DNA of 64,000 nucleotides, from the NCBI GenBank assembly GCA_010909165.1, contig MU008179.1:310001-374000 (forward strand), written 5' to 3'. Source of the DNA: Anthoceros angustus. Lineage: Eukaryota > Plantae > Anthocerotophyta. Positions 1 through 64,000 of this stretch are shown here, in pieces (position 1 is the stretch's first letter; each line of letters opens with the position of its first letter). A program made the translations under genes and the position numbers. The notes under the pieces are model-generated. The model worked only from the letters and a program-made list of their open reading frames with translations, was not told the origin of the DNA and ran no database searches.

Positions 1-356
1 ACAGCAGGCTGCTCCGAGCAGTCTTGCACGACACCCTCAGGTTGTTGTGCGAGCTCCATAGCGGCCGAGTGTGCTGCCGATCCAGCAGAGAGGTTGAAGT
101 CCTGGACAAATGTGCGGAGCTCCTTGGCTGTGATGGAGCTCGCGTACACCTTAACCTCCGATTGCTTCTCGTTGCAGATGGCACAGGTCCATTTGTAGCC
201 TGGCTTCCTTGCCTGCTTCACCTGGAGGAGAAGCACAGCACAGAATGGGTTGTGTCAGGGAGTAGGGTGAGTGGTGAGAAGCTGGTGTGCTCTTGTTGCG
301 AAACCTGCCTGCATCATTGAGCACTTGTAGCACCGCAAAGCAACAAACCCTGTCAT
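1..356 (-). CDS. MRNIP: MRN complex-interacting protein-like (UPF0544), 5' part; exon 1 356-309, exon 2 from 221 running off the window
   Basis: Manual splicing gives MTGFVALRCYKCSMMQ|VKQARKPGYKWTCAICNEKQSEVKVYASSITAKELRTFVQDFNL. This matches the CxxC...QVKQ...KWxCxxCxEKQS zinc-binding N-terminus I recall for MRNIP. It requires an 87-nt GC-AG intron (308-222). Confidence 0.75.
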
Positions 357-1401
357 CGCTTGAACTGAAGCCGCTGGATTCAGTTCCCTCGAAACACTAC
401 CCTTGATCTCTGCTGAAGCCTTTCAGCTGCTGCCCGATTCCTCGCTGCCTCCTCGAATTGCTCTTTGGCTCCAAATTCAAAACAAAAGCACGAGGGAAGG
501 GCGGGATTCCCAATTCCCATTGGAGTTTTCAAAGGTTTTTCAAATTTCCTTTTGCTGGGTCGTAAAATGGAGTTGATGGGGTGAAGCTGTCAGTGCAGAG
601 GCATGGCTATGCACTGATAGATGTGGGGATGGCTTTAGGGGCCAGCCTGCTCCTGGGCCGGCCTACCAACCAGATGAATTCGGACCTAAACCACAATGCA
701 CAGGGGTTAGGCCTCACGTTCTTGTGTAAGACTGCTGATATGCTGCTATACCTTCTACACCTACACTCATAAGGACATACAGATGCTACAAATTGTGTAG
801 GAAAAGGAAAGACGGCCTGATGCTCTGCTGCTTGACTTCGAGCAGTGACACCTATACACTCACGGCACAAGTCAATGTGCACAACGGCTGCACAAGCGAA
901 CTGGAAATCAAGACTTCGCTGACTGATACACACACAATGATAGATTGGCCTCGACACACAAGAGATGCTCAAAGAAATAAAGATGGATCATTGTACCGCG
1001 ACCTTGTGCTTGCTTTGGCTCAACACCTTGTTTACGGCCTTATGATTGCTTATGTATAAATCATTGAGGCCTAAATGATTTATACATCTGCCATGCCCCT
1101 CACGGCCATCCACTACAGCTGGATGAGGGCAAGGCCCTCCACACATCTCCCGATGGGCTCTGCAAAAGTTGGCAAGCGTTCCATGCCCAGATTTCATCCT
1201 GCCTTGCACAATACACAGTCACGCGGCTCTGGAAATTGGTACATTTCACTCACAAATGTATGTACATTTCTACACAAATGGCATTATACATCTGACATAT
1301 ATACATAACACTGTACAAGTTTCTAGAGGCGACACCTCCCAGCCGGAGGTCACTTTCTAGGTGCTGAGTGCCCCAGGCTGGACTATCAGCAGCCAGCCTG
1401 C

Positions 1402-3089
1402 TCACAGCATTCTGATGATACACAGGTTATACAAATCCAAGTACAAGTACAACAGGCAATTCTCAATTAGACCTTCTCGTGTGAGCCTCCTGCAAAGCTC
1501 CAAATATGTGTTGACTAACTGAGCTTTTTGCAGACCGTGCAGAACGGCATGAATCACCTTCTCCTCTGGAATTAGTCCCCGATCCAACATAAGCTGCACT
1601 GCATCTGCTGCATATGCATGATAGCCGCCCTTCACAAACCCTCCAATAAGGCAGGAAAACGTTTTCTTCGTTGGTGACATACTTGACAATCTCATGCTCT
1701 CGAGGATACGTAGAGCAGCTTCTTTCTGGTTTGAATGTGCGCAAATCCCAATAATTGTGTTATACACTTCTATGGAAGGCTCACGCCCGGCCAGTTTCAT
1801 CTGCCACATGGATCTCTCTGCCTCTAATCCCTTTCCTGCAATGGACTGATATGTCAGACCATGTCATGCAATACGCCCCTCCCGGCAAAATTAAAAAAAA
1901 GGTGGAAACACATACCAGCAATGCAATAGATTGCAACCAGCCTTTCGTAGACTACAGGTGCAAAGGTGGGTCTGGACTCCTCATCTTCCAAAGCCCACTT
2001 TGCTATATCTTCAACATCTGAATGTAGGCCAGCCTCATAACTATTGAACTTGGCCAGGCTTTCATCATTCAACCTTGCAATCTTCCCAGTCTGTTGGTAA
2101 CGTTGCAGTTGGCGACGTGTCAACGTCAGCTGGAAACATCAGACAGATGATTACCTTCAGCTTCTTCAGCCATCGAAGGACAGAAGGATGGGAGCGACAC
2201 CGAAACACAAGCATAGTAAAAGACTTCTTACTTGCTCTTGTTCGACTAAGCAAGCCAACAAGCCAGCATTGTACGCTTCAGGCCTGAGCTTAACGTTGGA
2301 AGCACGAAGTTTCTTCATGAAATCCATGGCAGCTCTCTGATCCTTGTTTGCGGCCATTTTCAAAATCAGGAAGCTTGCCGCGTTCAGGTCTCCCTGCTCG
2401 TTTCCTTCTGAATCCATCATGCCCGTTACGAATGCCAGAACCTCGGTCTTCTCACCCTTGTCCCAATACACCGAGATGATGTAGTGCAAGATCCGAAAGT
2501 CGGGCTTGAGCCCAACACATTTCATATCCTCCAGCAAACACTTCACAAAGTCAAACGAGCATTCCTGCTCCACCGCCTTCGTGATCCAGTCCCACATTAT
2601 GGACATCATCAACTTGTGGGTCTCATCCTCCACCCTGTTCACCTTCCGCATCCACTCGAAGACCTCCAAAGCATACCAACAATCCTTGCCCTCCTGGGCA
2701 AAATACTTGAGAACCAGCTGAAGATCAGTGCTTGACAACTTCCCCTGCATGTCTTCAAGAACTTCAGCTGCCTCCTTGGAGCTGTACTCCATCTCAGTAA
2801 TGGCCTGCTTGAAAGCTTCTCCATTAGAATGGTGCTTCTGTTCAGGCTCCCGTTTTCCCGCTCTGGGCAAACCACTATGCTTAGCCATACTCGTCGATCT
2901 CCGAAGCAAGGCCTTCGCAGCAGTCGAGGGTTGCGAGGTGTCCTCAATACCCAACCTGATGAAAGGCCTCAGCCCACTACAGGAGATGAGCTGGAAATTG
3001 GTCTTGGCTACCGTGACTGCGAAGGCACTTCCGCTGCTATGGTCCAAGGCCAAAGTTCGAACTTTGCCCTGAACAAGACCTGCAGCCAT
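1402..3089 (-). CDS. Pentatricopeptide repeat protein, At2g30100-like, probably plastid-targeted; about 3 exons
   Basis: ORFs 2166-3089, 1854-2123 and 1402-1809 join across short introns. Motifs YALEVFEWMRK, VYERLVAIYCIAG, LWQMKLAGREP and CLLYLYLDLYNLCIIRML match my recollection of At2g30100. N-terminus is Ser/Ala-rich. Confidence 0.8.
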
Positions 3090-4535
3090 TATGGATGAGA
3101 TTCCTCACGAAGCCCACTTCAAAGCCCGCCTTTTCCCTCCTCCCACACCCAACACGGCCTCAGCGATGGAATACGAATTTGCCACGGGACCGCTCCAGAT
3201 CAACAGCAATGGGGATCTCTGCCAATGGTCAGCCAAACCACTGCCTCCAGCTTCATTAGCTTTCAATCCGCTAAGGAATCGCCCACTAAGTGGCAGAGAA
3301 TCGGAACCAGTTAGGAGCGCTAGTGGGAACACGGGCACCAACTGCATCCAGAAGGTATCCCTCCCACCACTGGCACCGATCCTGCTTCCACGGCCTGCAA
3401 ATGCTCAAGTTGAAATGCCCGATGCCGTGAACATTGCAGCCAAGATCCAACAGAGCGGACCCGACACACAGCTTACTGACCTAGCTGGGAATTGATAACC
3501 AAGCGTACAGCCACCCCCATTACACGCTCAAGACATCAGGCTTCGCTGCTGCGTGATGTGAATTTCCAGCAGACAAATGTTGAGCGTTCGGGACCTGGAA
3601 ACCACATACATACGCAGCAGGGCAGGTTCACGAATCAACAATCATTGAGGGCGCCAACTGGAGTCCGGGACATGGCGTGTTGCAACCGCAGGCCACGTTT
3701 AAACACTTGTGCGAGACGCTTATGGATACAAGGTGACGAATCATCCACAATGCACACCACAAGCGTGCGCTCTTAATCATCCGAACTCTCCAAGTAATCT
3801 CTCTTACATAAGACCACTTCCATCCTTTCATCCAAGTGGACTGTAGTAGAAGAAAAAGAAAAATTTTATTGAAGTTCACTAAGGACGGTTTCCGGCAGGG
3901 ACCTGGTATTTGACAACGGACAACTTGCACCATGGTGTGTCTAAGCTACTAGCACCAAGGGCATCCACTTCCTCTAAGCACCCCATCCAAATATCCACCA
4001 AAGCACACGATGCTTAATAGCAATATTTTTATAAATGTATGTTTATTTGGCCTCTAAGACAGATCTATTTAGATTCTTCTTCTTCTACTATACGGTCATG
4101 GCTTCCTAGTTACTCTCAGGCTTCCTAGTTACTCTCAGCAACTTCACTTTCAGTTACCTGTACATCTTCTCGTCTTATTAGCTCATGTCCTCCTAGTTCT
4201 AACGTACTAGATGGCTCCGTATGCTTCATGTCACTCAGCTCAAGCCACATCGTAGGGAGCATGCCGAACCCGGAATTATCACCGATCCTCTAAATCTTAA
4301 ACATTATTATTACTTATGAGTAAAAATCCAATTGTAAATTGATAATCCATATTTATATTCAAACCCATAGATGTTATAATATCTAATTTTATCTCCTAAA
4401 AATTGATTGTAAAACAGCCAACAATATTTACGACAAGCGTATGGTCACCAAGCTTACAAAGTAGGCTATAAGTATTCTATTATAATCATATATTCCTTAA
4501 AAATCAGTCGTCAAATAGGTAGAACGCTTTACAGC

Positions 4536-4798
4536 TGAAGGATCGTGTGGCAGCACATGATGGTGGAAAGAGGAGAGGAGAGGAGGAGGCAAGTGTAACT
4601 CTCTCACACCTTGAGATGAGGCTTGGAGGGTACTTATACCCTCCAATAGGGCTCCCTAGGAAGCTCCACAAGAAGCTCCTAGGAAGGAGCAGAAGAAGCT
4701 TCCTATTGATTAGCTTCAGCTAAACTAATGATACTTAACTGACACCTAACTTAGACTAAGTGTATTAGTCTAGTACATTGGGCTTTAATACCCTTACA
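4536..4798 (-). mobile_element. Solo LTR (263 bp) with 5-bp target-site duplication
   Basis: Starts TGAAGG and ends CCTTACA (TG...CA, imperfect terminal IR). ACAGC flanks both sides (4531-4535 and 4799-4803). TATAAG box on the minus strand (~4635). Confidence 0.7.
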
Positions 4799-5143
4799 AC
4801 AGCAGCCGCTCGGACCTACCCATTTACAAGTGAATTTATAATGTAATTTCTGGTAACTTTCTAATCACAAAAAAGTTGATTGTAAATGAAGAGCCCGTAC
4901 TTACAACACACGCAATTTACAAAGCTGTATGCTAGGGAGAAAAGAGTATTATTTCATAAAATGCATTTCAGGTGTAACAACGGACCCCACCGTTGCTTAA
5001 TTACAACATGGAAGAACAACTGAATTTCGTATTAATAATAAACACTAAAAACTCCATTGTATAATAACCGACCGAACCTCTAAAATGACTTAGCCATCGT
5101 TGTAACAAGGTATAGCCACTTTGTAAATAGCGTGAATATATTC

Positions 5144-5183
5144 ATGGAAGCCTCCATGAGTGGAATCTCATGGAGGCTTCCAT
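5144..5183. repeat. Perfect 17-bp inverted repeat with 6-nt loop
   Basis: atggaagcctccatgag-tggaat-ctcatggaggcttccat. Confidence 0.9.
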
Positions 5184-6127
5184 AATGGAGCAACTAGACG
5201 TTGTGAATATGTGTTACGGAAGGTGCGCCAGAGGAGTCGGAGCCCCCCACGTGTGCACGTTCCGTCGCGTGGCATCACGGCTGAGTTACGTGACCGGTGC
5301 CTGAGACCCACCCATTGACTGCAGCCTGAGCGAGGCGAGGGCTGTTATACATAGATTTTTTGCCCAGAAGACTATACGATCCTAAATCTCTCTCTTTGGT
5401 TAATTTAGAGGCAAATCTTTTTCCCTTGAGACATGTTTCATTCGAGCCCTCGCACATTACTCGTGACACGAGCCCTGTCGCAAGAGATAAGCACTTGCAT
5501 TCATATGAACACTTCCTCAACAGACAACCAAGCAAACAAATCTAATATGCAAATATAGGTGCAAACCAATACCCCCTGATAATGTGAGACCCCATGTCAA
5601 AACATTATCATTAGTAAGACTACACAAGTAAGCACCTCATGTAGCACATTCTGCACAAACCAATCTTCTGTGGGAACCTTGTCCAGAGGTTATGAACCTT
5701 GTCCATACATTATTTCCTCCTTCCAATAGTACTGAGCGACCTTCTTTCATAGCTTGGCCTGCTTCTGAGATGAAAGCCCTTGTGGCCATTCTCCAGTTTT
5801 TGTTTTTCGTTAGTGTTGGGTGGGAAATAAGGCAGAAAAAGGGGAAATAAGGTTGAATAAGGGGAATGGTGATGGACGGCAAGAAGTGATGAGGGCGGGT
5901 AGCAGGAAACTCCGGAGTAGGCCACTTCGGACTTAACTCCGGAGTTGAACGCGATAAGTCCGCCGGGATCGTGGTTACCTGCCCATAACGGCCGCTGACG
6001 ACCCTGCGGTCCTGGTCCCCTGTCTCCCCACTCCACATATTATTCACACGTAATGCCTATCTCCCTCCTTGTTTGGCCTATTAAAGCAACATATTTGTCG
6101 CCTCAAATATATGTTGCTGCAGACAGT

Positions 6128-8618
6128 ATTCTAGCCTCTTGTTCTCAAGATACGTATAGGCGCCTATATTTACACAGCAGCTGCATGAGATCTCAACACA
6201 TTGTGACCGACTAAGTAGGGTTCAGCTGTAGAGTTTCCTACTGCTGACCACACTCTGCTCAAGGTTCGTCCTCGCGCATGTTCACCATTACCATATCCAA
6301 GCACTGTGAATACCAGAGGCTCATTGGATGTAAATTCATGTGTGTATTCTATCCAATAATGTTTGCACAACGAGAAACACATAACCAAGTGAAATACACA
6401 ATAGTGTGGTGCACTTCAGCATGAGAAGTCAAAACCAACTTAGCGAGAATCACATAATGTGTGGAATGAGATATCGGATGTGTGGCGAACTTTATCGACG
6501 TCACCAGCCGACCAATCCTGTCGTTGCAATATGGGGTCCGTTCCCAAGGGAATGACTTGTTCCGTTTATACACGTCTGTTGCTCGACTCACTCTCCGTCG
6601 TTGGGGAAGATGGTCTACCTGAGGCTGCTTACCGCAACGCGGACGTTTTCCGCTCCCTAATTACTCTACTCGTTCATCATACAGGCCCGGAGTGGCCAAA
6701 CGTTTAAGGACTCCTTTTCGTCCGTAACCTACCGATCTGTCTTACTCCCTCCTCTACCTTGTCTCGCCTATCATTCTTACCTACTCTCAATATACCAGTT
6801 GAGGGTCACGGTTGGGCATGTGTGGGCTACGGACCTCTGCGTTCGTTCGCCAGGTCTCTCTGTCTGGGCTCTACACGCCCTGCCAGAGTGCGGCTAATCA
6901 CGCCCGCTCCGTCGTCCGGACCTGACCGCTCAAGGGAGCAGTGGCACCGCCCTCTTATACTACACCCTGAGGGGGCGCCTTTATTACACGCATATTCTAG
7001 CCTCTTGTTCTCAAGATAATAGGCGCTATATTTACACAGCATGAGATCTCAACACATTGTGACCGACTAAGTAGGGTTCAGAGTTTCCCTCTATGACCAC
7101 ACCGCTCAAGGTTCGTCCTCGCGCATGTTCACCATTACCATATCCAAGCACCGTGAATACGAGGCTCATTGGATGTAAATTCATGTGTATTCTATCCAAT
7201 AATGTTTGCACGAGAAACACATAACCAAGTGAAATACACAATAGTGTGGTGCACTTGATGAGAAGTCAAAACCAACTTAGCGAGAATCACATAATGTGGA
7301 GCAGATATCACTGTGTGGCGAACTTTAGGCGACGTCACCGAGCGCGCACCAATCCCGTGTCGTTGCAATATGGGGTCCGTTCCCAAGGGAATGACTTGTT
7401 CCGTTTATACACGTCTGTTGCTCGACTCACTCTCCGTCGTTGGGGAAGATGGTCTACCTGAGGCTGCTTACCGCAACGCGGACGTTTTCCGCTCCCTAAT
7501 TACTCTACTCGTTCATCATACAGGCCCGGAGTGGCCAAACGTTTAAGGACTCCTTTTCGTCAGAACCTACCGATCATCTTACTCCCTCCTCTACCTTGTC
7601 TCGCCTATCATTCTTACTCTCAATATACGAGTTGAGGTCACGGTTGGGCATGTGACTGGGACCTCTGCGTTCGTTCGCGGTCTCTGTCTGGGCTCTACAC
7701 GCCCGCCAGAGTGCGGCTAATCACGCCCGCCTCGTCACGCCACCTGACCCGCTCAAGGGAGGAGTGGGCACCCTCTTATACTACACCGAGGCGCCTTTAT
7801 TACACGATATTCTAGCCTCTTGTTCTCAAGATAATAGGCGCTATATTTACACAGCATGAGATCTCAACACATTGTGACCGACTAAGTAGGGTTCAGAGTT
7901 TCCCTCTATGACCACACTGCTCAAGGTTCGTCCTCGCGCATGTTCACCATTACCATATCCAAGCACCGTGAATACGAGGCTCATTGGATGTAAATTCATG
8001 TGTATTCTATCCAATAATGTTTGCACGAGAAACACATAACCAAGTGAAAATACACAATAGTGTGGTGCACTTGATGAGAAGTCAAAACCAACTTAGCGAG
8101 AATCACATAATGTGGAGCAGATATCACTGTGTGGCGAACTTTAGGCGACGTCACCGAGCGCGCACCAATCCTGTCGTTGCAATATGGGGTCCGTTCCAAG
8201 GGAATGACTTGTTCGTTTATACACGTCTGCTCGACTCACTCTCCGTCGTTGGGGAAGATGGTCACCGAGGCTTACCGCCGCGACGCTTTCCGCCTCCCTA
8301 ATTACTCTACTCGTTCATCATACAGCCCGGAGTGGCCAAACGCGTTTAAGGACTCCTTTTCGTCAGAACCTACCGATCATCTTACTCCCTCCTCTACCTT
8401 GTCTCGCCTATCATTCTTACTCTCAATATACGAGTTGAGGTCACGGTTGGGCATGTGACTGGGACCTCTGCGTTCGTTCGCGGTCTCTGTCTGGGCTCTA
8501 CACGCCCGCCAGAGTGCGGCTAATCACGCCCCGGCCCGGTACCGGACCTCTGCCTCAAGGGAGCGTGTGCACCCTCTTATACACTACACCGAGGCGCCTT
8601 TATTACACGCATATTCTA
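6128..8618. repeat. Tandem triplication of a ~0.8-0.87 kb unit
   Basis: Units start with attctagcctcttgttctcaagata at 6128, 6994 and 7809. Copies differ mainly by small deletions. The junction shares the microhomology tattcta. Confidence 0.92.
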
Positions 8619-9230
8619 AGCTTATGTCCACCTCACTATGCTCTAGCACGTGGCCCTCTCTCTTCCCTATTTTCCTACCTACGTCTATGATGGTGGGGCA
8701 ATGGTTGACCAGGATTCCTTCCTGGCGCTGGCAGCCCAGTCCCCAGCTCTAACATCTGCGGCGCACCCAATCGGATGATCCACGCCCCGGGCTGAGGCTG
8801 GAGGCTCTTCCCAGCTCGGACCACATCGGTTGCGCTTCGAGGTGGATCGACAACCGCAGTGACCACCAAGTCTTCCTCCTTGCTGTCCATTGACGCGCTG
8901 GCGGATCCCTGCCCACTGGGTCCGTCCGGAGCCCGTTCTTCCTGGGTGGGTTGAGACTGACTCTCATCCACCCTTACCACCACTCCCCGGGTTAGAGCCA
9001 TGGAACTCCCTCCCCCCTCCTGAGTCCGGAACTCGGGGTGCGTCCTCACTTCCGGAGTTCGGACCTCGGGGTCCGTCCTCTCTTCCGGAGTCCGGACCTC
9101 GGGGTCTGTCGTCTCTTCCGGAGTCCGGACCTCGGGGTCCGTCCTCTCTTCCGGAGTCCGGACCTCGGGGTCCGTCCTTTCTTCCGGAGTCCGGACCTCG
9201 GGGTCCGTCCTCTCTTCCGGAGTGTGGACA
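8172..9230 (-). mobile_element. LTR-like module (TGTCC...CAACGACA on minus strand) with U3-like 33-bp repeats and TATA box
   Basis: Minus-strand order: 33-bp repeats, gtagtataagaggg TATA (~8575-8588), then a cattcccttgggaacg block ending caacgaca. Homologous in inverse orientation to 17304-18461. No TSD found. Confidence 0.45.
9018..9222 (+). repeat. 33-bp minisatellite, about 6 copies
   Basis: tccggagtccggacctcggggtccgtcctctct at 9051, 9084, 9117, 9150 and 9183, plus a degenerate copy at ~9018 and a partial one at 9216. Confidence 0.93.
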
Positions 9231-10253
9231 ACGGGCTCTCCTTAGGGTTAGGAAATAAGCTGGGTATGTTTTTTTTCGTAGGTATGGAGTGTAAAATAAG
9301 GCGGAAAAGGAGGAATAAGCACGGACGGCACTCCGGACTCCGGGGTAGGTAACGGACCCCGGTGCCACTCCGAAGGACCCCGGACCACGCACCGGAGTAC
9401 CGGGATAAGTCCGGACCCCACTCCGGGTCAGAATGGGATAAGTACGCCCAGTAAGGTAATTTAGAAGTTGGGCGTGAGTTAGACAGGCGGCGCCACGTGG
9501 GCCACTGAATGGAAGACGGCATGCAGCCGTGACCGTAGCATTGCTAGTGGCGTTATAAGCGGTATTCACGCTCCAGCGTCTTGTGCGGCAGTAAGGCGAG
9601 TAGGCGGAAGCGTAAGGCGAGTAAGCCATGCAGAGGCTCCATTCAGTAAGCGATCTAGTCTCTAAACCCTTAAAATGTGCCAAGTGAATTTTTGTTTTCT
9701 TTGAGAGTGGTGTGAAAATAAGTCGATTGGTAGTTGGGGATATTCATAGTAAAAATGTCCTTGGCCTATGGAGTTCTTTTGTTTTATTGCCTAGGTTAGA
9801 TAATAAATGGTCGGAAACTCGGTGTTCCTTGGCCCATGGACCTCGGATATCCACTACAAGGTCTATATATGCGGGTAGGGGTGGTTATTTGGGGTTTGTC
9901 ACCCTAAGTTAGGGTCGACCGGCCAGGGCGAATGAGTATGGGGTTGTGGGTGGGCGGCTGTCGTGAAGACAACCGGTGGTAGTGGAGGCCAAACTTAACC
10001 CTAAGGAAACCGGTAGGGTGACGGGCGCGTTCAAGCGCGGGCGCAGGTGGGCGGCAGTGAGGAGTGGGCGCCGCGGAGCGTGAGGTCGTCGAGGCATTCG
10101 AGGCGGACCGCGATCGGTCGGAGGCGAGAGGCGCGATCGTGGTGGAGGGCCGCCGAACCCTCACCGGTGAAGTCGCAACCCCGTGGAAGGAAGGCGGCGG
10201 CCGGCGCTTGAGGAGGTAGGAACCACAGGCGACCTTGCCAGAAATTCGGCGAG

Positions 10254-12226
10254 GTGGCACCGTCGAGGCGCGAGGCGAGGACTCTGCGGAAGGATGGCGC
10301 CCAAAGCCACTGTGAGATCGCTTGCCCAATGGCCAAACATGGACCATTGGAAAGTCCGAGGGGGCACAGTGAAGGAGCTCGGTGGGGTTCATGGAGAAGC
10401 GGTGGAATTACAGGTCGGGAGTGCGGTCGCTCGCCACCTAAAGACAAGCAACCGGCGAGGGAATTAGAGCAAAACCTCGAGTTGGGACTGGCATTGGTTA
10501 GGGAAGTGTATGGGCGCAAGGAGGAGGCGGAGGTTTGGTGATGGAACCTTCTCGGAAAAGGAGCACAAGAAGAAGCAGCCGCCCTGGTGAAGGCGGGCGT
10601 AATCCGGGAACCCAATGGTTGGCTGACGCGAGAATTGGCAGCCATTAATGGGTGCAGCGGATGGCTTCTCCGCTTCCTACAAAGACAAGCGGGATTATTT
10701 GTCGACCACTTCTGTTGTTCCTCCATGAAGTTGTCAAGGGGCGAAAATCGATCGGGACGAATCCTCTTTGAGAAGTTGAGTGAAGAAAGGTTGAATCGAT
10801 TTCTCCTACCCCTCGGCCCTCTCTAATTTCACCATTCCTAGTTCATCTTTATGCGCATGCTAATTGCCCGCCAGGTAGAAATTGTGGCCTCCTTCATATG
10901 TGGAAGCCGTCGAGGTGAAGTGGAAGCGGAGGAGCCTAAGGAGGAAATTGAGGAGGAATCGGACTGGGAGTCCATGGCGGCAGGCGATTCGAGGAAGAGA
11001 AGGAAATTTCTACCGGCAAGAAGAGGAAGACCGGGCACGGGTCCCAAAAAAGTGAAGGTGGGCGTCACCAGTCGGCGGTGCCGCGCTACGAAAAAGCAAA
11101 GAAAATGAAAGCCAAGCGGTGAGGTGGCGGAGGAAGAGGCGCGGTCCGAGGAAGAAAATTTCTTGACACGGATGCGGATGATGAGCGGCCAGGAGGAATT
11201 AGGGGCGACCTCGAGCGGACCCCTCCTCGGCATGGGAAGAGATTTTCAAGGGACTCCACCGGCAATGAGGTGGACGCGGGTGGTGAGGTGCGCACTTTGT
11301 TGGGAAGGAAGGTGCTCGACGGAGGATGGCGTCGCACGGGCCGCCGCAGGTGGAATTGAGGCGGCGACGCGATGATCCGGGCCCAAGCGGTTGTTGGACC
11401 AAGCGGCCTTGGCTCTCACATGGCTCGATGTGCAAGGCGGGCGGAGGAAGTGGTGAAGGCCGGGTTTGTGAAGGAGAAGCCCAGGCGCAAGCTGGAGGAA
11501 GACAAGCGGGCCTTAGAGGAGATAAGATCAAGCTTGAGGAGGATTTGTGCGGGGCCGGGGAGGCTGCAGGCCATGGCAGTCGTGAGCGCTCATGGCTCAA
11601 ATCAAGGATGCCCACGAGTCAAACCAGAGATGCGGGGAGAGCTATTGCGAGCCCGAGGCGAGGCGGCCTCGGTGGAGAAGGTCCATAAGGTGGCGGAGCA
11701 GTATAAGCGGAGCAGGATGAGGCACGTGGCGAACCGAGAAAAGAAGAGGCGAGGTGGCGGGACTACGGCCGGGGTAGTGGAAGGCACTCGGAGGGAAGGA
11801 CACAGCAAGGTAGTCAAACACCTACCACTACCGGACCAACGACGGTCGTGGAGACCACTAGTGGTGGAGCGGCAATGGGCGGCGACGGGCGACGCGGCAC
11901 CGCGAGGACATGGACCAGCAACTGTGTAGTCTACGGGAGGAGGGTAAGCACCTCCCTGAGGAGGTCCTATTATGTTGCGGCACATGGATGAGGAAACTTA
12001 CGTGCCTGGTCTATATGTGAATGGGGAACGCGTGCTTAACTTCACTGTCCATGTGCGTGTGGAAATAGGAGGGATCAGGTCCTACCTACTGCAAGTGAGG
12101 ACCCGAAGTGCATACTTCTACCACTGCGCCAGAGTGTGGGGATTGGCCCCCTATTATGCGGAGGCGACCTTGGAGGAGTTGAGTGAAGAGGAGGTCCAGG
12201 TTTGGGTGGATGAGGAACCGTGGTAA
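10254..12226 (+). pseudogene. Decayed long ORF of unknown family, probably transposon-borne
   Basis: ORFs 10254, 10587, 10851 and 11124 share one frame separated by short stop-containing gaps. ORFs 11372 and 11972 share a second frame. Contains acidic/basic and coiled-coil tracts. TATA-like ggtctatatatg at ~9860. Confidence 0.4.
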
Positions 12227-12349
12227 TCCTCGGCAATAGGCGGCCAGAGGCGGAAGTTCCGGTGGTATGCCTCAATTAGGGCGTCCAGTGGCGGTGAGGT
12301 GGAAGTCCTGGGAAAACCCGTCAGATCAGCGGCGTGGCAGGAGGGCTCG

Positions 12350-15300
12350 TGGCGGCGGCGATGGAGGACGAAGGGCCAGGCGGACGAGTCGGGAGGGCGC
12401 GGATAGCGTAGGCAATAAGTGGTAGCATCCTAGGAAGGAAAATTATGAAGGATGCCCCACTGGACCTGAGATCGCTTAGAATTGTGGGTGCGTCCCTTTA
12501 GTCTTTTTTAGGATCTAGAAACTGGGAAAGCAGGCGGCCGATGTATAAGAGGGCAACTTTGCCCACCACAACAGATAACTCCGGTTGAGATCCCCACGCC
12601 TGTGGATGGTTGGAGACGTCCGATAGCGAGGTGGTGTGCGAGGCAGCTCACAGGAGTGGTCGAGAGCTTGCTCCAACGGGAGGGAAGGAGGTGATGGAGC
12701 AATTTCGACAACGGAGGAGGAAGCCAAGGGATCGGCCGGGCGGTCTGGAGCTTGCTCGTGCGCTGTGCGACGCCCGTTTCTTCCTCCTTCACCTTTAAAC
12801 CGAAAGTTGTGTTCAAATCGGGGAGTGTGTGAGTGCATGGTTGGTAGCCTGGGCGAATTGAGGGAGGGAGAGAGAGAGAAGAGATCGGGTGAAGGAGAGA
12901 TCAAATCATGCAGCGATGCGAGGTGTGAGATCGTAAGTGGGAAGAGTAAGTGAGCGAATTGGAGCGTTAGCGATGGAGGTGTGTGTGTGAATTGAGGAAC
13001 TCAAACCGGTCTTGGCGTGGAAAGTGCACAAGGAAAACAAAGTCTCTAGTAGAAACCGTGTGGGGTGGCGCCTGTGTGTGTGTGTGTGTGTGAGCGTGGT
13101 ATCCTAGGACCTTTGGTCTCTAGGAATTGGTGGGTGCATGAAGTGTGGAGTGCCAAATAAAGTCCGATCTGTGAGCACTGGTAGCTGCCCGTGCTAGGGG
13201 TCCGCGGCGCCGTGCGCCAGAGATGAGTTGCTAGGGTTTGGTGTGGGACCCACCTCGGTAGTCGTAGCAACTACCCGGTTGTGGAATGAGATTTGCGGTC
13301 GTGAAATGGGATTTGCGGTCGTTGGACAAGTCGGAAGGTAGTAGTAGTTGAGTAGATAGGTAAGAGGAGTGATAGCAGGTGAGCCCTGACTTAGGCAAAG
13401 GTCAGTAGTGATAGAAGTTAGCGTCTCTTGGCACAAACCATTCCCTTGGGAGCGAATCCTAGGCCTACAACGACATTGAGGGTGAATGTGGACCTCACGG
13501 TGTCCCCAGACACAAGGTTACACTCCACGATTCACGGACGAAGAGCCACCCCTCCGCCCAGTTACTTGACGGTGAGAGGCATGAGGTCATTCTTCCAAGC
13601 AACTCGGCGATCTTCGCATGCTCTCGCCTTTCAGACACCCGGCCCTCGGCGTTGTCTTTGTGATCACTGCACCCTCCCGTCGGCGGACTTGAGGGGAAAC
13701 GCCGGCTAAGGAGCAACAGTGAGCCTCACACCAAAGTGGCGGGACGGCAGGAGGCGGGAAGATGGGACCCAAGAAGGCGGAGGTTTGGGAGCCATGGAGC
13801 TTGGTGGAACAACATCGTCACCAAGCTACTCCCGGACACCGCCCGGCCACCACACGGCCGCTGAGCCGGCGGACTCGTCGGGGACCGAAGCGGAAGGCAG
13901 TGCCACCATGAGACACCGAGATGGCGCCGTGTGCCTTGCCAACGGAGTGGCAAGAAGGCGAGGCGGGCGATGGAGGACGGGGGCCAAAGTGTCGGGAGGC
14001 GCGATAGCGAGCAAGTGGTAGCATCCTAGGAATGAGGATGCCCCATCGACCTAGATCGCTTAGAATTGTGGGTGCGCCCTTTAGCTTTTTTAGGATCTAG
14101 AAACTGGGAAACGGCCGATGTATAAGAGGGGCAACTTTGCCCACCACAACAGATAACTCCCGGTTGAGATCCCCACGCCTGTGGATGGTTGGAGACGTCC
14201 GATTGACAGAGGTGGTGTGTGTGCGACGCCCCGGAGGGTGGTCGAGCTGTTCGCAACGGGAAGGAAGGAGGTGATGGGGCAATTTGCTGACAACGGAGGA
14301 GGAAGCCAAGGGATCGGCGCGGGGCGGGTCTGGAGCTTGCTCGTAACGCCTGTGGCGACGCCCACGGTTTCTTCCCTCCTTCACCTTTAAACCTGAAAGT
14401 TGTGTTCCGAAATCAGGAGTTGTGTGAGTGCATGGTTGGTAGCCTGTGGGCGAATTGAGGGAGGGGGAGAGAGAGAGAAGAGATCGGGTGAAGGAGAGAT
14501 CAAATACTGTACGCGATGCGAGGTGTGAGATCGTAAGTGGGAAGAGTAAGTGAGCGAATTGGAGCGTTAGCAGTGGAGAATTGTGTGTGAATTGAGGAAC
14601 TCAAACCGGTGCTGGCAGTGGAAAGTGCACAAGGAAAACAAGTCTCTAGTAGAAACCGTGTGGGGGTGGCGCCCTTCTGTGTGTGTGTGTGTGTAAGGAG
14701 TAAGCGCGTGGTAACCTAGGACCTTTGGTCTCTAGGAATTGGTGGGTGCATGAAGTGTGGAGTGCCAAATAAAGTCCGATCTGTGAGCACCGTAGCCTGC
14801 GTTAGTCCGCGCGGCGCGAGATGAGTTGCTAGGGTTTGGTGGGACCCACCTCGGTAGTCGTAGCAACTACCCGGTTGTGGAATGAGATTTGCGGTCGTGA
14901 AATGGGATTTGCGGTCGTTGGACAAGTCGGAAGGTAGTAGTAGTTGAGTAGATAGGTAAGAGGAGTGATGAGCCCGACTTAGGCAAAAGGTCGGTGGTGA
15001 TAGAAGTTAGCGTCTCTTGGCACAAACCATTCCCTTGGGAGCGAATCCTAGGCCTACAACGACATTGAGGGTGAATGTGGACCTCACGGTGTCCCTGCAC
15101 AAGGTTACACTCCACGATTCACGGACGAAGAGCCACCCCTCCGCTGATTTTTACTCCGACGGTGAGAGGCATGAGGTCATTCTTCCAAGCAACTGCAGCG
15201 ATCTTCGCATGCTCTCGCCAGACACCCGGCCCTCGGCGTTGTCTTTGTGATCACTGCACCCTCCGCCGGACCCCGCGAGGAAGCAACCGACGCTGCTGCC

Positions 15301-15570
15301 AAGGAACGGACAATTGCGAGCCTCACACCCAAAGATGGACAGCCAGGAGCGGGAAGATGGGACCCAAGAAGGCGGAGGTTTGGGAGCCATGGAGCTTGGT
15401 GGAACGCAACATCGCCACCAAGCGCCACTCGGCGACTGCCCGCCACCACGACGGTAGCGAGCCCCGGACTGACTGCTGGGGACCGAAGAGGCGGAAGACG
15501 GAAGCACCCGCCAACGCAGCACCCGGACGGGCGCCTGTGTTCTTGCCCCGCCAACGGAGTGGCAAGAAGT
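12350..15570. repeat. Tandem duplication of a ~1.6 kb TE-derived unit, each copy with a (TG)n microsatellite
   Basis: gatggaggac...ggtagcatcctagga...gatcgcttagaattgtgggtgcg occurs at ~12360-12495 and ~13970-14075. (TG)n at ~13074 and ~14677. Numerous indels between copies. Confidence 0.87.
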
Positions 15571-17031
15571 CGAGGAGGTGACGAAGGGCTGAGGGACGCC
15601 GCCCATGAGCGGGAGGCCATCAAGCAGCCCCACCTGAGCCGGGTCCTGCCTCCGACCGGGAGAAAAGGGTCAGCCTCTCGAACCCCTCACCCTCCGAGCC
15701 CTGTGAGAAAGAGGCGGATAAAGAATGGCCAAGAGGGCCAAAGGTGAGGCTGACCAAGACTGTGGACCTCCTGATTAGGTCCGAGAGCCACCGACTCACC
15801 GGCCGGGAGGTCCTTGACGGATCGAGATGCCCGCCCACGACGGACTTGGGGCCTCACTGGCGCCTGTGGAAGAGACACGGCGGATCCTGCCACCGCCATG
15901 GACGGGCTCGGGACTCACGGACGGCCGAGAAAACCTGTGGAGGTGGAGGCAACAAGGAGGCGATGGTGCCCTCCGTGAGCAGATGGAGGCGCCCAGAGGC
16001 AAGAAGGCGGAAGTCCTCGGCCGCATCGAGGAAGGGAACGGCGAGGCGGAGCGCGAGGTCCGAGCGATTGAAGACGACTAAGGTCCTCCAAATTGTGTGA
16101 GCACCGAGGTGCGCAGGAGGCCCAAGCACGGGTCAAGATCTCGCAGACGGGGAGGCAGGAGGCGGAGAGGCTCGCGACCGGCCGAGGCGCCCGGCCGCCC
16201 AACATCGTACTAGCGAGGCTCACCGGCAAGGCAGCGAAGCGAAGCCGCCGGGCGGTCGACGGATCACTATCGACGTGATCGGAACCGTGGAGGGAGACGC
16301 CGGGTAGCCGCTGCCAACTCAAGGCGGCAACAAAGCGGCAAGAGAGCAAGCACGGCCGAGCCGTGAGGAGGAGCTGGAGGTCGCACCCGGAAATAGGGGA
16401 CCCTGTGGTGCAGTGCAGGAGGTAGAGGGGCGGCGTGAGCCGGAGGACAAGAAGGATACCTTGAGCCGCAACTCCAAGACGACGGAAAGCAGGGGTTCTC
16501 AACGAGAGAATCCAAGACTTCGAGGAGATAGAGCGCCTCCGCTGAAGACGGAGGAGAAGACGTCCAAGGAGTTTGACGCCGCGAGGCCGCAGCAGAGGTG
16601 GAGGAAGCCGAGTCTGACGGGATACCGCCCGCCCGAGAAGGAAGTGGCGGACCGGAAAGGATAACGAGGGAAGAAAGCCGGAGGAGAAGGGCCCGTCCGC
16701 ACGGAAGGAGGGGGGAACTCACCATGGCCAAAGAAATCTGAGCCGGAACGACGACGGGAGGAGGAGAACCGAGGCAGCAGCCAAGGCCGCAGGAGGTGTC
16801 GAGGCCGCTTTGGTGGCATCAAGGGAGTCCGCCCCGCACTTGGTAAGCCCGGCAACGGAGACGGGCCAAGAAGTGGGCAACATGCCCACCGCCGAGCACC
16901 TCATGGAGGGAATACCGGTGCCCGGCCCATGTGGAGGAGGCACCAACAAGTCGATTCCGACTTTGCCTACTACCACGCAGAGCTCCTCAAGGCTCTGGAG
17001 GTCTGCGCCACTCAGGTGTGAGCGGACTTAA
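15357..17031 (+). pseudogene. GC-rich frameshifted ORF remnant inside the TE cluster
   Basis: Begins MGPKKAEVWEPWSLV (also present at ~13762). Overlapping short Arg/Glu-rich ORFs follow. No recognisable domain. Confidence 0.25.
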
Positions 17032-17303
17032 GGGCTCAAGGAGGAGCGAGGGAGGAAGGACCCGGGACACCACGGGACCCTAGGAGCTGCTTGATGACAA
17101 CAAAGAAGAAGGCGAGGGAGAGCATGGGAGCCGGACGGAGGAAGGGACACGCACGAGGTAAGCACTGCACTCCGCACGGAAGGAAGGGAGGAGGGCCCCT
17201 GGGAGGCCGTGGAAGGGGCAACCGGCACCTCGGGAACCAAGGGAGGCTCGGATGAGCCCGTGATCAGCCCGTGAGGAGGCAACCAGAGCTGTGGTCCTGA
17301 CTT

Positions 17304-18461
17304 TGTCCCGACTCGAGGAAAGGCCGAACTCAAGTCCGCCCTCAAGGAAGTCCGGACTTAGAGGTCCAGATTTAGTGACGAGACCGACCCCCGAGGTCCG
17401 GACCTGTGGGAAGGGTTGCCTGTAAGACCTGACCAGAGGCAAGTCCGGCCCCGAGGTCCGAACTCCAGAAAGAAGGCCGGACACAGAGGACCGGACCCAG
17501 AGGGAAGGCCGGACCTAGAGGTCCGGACTCCGGAGTCGAGACGGGGTCCTGAGGTCCACTCTGTGGAGTGGGGAGAGCCACCGATCACTGCCCCCAAGAG
17601 ATCCATCTCTTGAGGGCAGCCAGGGCCCGCCAGAGAGATAAGAGAGGAGGGGGAGGAGGACTTAGTGGTGACTGCTGTCGCCGCCACGAAGCGCAGCCCC
17701 TGCACTGAGAGGTAGGGGTCCCGCCTCGCGGATCATCCGATTGGGTGCGCCAGCAGTGGCTCGGCTGCCGAAGAAAGGGGCTATCCCACACCACCGACGG
17801 GCGGAGATAGGAGGAATAGGGAGAATAGTAGGCGTCGATTAGGGCACCGAGGCCCTCACTAATAGAGGTGTAATAAAGGCGCCGACCTTCGCGTAGTATA
17901 AGAGGGCCGAGGCCGCCCGAGTAAAGCATCTTTCTCTTGGTGTTGATGCCGCTGCCTTGGTGCTCTGGGTGCCTTCTTGTTAACGCGAGTCCCGAGTCAT
18001 CGAAAGGTGGCCGACCCGAGAGACCGATCAAGGTCTTAGTGAGACCTTAACGTGTGGTGGTGTGCGTGGAAGCCTAGGACCCTTGCTCGCCCAGCAGGCC
18101 TGCGTTGGACGGACCGAACGTGTGAGCCGACCGGGAGGCGTCTGAGCCGGAGAGGCCCGGCGAGCTATGGAGGAGGTCCGGACCGCATAGCCACCCAATG
18201 CTTCCCAAGGACGATGAGTGTAGTGAGCAGGGTGAGAGGAACGGACTAGATGGATGAGTGACGAACTTGAACGACACGGACGCGAACGGGTCCTTAAACG
18301 TTTGGCCGCACCGCCCGCTTATGAACGCTATGGTAGTTAGGTGTGAAACGATAAATAGGCGTGTTGAGACTGAACGGACACTAAGTAAGGTGAGGAACGA
18401 TTGAAACGTGGCAAACGGAGCCAGTCATTCTCTTGGGAGCGGACTCCTTACTACAACGACA
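17304..18461 (+). mobile_element. LTR-like module, diverged inverted relative of 8172-9230
   Basis: Contains gtccggac repeats (17349-17530), taataaaggcgcc...gtagtataagagggcc (TATA), tccttaaacgtttggcc and cattctcttgggagcg...caacgaca. All match the reverse complement of the 8.2-9.2 kb module. Confidence 0.5.
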
Positions 18462-18489
18462 CGGACAGGCGCCTGGCCAAAAGTCACGC

Positions 18490-18722
18490 ACGGAGTCCGG
18501 ACCGGGTCCGTCCTTCTTCCGAGTCCGGACCCTGGTCCGTCCTCCTTCCGGGTCCGGACCTGGGTCCGTCCTCTTCCGGTCCGGACCTCGGTCCGTCTCT
18601 TCCGAGTCCTGACCTGGGTCCGTCTCTTCCGAGTCCGGACCGGGTCCGTCCTCTTCCGGGTCCGGACCTGGTCCGTCCTTCTTCCGGAGTCCGGACCTCG
18701 GGGTCCGTCCTCTCGATCCCGG
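18490..18722 (+). repeat. Degenerate array of the same gagtccggacc...gtccgtcctcttcc repeat family as 9018-9222
   Basis: About 8 copies of 22-33 bp, e.g. cttccggagtccggacctcggggtccgtcctct at ~18680. Confidence 0.85.
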
Positions 18723-18859
18723 ACGTCGAGTCTGTGGCATTTCAAGGGTCTGCCTTCCCTCAGACCTCCCTCGCCCCCTATACGGATCCTCGCCTCCTGA
18801 CTTCGCCTCGTGGTCTGGGCCTCGGCTCTCTCCTTCTCCCGACGTTGGGTGCGACGGAC

Positions 18860-19895
18860 TTACCTCTGGCCTTGTTGTTTCCGCCACATCCCTCTCCTCC
18901 GGTTGCTCCCTCCTCCGCTTCCTGCCTCGAATAGGGGCTCCAGGGGTCCCTGTGGTCGTGCTATCTGCTCGCCCCTCCGGACCTCCTCCTCTGGCGGACC
19001 TTTGATTTGAGCCGCGTGGTGTGCTGCCTTCACCGCCTTCAAGAGCTCCGCGTGATAGTATGCGAAGTTGGAGTCAACCTGCTGGATGGCCTCCTCCACA
19101 TGGGTGCGAAGCACTCGATATTCTCGCCTCAGGTTTTCAGCACCGGGCGTTCACAGTTGCTGTTGTCTTTGTTCATCGCGAGGTCATCCAGCCGAGTCCC
19201 TTGAGGCCACTAAGGCGGCCTCCGCCACTTCCTGGAGCCGTTGGCGCTCCCTAGCGCGGTCCTCCTCTTGTTACTCGGCCAATCGCCATCGACCGAGTCC
19301 CCTTCCGCTTTCTCAAAGTGACCAAAGAACTCGCTCTTCCTTTAGAGCCCTCTCTTGCCCTGCCATCTTCTCCTTGAGGGCTGCCATATCTTGTTCCAGG
19401 CGTCCTGGCAACTCCGCTCGGCGCCTGGTGTCCTCTAACTCCTTCTCCAACTCGATGACGCTGCCTTCGCTTTTCGTCCCTCCTCCTCCACCCTCAAGCA
19501 AAGCTGGAGACGTTCTATCTCGCGCTCATGATCTCCTATTCTCCCTTGAAGGAGTCCATTCCTCTCTTCCACTACTCGAAGTCCAGCTCTAGAGTCTCCT
19601 TCTGGCCCTCCAACTCCTGGCGTCGTTCTTCCAAGTCCTGCAGCTGTACCCGAAGGTCCCCCAGCTCCCTGGTATTGGCCTCCATCTCCTCCTCATGGAT
19701 CACCCGTGCTTGCTTTCATGCTGCCCGCCTCAGGGCTTCTGGTGGCCCCGCCCCTCCACCGATTCCTATCCCGACGGTAGTGGTCCCTATCCGTCTTGGC
19801 AGAGGCCTCCGCCTCTCGTGCCCCCTTCAGCTAACCTTCCCATGCCTGGCTCTGCTCCTGTCGGGCAGTTTCGGCCAAGTCTTTGGCCTTCTCCG
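18860..19895 (-). pseudogene. Decayed coiled-coil ORF, probably transposon-derived
   Basis: Fragments IELEKELEDTRRRAELPGRLEQDMAALKEK and VLRTHVEEAIQQVDSNFAYYHAELLKAVK are separated by stops and frameshifts. Confidence 0.35.
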
Positions 19896-19948
19896 CCTAA
19901 CAAATCACCGAGTGAGAGTTCATTATCTCACTCGGTGATTTGTTAGGC
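19895..19948. repeat. Perfect 23-bp inverted repeat with 8-nt loop
   Basis: gcctaacaaatcaccgagtgaga-gttcatta-tctcactcggtgatttgttaggc. Confidence 0.92.
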
Positions 19949-21465
19949 AAAAGCACGAGCTTAGGCATGAGGAAGTTAACCAAGTGGGGGTGCATTGAGA
20001 GAAGTGCATTCCAAGGATATTAAACATGTGATAAAGAATGAAATTTCCTGGTTGTAAGTGCCCCTTGGCACTCTGAAACTGTATTTGGGAGTTTGAGCCT
20101 TCTGGAGTATAAGAAGGACATTCAGACTGAATTTTATGGGGGGCGAATAGTACTGGAGCAAGTTTGGGGGAAAAGCTACCTTCCTCTTCCAAGTATTGCG
20201 TGCTGCAATGTCTTTTTTCTGCTTTGCTGTCTTGATGGTTTCAAGTAGTGAGTTTAGAGCATCTCATGCCTCACCCCTCATCCTTTTTCCGGAGGGGTCG
20301 CTAGTTTGGATTTGTTGCTGCAGCAGGCTTGCATGCTATGTGTGTATCCAGCACAGCAGCCAGCATGGCTCACTGACATGCTTCCGCTAGTGGCCCACTA
20401 TGTACAATTTGGCTGATCTTGTCTCTATTCCCTCTCTATACAACGGGCTACCTTGCATATCCTCTTTTGTGATGTCTTGGTGTGGAGTTTGCAAAGACTT
20501 TAGGATTATTGTTGTCTGTGCCTTGTTGATAAGCCAGCAATCCCCCAACATCTGTACAAGCCCCAGCCCCTGTAAGAGTTGCTGCCTAGCCACGTGTTAT
20601 CAAACATTAGGATGCCTCAAACTCGCAAGTCAGTCACCAAGCAGCGAGGACAAACACCTGCCATAACTGACTATCCTCCTTGTTCTTTCTATGTAGAGTG
20701 ACATAGAAAGATGCTAGTTTCCCTTTTCCCCAAACATGCTGATGGAAGCTGCCTCTGCAGGATACTGATTTTCTTTCTAATCTAACCAAGCACAAGGCTC
20801 GTTTACCAGATTCTAACCATTTTTATGCATCTTATTACAGGTTTTCCCGGGTTGTAATTTTAGTACTTATCCAAGATATTTTATCCTTGTGTTCTAGTTT
20901 TCACTCTAGTGCTTTATTTTCTACTCTAATACTTCGATTTTTATCCTAGTGTCATGTTTTCTATCCTAATTTTATATTTTTAATACAATAATATATTTTT
21001 ACCTTTAATGATATGTTTTTTATCTTTCTAATATTTTATATATTATCCATTATAAAATTAAAAATAATTTTTTCTTTCTATACTTTACCCTTCTGGTTCA
21101 GTTAAAAAGGGGGTCAAGGCTGCGACCCTCCCCGACGAGGCCGCGATGTTACATAGCAAGATTGTGGATTTTATTAAAACGGCATGTGCTGAAGTATGTG
21201 ATACCGCATTTGAGCATTCAGATTTAGCTTTTGAGATAGCCTACATTATAGAGCAAACTCAACAGAAGCCGAGACAATTAGTGGCACGGGCAGACAAAGA
21301 ACCTCAACGGAAACAAGTGTTGGAAACTTTTATTGAGAATGAGGGAACGAACAGACTAAAACGATATGTTGGTTTGGAGGAAGTTGTGTGTAAGAAGAAA
21401 AAGACGGTGAGGTGGAACATAGGCAATTTATAAAGGGTGGATTGAATGATGAGGTGAAATAGGCT

Positions 21466-21640
21466 TCTGGTTTTAGAAGCTGACCAATCCATTTTTGTAG
21501 GGTGCTGAGAGGAGATAGCAGATAGCACTCAATTTTGATCGGGTCCATTACGCTTTTCGTTTTAGAAGCTCACAATCCACTCTTATGGTTTTAGAAGGTG
21601 AGAATCCACTGGTTTAGAAGGTGAGAATCCACTGTTTTCG
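21466..21640 (+). repeat. Four irregularly spaced ~22-bp repeats (gttttagaagStSaSaatcca), subterminal-repeat-like
   Basis: Copies at ~21468, 21559, 21589 and 21613. Confidence 0.7.
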
Positions 21641-22418
21641 TGTGCTCAGACGAGACGCTTTGGTCTGATGTGAGGTAGAAATCCACTTTTCTATGTTGAG
21701 ATGAGATTGACATAGAACTCAGTTTTGTAACCGGAGGTCGTGCATAAGTCTCAATTTTGGTACATCATCCGGAGGTGGAGCAACATCAATGAAGTTTGAA
21801 CATGGTCTATGACCTAACTGAACTTGTTCGTATCCTCTCAACGATATAAATTTGCTCCTTAAAATTCAAGAGTAAAGTTGGTCCCAGCAATTGTGTCCCA
21901 CAAGCCTATGAAGGCAATATCCAATGCACACATCCTGCAGAGTGGGGACAATTTCGGTTGAGGTAGAGAGCCATTCTCTGAAGTGCAGCTCTGTGAGGTT
22001 TTACCATGTCTCTGATGTAGTGCAGCTCACTACGTACTTGACTCCTGCATGCACACACCGAAAGCAGCATCCAATGCATGCATCCTGCTAACTAGTGAGA
22101 CAATTTTGGTTAAGCTACACAGCCGTCTCATCCATGAAGAACTCAAGCGAACTTCGTACCTTCAAACATTCCCGAGAATTCAACTCGCTTTTTGAATGTG
22201 TTCAACTTGTGAAGTGGCATGCTGTGATAGTTTCTTTGTGCGGAGACCCCATTTGGCTGATGCCCTGCAGGTGACTCCTTGATTCCTGCACGAATACAGC
22301 AGGTCATTTGGCCTCTCATATGAAGGAGGAGTCAGGGAAGCTTTTGTTGATTGGTGTGATGAGAATTTTATACCAGATCCTTGCATCTTGAAATTGGGTC
22401 CACACTCCTACCGTCAAG

Positions 22419-22646
22419 TGCAGCAAATTAGGCATCCTGTCTCCGCATCTGCACTGGGCAGCAGATTAGGCGTCCTGTCTCCGCATCTGCACCGGGCAGC
22501 AGATCAAGCGTCCTGTCTCCGCATCTGCACCGGGCAGCAGATCAGGCGTCCTGTCTCCGCATCTACATCGGGCAGCAGATTAGACATCCTGTCTCCGCAT
22601 TTGCACCGGGCAGCAGATTAGGCGTCTTGTCTCCGCATCTGCACCG
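22419..22646 (+). repeat. 38-bp minisatellite, about 6 copies
   Basis: tcctgtctccgcatctgcaccgggcagcagattaggcg; unit starts at 22435, 22473, 22511, 22549, 22587 and 22625. Confidence 0.95.
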
Positions 22647-23401
22647 CTTTCTTTTTGGATCGCTTCACCCGCGATGAGAAGTGCATAGCTTTGAAAACCT
22701 GGTTTGAAACCTGGACTTGAAACCGACGGGTTTGGAAACCTTTCATCTTGGGTATGGAAAGCCGGGTATGGAAATGCAAGTACAGAGAACGGGTGCAAAA
22801 ACTCGAGTATGCGATGAGAACCACAAACTGATGTTGCTATGTCGTGTATGTCGATATGAAGCCAGGGTACATTGGGTTGCACGTCCGCACGGGTCTTACC
22901 GTATTTGCCTTAATGGCCATCGGGTATCCATGGGAAAGCCGTAGCATCACACCAGCGGGCGAGACTCCAAAGTAAGACCATCATTATACAGCTCCGACAC
23001 TTAGAAAAATAGATTTTTGAGGTGAAAGAAACCCGACAGGACCTCACTAACATCTATGAGACTGGACGAGCCTGCGAAGAGTGGGACGGTGGGTTGAAAG
23101 GCTAACTTGCAAGAATGACCTACGATACGATTTTATTCTGAATTATGGTCTCGCTCAGTGAACTCATGTACATATGTACAATACGGGGTGTAGGAGTCGA
23201 AGGTGAAGAACGAGCTGCCTTGTGGAATTGAACAAATGCGTAACACAATTTGATATCGGGGCGGAGAAGCGACACGTGGACAGCCCAATCCGATAGCGTC
23301 GCCTCCTTTCCTGTCAATAACCAAGCCTACGGCTGAAGCTCTGTCTCTGCGCGCCTTCTCCCGCTCTCGTGATCGAGTTGGAGAGATTTCGTATTGTAGC
23401 A

Positions 23402-24184
23402 ATGGCGGCCGTTCTGCCGTTGGGGTCTTTGAGAATCAGCGCGGGAGTGGAAGCTCCCAGGAGCCTGGCAGCGGGCAGGCCGGGGGCCGAGAGGTCACGA
23501 GCCTGCGGGCTGGCGGGCGTGGAGAGGGCTAGTCTCACCATTTACGCGGGGGAGGGCAGCAGGCAGACCAATGGCATCAGGGTGGCCCAGGTGCTGGACA
23601 TTGTGCGCAAGGCAGTGGACAGGTCGTGGTCTGCAAGGGAGGCCCTGAAGGAGATGTGTGCGGACATGGCGGACACCCGCGCCTTCCGCAACGCCTCCGC
23701 CGTGGCCATGAACGTGCTGCTGGCCATGCCGGCCCTGGCGGAGGAGGAGAAGGGCAAGATCTTTGACTTCAACCTCACGCTGCCGATCATCGCGGTGCAG
23801 TTCTTGCTGCTCATGGTGGCCCTGGACACCATCTGGTTCAAGCCCGTGGCCAAGGTGATGGACGAGCGCGACTCGGCCATCCGGGAGAAGTTGCTGGGAG
23901 TGCGGGACAACTCCGGGGAGATCAAGCGGCTCACGGACGAGGCGCAGGCCGTGATCAAGGCCGCTAGGGTGGAGACCACGCTGGCTCTCAACAAGACCAA
24001 GCGTGAAACCGCGGCGGAGCTGGAGGCCAAACTCAGTGAAACCCGGGCCAGGATCGAAAAGGAGTTGGCCATAGCCTTGGCTAATTTGACGGAGCAGAAG
24101 GAGGACACGCTCAAGTCTTTGGATAAGCAGGTTACGGCTTTGAGTGACGAGATTTTGCAAAAGGTGGTTCCCTTCAAGCTTTAG
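23402..24184 (+). CDS. ATPG: Chloroplast ATP synthase subunit b' (CF0-II) precursor, intronless
   Basis: Transit-like N-terminus, then AxPALAEEEKGKIFDFNLTLPIIAVQFLLLMVALDTIWFKPVAKVMDERD, followed by a coiled coil ending SDEILQKVVPFKL. First ATG at 23402. Confidence 0.95.
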   Translation: MAAVLPLGSLRISAGVEAPRSLAAGRPGAERSRACGLAGVERASLTIYAGEGSRQTNGIRVAQVLDIVRKAVDRSWSAREALKEMCADMADTRAFRNASAVAMNVLLAMPALAEEEKGKIFDFNLTLPIIAVQFLLLMVALDTIWFKPVAKVMDERDSAIREKLLGVRDNSGEIKRLTDEAQAVIKAARVETTLALNKTKRETAAELEAKLSETRARIEKELAIALANLTEQKEDTLKSLDKQVTALSDEILQKVVPFKL

Positions 24185-24605
24185 GTGGCGGACCATTTCT
24201 GAGTGCACCGAGACTCCTGCGCACGGGACCTTCACTTGTCTGTCTTCTCTTTGTCCGCACCCGGACCTGTTTCCTCGATTAGGAATAGGAAGGCTCACAA
24301 GTAAAAACAAAGAGGCCGAGTTGGATGCCTTTCCCAAATGTGCATCTACTTTGCCTGGCCCCTGTATTTTACGTGAATGCTACATATTGTGTTGTTCACC
24401 CCTCATTCTGATTCAAGGCTACCCAACCTGGCTACATTGTAGGGACTGAGCTGAGTCTGCAGGTTTATCGATTCGCCATCCTGCTAGGAGAAGTGTTGTA
24501 TGCAATCAAGAGACTCCATCTTGCCGAGGGCATACTAGGAAGTCCAATGGATGAAACTGTACATGTGTGAAAGATCTCGAGCATGTAATAATGTACTAAA
24601 CCGAT

Positions 24606-26273
24606 TCAATCCTGAAAAGTCATGTTCTCGCACTCTTCTTTCACTAAGGCGAAGAGGGAAGTAGAGAGGTATCTCTCGCCAGCACTGGGTAATATGACGA
24701 CGATAAGCTTCCCTTTGTTCTCAGGTCGTTGAGCAATCTAGGAACAGTTGCAAAGTTCTCAAGTTAGGAAACACGCTGGGCAAAAACAGGTGAGGAAGGA
24801 GGACTATACTCACCTTCAACGCTGCGGAGAAGACTGCTCCGGAAGATATGCCCACAAGCAGAGCCTCCTCTTTTGCCAACCTTCGAGCGAAATGGATAGC
24901 CTCCTCCCCGGAAGATGTCACCACTTCATCGAACAAGCTTGTGTCGGTCACTGCTGGAATAAATCCCGGACCCATGCCTTGGATTGGGTGCGGGCCCGGG
25001 GCTCCACCTGCTTGAGGACCACTATTACATGAATCGTCCAGAACTGCTTCTGCACATTTCCTGTCCTCAAAGGTGCCACTATCACATGAAGCATCCAGAA
25101 CTGCTTCTTCTGCATTTTTCCTGTTCTGAAAGCATGGAGAAGCAGGATGGAGGATCTAACCTGACAGAACTGCACTCTCTGTGGGTTCAACGGCCACCAC
25201 TTTAACCTTCGGGTTTTGAGCTTTGAGATATTTTCCTGCACCACTTATGGTACCGCCCGTTCCGCAACCAGCCACCAGAAAATCGACCTTCCCTGCGGTG
25301 TCTCTCCATATCTCCGGTCCTAAAGCAAAAATAGAAACCATCACTTCATCGTAGCTGTGTTTATCGAAAATCCTCATCCATTTACCAGCTCACCCAAGAA
25401 GACTGCAACTAAAGACTACCAGTGCTGACGAAGTGGGCTTCAGCGTTTTTCGGGTTGGAAGGCTGGTCCACCCAGAAAGAGTTGGGAATTATCTCCAACA
25501 GCTCCTTCACCTTGTCTACCATACCTGCAAAGCCCTTGGCTGGATCTGCAAGGTATAGTCACAGTTACCCTACTGCAGCATATAACGCAAGGACGCAACT
25601 GAACCGAAGCTGACCTGTGAGGATCAGCTCTGCTCCATACGACCGGATTAGGATTCGCCGCTCAAAAGAGTAGGAAGCTGGCATGACCACAACTACACGG
25701 TAGCCCTTGAGAGCACCGACAGCAGCCAGGGCGATCCCTGTGTTGCCAGAAGTCATCTCGAGTAGAGTGGTCACCCCAGGTCTTATCAATTGCTCCCTCT
25801 CAGCAGCCTCCACCATGCTGAATAGACATAACAGCTACCCGTGTTGCTTCAAGCACTTCTGAAGCTAGACAGACCACTGTCACAAGGCAAAAATCATAGG
25901 ACCCAAGCCAAACTTACTGCAGAGCCATCCTGTCCTTGAGAGAACAGAAAGGCTGCTGGCCTTCGACTTTCGCAACAATTCTGGCAAATGCACCTTCAGA
26001 TTTGGTGATGTTGTTGATCTCCACAAGAGGTGTGCACCCAATCAGCTGACAACAGACGAAGCAGGTGTAAGCCCACAATCCCACAACAAGCCCTGGCTTG
26101 TTGAGGGGAGGGGGCCTTACCTCGGTCATGTCCTTGGCTATCGTCTCCTTGAGCAGCAGGGGATGCCCATATTTGACAGCATTTTTCTCCAGCTGGCTCA
26201 GCTCTGGGCTTTCCACTGCGGCCATCTTCTCCACCTCCGTGCATTCGTTTCCCTTTTCGATTATTCCCTGCAT
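24606..26273 (-). CDS. Cysteine synthase / O-acetylserine(thiol)lyase-family protein, copy A (multi-exon)
   Basis: Motifs TPLV, CSLKDR (PLP Lys), [34 protein letters not shown] and [10 protein letters not shown]. Stop TGA at 24606-24608. Start is 26273 or 26225. Confidence 0.9.
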
Positions 26274-29200
26274 TTCTTCACGAACAAGCAGCTCCTGTTG
26301 TGGAAAACTGAAGAAACTCGGCTCACCGCGGTCGAGTGTACCGCTGAGGCGACTCATCCCTGCAAAATCAACATCCCGCGCGGGTCTCGAGGTGGTGGGA
26401 CCTACCCTCCTGGACCTCATGGTGACATAACCGCCATGGCAAGTCCATAGGCACCATCCCCCATCAACATGCATGCTAACCGCGCGTGTTCCCAACCGTG
26501 CGATCCGGGTTTCCTACATGCTTGCCGATGCCCGTCGATGCCCGGTATTCGTGCTTCGAATTCTCTTGCGGCATCGGCCGCAATGTTGCCGAACAGGGCT
26601 ATGTGAGGGAAGATAGCGGAGCGAACATCACAGTAGCGAGGTTAAGCGCCCAACGGGCGGATCAGAACTGTGATGGGGTGTTATCGTAAAGTTTTGATCT
26701 TTCATCCAATCTCCTTCTCTCCTTTATGGACATGGCTTCAGTTACGGGCGAGAACCATGAACCATGCGGCCCGGTACTCTGCCACATATCACATATACGA
26801 ACATGCATGCAGCGCGCCACATCTATGGACATGCCATGGCGCGCATGCCACATGACACAAGGGAGCCCGGGCGAGTGGGTCCCACCCGCGCGCATTGATT
26901 TTGAGGGATGAATAGCCTCTAGCGTACCGTACGAGTGCTGCACAGAACCAATTCTGCAAAGAACTCAGAGTTCACATGGGAAGTCGGGGGAATAATGTCC
27001 CGAGAGTTCACATGGAAAGTCGTGGGAATAAAGTCCTGTGTGAAGGGTGACAGATGAAGCTACGAGAAGTTCCGCGCACCTTGATTCAAGTGCATGCTGG
27101 TAGTATGTGCAAGAGTGCAAATGTGTCGAAGGGAGATTCCTAGAAGCTTCAGAGGAGCGGCGGATGAGGCCGTGACGATGTATAAGAACGTGGTCTTGAG
27201 GACCAGAAGCTAAGCTGAAAGCCAACTAAGGGTATGAGAATGACAGGGAAGGAAGAAGAAATTCCTTTAAAACCCCACGGAGAGAACAGCAAGGGTGGTG
27301 TCGTAGGTGGAGATGCTAGTCGAGAGAGAAAATGGGCATCTTCTCACATTCATCTTTGATGCTCTCGTATAGGGCCGTGGTGAGGTATCTCTCACCAGCA
27401 CTGGGTAGAACGACGACGATGAGTTTGCCCTCATTCTCTGGTCTTTTGGCTACCTGAAGCGAAATGGATGTGGAAAATGAATGAAGTGAGATGGCTGAGG
27501 AGAAATGAATTAAGCAGGCACGAAGGAGTGATTGCGGAACAACTGGGGAAGCACGTCGGAGCTTACTTTCAGTGCAGAAGCGAAGATTCCTCCAGACGAG
27601 ATCCCACAAGAATGCCTTCCTCTTTTGCAAGCCTAAGGCAAAGCTGGAGAGCTTCTTGACTCGAAGATGGTACGATATCATCGAATACACTAATGTCTGT
27701 GACTGGGGATGAAGCCGGCACCCATTCCTTGCATCAAGTGTGGGCCGGGCTGTCCACCTGTTTGCCGGAGTTACTAGGGTACACTGTCGAACGATACGAT
27801 ACTGAAGCAAGGTGCAAGCAGGATGTGACGAGTTAAATGGAACATGCAACTCACCTGAAAGAATTGCACTTTCTGTTGGTTCGACGGCAATGACTTTCAC
27901 TGCTGGATTCTGAGCCTTGGTGGCATTCTTCTCCAGCTGGCTCAGCTCTGGGCTTTCCACTGCGGCCATCTTCTCCACCTCCGTGCATTCGTTTCCCTTT
28001 TCGATTATTCCCTGCATTTCTTCACGAACAAGCAGCTCCTGTTGTGGAAAACTGAAGAAACTCGGCTCACCGCGGTCGAGTGTACCGCTGAGGCGACTCA
28101 TCCCTGCAAAATCAACATCCCGCGCGGGTCTCGAGGTGGTGGGACCTACCCTCCTGGACCTCATGGTGACATAACCGCCATGGCAAGTCCATAGGCACCA
28201 TCCCCATCAACATGCATGCTAACCGCGCGTGTTCCCAACCGTGCGATCCGGGTTTCCTACATGCTTGCCGATGCCCGTCGATGCCCGGTATTCGTGCTTC
28301 GAATTCTCTTGCGGCATCGGCCGCAATGTTGCCGAACAGGGCTATGTGAGGGAAGATAGCGGAGCGAACATCACAGTAGCGAGGTTGGCGCCCAACGGGC
28401 GGATCAGAACTGTGATGGGGTGTTATCGTAAAGTTTTGATCTTTCATCCAATCTCCTTCTCTTCCTTTATGGACATGGCTTCAGTTACGGGCGAGAACTA
28501 TGAACCATGAACCATGCGGCCCGGTACTCTGCCACATATCATATACGAACATGCATGCAGCGCGCCACATCTATGGACATGCCATGGCGCGCCACATGAC
28601 ACAGGGAGCGAGTGGGTCCCACCCGCGCGCATTGATTTTGAGGGATGAATAGCCTCTAGCGTACCGTACGAGTGCTGCACAGAACCAATTCTGCAAAGAA
28701 CTCAGAGTTCACATGGGAAGTCGGGGGAATAATGTCCCGAGAGTTCACATGGAAAGTCGTGGGAATAAAGTCCTGTGTGAAGGGTGACAGATGAAGCTAC
28801 GAGAAGTTCCGCGCACCTTGATTCAAGTGCATGCTGGTAGTATGTGCAAGAGTGCAAATGTGTCGAAGGGGAGATTCCTAGAAGCTTCAGAGGAGCGGCG
28901 GGATGAGGCCGTGACGATGTATAAGAACGTGGTCTTGAGGACCAGAAGCTAAGCTGAAAGCCAACTAAGGGTATGAGAATGACAGGGGAAGGAAGAAGAA
29001 ATTCCCTTTAAAAACCCCACGGAGAGAACAGCAAGGGTGGTGTCGTAGGTGGAGATGCTAGTCGAGAGAGAAAATGGGCATCTTCTCACATTCATCTTTG
29101 ATGCTCTCGTATAGGGCCGTGGTGAGGTATCTCTCACCAGCACTGGGTAGAACGACGACGATGAGTTTGCCCTCATTCTCTGGTCTTTTGGCTACCTGAA

Positions 29201-29667
29201 GCGAAATGGATGTGGAAAAATGAATGAAGTGAGATGGCTGAGGAGAAATGAATTAAGCAGGCACGAAGGAGTGATTGCGCGGAACAACTGGGGAAGCACG
29301 TCGGAGCTTACTTTCAGTGCAGAAGCGAAGATTCCTCCAGACGAGATCCCCACAAGAATGCCTTCCTCTTTTGCAAGCCTAAGGCAAAGCTGGAGAGCTT
29401 CTTGACTCGAAGATGGTACGATATCATCGAATACACTAATGTCTGTGACTTCGGGGATGAAGCCGGCACCCATTCCTTGCATCAAGTGTGGGCCGGGCTG
29501 TCCACCTGTTTGCCGGAGTTACTAGGGTACACTGTCGAACGATACGATACTGAAGCAAGGTGCAAGCAGGATGTGACGAGTTAAATGGAACATGCAACTC
29601 ACCTGAAAGAATTGCACTTTCTGTTGGTTCGACGGCAATGACTTTCACTGCTGGATTCTGAGCCTTG
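26180..29667. repeat. Tandem duplication (~1.75 kb) of copy A exon 1 + intergenic spacer + copy C 3' exons
   Basis: 26180-27925 is repeated at 27925-29667. Differences are mostly homopolymer-length indels. Confidence 0.9.
27316..28017 (-). pseudogene. Chimeric, internally deleted cysteine synthase (copy A 5' end fused to copy C 3' half)
   Basis: Reads [18 protein letters not shown]|[16 protein letters not shown]. It lacks the SxKDR, TSGN and GTGGT motifs and has a 2-bp deletion relative to copy C at GFIPEV (~27704). Confidence 0.8.
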
Positions 29668-30682
29668 AGATATCTTCCCGTTCCACAAATGGTTCCACCG
29701 GTGCCTGCTCCTGCTACAAGAATATCAACTTTCCCCGCGGTATCTCGCCATATCTCGGGTCCTGAGGAAGTCAGGACCAATAATGTAGTTTGTGAGTGTA
29801 CCAAGAATACCACGATATGGTTGCGTGGCAGGAGGAGGAGGCTAAACTTAAGCTACCTGTGCTGAGAGAATGAGCTTCAGGGTTCTTGAGATTGGAGGCC
29901 TGATTCACCCAAAAAGCGTTGGGAACGGTCTCCAACAGGTTGTTTAATATCGACTCCATATATTGGAAACCCTTAGACGCATCTACACGTCAAGAGAGCC
30001 CCTTCTTCAATAGGTCTTTCGAAGAAGCAGCAAGAATCAGCCACACCTGGCACAGACACACTGTACGGTGTATTATGCGAAGGCACGAACCTGCAAGAAC
30101 CAGCTCTGCTCCAAAGGCTCGGATGAGGATTCGGCGCTCCATGGAGCACGTGGCGGGCATGACCAGAACCACCTTGTAGCCCTTGACAGCACCGACAGCA
30201 GCCAGGGCGATTCCGGTGTTCCCAGCCGTCATTTCCAGCAGAGTGGTGACTCCCGGTGTGATCAACTTGTCTCTCTCAGCGCATTCCACCATGCTGCACA
30301 GCCGCCCCCACTTGCATTCCTGAACAGTGAATTCATGTCTCGCTGACAGGCATCTGAATTCCGTGTCTGAGACTTACTGGAGAGCGATCCTGTCTTTCAC
30401 CGAGCAGAAAGGCTGCTGGCCTTCCAACTTCACCACAATTCTGGCGAGCGCACCCTCCGCCTTCGTGATGTGATTGATCTCCACCAGAGGTGTCCATCCG
30501 ATCAGCTGTCCGCCACATACAGTGACAGCAGTGAGCAGACAAGGTGGGTCGAATCCGCAACTCCAGACGGGATCAGAACCAGACACGAAACGCACCTCGG
30601 TCATGTTGCTTGCAATCCTTTCCTTGAGCTCCAGAGGCTGCTGATACTTGGTGGCATTCTTCTCCAGCTGAAAGAGAGGGTG

Positions 30683-30723
<41 letters not shown>

Positions 30724-30793
30724 GAGAGCCGCTTCCACCCTCCTCGATGGACAAGCTCTCCAACTTCGTCTCCGCCACACTCTCACTCGCCAT
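29058..30793 (-). CDS. Cysteine synthase / O-acetylserine(thiol)lyase-family protein, copy C (multi-exon)
   Basis: Motifs [36 protein letters not shown] and [10 protein letters not shown]-terminal (GS)n tract encoded by (gccgga)n. Confidence 0.9.
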
Positions 30794-32132
30794 TTTCGCT
30801 CCAAGCGAATGGGAATGTCCTCGGACTCAAGGAACGAGACTGGATGAGCGGGAAAGGAGCAACATGGAAACCACGAATCCCGATCCTCAAAGTCCGCCCT
30901 TGAGCTCACTCTCAACATTCCACGCAGCTTCGTCTCACGTTGGAGCTCGGAGCCAAACTGACTCAGCGTTTATTTGTAGCGGACTACTGACTCGGCATTT
31001 TTAAGCACCCATGGCTGCTCACAAGTGGATAGGAATCTACCTACGTACTTTACGTAGTGTACACTGCGTGCATATTATTACATACTGTACATTGTAGTGG
31101 ACTAATAGGAAATTGGTGAGATGGCATGGACTACTGGGGTATTTAATCCTGTTTGCTTCCATAATTTCGCACCTCACCCTCACTCGAGACCTAGAAATGG
31201 TGACTATATATATCCTCGTATAACTTTTCTGTACTATTTCGTTCAAAGTGTAAAATAATAAAAGAAATTTATTTTAATTAATAATTAAAATGAATTTAAT
31301 CTATATAAACTAAATATTAAAATATTAAAATATTAAGTATTTTAATATACTTATAAATTTATAAAATAAATATAGATATATATTGATCTGTATGGATATA
31401 TATATATATGCAATATTATGATTGAAAATATACACATAGATTCAATTAATAAAAATATTTTTGTACTCTGGATTTTTGTTATCTTATCTAACATTAACGT
31501 GATCTCTATTCATCAAAAGAATAGGTTCAAAACCATTTCCTTTAAGGCAGTGACATTCAAACATCGAGCTCATTTAGAATTTGATACTAGGATAGGGTGT
31601 CCCTGTTTCAATGGCCTTAGAACCGCCTAAATGAAGTCTCGTTTCTTGTAAGCCCGTTTCCCTTGAAGTGACATCCAAACAGTGAGTTTATTGGAATTCC
31701 ACAATCAAACCAGACTAGACCTAGGGTTTAGGCCCTGATTGGGACCGTAACGGCCGCTCCCATGTGTTCCAATTAGGAAGGGTAGACTGTATGTGGAAAC
31801 TGCAATAGACAGCAACGCGGCGTCATCAAGACCTCCCTCGGGAGTTATCCGAGTGAGACCCCCGAGTGAGTGGACTTGATTGATGAATGAAAATTGAGTG
31901 GAAAAAGACCTTGTCCAGTAGCGAACTTCCGCCAGGCCACCCAACTGACGCACCTAATCACTCCAATGCTCCAGCGAGCCAGTCAAAGTGGACCATTTTT
32001 GTCGCCCAACTGTACACTCCCCACGTCCTGTACACTACCTCAAATCAAACTGGTGACGCAGAACAGTGTACATGGTTTTACAGTACGAGTACACTGAAAT
32101 ATGAGGACTAGCTAGCACAATACATCCTCAGC

Positions 32133-35100
32133 CTACAGCTTCTTCGGGAGATTGTAAGTCTTCTTCAGAAAATTGGAAGCTCTGTCGTCAGCTCTATAGC
32201 ACAAAACTCGCAACACTGTGTTAGCATCAGATGGGCTGAATTGCCCAATTGTGCTGGGTAAGGGAGGGGGTACACCTTTCGATCCTTTACCCTGAGAATA
32301 CTGACTGTTGGCTGCCTTGAAGTTTTCTATCAGCTCCTCTGTGTCCACAGAAAAAAGGCTTAAGATCCTCACGACTGGTAACGCCACGTTTTCCACCATG
32401 TCCTCCGACAAGCCATCGCCATCTGCCTTGAACAAGTCTTTGAAGGAAGTCAAGTCTTCCTCCAGCATATCAGCATCGCTGACTGTGAAAGTCCGGGAAG
32501 GACCACCAGCTAACAATACTAGCAAAAACGCCTCAAAACACGCCCGCATAAGCTCCACAACTGCTTTATTACGCAATCCTTTTGTCACCGTGTCTGCAAG
32601 GATTCCCAATATTGGGTCCAGCTTGTCAATCACCCGATTTACTCTTGAGTTTTCCACTCCTCCGACATACAGACTATCCCAGAAGGCTTTGCGCAAATCC
32701 ACAAATACAATCCTGTAGGCACTTATTTCACAAAGCCTTTGAATACCATCCTGGAGGGATCTTCTAGCAGCCTCAAATCGGATTTCAGTCCCTGCTTTAG
32801 ATGGTGGTGGTGCTGATCCTTTTCCCTGTTTTCTAAGGGATGAAGGAGCCTCTTGCCAACCATATCGTACCCTCTTCTCTATGAACTCCAGTTCAGACTG
32901 CAAATGGTGGAGGGTGTTGATGCGGACGCACATACGTTCCAAGTTCCCCTCCATCTCTCTGCTGTTGTGTGTCCCATCAATTGGCTCCACCGGGACTTTG
33001 TTCTTCCTGCTAACAAATTTAACAGACAATCTGAAGTGTTCCTTCTTGCATCGGGTTAGAGCTGGGAGAGGAGGAATCATCTCACTCTTCGATCCTGCAA
33101 GTCAGCAGGTCATAAGGCTTAAACATTCACAAAGTCTCATTCCACTACCTGCAAAAACCACCCAAGCCCCATCCAAATGCAATTGCTTCTTCACCATTCT
33201 TACCGCATGCTGTCACAGCTTGTGTTGCATAGCTTGCTAGAGCACGATCGACGCCAGCTACTAACTTGTCAAGAAGATCTGGGAATGATGCTAGGGGCAT
33301 AGAAAAATACGCATCCAAAGTTTCCTCCACTATCCTGAGTACTTCCACAACAGATGGAGCATATTTTTCTCGAACTGCCCTAGGATTCCAATCCTAAAAT
33401 AGGGCAGCATTTCAGAAACGAGTAAAGGTAGCATATGCAGACCTTAGCTGCACAAATTCACAGAAAGCATACCTCTTGTTGTGCACTTCTATCAACCCAC
33501 TCCACCAAGCGATCCAGACGATCTTGAATCCACGTCTCAGCCATGGACTTTATAGCAGTGTCTGCCTCATAAGGTGGCATCTCTCTAATTATTGCCTTCC
33601 CACCATCCTCCGAGAAAAGAGCATCTCCAACAGCTATTGTTATTAGTTCCTTCTCCAAATTATCTGCTGCAGACAGAACTTGGACAACATCTGGAGTAGG
33701 GAAAGCTGTTTTTGACAGAAACTGCTTAAACTCCCGCCCATAGCAAGCATGCAACGTAGCTGCAGCTACACCAGCCGGGAAAGGATGCCATATTTTGAGG
33801 ATGGGACTGAAGTCGTTGCGCTCCGACACTGCGAGGCGCTCAATGTCCTCTGCAAGGACTACAAGAGCAGGACTTGGTGTGCCTCCCTTGGATGACCTTC
33901 TCTTGGCATCCACGGACTCCATCATCTGCATTTTGATCCAATATTCACCCAAAATAAAGCAGGTCAGTACGAAAGCTGAGTATCAGCAACAGAAGTTCTC
34001 TTAGGCCCAAGGATATCTCACCTGTGCAAAAGCTGTTCTAAGTGTCGAGCGTATGTACATGTCAATCCTACTCATTACAACGTCCATTTCATCTCTCCTT
34101 TGGCGACGATGCTGTTCTTTGGACGTGATGTCACTCAAAATCTTGGCAGCTGCTGTCGCCACAGAGACTGTATGTTCTAATAGAACCCCAGATCCGGCTG
34201 GAAAGGCCTCACGGTAGGCCAGAAGCCGTTTCTCACACCAGGCTTGCACAGTGCTCAATACTGAGCTAAGAAGCTGATTATGATAACCTGCAAGCTTGGT
34301 TTGTGCAACACTCTTGCCCACGTCAGACATCTGCAGGGCTGCAGCTTCAAGCAGCTCAAGCTGATTCTGACCAGTTATCACAAACTGGCGGAAGAGAACC
34401 CACATGAAAAGGACATCGTGGGCCACTTGGTCTAAACCTAGTATACTCCAAGTCCTCTTCACAAGCTCTAAAATATCATCGACCTCATCTATGACAACGG
34501 TGTTGTCTAGAGTATCAAAGCAGGCCAACAACATTGTCTCATAGATGTGAACATTGAATGGAAACCCATCTGCCCAATGACACTCATTACTGCTCACATC
34601 ACCTGTCAGACTTCTTCCAGCTTTGGCTAACGCAGCACTCCTGAGGGCTTGCAAAACCTCACTGTTTTTCCCCGATTCCATAGGATGATCATGGACTGCT
34701 TGCAGCGCTTGCTTCAACCGTACTGTCAAGCTGTTGGGGACATCCTGTACTGCAGAATGCAGGATAAGGCCTGCGTCCAGCACCTTGACCTGCCGTTTAT
34801 GCCAGAGCTGATATTGCGCATTGTAGGGGAAGTCAGATGCACTGATGTGCTGCAAGAGCTCCAGAGGTACTACCATAGCATCTGACCGGCGGCCCACCTG
34901 ATAAGTCCAACAACACTGTAAACTTCAAAAAAAGACTCATGCACAACAGCTCCTCATCTTAGGTTGGGCTCAAAGATTTCTAACAGTAAACCTTTTGCCT
35001 GCTGTTCAGGGCATGAATTCCATACCTGTGAGGCAGCAGCACGAGACAATGCTTTCCTTGTGTGTGCATCAAAATCGTCCGAGACATCAAATTGCAGCCG

Positions 35101-35415
35101 CAAAATATCTGTAGGAGTGGTATATTTTCTTCTGCCTGAAGTCGAATTGTACAGGTCCTTACTACTCCTTGATTTGAGACCTAGCGCCTTTTTCACCCGG
35201 CTAACAGTGGCCGAAGTGATGGACTTATCGTGATACCGGGGAGAGGAAATCGACGTCGACCTTACCCCCAATGTTGTTCTTGCACTCACGGCTGGACCAC
35301 AGGCAGCTATTACAATCTCGTACGCAATTTCTCTCAGATCCTCCTCCGTAAACTCAACATGCAAAGGCTTCAGAGGATCCTCCAGATCTGACTTGATGGA
35401 GCCAGATACTGCCAT
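32133..35415 (-). CDS. DUF810 / Munc13-like protein, PATROL1 family; about 5 exons
   Basis: Motifs DLREIAYEI, MVVPLELLQ, WADGFPFNVHIYETML, LFMWVLFRQFV, FSPILKIWHP, CVRINTLHHL, LLVLLAGGPSR and LRVLCYRADDRASNFLKKTYNLPKKL. Start codon uncertain. Confidence 0.88.
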
Positions 35416-37016
35416 TGCTGTAAAATCTGCAGGGACGCCGTCTGAGGGTTGAGAAACCTCACGTATTCGAAGGAGACCAGCCGAACCAAGAAGTTTGCCT
35501 ACACGTTGCTCACAAAACCGGAACCATATCGCACCGTCTGAACCTAAGACCAACGGTCGCTACAATGATTGAAGCTGCATGCAATCCCTCTCACAAAACC
35601 AACCCCAGTCCTCCAGACGGAGGTGCAAATTTTCTGAACGACTCATCTCGGAGAATCAGAACCGATAACTGGGACGAACCAGCACAAGGAATTGCCTTGC
35701 ATGAACTACAGACCCAGCTGGCCGACAAGAGAACAGATTTTTTTCCCTTCACTTGCAACTCGCCATGCATACCCTGCAACCTCGGAAGGCACACACCTAC
35801 CCTGACTGCTGACCCGTTCCGAAACCATCATTCCGCCCGTGCTCAGCCTAGGAGTCCTCACTCGCGGCCAGGCGTGAGCTCAACCTCCTCCCAGAAACAC
35901 AATTCAACTTTCCAACTCCGGCAAGCTCCTCTCCCGTCCCCTCCTGGCCTAGCTTCCCTGCAAAGCGGCAACCAGATGCTATTCCTATTCCCGGAGGCAT
36001 CAGAATCGGTTTTCTGGAACGATCTTCTGGTTTCCTTTTTCCGCGACCGCAGCCGCTCTGATGCACACAGTCTCCTTCGCACCGGGTTCCAAAAAGAGCC
36101 AGGTGGAGCCCGACCACGCGCTTATTCCTTGCGTGCGGCCCAGAGATTGAACAATTCGTCGCCACGAGACACGAGGGAGTGAGATTTTCCCGCGATGCCG
36201 CAGATCAGCGTTTCTTCTGATCCAAGCCGAATGGAGCGAGACGGAGCGCTTTCGCCAGCGGCACTTGGAAGCAACGCGTGGGGCTGCGGCGTGCCTGCTC
36301 TGCATTTCCCAATTGCAAAAATCCAACCTCAGAACCGCACCGATTATTTATAGCAGGCAGGCCGCCTATAGGGTGTGTTCCTCTCCTTCCGTACACCGGA
36401 CTGTAGCGAGGGTTTTAGCGGCGGGGTTTTGAGCAACACTTGAACTGGAAGAGATGGCATGTGCCACCACATGAGCGTGTTGATGCACAAGCTGGGGGAT
36501 CCGTGCAGCGCTTCGTTATGACAGGAGTCTCCAGATCCAGTGCATTCCGCGCCAGGCGCCAGCAGCGTGGTGGCCTCGCAGGTGGTGACAAGGGCTTGGC
36601 CGGATCAGGACCGACACCGTGAGGTCATCATTCTTGCATCGTCGGGAAGACAGGGCCGGCCCGGTGTTTTAACACTCTTGCTGTGCGCAAATCCCAGCGC
36701 GCGCTGCTTTCAGTTAGGCAACAGCATGCGGGGCCAGCGCAGTCTTGAGCCTATTGTTGGATTGAATATGTAGCAGCTTCACTGGAAACGGATGAGGTGG
36801 CCCACACCACGATCGGATAACAGCTCCACAGCATGACAGCAGCAAGGAAGCAAGTAATAGATGGGGAGTCCTGTACGACATGCGCAGTTGCAGTATTATA
36901 ACCTGTGAGGATGACGGTTTAGGCTTACAATTACCCCCACCAGACGGTGAACGGGAAGTTTCGAGAGATGATCAGTTCAGACCCGGTTTCTACTTGGAAG
37001 GTTCTTGCTTGTACAT

Positions 37017-39050
37017 TTATTCCAACAGGCGCTTCCACTTGCACCAGGCTATGACGACTGTATATACCAACAGTGAGCCGGCAGTGGAGCCTCCTACTAC
37101 CCAGTAAAAGCGCTCGTAAGACGATGCTTGGAACCAGTCAATGCTGATGTTCATGCCAAATACGCCAGTCACGACAACTGAGAGGCTGATGACAAGAGTA
37201 GCGGTTGTTAGCATCACACCCATTTGGAGGAGATGATTCTGTTTGTCATCCAGCATGATGTTTATGTAGTCTTCGGTGTCATCCACATAATCCCGCAACT
37301 GCAGTCACAGATGCGTTGTCACTGGGAAAGGTAGAGAAGAAGGATCTTAGCAACACGCACATGTTCAAAGAGATACTTACAGCGGAAAGTTTGTTTGCAG
37401 TGCCGTCAATTTGCACAAAGTATGCCTCCAGGAGCATCTCCAGCTCCTCCACATCCATGTTCTTGCTGGAACTACTGCTGCTGCTGCTGCTACCAGCGCT
37501 GCTGGAAGAGCTCAGCTTCGCGCTATCCTTGAATGGTAAGTTGGCACCGTCACTCTCATCTGCTATGAGCGGCAACTTTTCGCTGCCCAGCCGACCAGCA
37601 ACCATCAGTGGACATGACATCACTTCCTGGATACTGTTGAGGAAACCAGGAGTCACAACCAGGTACCTTTCTTCCTCGTCGTCTGAAAGTACAGGCGACT
37701 TCAGCATTGGCTCAGTCCCAAAGTGCACTGTTGGCACTCGGGTACCATCCGCAGATACAGGATTGTAACCATCGACAGTCGAGGTAGGCGAGAGCGGCCC
37801 GTCGAACTGCTGCCTCATCAACTTATCTGTGAGGTACATCTCAGCCATATCTCCGTCGTCGTCTAGCAACTTCTCAATCTCGTCTCTCACCTTCAAAACC
37901 ATGCACGGTGGCACATGCATATATTAGGACGCTACAAGGATAGCTGCCCAGCCCATCACTGGGACTCACTTTTATGCAATACAGAAGCAGAGATAAACAA
38001 TGCAGCCCACCTTTTGAACCCGACCAGATATTGTTACCAGTCGGTTCTTGATTTGACGGACTCTTTCAAGGTTAAGAGTGCTGATATGTCCAGTCAATGA
38101 ATCCAAAGCTGGGTACGCTTCGTTATCCAGGGTGGTTGCCTACATTCAAAACAGCTCAGGACCTCTGTAATCAATGCCTTGCGCAAACCACAACACAGGC
38201 CTTCAAAACCTCTGCTCATGCATTCAACTTACAGAGCCGAATGAGACGACTAACCTCATCATCAAGACACCTGCAGGTTGCGTCAAGCAAGCCTCCAAAG
38301 CTCGGAACTCAAATGGCAAGTGCATTTGGGCCCCTGATGACCAGGACTACCATCGGTGTACGTGAAGCCGTTAGTTTCCAACACTGGTTCTCCAACCCTG
38401 GTTTGACATCGGAAGACACCATGCCATTGTTGCTCTCTTCACTGTCACTTGACTGCTGCCACGGTCCTTGGATACCTTCATGCAGACACACACACTTAAG
38501 CTCCCAAAGGGTCCCAGCTCGACAGAGGATGAGCTGATTTGGATCTTTGACAACTCCCTAGTGGCAGGCCAGCTCCATATGCAGATTCAAGGGCCAGAGG
38601 GAAGACAGACAGACCTACCTGCGGGTCGCTGATATCAAAATTCAAAGGAAGCCGACGCTGAAGATCAACAACGAATGGGGCGACAGCCGGATCCTTGAAT
38701 TCAGCAACAACACCTCCTGGGCCGTGATAATAGCCTTGTGCTCCAGGTTGAGCAATGGCCTCTCCTGGCCCAGAATTGTGGACGGATACGACAGGAGGGG
38801 ATCCAAAATGCAAGTCTCGACCTGGCAGTCCAGCTCTCCGCATTATGGCATGCTTCCCGGCCTCCACGACCTGCCAGAGTGAAGGTGAGAAGAATCCAGG
38901 CCTGCAAAGCGACGAGCAGTGGCAGCTGTGAGCTCACCTGACCTTGCCATCCATGCGAGGAGCATCCAAGTCCACGCCCATGCCCTTCTTCCGTAAGCAG
39001 CCCTCGCTCTCATCCTCCGCAAAGGTCCTCTCACCGGCGTTGGGGGCTTC
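37017..39050 (-). CDS. MRS2: MRS2/CorA-type magnesium transporter, copy 1 (3' half clean, 5' half frameshifted)
   Basis: Motifs [42 protein letters not shown] and the GMN signature (GVFGMN), with two TM helices. Confidence 0.85.
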
Positions 39051-39520
39051 TGTCCACACCAGGAACCAGGGTGGGCCTGGGAGGCCTGGCCTAGGCCACT
39101 ATTCTCCAGGGCTTAGGGCTGGCTTCCCATGAGCCCAAACCCACAGCATCTGGATGATCCCGATGGCCCTCCGCCAGCGTCCTTCACATGCCACCAGGTC
39201 AAGCAAGGCGATCGAGTTCAATCGAGTTCGATCGAGCGTTGATGTTCCTTTGAGAGTCCGAGTCATGAGGGTCACAACACTTCGTCCGGGATTCAAGCGA
39301 GATTGGCTTTATGTGGTAGGACCCACCTACTCTCGACGAGCTTTCGATTTTCGGTGGCGCATGCCTTGGCCATCAGCCATCCCGGTAGGGATGGCAGTAT
39401 TATAACCTGTGAGGATGACGGTTTAGGCTTACAATTACCCCCACCAGACGGTGAACGGGAAGTTTCGAGAGATGATCAGTTCAGACCCGGTTTCTACTTG
39501 GAAGGTTCTTGCTTGTACAT

Positions 39521-41591
39521 TTATTCCAACAGGCGCTTCCACTTGCACCAGGCTATGACGACTGTATATACCAACAGTGAGCCGGCAGTGGAGCCTCCTA
39601 CTACCAGTAAAAGCGCTCGTAAGACGATGCTTGGAACCAGTCAATGCTGATGTTCATGCCAAATACGCCAGTCACGACAACTGAGAGGCTGATGACAAGA
39701 GTAGCGGTTGTTAGCATCACACCCATTTGGAGGAGATGATTCTGTTTGTCATCCAGCATGATGTTTATGTAGTCTTCGGTGTCATCCACATAATCCCGCA
39801 ACTGCAGTCACAGATGCGTTGTCACTGGGAAAGGTAGAGAAGAAGGATCTTAGCAACACGCACATGTTCAAAGAGATACTTACAGCGGAAAGTTTGTTTG
39901 CAGTGCCGTCAATTTGCACAAAGTATGCCTCCAGGAGCATCTCCAGCTCCTCCACATCCATGTTCTTGCTGGAACTACTGCTGCTGCTGCTGCTGCTACC
40001 AGCGCTGCTGGAAGAGCTCAGCTTCGCGCTATCCTTGAATGGTAAGTTGGCACCGTCACTCTCATCTGCTATGAGCGGCAACTTTTCGCTGCCCAGCCGA
40101 CCAGCAACCATCAGTGGACATGACATCACTTCCTGGATACTGTTGAGGAAACCAGGGAGTCACAACCAGGTACCTTTCTTCCTCGTCGTCTGAAAGTACA
40201 GGCGACTTCAGCATTGGCTCAGTCCCAAAGTGCACTGTTGGCACTCGGGTACCATCCGCAGATACAGGATTGTAACCATCGACAGTCGAGGTAGGCGAGA
40301 GCGGCCCGTCGAACTGCTGCCTCATCAACTTATCTGTGAGGTACATCTCAGCCATATCTCCGTCGTCGTCTAGCAACTTCTCAATCTCGTCTCTCACCTT
40401 CAAAACCATGCACGGTGGCACATGCATATATTAGGACGCTACAAGGATAGCTGCCCAGCCCATCACTGGGACTCACTTTTATGCAATACAGAAGCAGAGA
40501 TAAACAATGCAGCCCACCTTTTGAACCCGACCAGATATTGTTACCAGTCGGTTCTTGATTTGACGGACTCTTTCAAGGTTAAGAGTGCTGATATGTCCAG
40601 TCAATGAATCCAAAGCTGGGTACGCTTCGTTATCCAGGGTGGTTGCCTACATTCAAAACAGCTCAGGACCTCTGTAATCAATACCTTGCGCAAACCACAA
40701 CACAGGCCTTCAAAACCTCTGCTCGCATGCATTCAACTTACAGAGCCGAATGAAGACGACTAACCTCATCATCAAGACACCTGCAGGTTGCGTCCAAGCA
40801 AGCCTCCAAAGCTCGGAACTCAAATGGCAATGCATTTGGGCCCCGATGACCAGGACTACCATCGGTGTACGTGAAGCCGTTAGTTTCCAACACTGGTTCT
40901 CCAACCCTGGTTTTGACATCGGAAGACACCATGCCATTGTTGCTCTCTTCACTGTCACTTGGACTGCTGCCACGGTCCTTGGATACCTTCATGCAGAAAC
41001 ACACACACTTAAGCTCCCAAAGGGAGTCCCAGCTCGACAGAGGATGAGCTGATTTGGATCTTTTTGACAACTCCCTAGTGGCAGGGCCAGCTCCATATGC
41101 AGATTCAAGGGCCAGAGGGGAAGACAGACAGACCTACCTGCGGGTCGCTGATATCAAAATTCAAAGGAAGCCGACGCTGAAGATCAACAACGAATGGGGC
41201 GACAGCCGGATCCTTGGAATTCAGCAACAACACCTCCTGGGCCGTGATAATAGCCTTGATATGCTCCAGGTTGAGCACAATGGCCCTCTCCCGGCCCAGA
41301 ATTGTGGACGGATACGACAGGAGGGGATCCAAAATGCGCAAGTCTCGACCTGGCAGTCCAGCTCTCCGCATTATGGCATGCTTCCCGGCCTCCACGACCT
41401 GCCAGAGTGAAGGTGAGAAGAATCCAGGCCTGCAAAGCGACGAGCAGTGGCAGCTGTGAGCTCACCTGGACCTTGCCATCCATGCCGAGGAGCATCCAAG
41501 TCCGCACGCCCATGCCCTTCTTCCGTAAGCCCAGCAGCCCTCGCTCCTTCTCATCCTCCGCAAAGGTCCTCACCGGCGTTGGGGGCTTCAT
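39521..41591 (-). CDS. MRS2: MRS2/CorA-type magnesium transporter, copy 2 (tandem duplicate with frameshifts)
   Basis: Start MKPPTP...[13 protein letters not shown]; [50 protein letters not shown]; [11 protein letters not shown]. Duplicated unit ~36886-39391 / ~39392-41945. Confidence 0.8.
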
Positions 41592-42169
41592 GCTGTCCGC
41601 ACCAGGAACCAGGGTGGGCCTGGGAGGGGAAGCGCAATTGCCCCTAGGCCACTATTCTCCAGGGCTTAGGGCTGGCTTCCCATGAGCCCAAACCCACAGC
41701 ATCTGGATGATCCCGATGGCCCTCCGCCAGCGTCCTTCACATGCCACCAGGTCAAGCAAGGCGATCGAGTTCAATCGAGTTCGATCGAGCGTTGATGTTC
41801 CTTTGAGAGTCCGAGTCATGAGGGTCACAACACTTCGTCCGGGATTCAAGCGAGATTGGCTTTATGTGGTAGGACCCACAACTACTCTCGACGAGCTTTC
41901 GATTTTCGGTGGCGCATGCCTTGGCCATCGGCCATCCCGGTAGGGATGGCATGGCCATCCCTACCCTAAAGCTCGCACGCCACGGGGCAATGGGCCAGCG
42001 ACGTTCTTATAAATGTGTATAGACGTCAATTGTGGCTTAATATTTTATTGTATTTTTTAGGATATTCAATTATATATATATTAGAGTTATATATATCACC
42101 TAACTCTAATCAAGTGAATAGTCCGTGTAGAATCGTATTATTTATGGCGTACCGATCTCGTCACAAAAA

Positions 42170-43490
42170 GTTTAGAGAAAAACTTCTTGCAACCTTGTTT
42201 TCCTTTTGTGCGAAGTTGGCACACCACCTTAGAGCTCCAACTTCGTGCATGAAGCCAGATAAAATCTCAGCTAGGCCGATCAATCCACGCACAGTTGTTG
42301 GGTCATCCAAGCCCGATCGAGAGGAATGTAATTCCCCCCCGGGACAAAGCCAGGACATGTTTTCACAATATGGCAACAGGTGTGTCTGGTGGAGATTGTG
42401 GCAGAATTGGTCACAAACATGTGCTAGTGACATGGAATGTCATGGGGCAGCTAGCAGGGTATTTCTAGAAGGGCATGGGCCAAGATGACAAGCCCTTCTT
42501 TGGGAGGGCTTGCAAGAAGAAGGCCCTACAACACCTACTACTGTCACATTTCTATTCACTATAGAAGTAGGCGTTGCAGGTTTCTTCCGTAGGTACCTGC
42601 AAATAAAGTGGCAGCTTTGCATCTGAGAGCATTCCCAGAATCAAGAGGTGATATTTTTGGCCCACAAATTACTATCCATCAATTTCTGTGTGCAAGTTCA
42701 CACGCGCCTCACATCTCAAACCTGCTTCCGAATCTTTCCAATCGTGCGTACTTATGACACTTGCGGTGGCATGCAACGGGTAATGGCCCGACAGATGGCC
42801 ACTGGCCTGCCTGGACATGTGGCATATACATCCTACGAACCCCATGTACGTCACATGTTCCTGCTCACATACGACCAATCTGTATGTCGTCAGTATGCCT
42901 ATGTCACCTTGTCCAAGGGGATGTCTAGCTAGAGATGGATTGTCCAGCGAGAATTGTCGCCAAGAGCGCTTGTGGTGGCAATTCTTTCTGACCCCGCAGT
43001 TTGGTGCGATAGCAAGCAACAGAAGACAAGCTCCCGTTTGCCGGACTTCTGGTATAGGAAGTGTTAGAAGGTCCTGTGGTTAAACAACTTTTACAAACCA
43101 CGGTCAGTAGTTGCACAGCCTCGATTGGGCTTGGATGGCCCAACAACCGTGCACAGGTTGATCAGCGTAGCTAAGATTCCAGTTGGCTTTCGGCAGCAAG
43201 TTGGAGCTCCAATTGGATGCACCGAGCTAGGTGGCACACCAGCTTCGCACAAAAGAAAAACAAGGTCACAACAACCTTTGCCTAAACTTCTTGTGCCTCT
43301 GGTTAAACAACTTCTACAAACCATATTGGGCAGTTGCGCAGCCTGGATTGGGCTTGGATGGCCCAACAACTATGTGCGGATTGATCAGCCTAGCCAGCTG
43401 GGATTCTAGTTAGCTTTTGACTGTTCCCTAAACTTCTTGTGAAAAGGAAAACAAGGTCACAAGAATTATTCCCTAAACTTCTTGTGAAGA
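42170..43490. repeat. Diverged inverted and direct repeat remnant (foldback or DNA-transposon-like)
   Basis: gggcttggatggcccaacaac...gatcagc-tagc...cacaaaag-aaaacaaggt occurs twice forward (~43127, ~43347) and once inverted (~42170-42325). Confidence 0.6.
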
Positions 43491-44634
43491 GACCGGTAAG
43501 CTATAATTATGACCAATGAACCCCCTTGCATTTAATTGAATTTCGATTTGAGCATGTTGTTAGCTCTAATGGCCCGATAACACGTTGTTTGTTCAGATGA
43601 ACACACACTTATAAGAACGCGTGTGTTTCAATCCTTACTCTTGCATCCAATTGCATCCTCCCCCTATCACTCCCTCTCGCTCCCTCCTACCTTAGGGTGT
43701 AGGTCGTTAAAAGTTTTTCTAATTTACTAAAATATACTTCAATTCAATCAAGGGTTATTTTACTACCTTAAGATAATCATCATAGAAAAACATCATCGAT
43801 ACTCTATGAATAAGTCTTAATCAAAGATCAGTCTTAATCAAAGATCATCATCAACCATAACTTACGGTTACACTAGTACTACCACCCCGCCATGGAAAGT
43901 CTGGACATAATCGAACTTCACACTTTTTCTGAAGGATAAAACACAATAACCAGGCCAAGGACGGCACTTGTGCGTACCCATGCCCCAGGAAATAGGCCAG
44001 ATAGAGCTGAGCCCGAGCTCCGCTTCCGAAAAATTCAACCAACGACCTGACGTAGCAAATGTCTGCTTCAGAGCTTCACACATCCACCTACTCTAGGTAC
44101 ACTCTCTGCAGCTACAAAATTACCACTATGCTAACCTGAGTATCTATAAACAGGGGAGAACAATATGACACATCTGCTGGTGGGTTCAGGAGCCGTCGTG
44201 TGGAATGGTGCCCACCTGCGACACTGTGTACATGCATGCGGTGACTTAACTCTACGCACAACTATGGCCGCTGCGGAGAAGGCAAAGTGCCTGTGACACT
44301 ACCCAGCACGCCTTTCCAAAACCAGATCTACGACAAAACCACTTGTATGTGGCAAGCCCGGGTTAGGTCACCGAAGGATTCCATTCGTTGCACAGTCGTT
44401 CCCACTGTGTATCAGGGCGGCAGCTCAGTAGCAACAGCACCCTGGTTGTGGCCTGCACACCACAGGGCGGGGAAATACAGCTCCGGATCTGCCGCAAACT
44501 TCAGGGGATGAGGCACCAAGTGGCCAGCCCGCCGCTATCCCTCCGCGGACGTGTTCCACACCCTTAGACGACTTGATTATTTGCTGTCCTCTGAGTTCGC
44601 TGCACGCCCATAGTATATGTCTTTGCAGAAGGCT

Positions 44635-45780
44635 CTACTGGATTACACAGGCGCAACTCTGGGATGCATCACAATCATCATCATCCATATCGGAATCCCC
44701 AGTTTCGCTGCCACGCCAAAATCACCAGAGCAAGTCAGTTAATCCAGCCTCGCACACGAATGACGAGTAATTTGGAGAAGGGTGCTACTGCTACTTGATG
44801 GCACATCCCAGCACAATTCATTCGCATGGCCAGAGCACTGGGATATATGATACACACACAGTGTGGTAGAATGGACAACCTTAACATGTAAAAAGAGCAG
44901 GACACAATGACAAAAGACAGCAGCAGCACAGCACAGCCTAGCAGCACTCCAACAGTGTAGAACAAATGCGTACACATCTCTGGGCGCAGCTAAACATGTT
45001 AGGATTAGTTGTCCAGAAATGTGCACACACAAAACACAGACATCTCAGGCCCCGTTCCCTCCTGTGCAATAAACCACAGCTGATGACTTCACACGGCTTG
45101 CCAGACAGTCAGATGCTCACCTAGCCTCGAATTCGTACACTTGGACCAACTCCAAGCCATGGCTGTCATTCCACTGGACAGTGCGCTTCACCAGCGGGTT
45201 GACATCACTTGCGCCAATTGAGTCTTCAGCATCCGCACCCCCAGCCGGGCCTGTAGCCTCCCTACCGTGACTGGTATCAGCTTCTGCAACCCGAGCTCCG
45301 CGCGATCCCTGACTGGCGGACTTGGCAGAGTGCAAGATTGACACGGGCTTCCGAGGAACTGCGGGCTGCGCCGGACGCTGAGGCACGTGACCATTCCCGG
45401 ATTGAACGGCATCCTGATCACTGACCTCCGAGGCTGGAGGCGGCGGAGACGCCGGCGGCAGGGGACCGAGGCGCCATGTCCGCATTCCCGGAGCCTGTGA
45501 AGGAACGGAGGTGTCCACCTTGAGAGGCCCTTCCCGGGAGGCAGCAGCAACACAACAACGAGGCGCACCCGATGGGCGCTCCTTGTCAGGCGCCAGCGAT
45601 GGCCGCTTTTCTCAGCCCCTGTCCGCCGGCTCGTGCTCCCTCACTCCTCCACACTCCCACCTCAGGCCCCTCTCATGGATGTGACGAAGGGTCCCGCTGC
45701 ACCTACACCTGCTACATGCGCCGCGTCCGAGCCAGGAAATGCGTCCGCCCCGGCCCCGGCCCCGCCAGCATCCCCGTTCC
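44635..45780 (-). CDS. Uncharacterised plant protein (At1g22790/At1g34010-like) with RVxW motif and C-terminal CaaX; 5' part frameshifted in this sequence
   Basis: Exon ending at 45121 (...KRTVQWNDSHGLELVQVYEFEA) splices GT-AG over 413 nt to exon 44707-44635 (SETGDSDMDDDDCDASQSCACVIQ*). The copy at ~49550 shows the upstream GCASLLCCCCP..GPLKVD motif. Family name is from memory; start codon uncertain. Confidence 0.65.
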
Positions 45781-47596
45781 CCGCTCACAAACCAGAACAC
45801 GCCGCCGATCCTCCCAAGACCTAACCACACCGGCATCGTCATGTCGGCCGCCACGCCTCCGCCCGCGGCCTCCCGTGGCGCCCTCCCCGTCTCTCCAGCA
45901 CCTCCATCCCTCCTGCACCTCCGCCCGGGCTCGCATCCCCGCCCCAGCCCTGACCTGCACAATCCCCGGCTCCTGCCAGCCTGGCCCCAGGGCCGCCACA
46001 AGTCAAGCTCACACCAAAATGCACTCCTACATCTCACTCACATCCTACGACCGCACGCACGCAGATCAGCAAGAAGCACAGCAGGAACAAACAACACCAG
46101 CTGCTCCCGCAAGCCAAGCTCCAGCACCAGCTCCGCAGCTCACCTCGGCTTCCGAATTCTCCCCGCAGCGGCACACAAGCATGAGACTGCCGAGCTCCGG
46201 CCGGGACTGGCCTCGCCGATCCGCCACGGAATGCACGCCGTCCGCTCCGCTGCTGGCAGCGGCGGGCCAAGAGAGAACAGCAAGCGCTGCGATACGGGAG
46301 ACAGAGCGGTGAGTCGCGACTCGCGACTCAAGCACGACTCGACTCGACTCACGACTCACGACTCACCTGCCGAAGAGGAAGGGGACGCAGGCGATGCAAC
46401 GGGCACAAGGGCCGGGAGCTGGGAAGGGGGAAGGAGCGACGAGGGAGGAGGGCAGGGGAAGGGGAGGGAAGGGAAGAGGGAGCTGTAGCGAGGAGATCGC
46501 GAAGCTGGGGCTTGGCTTGCCTGGAGCCGCTAGGGAGAGAGACACCGCGTGCGTGGAGCGTACCAAGAGAAACGACGACAGGGCAGACACAGGCCTGCTC
46601 GCTTGTGCCACGTCGGTTAAGCTTAACGCAATGTCCACAATGCCGTACGCCGTGGAGCTTAAGGGTAAGTTGGTAAGTGGACTAAAATAAACTTCTTCTT
46701 GGGTGGGCTATGCGCCCGGCCCCGATAGTATACCACGTGCTAGACAGACCTAAGTTTAGATAGACATACACTTGTTGCCCTTGGGTATCACCGGATTAAG
46801 TTATAGTAACTTTTAGTGTTAAAATTAATATTTTCTTAGACTTTAATATTTTTCAACATCTAAATATTACTGTGAAATTTATTAATTATTAAAATAATTT
46901 GATTATTATAAATTAATATTATAATATTTATCTCAATAAAATTAAACAGTTTTATATTATAATATTATTAAATAGATAGAAATAATATTTGAAGGTTATC
47001 CTTTAAGCAATGAACGATGTATACACTTAGCAAGTGATGTTAAAATTCAAGTAGAAACATGGGTGCAATCCGATGTATGTCTTATCTTATCTTTTTATGT
47101 CATAGATTGAAATTTAAGTGAAATGTCATAGACTGAAATTTAAGTGAATTTAGTCTGTAACCCATACTTTTGGATGTGCTACGACTCATGTAAGTCTCCA
47201 CCTTTGCTCCCCCCTACCTGCAATGTCGCAACAATTATAAGTTGTCATATAAATGACAAACCCACTCAAATTGGACTTCTGTGTATGCCAAAAGATAGAT
47301 TCTCTAAGAATATTTATTTTTAAATATTAAAACTATATATAATGATCCCCTTTAGAATCAATTTTTATATAATTAAATATTTTGGATATAATATTTCAAA
47401 AAATTAGCTAAACTACTAAAATAATTAGACCAGTGGTATCTATATCTAGTAATTTCTTAACTATTTTAAAATAAAAATTCCACACATCCTGATTAGAAGC
47501 ATGGAGAAAGTAGACTACTAATTTAAAGCTATACATAATCTATAAGGTTATTAATTTTCAAGGTGGTGTGACATTCATGTACCATTACCGACAACC

Positions 47597-47958
47597 ATGA
47601 CAAACTTGCAAAATTGTTCAAGAATATTATGATAATTGGGTTTCAATTATCTCTACTTGTACTTGCATGTATCCTTGAAGCGAAGGAGCTAGCGATTAAA
47701 CCCATGCAAGCATCGATCACACTCATGAGGCTCTTAGAGTGTCCATGCACCGTGATTCCGGACATAAAACACATGTGTCCTCCAGCGGAGGTTTGGATAT
47801 GCTCATGTGATGATTATCCGCGATCTAGATGTTTTAGAGATGAGGAAATGTCATACATGAGTGCTATGACTTGGACAATAGAGATTTTCTAGTAGCAAAC
47901 ATTCTGTAAATGTCCATTTGAATGCAATCTTTGTATACAAGAAGTAGTGGAGTCGTAA
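47597..47958 (+). pseudogene. Frameshifted duplicate of the Cys-rich secreted protein at 54359
   Basis: Near-identical to 54359-54730 with several small deletions. Lies in a duplicated AT-rich island (46690-49015 vs 53440-55800). Confidence 0.7.
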
Positions 47959-49014
47959 TATTTGCATTAGTGACATGTTCTAGAAAGTATAATTGAAGAG
48001 AGAGCATTTTATTCAAATCAATTTTGATATCCAAACTTTGGTTAACTATGAAAAATATTTTATAATATTTTATTTTAAAATAAATTTATTTTTATCAATC
48101 ATAACATTGGCATTATCTGATTTCAATATTCAAATCAGCTAATAAACATTTAAGATTCTTTAGGCTCGAGGTTTGGAAAGGTAGGAGGTTCTAAGGTACA
48201 AAGGAGACAACATCTTTCCACTACAAGAAACAAAGGAGACAACATTCAAGAATAAGACTCACCATGCAATCAGACAAGCGTTTAAGCAGACATTTAAGTT
48301 TTTACTACCAGTTAATACAAGTTTATTTATATCTATTTAAAATATCAATATTAATATTAATAAAAAATTTGACCAAAGTATCAAGGATCCATATGAGCTA
48401 TTAGATGGGCTCACCGCATCTCTCCTCTTTCAATAAGTAACCCTATATAAACTATTAAATAGTTTTTTTATTCACGAATTGGAATTTAAAGAGGAATTTG
48501 TTCCGTAATTGTAAGGAGGGTGTACCTTGGGCCACAATCTAGGAAGGCACTTAACAGGGCGTCTTCTTTGCATTGTTGGTTTGAATTGTCTAAGAAAACC
48601 TCATCAATATCTGACTAAGATACAAAGTATCCTATCTAGCTTGGTACTCCATTTCACTTGTTCTATGAGTTTTGGTGAATGCAACTTTTGTTTGCTCTGA
48701 ATGTTTCTCCACTTTCTGCTTTTAAAAACCTTTGTTGTGATATATGCTTGACTATAGGCAGGTTCTTTTGCATTTTCACTCCTTTCTGCTTTTAAAAACC
48801 TTTGTTGTGATATATGCTTGACTATAGGCAGGTTCTTTTGTATTTTCACTCCTTCTACAAGTAAATGGATAGATGTTTCAATTCCATGCAAGTGTGGGCT
48901 AGACCGTACCATAATCCGTTCGTTTTTAGGAACATCATATGGTCTTCAAATCTCCAATTCATCTACATTAGTTGAACACTTCAAATGGATAGTAATCCCA
49001 TCACTAACAAGAAA

Positions 49015-52000
49015 TGTGCACACACAAAACACAGACATCTCAGGCCCCGTTCCTCCTGTGCAATAAACCACAGCTGATGACTTCACACGGCTTGCCAGAC
49101 AGTCAGATGCTCACCTAGCCTCGAATTCGTACACTTGGACCAACTCCAAGCCATGGCTGTCATTCCACTGGACAGTGCGCTTCACCAGCAGGTTGACATC
49201 ACTTGCGCCAATTGAGTCTTCAGCATCCGCACCCCAGCCGGGCCTGTAGCCTCCCTACCGTGACTGGTATCAGCTTCTGCAACCCGAGCTCCGCGCGATC
49301 CCTGACTGGCGGACTTGGCAGAGTGCAAGATTGACACGGGCTTCCGAGGAACTGCGGGCTGCGCCGGACGCTGAGGCACGTGACCATTCCCGGATTGAAC
49401 GGCATCCTGATCACTGACCTCCGAGGCTGGAGGCGGCGGAGACGCCGGCGGCAGGGGGACCGAGGGCGCCATGTCCGCATTCCCGGAGCCTGTGAAGGAA
49501 CGGAGGGTGTCCACCTTGAGAGGCCCTTCCCCGGGAGGGCAGCAGCAACACAACAACGAGGCGCACCCGATGGGCGCTCCCTTGTCAGGCGCCAGCGATG
49601 GCCGCTTTTCTCAGCCCCCTGTCCGCCGGCTCGTGCTCCCTCACTCCTCCACACTCCCACCTCGAGCCCCTCTCATGGATGTGACGAAGGGTCCCGCTGC
49701 ACCTACACCTGCTACATGCGCCGCGTCCGAGCCAGGAAATGCGTCCGCCCCGGCCCCGGCCCCGCCAGCATCCCCGTTCCCCGCTCACACCAAACCAGAA
49801 CACGCCGCCGATCCTCCCAAGACCTAACCACACCGGCATCGTCATGTCGGCCGCCACGCCTCCGCCCGCGGCCTCCCGTGGCGCCCTCCCCCATCTCTCC
49901 AGCACCTCCATCCCCTCCTGCACCTCCGCCCCCATCCCCGCCCTGACCTGCACAATCCCCGGCTCCTGCCAGCCTGGCCCCAGGGCCGCCACAAGTCAAG
50001 CTCACACCAAAATGCACTCCTACATCTCACTCACATCCTACGACCGCACGCACGCAGATCAGCAAGAAGCACAGCAGGAACAAACAACACCAGCTGCTCC
50101 CGCAAACAAGCCAAGCTCCAGCACCAGCTCCCGCAGCTCACCTCGGCTTCCGAATTCTCCCCGCAGCGGCACACAAGCATGAGACTGCCGAGCTCCGGCC
50201 GGGACTGGCCCTCGCCGATCCGCCACGGAATGCACGCCGTCCGCTCCGCTGCTGGCAGCGGCGGGCCAGAGAACAGCAAGCGCTGCGATACGGGAGACAG
50301 AGCAGTGAGTCGCGACTCGCGACTCAAGCACGACTCACGACTCACGACTCACGACTCACGACTCACCTGCCGAAGGGGACGCAGGCGATGCAACGGGCAC
50401 AAGGGCCGGGAGCTGGGAAGGGAAGGAGCGACGAGGAGGAGGGAGGAAGGGAAGAGGGAGCTGTGGCGAGGAGATCGCGAAGCTGGGGGGCAGCTTGCCT
50501 GGAGCCGCTAGGAGAGAGACACCGTGCGTGGAGCGTACCAAGAGAAACGACGACAGGGCAGACACAGGCCTGCTCGCTTGTGCCACGTCGGTTAAGCTTA
50601 ACGCAATGTCCACAATGTCCTGAGCGGCAGCCTCTCTGTCCTGGTGCTCAGGTAGTGCGCCTCCACCTGCACTATCCAGCTCTCCACCAGCCTCTCTATC
50701 TCCTGGCGGAAGTCCTCTCCAGCACCTCCATCCCCTCCGCACCTCCGCCCCGGGCTCGCATCCCCGCCCCAGCCCCTGACCTGCACAATCCCCGGCTCCT
50801 GCCAGCCTGGCCCCAGGGCCGCCACAAGTCAAGCTCACACCAAAATGCACTCCTACATCTCACTCACATCCTACGACCGCACGCACGCAGATCAGCAAGA
50901 AGCACAGCAGGAACAAACAACACCAGCTGCTCCCCGCAAGCCAAGCTCCAGCACCAGCTCCCGCAGCTCACCTCGGCTTCCGAATTCTCCCCGCAGCGGC
51001 ACAAGCATGAGACTGCCGAGCTCCGGCCGGGACTGGCCCTCGCCGCTCCATATGCCGTTGCTCAACCAGGGTGATCCATTCGTACACTTGGACCAACTCC
51101 AAGCCATGGCTGTCATTCCACTGGACAGTGCGCTTCACCAGCAGGTTGACATCACTTGCGCCAATTGAGTCTTCAGCATCCGCACCCCAGCCGGGCCTGT
51201 AGCCTCCCTACCGTGACTGGTATCAGCTTCTGCAACCCGAGCTCCGCGCGATCCCTGACTGGCGGACTTGGCAGAGTGCAAGATTGACACGGGCTTCCGA
51301 GGAACTGCGGGCTGCGCCGGACGCTGAGGCACGTGACCATTCCCGGATTGAACGGCATCCTGATCACTGACCTCCGAGGCTGGAGGCGGAGACGCCGGCG
51401 GCGGCAGGGGACCGAGGCGCCATGTCCGCATTCCCGGAGCCTGTGAAGGAACGGAGGTGTCCACCTTGAGAGGCCCTTCCCGGGAGGCAGCAGCAACACA
51501 ACAACGAGGCGCACCCGATGGGCGCTCCTTGTCAGGCGCCAGCGATGGCCGCTTTTCTCAGCCCCTGTCCGCCGGCTCGTGCTCCCTCACTCCTCCACAC
51601 TCCCACCTCAGCCCCTCTCTCATGGATGTGACGAAGGGTCCCCCGCTGCACCTACACCTGCTACATGCGCCGCGTCCGAGCCAGGAAATGCGTCCGCCCC
51701 GGCCCCGGCCCCGCCAGCATCCCCGTTCCCCGCTCACAAACCAGAACACGCCGCCGATCCTCCCAAGACCTAACCACCGGCATCGTCATGTCGGCCGCCA
51801 CGCCTCCGCCGCGGCCTCCCGTGGCGCCCTCCCCGTCTCTCCAGCACCTCCATCCCCTCCGCACCTCCGCCCCGGGCTCGCATCCCCGCCCCAGCCCCTG
51901 ACCTGCACAATCCCCGGCTCCTGCCAGCCAGCCCCAGGGCCGCCACAAGTCAAGCTCACACCAAAATGCACTCCTACATCTCACTCACATCCTACGACCG

Positions 52001-53440
52001 CACGCACGCAGATCAGCAAGAAGCACAGCAGGAACAAACAACACCAGCTGCTCCCGCAAACAAGCCAAGCTCCAGCACCAGCTCCCGCAGCTCACCTCGG
52101 CTTCCGAATTCTCCCCGCAGCGGCACACAAGCATGAGACTGCCGAGCTCCGGCCGGGACTGGCCCTCGCCGATCCGCCACGGAATGCACGCCGTCCGCTC
52201 CGCTGCTGGCAGCGGCGGGCCAGAGAACAGCAAGCGCTGCGATACGGGAGACAGAGCAGTGAGTCGCGACTCGCGACTCAAGCACGACTCACGACTCACG
52301 ACTCACGACTCACGACTCACCTGCCGAAGAGGAAGGGGACGCAGGCGATGCAACGGGCACAAGGGCCGGGAGCTGGGAAGGAAGGAGCGACGAGGGCAGG
52401 GAAGGGAGGAAGGGAAGAGGAGCTGTGGCGAGGAGATCGCGAAGCTGGGGCAGCTTGCCTGGAGCCGCTAGGAGAGAGACACCGTGCGTGGAGCGTACCA
52501 AGAGAAACGACGACAGGGCAGACACAGGCCTGCTCGCTTGTGCCACGTCGGTTAAGCTTAACGCAATGTCCACAATGTCCTGAGCGGCAGCCTCTCTGTC
52601 CTGGTGCTCAGGTAGTGCGCCTCCACCTGCACTATCCAGCTCTCCACCAGCCTCTCTATCTCCTGGCGGAAGTCCTCTCCAGCACCTCCATCCCCTCCTG
52701 CACCTCCGCCTGGGCTCGCATCCCCGCCCCAGCCCTGACCTGCACAATCCCCGGCTCCTGCCAGCCTGGCCCCAGGGCCGCCACAAGTCAAGCTCACACC
52801 AAAATGCACTCCTACATCTCACTCACATCCTACGACCGCACGCACGCAGATCAGCAAGAAGCACAGCAGGAACAAACAACACCAGCTGCTCCCGCAAACA
52901 AGCCAAGCTCCAGCACCAGCTCCCAGCTCACCTCGGCTTCCGAATTCTCCCCGCAGCGGCACACAAGCATGAGACTGCCGAGCTCCCGGCGGGACTGGCC
53001 CTCGCCGATCCGCCACGGAATGCACGCCGTCCGCTCCGCTGCTGGCAGCGGCGGGCCAAGAGAGAACAGCAAGCGCTGCGATACGGGAGACAGAGCAGTG
53101 AGTCGCGACTCGCGACTCAAGCACGACTCGACTCACGACTCACGACTCACGACTCACCTGCCGAAGAGGAAGGGGACGCAGGCGATGCAACGGGCACAAG
53201 GGCCGGGAGCTGGGAAGGGAAGGAGCGACGAGGGAGGAGGGCAGGGAAGGGAGGAAGGAGCTGTGGCGAGGAGATCGCGAAGCTGGGGCAGCTTGCCTGG
53301 AGCCGCTAGGAGAGAGACACCGTGCGTGGAGCGTACCAAGAGAAACGACGACAGGGCAGACACAGGCCTGCTCGCTTGTGCCACGTCGGTTAAGCAACGC
53401 AATGTCCACAATGCCGTACGCCGTGGAGCTTAAGGGTAAG
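49015..53440. repeat. Mosaic of partial copies of 45015-46690 interleaved with fragments of 56173-56298 and 56632-56681
   Basis: Direct sequence comparison; all junctions fall on 9-10 bp microhomologies. Confidence 0.88.
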
Positions 53441-54358
53441 TTGGTAAGTGGACTAAAATAAACTTCTTCTTGGGTGGGCTATGCGCCCCGATAGTATACC
53501 ACGTGCTAGACAGACCTAAGTTTAGATAGACATACACTTGTTGCCCTTGGGTATCACCGGATTAAGTTATAGTAACTTTTAGTGTTAAAATTAATATTTT
53601 CTTAGACTTTAATATTTTCAACATCTAAATATTACTGTGAATTTATTAATTATTAAAATAATTTGATTATTATAAATTAATATTATAATATTTTATCTCA
53701 ATAAAATTAAACAGTTTTATATTATAATATTATTAAAATAGATAGAAATAATATTTGAAGGTTATCCTTTAAGCAATGAACGATGTATACACTTAGCAAG
53801 TGATGTTAAAATTCAAGTAGAAACATGGGTGCAATCCGATGTATGTCTTATCTTATCTTTTTATGTCATAGATTGAAATTTAAGTGAAATGTCATAGACT
53901 GAAATTTAAGTGAATTTAGTCTGTAACCCATACTTTTTGGATGTGCTACGACTCATGTAAGTCTCCACCTTTGCTCCCCCCTACCTGCAATGTCGCAACA
54001 ATTATAAGTTGTCATATAAATGACAAACCCACTCAAATTGGACTTCTGTGTATGCCAAAAGATAGATTCTCTAAGAATATTTATTTTTAAATATTAAAAC
54101 TATATATAATGATCCCCTTTAGAATCAATTTTATATAATTAAATATTTTGGATATAATATTTCAAAAATTAGCTAAACTACTAAAATAATTAGATTGGTA
54201 TCTATATCTAGTAATTTCTTAACTATTTTAAAATAAAAATTCCACACATCCTGATTAGAAGCATGGAGAAAGTAGACTACTAATTTAAAGCTATACATAA
54301 TCTATAAGGTTATTAATTTTCAAGGTGGTGTGACATTCATGTACCATTACTGACAACC

Positions 54359-54730
54359 ATGACAAACTTGCAAAAATTGTTCAAGAATATTATGATAATT
54401 GGGTTTCAATTATCTCTACTTGTACTTGCATGTATCCTTGAAGCGAAGGAGCTAGCAGTTAAACCCATGCAAGCATCAGATCACACTCGCGAGACTGTCT
54501 TAGAGTGTCCATGCACCGTGATTCCAGACATAAAGAAACACATGTGTCCTCCAGCGGAGGTTTGGATATGCTCATGTGATGATTATCCGCGATCTAGATG
54601 TTTTAGAGATGAGGAAATGTCATACGCAAGGTGCTATGACTTGGACAATAGAGATTTTCTAGTAGCAAACATTCGCTGTAAATGTCCATTTGAATGCAAT
54701 CTTTGTATACAAGAAGTAGTGGAGTCGTAA
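54359..54730 (+). CDS. Putative secreted cysteine-rich protein, 123 aa, intronless
   Basis: Hydrophobic N-terminus IMIIGFQLSLLVLACILEA, 11 Cys in the predicted mature part with three CxC motifs, TATA-like ctataag ~55 bp upstream, open frame within AT-rich DNA. Confidence 0.6.
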   Translation: MTNLQKLFKNIMIIGFQLSLLVLACILEAKELAVKPMQASDHTRETVLECPCTVIPDIKKHMCPPAEVWICSCDDYPRSRCFRDEEMSYARCYDLDNRDFLVANIRCKCPFECNLCIQEVVES

Positions 54731-55498
54731 TATTTGCATTAGTGACATGTTCTAGAAAGTATAATTGAAGAGAGAGCATTTTATTCAAATCAATTTTGAT
54801 ATCCAAACTTTGGTTAACTATGAAAAATATTTTATAATATTTTATTTTAAAATAAATTTATTTTTATCAATCATAACATTGGCATTATCTGATTTCAATA
54901 TTCAAATCAGCTAATAAACATTTAAGATTCTTTAGGCTCGAGGTTTGGAAAGGTAGGAGGTTCTAAGGTACAAAGGAGACAACATCTTTCCACTACAAGA
55001 AACAAAGGAGACAACATTCGAAGAATAAGACTCACCATGCAATCAGACAAACGTTTAAGCAGACATTTAAGTTTTTTACTACCAGTTAATACAAGTTTAT
55101 TTATATCTATTTAAAATATCAATATTAATATTAATAAAAAAATTTGACCAAAGTATCAAGGATCCATATGAGCTATTAGATGGGCTCACCGCATCTCTCC
55201 TCTTTCAATAAGTAACCCTATATAAACTATTAAATAGTTTTTTTATTCACGAATTGGAATTTAAAGAGGAATTTGTTCCGTAATTGTAAGGAGGGTGTAC
55301 CTTGGGCCACAATCTAGGAAGGCACTTAACAGGGCGTCTTCTTTGCATTGTTGGTTTGAATTGTCTAAGAAAACCTCATCAATATGCGAACTGTCTAAGA
55401 TACCTGCGAAAGTATCCTATCTAGCTTGGTACTCCATTTTCACTTGTTCTATGAGTTTTGGTGAATGCAACTTTTGTTTGCTCTGAATGTTTCTCCAC

Positions 55499-55640
55499 TT
55501 TCTGCTTTTAAAAACCTTTGTTGTGATATATGCTTGACTATAGGCAGGTTCTTTTGCATTTTCACTCCTTTCTGCTTTTAAAAACCTTTGTTGTGATATA
55601 TGCTTGACTATAGGCAGGTTCTTTTGTATTTTCACTCCTT
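55499..55640 (+). repeat. 70-bp direct repeat x2 (also at ~48717-48855)
   Basis: tctgcttttaaaaacctttgttgtgatatatgcttgactataggcaggttcttttg at 55501 and 55571. Confidence 0.92.
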
Positions 55641-55932
55641 CTACAAGTAAATGGATAGATGTTTCAATTCCATGCAAGTGTGGGCTAGACCGTACCATAA
55701 TCCGTTCGTTTTTAGGAACATCATATGGTCTTCAAATCTCCAATTCATCTACATTAGTTGAACACTTCAAATGGATAGTAATCCCATCACTAACAAGAAA
55801 TGTGGAGATGATGTCCATGCTAAGGTTGCAACAACCCCTTAGTATGTGGCAAATTGCCAACCATAACATGTTGGCAGAATTGGGCGCATGGGAACAAACA
55901 GACGAGGCCGATTCCTGGATTGTGGCCAGCGC

Positions 55933-58758
55933 TCAACCCAAACCCTCGTCTCGATGCATTTGGGCAGCTTGTTCCATCTGCCGTGCCTCAAGGTGCTGAG
56001 TGTGCCTGCGCTCCACGGTGGCAAGCCAACCATCCATCTGCTCCTGAATAGCCTGTTGCAGGCTGACAGGGTCGTCAGCACCAGACAGGGGCACACCAGG
56101 CTGCTCCTCTCCGCCTGCTGCGCCTTGTGAAGAGGACGTGGGGTCACGTGAGTCTATCCAGCTTTCCATTTGGTCCACAATGTCCTGAGCGGCAGCCTTT
56201 ATTCTCTCTCTGTCCTGGTGCTCAGAGTAGTGCGCCTCCACCTGCACTATCCAGCTCTCCACCAGCCTCTCTATCTCCTGGCGGAAGTCCTCTCCAGCCA
56301 GAGGTTGCCCAGATCTTGTTGGCTCTTCCGCCACCTGTTGCTCTATCGTCCGAATCCACCTTTCCACTTCCTGTTCAATCTCTTTCCGAATGGATTCGGG
56401 GTCAGGTCTCTCGGGTTCTGGAGCGGGTGCTGGCTTGGGCTTCTTCCTTTTCTTGGGTTTGACGGGTGGCTTGGGCGTCTCGGGTCTCCCGGCCCAATGT
56501 TGTTCAGCAGCAGCACCGGCAGCAGCAGCGTCGCTGACAGGAGTCATGAGAAAGTCGAGCAAACTCTGGCTGGGCTCTGCATTGGATTGGTCGGAGACCA
56601 CAGCCTCCGTTATCATCAACGCGCCCATCTCCCCTCGCCGCTCCATATGCCGTTGCTCAACCAGGGTGATCCATTCGTACATCTGATCCTCAACGTCTTC
56701 TCCTATAGCTCTTTTCAGCTCCTTCTCCTTCTTGGCAGATTTGATTTTATCGCCCACTTCCTGGTCCATGGAATCATGGTTAGCCCCGTTGAGATGACAC
56801 AAGGAGAGACGTGTGTCTGCCTGCCGACGCACAGGAGAGAACGTGCCTGCAATAGTTTAAGCAGCTTTTTCTTGCACTTGGCCAGAGTCTCTGTTCGCGA
56901 GTCCGGCGCCTCCTGCAGTAACATTGCGGTGACGGTGCACTTCCAGTTGTCAGTCCAGAATCCAATGCCCAACAGACATGGATCACACGATCTGCCACAA
57001 GGAACGAGATAACTCACCCCCCAGTCTTCCATCATGATCTTGTCAGCTAGCCGCTTTGTGCCTGCGAGCATGTTGATGAGGTTTCCCGAATGCCTGGGCA
57101 CTCTGGGGGCAGACATGCGATCCAGCAAGCCTATAACCCTGCCTGTTCCCTTCACTGCTGCCATGAGTGTAGGGGCGAACAAGGGCCCACGTCTGCGGTT
57201 CTCTATGTGCAAAACCTCGTTCATGACATGAATGCCCGGGATGTTTTGCCTCAACATAGCCCTCTGCAACGGTACCTTGGATCAGGCTCCATAACCTCCG
57301 GGACAGGCAAGGATGAAATGACCAATCTTTTCTTACTTGAGTAGCAGTGAGGGTGGTGTTGCATTCCACGTCCATAATCTGCCTGTACATCTGCTCATAG
57401 TACTGTGTCCGCTTTTCCTGTTCCAGAAGCTGCATAAACAACTCCTTCATGGTAGGTTGGTTGAAGGTATCTCGTATCTTAGCGATCTCCACATTCATTT
57501 CCGCCATCTCTGCTTTGGAATCCGCTGTCTGCAATCATCCAACGACAGGGCTTAAGACCAGCTGCAGCTGTTCCCCTGTTAAAACAAGACATGAAAAGGG
57601 CATGGCGAGCGAGGATCTACTTTTTTATCGTGATGGAAGCGGATTTCTGAGTATCGGCCAGCCAAGAGGATCTGTTAAGCAACAGTGTCGGTAACAATGC
57701 ATGAGAAGAGCGCGGGGCTGGGAGCCATCCCCGCAACAGCAATATGACGGTAAAGAAAGAAAAGCACGGAGGCAAGAAAGCACAAGACTCACCTACTTCG
57801 TCAAGCTCGTACTTGGATTGAGTCCGTGCCCTTTCAGCATCATGGTAGAAAAACCGGAGATTCTTGAGGTGTCTTCCTTTGGTTTTCAACACCTTCTCGT
57901 AGTTCGCCATCTGCAGTGCCACCGCATGGTTACTCGTGGAGCAAATGACAGGCATATCGTGCCAGCTGCTCACACATGAGTGTGACCCATGAATCCTCGT
58001 CCAGAAATCATACCATGACTTCAAAGGCAGCCCTCTCCCGACGCATCGGGGTGACAGTTGCAGTATAGCTTTTCCGCAACGCCTTGGAGGCCCGTATCCT
58101 GTTCTGTATCAAGGAAATATGCGCCTCCATTCTGTAAAGAGCACTTCTGTCTTGCACAATTCCCCTGAGGTCAAGTTGCGCGGCCTTGGCGTTGCTAATC
58201 TGCTTGTCCAGCTGCGCACCCAACAGAAACATCAATCACGAAGATGGCGCCACAAAACAAGTACGCTGCCAAATCAGCATGACCCCACACAGAAAACCCA
58301 GGTCTCAAGCTTCTTCGGATCCACCTCTATCTGCTTGAGCAGCACCAAATTCTTCTGGTCGTCGGAAATCCGCCGCAGAAACTTCACCCTCTCCACGTGC
58401 CTCTGCATGTCGCTCACGCGGAAGGAAGCCTTGTCCGCAAACAGCAGCGCGTCCAGCGCTGCCCTGAGTTGCCTGTTCTCCACCTTGGCAGCTCGTATCT
58501 TGGTCCGATTCCTCTCCATCTCGATCTCCGCGGCTTCATGGTAAGCCTTCCCACACACCCCTGCCCGACAACGCACACCCACAAGGCCCCTTCTGTCAAT
58601 GCCATGGCCCCCAAATCGAGCGGGCGGCGGGAGAACGGAGCCCCGGGAAAAAATATCATACCCAAGCGCGAGAAATTAAACTCCAAATCAAGCGTCCGAT
58701 CCCTGGCAATGGCAGCTGCCCTGGCAGCTCCCCCGGCCGCGCCTGTGGGAGCATTCAT
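55933..58758 (-). CDS. Ciliary coiled-coil protein, CCDC151/CCDC114 (outer-dynein-arm docking complex) family-like, with a low-complexity C-terminal extension; multi-exon
   Basis: Exon peptides KAYHEAAEIEMERNRTKIRAAKVENRQLRAAL, IQNRIRASKALRKSYTATVTPMRRERAAFE, LKNLRFFYHDAERARTQSKYELDE and IAKIRDTFNQPTMKELFMQLLEQEK align by eye, in order, with remembered CCDC151/ODA1-type segments. Confidence 0.55.
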
Positions 58759-59320
58759 CGCGACAACCTGCTGCTGGAAGACGTGGCTCTCACTTCCCTC
58801 CCCTCCTAGGCCTCCCAAGCGATTTCACCAAAATCACATCACAACAGCGTCCATCCTTCTTTCTTTCCCTCGGTGGGGTGGCGAACACCATTCATCAGAT
58901 TCGTGCTTTGCTGGGGAAGCCGCAAATGCACCAAAAAGAGCGGCGGTGGTTTAGGAGCGGGGGCAGTTAGGTTGGCCGAACTGTCAGTGGGCAGGGACCT
59001 ACAACGGTCGGTTCAAGCCCTCCTCACCCAAAAAGCCCGCGGCACAAAACGAGAAAAAACCCGAATCATAAATGGAGCTACAAACCATGCGGAATAGCCA
59101 CATGATGCGACAAAGGTAGCTAGCTCCGGCTTGTCTGCCAAACCCTGGCAGGAAAAGAACAAACTGCTGGAAGCAAGCTGAGAAAATCGGTGTAGCAGAG
59201 GATGGTCTCTGCAAGGCAAAACTTGGCTTGGCCTGCCACAGGCTCTCTCGCTTATCTCCTCTGCGAGAGAGGCAAGCAAGGAGAAAAAGGGAAGGGGAAG
59301 GGAGAGAGGGAAACCAGCAG

Positions 59321-61177
59321 CTACTCCAACAAGGGCTTTTCCAGGTCGGTGTAGCCGTTCTCCACAACCTTGGACTCTTCATCCTTCACCTCCTGCTCGG
59401 TCTTCTTGCCCTTCTTGGACTTGTAGTAAACGCTCATGAAGGTGCCAACAGCCTTGTACTTGTTGCGGCAGGCGTGGTAGAGGGAGGCGTCAAACATGCG
59501 CCAGAAATCCGTCTCGTTCAGCTCCGACACTGCGTAGAGCGCCTGGAAGGAGTTGTTCTCGATGAGCCACTGCTCCATCTTAGCCACAGCCTCCGCCCCA
59601 TCGAAAACCTCGCCCCGGAAAACAGGCTCCGGGGTGTAGTAGAGGCCCACATCCGTGAACATCTGCGCGTAGCTGGTGTCGCCCGGCCGATGGTGCAGGT
59701 CGAAGTCCGGCTCGGGGAAGATCATGGTCTTGTAGGGCGCCTTGAAGATGCGGTGCGGGCAGAGCCAGATGGGGTACAGCTGCGCCCGGCCAGAGAGGGG
59801 GAACTTAATTAACCCATATCGCGCAGCGAAGGTGCGCTGCCACACCAGGAGCAGGAAAGCAAAGCAAAGCAAAGCAAAGCAAAGCAAAGCAAAGGCAGGA
59901 GGAAGGCAGAGACAAGGAACCTCGAACTCCCGGTCGGAGAACTCCATGGCGTCAGCCACCTTGTAGAGCGGGACGAGCATGTCCTGGATCACGTGCCGCT
60001 CGTGGTAGTAGTTGCGGATGGCGTCGCCCTGCGTGGCCTTGAGGAAGGAGACCTTGGGGGGCATGAGCCAGCCGAAGAACCAGCGGAACCACCACTGGTC
60101 CGCGAAGGGGAGGATGAGCTTGCCCTCCCAGTAGAGGCAGCGGGTGTGGCGGTGGTAGTAGTCCCGGGTAGGGATGTACTCCACGAAGGGGCCCTTGGTG
60201 AGGGCCGTCTGCGCGTGCTGGTAGAACCAGGGTTTGAACCACCAGCCCTGCTGGTTGATGGTGTTGCCCTTCCGCTTGGCCTCCTCCTCGGACGCGTAGC
60301 GCCCCACCATCATGACGCCCTCGGAGGCGGAGTACACCATGCCCTCCACGAAGTCCGGCACCTTCTCAGGGTTATCCTGGTCACCATCGCGGGGCGCGAA
60401 GGAGTCGGAGTAGGCCTGCGCCAGCTCGCGGATGGTGCCCCGCACCGGGGTGTAGTGCACCCGCATGTAGGGCTGGATGTCGATGAGCTTGATCTCGGCC
60501 GCCACCAGCAGCCCCAGCGTGCCCTGGGACCAGGGGATGGCGTAGAAGAGGTCCTGGTACTGGTTATCCCGGGTGGCGCGCACCAGCTGCCCGTCCGCCA
60601 GGATGATCTCGTACGCCACCACCGTGTCCGCGAAGAGGCCGTAGATGTGCGAGCTCCCCTCGATGCCGTAGCCGTTGATGAGGCCGCCCACGGTGAGGTC
60701 GTCCAGCTCCGCCACCACCGCCAGGGACAGGTTGAGCGGGACCGTGATGCGCGTGATCTGCCCCATGGACACCAGGGGCTCGCAGCGCGCGATCTTGCGC
60801 TCCGCGTCCACCTCCAGCACCTGCCGGAAGGCCGACAGGTCCACCTCGAAGTGCCGCGCGCGCTTGTAGTCCACATTGCGCATGCCTACCGCCACCCATG
60901 GCTTCCGCGCCGTGCACACCAGGCCGTCCTTCTGCGGATCCCGCTCCTGCAGCCGCTTCTGGACCTTGCGCACCTCCTCGTCGTGCTCCTTCTGCCGCTG
61001 CTCGTAGCTCTTGCGCGCGGACCACCAGTCCCCCCACCACTTGTACGTGTCGAAGGCCAGCGACACCGGCAACACCACGAAGATCACCAGGATCCACCGG
61101 AACTGCACCGCCCAGTCCACCCACGTCTTCGCCTTCTTCTCCCGCAGCGGCTTCTCCAGCTCCGACGACGACGCCAT
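59321..61177 (-). CDS. DWF1: Delta(24)-sterol reductase (DIMINUTO/DWARF1); exons 61177-59921 and 59779-59321, 571 aa
   Basis: Motifs CTARKPWVAVGMRNVDYK, ELDDLTVGGLINGYGIEGSSHIYGLF (FAD-binding), PWSQGTLG and YPIWLCPH. One 141-nt GT-AG intron. Confidence 0.96.
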   Translation of the reverse strand: MASSSELEKPLREKKAKTWVDWAVQFRWILVIFVVLPVSLAFDTYKWWGDWWSARKSYEQRQKEHDEEVRKVQKRLQERDPQKDGLVCTARKPWVAVGMRNVDYKRARHFEVDLSAFRQVLEVDAERKIARCEPLVSMGQITRITVPLNLSLAVVAELDDLTVGGLINGYGIEGSSHIYGLFADTVVAYEIILADGQLVRATRDNQYQDLFYAIPWSQGTLGLLVAAEIKLIDIQPYMRVHYTPVRGTIRELAQAYSDSFAPRDGDQDNPEKVPDFVEGMVYSASEGVMMVGRYASEEEAKRKGNTINQQGWWFKPWFYQHAQTALTKGPFVEYIPTRDYYHRHTRCLYWEGKLILPFADQWWFRWFFGWLMPPKVSFLKATQGDAIRNYYHERHVIQDMLVPLYKVADAMEFSDREFEVPCLCLPPAFALLCFALLCFAFLLLVWQRTFAARYGLIKFPLSGRAQLYPIWLCPHRIFKAPYKTMIFPEPDFDLHHRPGDTSYAQMFTDVGLYYTPEPVFRGEVFDGAEAVAKMEQWLIENNSFQALYAVSELNETDFWRMFDASLYHACRNKYKAVGTFMSVYYKSKKGKKTEQEVKDEESKVVENGYTDLEKPLLE

Positions 61178-61576
61178 GCCGCCTCACCCGACACCCGCTC
61201 TTCGCTCCCGCCCCCGGAACTCGAAACCCGAAAACCTGGGCGCCAAACTCCGACTTCTACCGACCGAGCCCGCGCACCCACAGGCTTAGCCGCGCCTCCA
61301 ACCCAACTCCAGCCCTGCCCGATGCCCGATTCGTCTGGCCTGCGTCCTGCGTCCTGCGTTTAGCCAGACGAGGCGCTGTACAAACGGTCACATGTCCGGT
61401 AAACGGAGCCACGCATGTGGCCACGACCGGACGTGACCACCAGCCTGGATGGGATGGATTGGGATGGATTGGATGATGGATGGATTGGATGATGGATGGA
61501 TATTTAGATACCGGCTACTCAAACTCAAACCGGCATGCCAATACATATATACATATACCATAGGTGGAATAATATA

Positions 61577-62090
61577 TAGGCATAGGCATAGGCATAGGCA
61601 TAGGCATAGGCATAGGCATAGGCATAGGCATAGGCATAGGCATAGGCATAGGCATAGCATGGGCATGGGCATGGGCATGAGCATGGCATGGGCATGGGCA
61701 TGGGCATAGGCATAGGCATAGGCATGGGCATGAGCATGGGCATGGGCATGAGCATGGCATGGGCATGGGCATGGGCATGGGCACAGGCATGGGCATGGGC
61801 AGGCATAGGCATAGGCATGGGCATGGGCATGCAGGCATGGGCATAGCAGGCATAGGCATGAGCATGGGCATGAGGCATGGGCATGGGCATGGGCATGGGC
61901 ATAGGCATAGCATGGGCATGAGCAGGCATGCAGGCATGAGCATGAGCATGGGCATGGGCATGGGCATAGGCATAGGCATAGGCATAGGCATAGGCATAGG
62001 CATAGGCATAGGCATAGGCATAGGCATAGGCATAGGCATAGGCATAGGCATAGGCATAGGCATAGGCATAGGCATAGGCATAGGCATAGG
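61577..62090. repeat. Compound hexamer satellite (GGCATA)n-(GGCATG)n-(GGCATA)n, ~510 bp
   Basis: Pure ggcata flanks around a variant ggcatg/agcatg core. A separate (GGAT)-rich tract lies at 61447-61500. Confidence 0.95.
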
Positions 62091-62917
62091 AACAAAAATC
62101 AACCACGGCTACGGGGAATATATACCTATAAAGAACAAAATACTTTGTAAATATAACATATAATAAAAAAAGTCATAGTATGTAGCAATCTAGGAATTGT
62201 GAGGTACTTGGGTATATTTGTCACAGCATAATGTCTGCAACCTCGAAACGCCAATGAATTATTTTTCATTGGGCACGTGGCAAGAACTTTGGGGCCTTAA
62301 CACCCAGACGACACTTGTTTCTAGGCTAAAGGCAAATGGTAGATAACATTCGACATATAACCCTAACTTGGAAGTATGGGAATGAGTAACATTTAAAGTA
62401 TACATAATATTTATCGGGATAGCACTTACGAGGGTAGACTATATTGATGCCAGGAATCCTTGCCCTTCGCTCAGCAATTAGTATTTGCATATGATTAATG
62501 TGGTGCCCTGGCTAGCTCCCGGACATGGCATCATGTTTAACACGCAATGGAATTTGAAAGCTGAGTGTAGAAATCGAACTCACACTACCTACGCGCTAGA
62601 AGACATTACGAATACGTTCTGCCTAAGAATACAGGAAAAACCGCCGGTGTGGAAAATCGGGTTTGGCAGACGACCGAGGAATGATGTATGACATTTGAAT
62701 GTCGTTTATATTGAATAGAATCGAAAGCGGAAGGTATGTATGTATGTATGTATGTATACAAGTCCGGACTCACGGTACGTTCTCATACGCACACCCCGCG
62801 GCCTAGTAATATCTACCTACAACGGCGACAAAATGGAACTGATAAATACGGTAGATAGACGAATGGTTCGTTCAAAATGGACACGAGCCAAGTACCTTCT
62901 CATCGTGAGATTAGGCA

Positions 62918-64000
62918 CTACGACCCCGCTGGGGCAACTCGAGCTCTGTACATCAGAATGTAGGCCATGTGCCAATCCCCTGTCACAGCCACCTCCCTGT
63001 CAGGCACCAGCTGGAAAGAAAGGAAAAAGAAAGCGAAAGGAGAGCCGCAACTTCAATCAGGCAAAAAGAAGCCTGTTCTCTCCTCCGTGACGCACCTCCT
63101 CCCGAAAGCTTGGTGATCTCCTCTTCCCTTTGAGGGATCGGCTTAGCGTCATCGTACTCGATCCATTTACCTGATTCAAGGCCAGGGCCACGTTAACTCA
63201 GAAGTAAGTCAAACGCCGGACCAGCTACCCATCGATGCCCCAAAAGGTTGCACACACCATTCTCTTGCTTGACCCACGCCACGTAGTGTCCCGAATCGAT
63301 GCTCCGGCCCTTGTGGGTCAACACCGTACCCAAGTCGTAAATCCCTGTCAACCGTGAGCTGCCTGCAAAGGATACGAGAGTAAGATGTACTTTGCACTCG
63401 TTAGGGATTTCTGGTGGCGAGGTAGCTGCACGAATGGACACTGTCATGCAAGCTCGGACACAGACCTCCGTCCGCAAAATTCCCGGATGAAGACGGGGCC
63501 GTGGCTTGGCCCCATTGCTGAAAAGTGGCACCAGGTGTGTCAGCAAGCGGTGATATCATCCCTCAACTCATCGGCCCACAGGCAACCCCCACACAGGAGG
63601 AGCAGCGAAACATCATCACTCACCTCTGCATCTGCGGTTTCTTTCCCCTTCACACGTTGGTTTTCAGCGGAGCCTTGGTTAGTCTCAGTCGCAGAACCTC
63701 TTGCTGTGAGGCCAGCCTGCACATCCTCTGCCCTGCGTAGTGCCTGAAACCACGAGCACGAGTTGTAGGCAAATGTCGCCAGCTGCTCAGGACCTAAGAT
63801 ATCAAAGCAACTGAGGACCCGATACCCGCGTACCTCTCTAGGCTCCTTCAACTTCGCTTTGAGCTCATCGGTGCAGAAGTCGAAAACGTCCAAAACTAGT
63901 GGAAAATCCACTTTCTGACCACCACAGATACATGGCTCCAGTTAGTAAAAGCAATACTGGATAGCAAACCCGAGATTACATGGATGGTTACGACACCACA
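62918..64000 (-). CDS. UBP6: Ubiquitin-specific protease UBP6/UBP7 (USP14 homologue), 3' exons
   Basis: VDFPLVLDVFDFCTDELK; His box YDLGTVLTHKGRSIDSGHYVAWVKQEN; GKWIEYDD...ITKLSGGGDWHMAYILMYRAR. Stop at 62918-62920. Confidence 0.9.

Follow-up and report, generated by a model that had tools for sequence, protein, structure and literature searches.

PP1 owes its specificity to regulatory subunits, very few of which are known in plants, where SBG1 was added only in 2026. A gene on the minus strand of the 64,000-nucleotide stretch of DNA analysed here (the window, to which all coordinates refer) raises the question as to whether a land plant encodes a very small PP1 subunit with a docking segment of animal type and a lipid anchor. 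In our best explanation, to which we give a probability of roughly 0.55, the product is small (about 143 residues) and intrinsically disordered, would dock PP1 (TOPP in plants) and, farnesylated at its C-terminus, would hold the phosphatase at a membrane. PP1 binding, lipidation, membrane location and an effect on phosphatase activity are what we infer from motif comparisons and a modelled complex, which are set out below together with the alternatives.

Gene structure and transcript evidence

Contigs of four public sequencing runs were aligned to positions 44300-46800 (2,501 letters). Run X1 is nearly identical to the window (organism A), and the other three runs, which come from separate studies, are about 93% identical to it (organism B). 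The RNA status of the runs is a guess ('RNA?'), and it is because contigs lack introns with canonical borders that we take them to derive from spliced RNA. On the minus strand the gene begins with a 5' non-coding exon (46367..46533, the span of the X1 contigs; upstream limit undefined), followed by an 80-nt GT..AG intron (46287-46366, minus strand; joint between 46286 and 46367 in contigs) and by exon 2 (45121..46286, minus strand), in which the RNA contigs show a GC-rich leader of about 800 nt and then the main coding part. Coverage of exon 2 extends over 45121-45775 and 46143-46290 in X1, over 45121-45967 and 46143-46320 in X2, and includes pieces within 46143-46365; among the contigs aligned, none from organism A holds the whole exon.

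The coding part of exon 2 reads ...KRTVQWNDSHGLELVQVYEFEA (in a longer stretch, ...SDVNPLVKRTVQWNDSHGLELVQVYEFEA) up to its 3' limit at 45121, where the minus-strand donor is ...GAG GCT AG followed by gtgagc. Intron 2 (44708..45120, minus strand, phase 2), which is CT..AC on the plus strand and GT..AG on the minus strand, ends with the acceptor ...gtggcag directly before 44707. The split codon, AG joined to C, gives Ser, and the last exon continues with ETGDSDMDDDDCDASQSCACVIQ to the stop at 44637-44635. From the sequence and the contigs, the coding part of this exon (44635..44707, minus strand) comprises the acidic tract ETGDSDMDDDDCDAS followed by QSCACVIQ and a stop codon. A 3' UTR of about 700 nt follows (43930..44634, minus strand, end approximate), as seen in X1 record 1 (783 nt) and X5 record 12, which reach 330-370 nt past 44300.

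The joint between 44707 and 45121, which removes 413 nt, is present in cDNA-like contigs of all four runs and in both organisms, and the spliced contigs that cross it have depths of 70-500. It coincides exactly with a splice that the sequence-only reading had made by hand, and the last exon ending in CACVIQ that this splice yielded is borne out by the spliced contigs and by a 42%-identical orthologue. A low-depth X1 contig (44680-45150) that retains the intron is identical to the window. The gene is expressed as spliced RNA. The same reading had remarked that the last exon is missing from the list of open reading frames; in the exon's own frame the sole ATG gives 17 codons, and the exon could not be listed because it has no start codon giving 20 or more. 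A different acceptor at about 45493, joined to a short exon, was rejected, RNA contigs reading through the site.

Start codon and protein length

Small discrepancies between the assembly and the RNA contigs bear on where the protein starts. An extra G (plus strand) stands behind 45460 and another behind 45469 in all four runs, a further extra G stands behind 45539 in X1 and X2, and the X1 contig has 11 letters more than the window over 45121-45775 (655 nt). In the start codon region (45475..45485, minus strand), the sequence as assembled places the ATG at 45485-45483 and gives the N-terminus MRTWRLGPLPP; counting two extra bases instead puts the ATG at 45477-45475 (acATGGCG) in frame, for a protein that begins MAPSVPLPP, more fully MAPSVPLPPASPPPP... 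The orthologue begins MAPSVPLPE, and we therefore regard the start in the RNA contigs as the real one. Both extra bases of the start region are also present in copy U2 of this exon, described in the last section. The predicted product has 119 + 1 + 23 = 143 residues. A longer ORF extending upstream was rejected: its frame meets stops both in the window and in the orthologous contig L001, and no ATG precedes MAPS.

Orthologue and conservation

A HMMER search of 1.84 billion representative proteins returned a single cluster, P0001 (E 2.9e-11, 42% identity), which proved to be an ORF that continues past the donor site; the contig that carries it is 4.9 kb long (L001, SRR33208241). The same cluster holds P0002, called at 163 aa, which lies on a 1.4-kb contig (L121, SRR33208242) from which an intron of about 417 nt is absent, and comparison of L001 with L121 puts this intron at the same position and in the same phase as in the window. 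Full-length queries used P0002, the naturally spliced orthologue. The protein of this third organism has KRSVQWNDIHGKELAQVWEFEAS, an acidic tract and a terminal SCTCVIQ, with DSGESDDDEDGESSRSCTCVIQ as the counterpart of the last coding exon (P0002 C-terminus, ...GKRSVQWNDIHGKELAQVWEFEASDSGESDDDEDGESSRSCTCVIQ). Comparison with P0001 and P0002 therefore shows that intron position and phase, the docking motif, the acidic tract and the terminal C-x-CVIQ are conserved despite 42% identity, as judged from two or three related species. Conservation falls in blocks, namely NGH; KP(L)VSILH..KSA...RGA.V; KR[TS]VQWND.HG.EL.QV.EFEAS; and the acidic tract with SC.CVIQ at the end.

Word-index protein searches with the exon, a two-sequence profile and the orthologue C-terminal region gave nothing beyond P0001, the latter two among 5.8 billion clusters, and neither these nor the HMMER search returned angiosperm relatives. 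The coding exon matched no Pfam family at E up to 10. In the ESM Atlas the nearest entries are Streptophyta hypothetical proteins of 107-161 aa, with scores of 0.91-0.92 that shuffled proteins attain 4-10% of the time. Relatives have so far been found in three allied organisms only. The 'plant family' of the earlier reading is too wide a term, since the relatives come from three closely allied organisms.

Proposed PP1-docking segment

At the centre of the proposal is the segment KRTVQWNDSHGLELVQVYEF (45129..45188, minus strand), with candidate RVxF, Asp, lid Leu, PhiPhi and Phe elements that match contacts of GM and PTG. The claim that KRTVQW is an RVxF motif depends on which form of the motif is used, RTVQW satisfying both of the looser forms, [RK]x(0,1)[VI]{P}[FW] and [KRL][KRSTAMVHNQ][VI]{FIMYDP}[FW]. 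By the strict form, [KR][KR][VI]x[FW] as quoted in PMC12109034, the claim fails: K-R-T-V-Q-W has Thr directly before Val, and the orthologue reads K-R-S-V-Q-W.

The remainder of the segment can be compared with two solved complexes. In PP1:GM, 65-RVSF-68 fills the RVxF pocket, Asp70 makes a salt bridge to PP1 Arg261, Leu76 is the lid of the PhiR pocket, Val79-Lys80 form the PhiPhi element on strand beta14, and Phe82 sits beside Pro298 in a pocket opened by rotation of Arg74 (PMC6235537). The RVxF-to-PhiPhi insert of GM is 12 residues, the longest known according to the same study (PMC6235537), and the window protein has the same 12-residue spacing. In PP1:PTG, the grooves are filled by Val85, Phe87, Leu95, His99 and Phe101, with Asp89 contacting Arg261 and Lys83 contacting Asp166 (PMC9582199). 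Counting from the RVxF aromatic as position 0, the window protein has Val at -2 (PTG Val85), Trp at 0 (GM Phe68, PTG Phe87), Asp at +2 (GM Asp70, PTG Asp89), Leu at +6 (PTG Leu93), Leu at +8 (GM Leu76, PTG Leu95), Val at +11 (GM Val79, PTG I98), Tyr at +12 (GM K80, and PTG His99, which stacks on Tyr78) and Phe at +14 (GM Phe82, PTG Phe101). Over a stretch of 20 residues, nine positions that fill grooves or make salt bridges agree with the two crystal structures at exact spacing, and the extended anchoring segment of PPP1R3 glycogen-targeting subunits, from RVxF through PhiPhi to Phe, is present as a whole. A likeness of D..GL.L..V..F to these subunits had been suggested from the letters, and its residue positions turn out to equal the GM and PTG crystal contacts. 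At -2, 0, +2, +6, +8, +11, +12 and +14 the orthologue has V, W, D, K, L, V, W and F; the positions that match GM and PTG are those kept between the 42%-identical orthologues, apart from +6, where the Leu of the window protein is Lys in the orthologue.

SILK-like motif and modelled complex

About 55 residues upstream of the RVxF-type motif lies VSILH (45330..45344, minus strand), which is conserved in the orthologue. The SILK consensus is (G/S)IL(K/R), and roughly one in ten RVxF proteins carries it upstream of RVxF (PMC12109034). The SILK Lys, the reported major determinant, is replaced by His in both species, and by its sequence VSILH is a putative, weak SILK variant. The SILK-like motif, the triplication of the exon and the assembly indels are all absent from the sequence-only reading.

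For modelling, PP1 genes were retrieved by searching metagenome contigs for a degenerate DNA pattern encoding GEFDNAGAMM. The partner chosen, L004 411..1403(-), comes from such a contig and not from this plant; it has 330 residues, of which 1-301 were used, and matches PP1alpha chains at E ~1e-204 (PP1alpha numbering, used below, is L004 numbering + 2; L004 D62 = D64). The docking partner was window:45123-45353:-, 77 residues running RKPVSILH...EFEA, with the acidic tail outside the model. All three runs of the predicted complex scored 0.92, and the three controls 0.00-0.01 (best 0.01), a result which, as PP1:GM, GL, PTG and I-2 are already solved, may reflect memory of those structures and shows likeness only. 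Of 78 solved complexes 51 attain the score mark, as do 2 of 108 mismatched pairs; the test is uncalibrated for disordered peptides. The three runs share at least 85% of contacts, with a partner pLDDT of 56-58. Confident partner contacts are residues 2-8 (KPVSILH), 56-62 (KRTVQWN), 65 (H) and 67-77 (LELVQVYEFEA). On the PP1 side, contacts 53-59, 114-117, 119 and 166-169 correspond to the SILK groove, 242-243, 261 and 288-299 to the RVxF groove and beta14, and 74 and 78 to the second groove (PhiPhi/Arg74). The model places the partner at these grooves, and the modelled interface includes none of the metal-binding active-site residues.

The alternative that survives best is that the gene encodes a small farnesylated protein in which the conserved block works with a different partner or belongs to a different fold, and that the likeness to PP1 motifs is coincidental. 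RVxF-like strings are frequent in proteomes, HMMER shows no tie to any PP1 regulator, the strict RVxF consensus is not matched, SILH is without the key Lys, and the complex predictor lacks calibration on just this kind of disordered peptide. Coincidence would, however, have to produce a fit to two crystal structures at precisely those positions that are conserved, and it sits poorly with complex controls that score close to zero. We consider it unlikely, and favour a protein that docks PP1.

C-terminal CaaX box

The protein ends in the CaaX box CVIQ (44638..44649, minus strand), and another Cys precedes it by two residues, at 44655-44653. The proposal that CVIQ is a farnesylation site agrees with the placing of its Cys four residues from the C-terminus and with a2 and X residues that PFT accepts. 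It also agrees with measurements on recombinant Arabidopsis PFT, for which GFP-BD-CVIQ was the best tested substrate (relative kcat/Km 1.0, compared with 0.60 for CVIM, 0.21 for CVII and 0.06 for CVIL), and with the finding that CVIQ is a poor PGGT1 substrate (0.07) (PMC3017772). In the orthologue, CVIQ and the Cys two upstream are identical, and the residue between varies (A or T). Loose CaaX-like ends are common in the 64-kb window (28 by chance), and the box counts only because it terminates a spliced, conserved reading frame. From the preference of the enzyme for CVIQ together with its conservation, we therefore infer that CVIQ is likely farnesylated; S-acylation of the upstream Cys is possible, judging by its position. 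Many membrane-anchored CaaX proteins carry a polybasic second signal, unlike the acidic tract that stands beside the putative farnesyl site here, and this counts against the anchor reading.

Taken together, these elements suggest a mechanism in which VSILH would occupy the SILK groove and R-T-V-Q-W would fill the RVxF groove, with Asp+2 pairing with PP1 Arg261. The next eight residues would form a turn of the G-subunit type with Leu+8 as lid, V-Y would extend beta-strand 14 as the PhiPhi element, and Phe+14 would enter the Arg74/Pro298 pocket. The Cys of CVIQ, 24 residues on and past an acidic, Ser/Thr-rich tract, would be farnesylated, and the Cys two upstream of CVIQ may be S-acylated.

Comparison with known PP1 regulators

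The closest likeness in predicted binding mode is to the PPP1R3 subunits (GM, GL, PTG/R5 and R6) and fungal subunits of the Gac1 type, which share with the window protein the RVxF motif, the Asp+2 contact with Arg261, a turn of eight residues that has a Leu as its lid, a PhiPhi element lying 12 residues downstream and a Phe+14 that enters the Arg74/Pro298 pocket. PPP1R3 proteins have a CBM21 carbohydrate-binding domain, whereas the window protein has none and continues for only 24 residues after the segment; because CBM21 is lacking, we do not class it as a PPP1R3 member. It also differs from them in having Trp for Phe, Thr before Val and a C-terminal CaaX box, and while PTG has SALK downstream, the SILK-like motif here is upstream. 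Sequence homology to PPP1R3 was not detectable in PDB and HMMER searches. In the PDB, a 46-aa piece gave only chance matches to chromoshadow domains (E ~1), with no G-subunit among them, and a profile and the 24-aa motif gave no match; there is thus no statistical link to PPP1R3.

Among plant proteins, SBG1 (SUBER GENE1, AT1G52565) is a 129-aa protein with no known domain that binds TOPPs via SILK and RVxF and inhibits TOPP2 (PMC13652734). SBG1 and SBG1L1-3 are small and domain-less with SILK upstream of RVxF (PMC13652734), and the window protein fits them in size and motif order. The motifs of SBG1 (C46/L47 and V63/F65) are about 17 residues apart, whereas those of the window protein are separated by about 55 and the SILK variant is SILH. 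SBG1 is moreover described as an inhibitor, its C-terminus lying over the active site, and farnesylation has 0 occurrences in the SBG1 paper (PMC13652734). Likened by size and by motif order as described, rather than by direct alignment, SBG1 is the closest plant analogue. Inhibitor-2 (AtI-2 in plants) is likewise disordered, with SILK upstream of an RVxF-type motif (PMC12109034), but it lacks a lipid anchor and blocks the active site with a helix, and no sequence similarity to the window protein was found.

These two proteins raise the possibility that the window protein binds PP1 mainly as an inhibitor or chaperone, its CaaX box being unused or used otherwise. SBG1, an inhibitor, belongs to the same size class and has the same motif order (PMC13652734), and a contact between the acidic tail and PP1 is possible with the tail outside the complex model. 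On the other hand, the modelled interface leaves the active site free, and we therefore read the protein as a targeting subunit and not as a pure inhibitor. The docking segment is also of the targeting (G-subunit) type, and the 42%-identical orthologue keeps C-x-CVIQ unchanged while its neighbours vary, which argues that the box is used. A predominantly inhibitory role thus appears improbable to us, somewhat more so than coincidence, and a membrane-targeting PP1 subunit is the reading that we retain.

Prenylation of PP1 subunits has precedents in TIMAP (PPP1R16B) and MYPT3 (PPP1R16A), which are reported to have a C-terminal CaaX box, to be prenylated and to associate with membranes (PMC6737228, PMC3560227). 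These are large ankyrin-repeat proteins of the MYPT family, whereas the window protein has about 143 residues and neither repeats nor a Pfam family, and the likeness is one of function only, drawn by analogy. Our literature searches found no prenylated plant PP1 regulator. The window protein is probably a minimal, farnesyl-anchored PP1 docking protein, so far in three allied organisms. Only tentatively, as a claim that we would put at somewhat under even odds, may it be the first prenyl-anchored plant PP1 targeting subunit, combining a G-subunit-type module (RVxF, Greek-key turn, PhiPhi and Phe) with a SILK-like motif and a farnesyl/acyl anchor.

Were this reading true, the protein would serve as a membrane-tethered PP1 anchor of minimal size, and the unusually long docking module of animal glycogen-targeting subunits would also occur in a land plant, without a carbohydrate-binding domain. 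The module, known from opisthokonts, would then be far older than its fusion to CBM21, or would have arisen twice. It would also offer a handle on PP1 roles at plant membranes, for which motif and CaaX mutants are easily designed. The apparent restriction to one lineage limits its generality.

A triplicated exon in a mosaic region

The motif exon is present three times inside a 10-kb mosaic. In a six-frame scan of the 64-kb window the extended motif occurs at 45129-45185, 49123-49179 and 51076-51132, all on the minus strand, and these three copies of the motif exon are the only places in the window where the extended pattern is found. By self-comparison, U1 (45015-46642) and U2 (49010-50617) are 95% identical, 45131-46642 (within U1) and U3 (51078-52577) are 96% identical, all on the minus strand, and 45891-49018 is 97% identical to 52675-55804. 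Copy U2 comprises exon 1, exon 2 and the intron start, with the motif out of frame with the start as assembled, and copy U3 is cut within the motif (..VQVYE/W) at a rearrangement junction. U2 and U3 are each without one G in a G-run, by which the motif frame is lost; the frame of U1 over this G-run is that of the orthologue. Where the copies differ, it is mostly by indels of one base within G/C runs. In the window, the last exon with the 3' UTR (43900-45015) exists in one copy, which adjoins U1 only. Because of this single-copy last exon and the frame agreement with the orthologue, U1 plus the last exon is taken as the gene. U2 and U3 may be real young duplicates or assembly artefacts.

That U1 is itself a decaying duplicate or an assembly artefact in a rearranged repeat, and not a functional gene, as the triplication, the frame-broken or truncated state of U2 and U3 as assembled and the 11 inserted letters between U1 and the RNA contigs might suggest, is very improbable in view of its sole adjacency to the last exon, the exact match of the unspliced X1 contig, the deep spliced contigs, the homopolymer character of most copy differences, which is typical of read error, and the reading frame shared with the orthologue. 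Short pieces of 56173-56298 and 56632-56681 are scattered among the repeated segments.

Conserved and variable parts of the 5' leader

The long, GC-rich 5' leader of the minus-strand gene for the candidate PP1-docking protein contains an island of ~60 nt that is kept between orthologues with only 42% protein identity. This island lies on the minus strand at window ~45555-45625, its counterpart in L001, the orthologue-bearing contig of a third organism, at ~2735-2795, and the shared pattern reads CAATCGCTGGCG.CTG..AAGGGAGCGCCC.TCGGGTGC.CC...TGTTGCTG. Outside it, the remainder of the leader gives no alignment between the window and L001 orthologues. In L001 the frame 5' of the ATG is open for ~45 codons and contains no ATG. 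The island could correspond to a regulatory RNA element or to a non-AUG N-terminal extension.

The leader also carries a putative upstream ORF (46066-46182, minus strand), encoding MLVCRCGENSEAEVSCGAGAGAWLAGAAGVVCSCCASC followed by a stop, which is found in every repeat copy and recurs at about 50059, 50892, 52013 and 52851. A contig from organism B (X2) lacks 175 nt of the leader, corresponding to window 45968-46142, and has 5 other letters in their place. The borders of this segment are non-canonical (GG..CA), which favours an indel between the species over an intron.

Repeat structure and assembly of the locus

Self-comparison of the window shows that 45015-56681 is a mosaic of repeats. The copy of the motif-bearing exon that adjoins the single-copy last exon, U1 (45015-46642), matches U2 (49010-50617) and U3 (51078-52577), and 45891-49018 matches 52675-55804. 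Pieces of 56173-56298 are found at 50608-50723 and 52568-52683, and 51037-51086 is equal to 56632-56681. Upstream of the gene, the mosaic includes an AT-richer 2.4-kb segment in two copies (46642-49018 and 53413-55804) that are 97% identical and contain no long ORFs. Most differences among copies across the mosaic are homopolymer indels, and the arrangement may reflect either a genuine, recent rearrangement or an assembly error.

Compared with the window, cDNA-like contigs of the same organism have 11 extra letters over the 655 nt of 45121-45775; they include letters at 45460, 45469 and 45539, and all those listed fall in G/C runs. The assembly of the window probably has homopolymer deletions within this interval. 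As assembled, the window places the true start codon out of frame.
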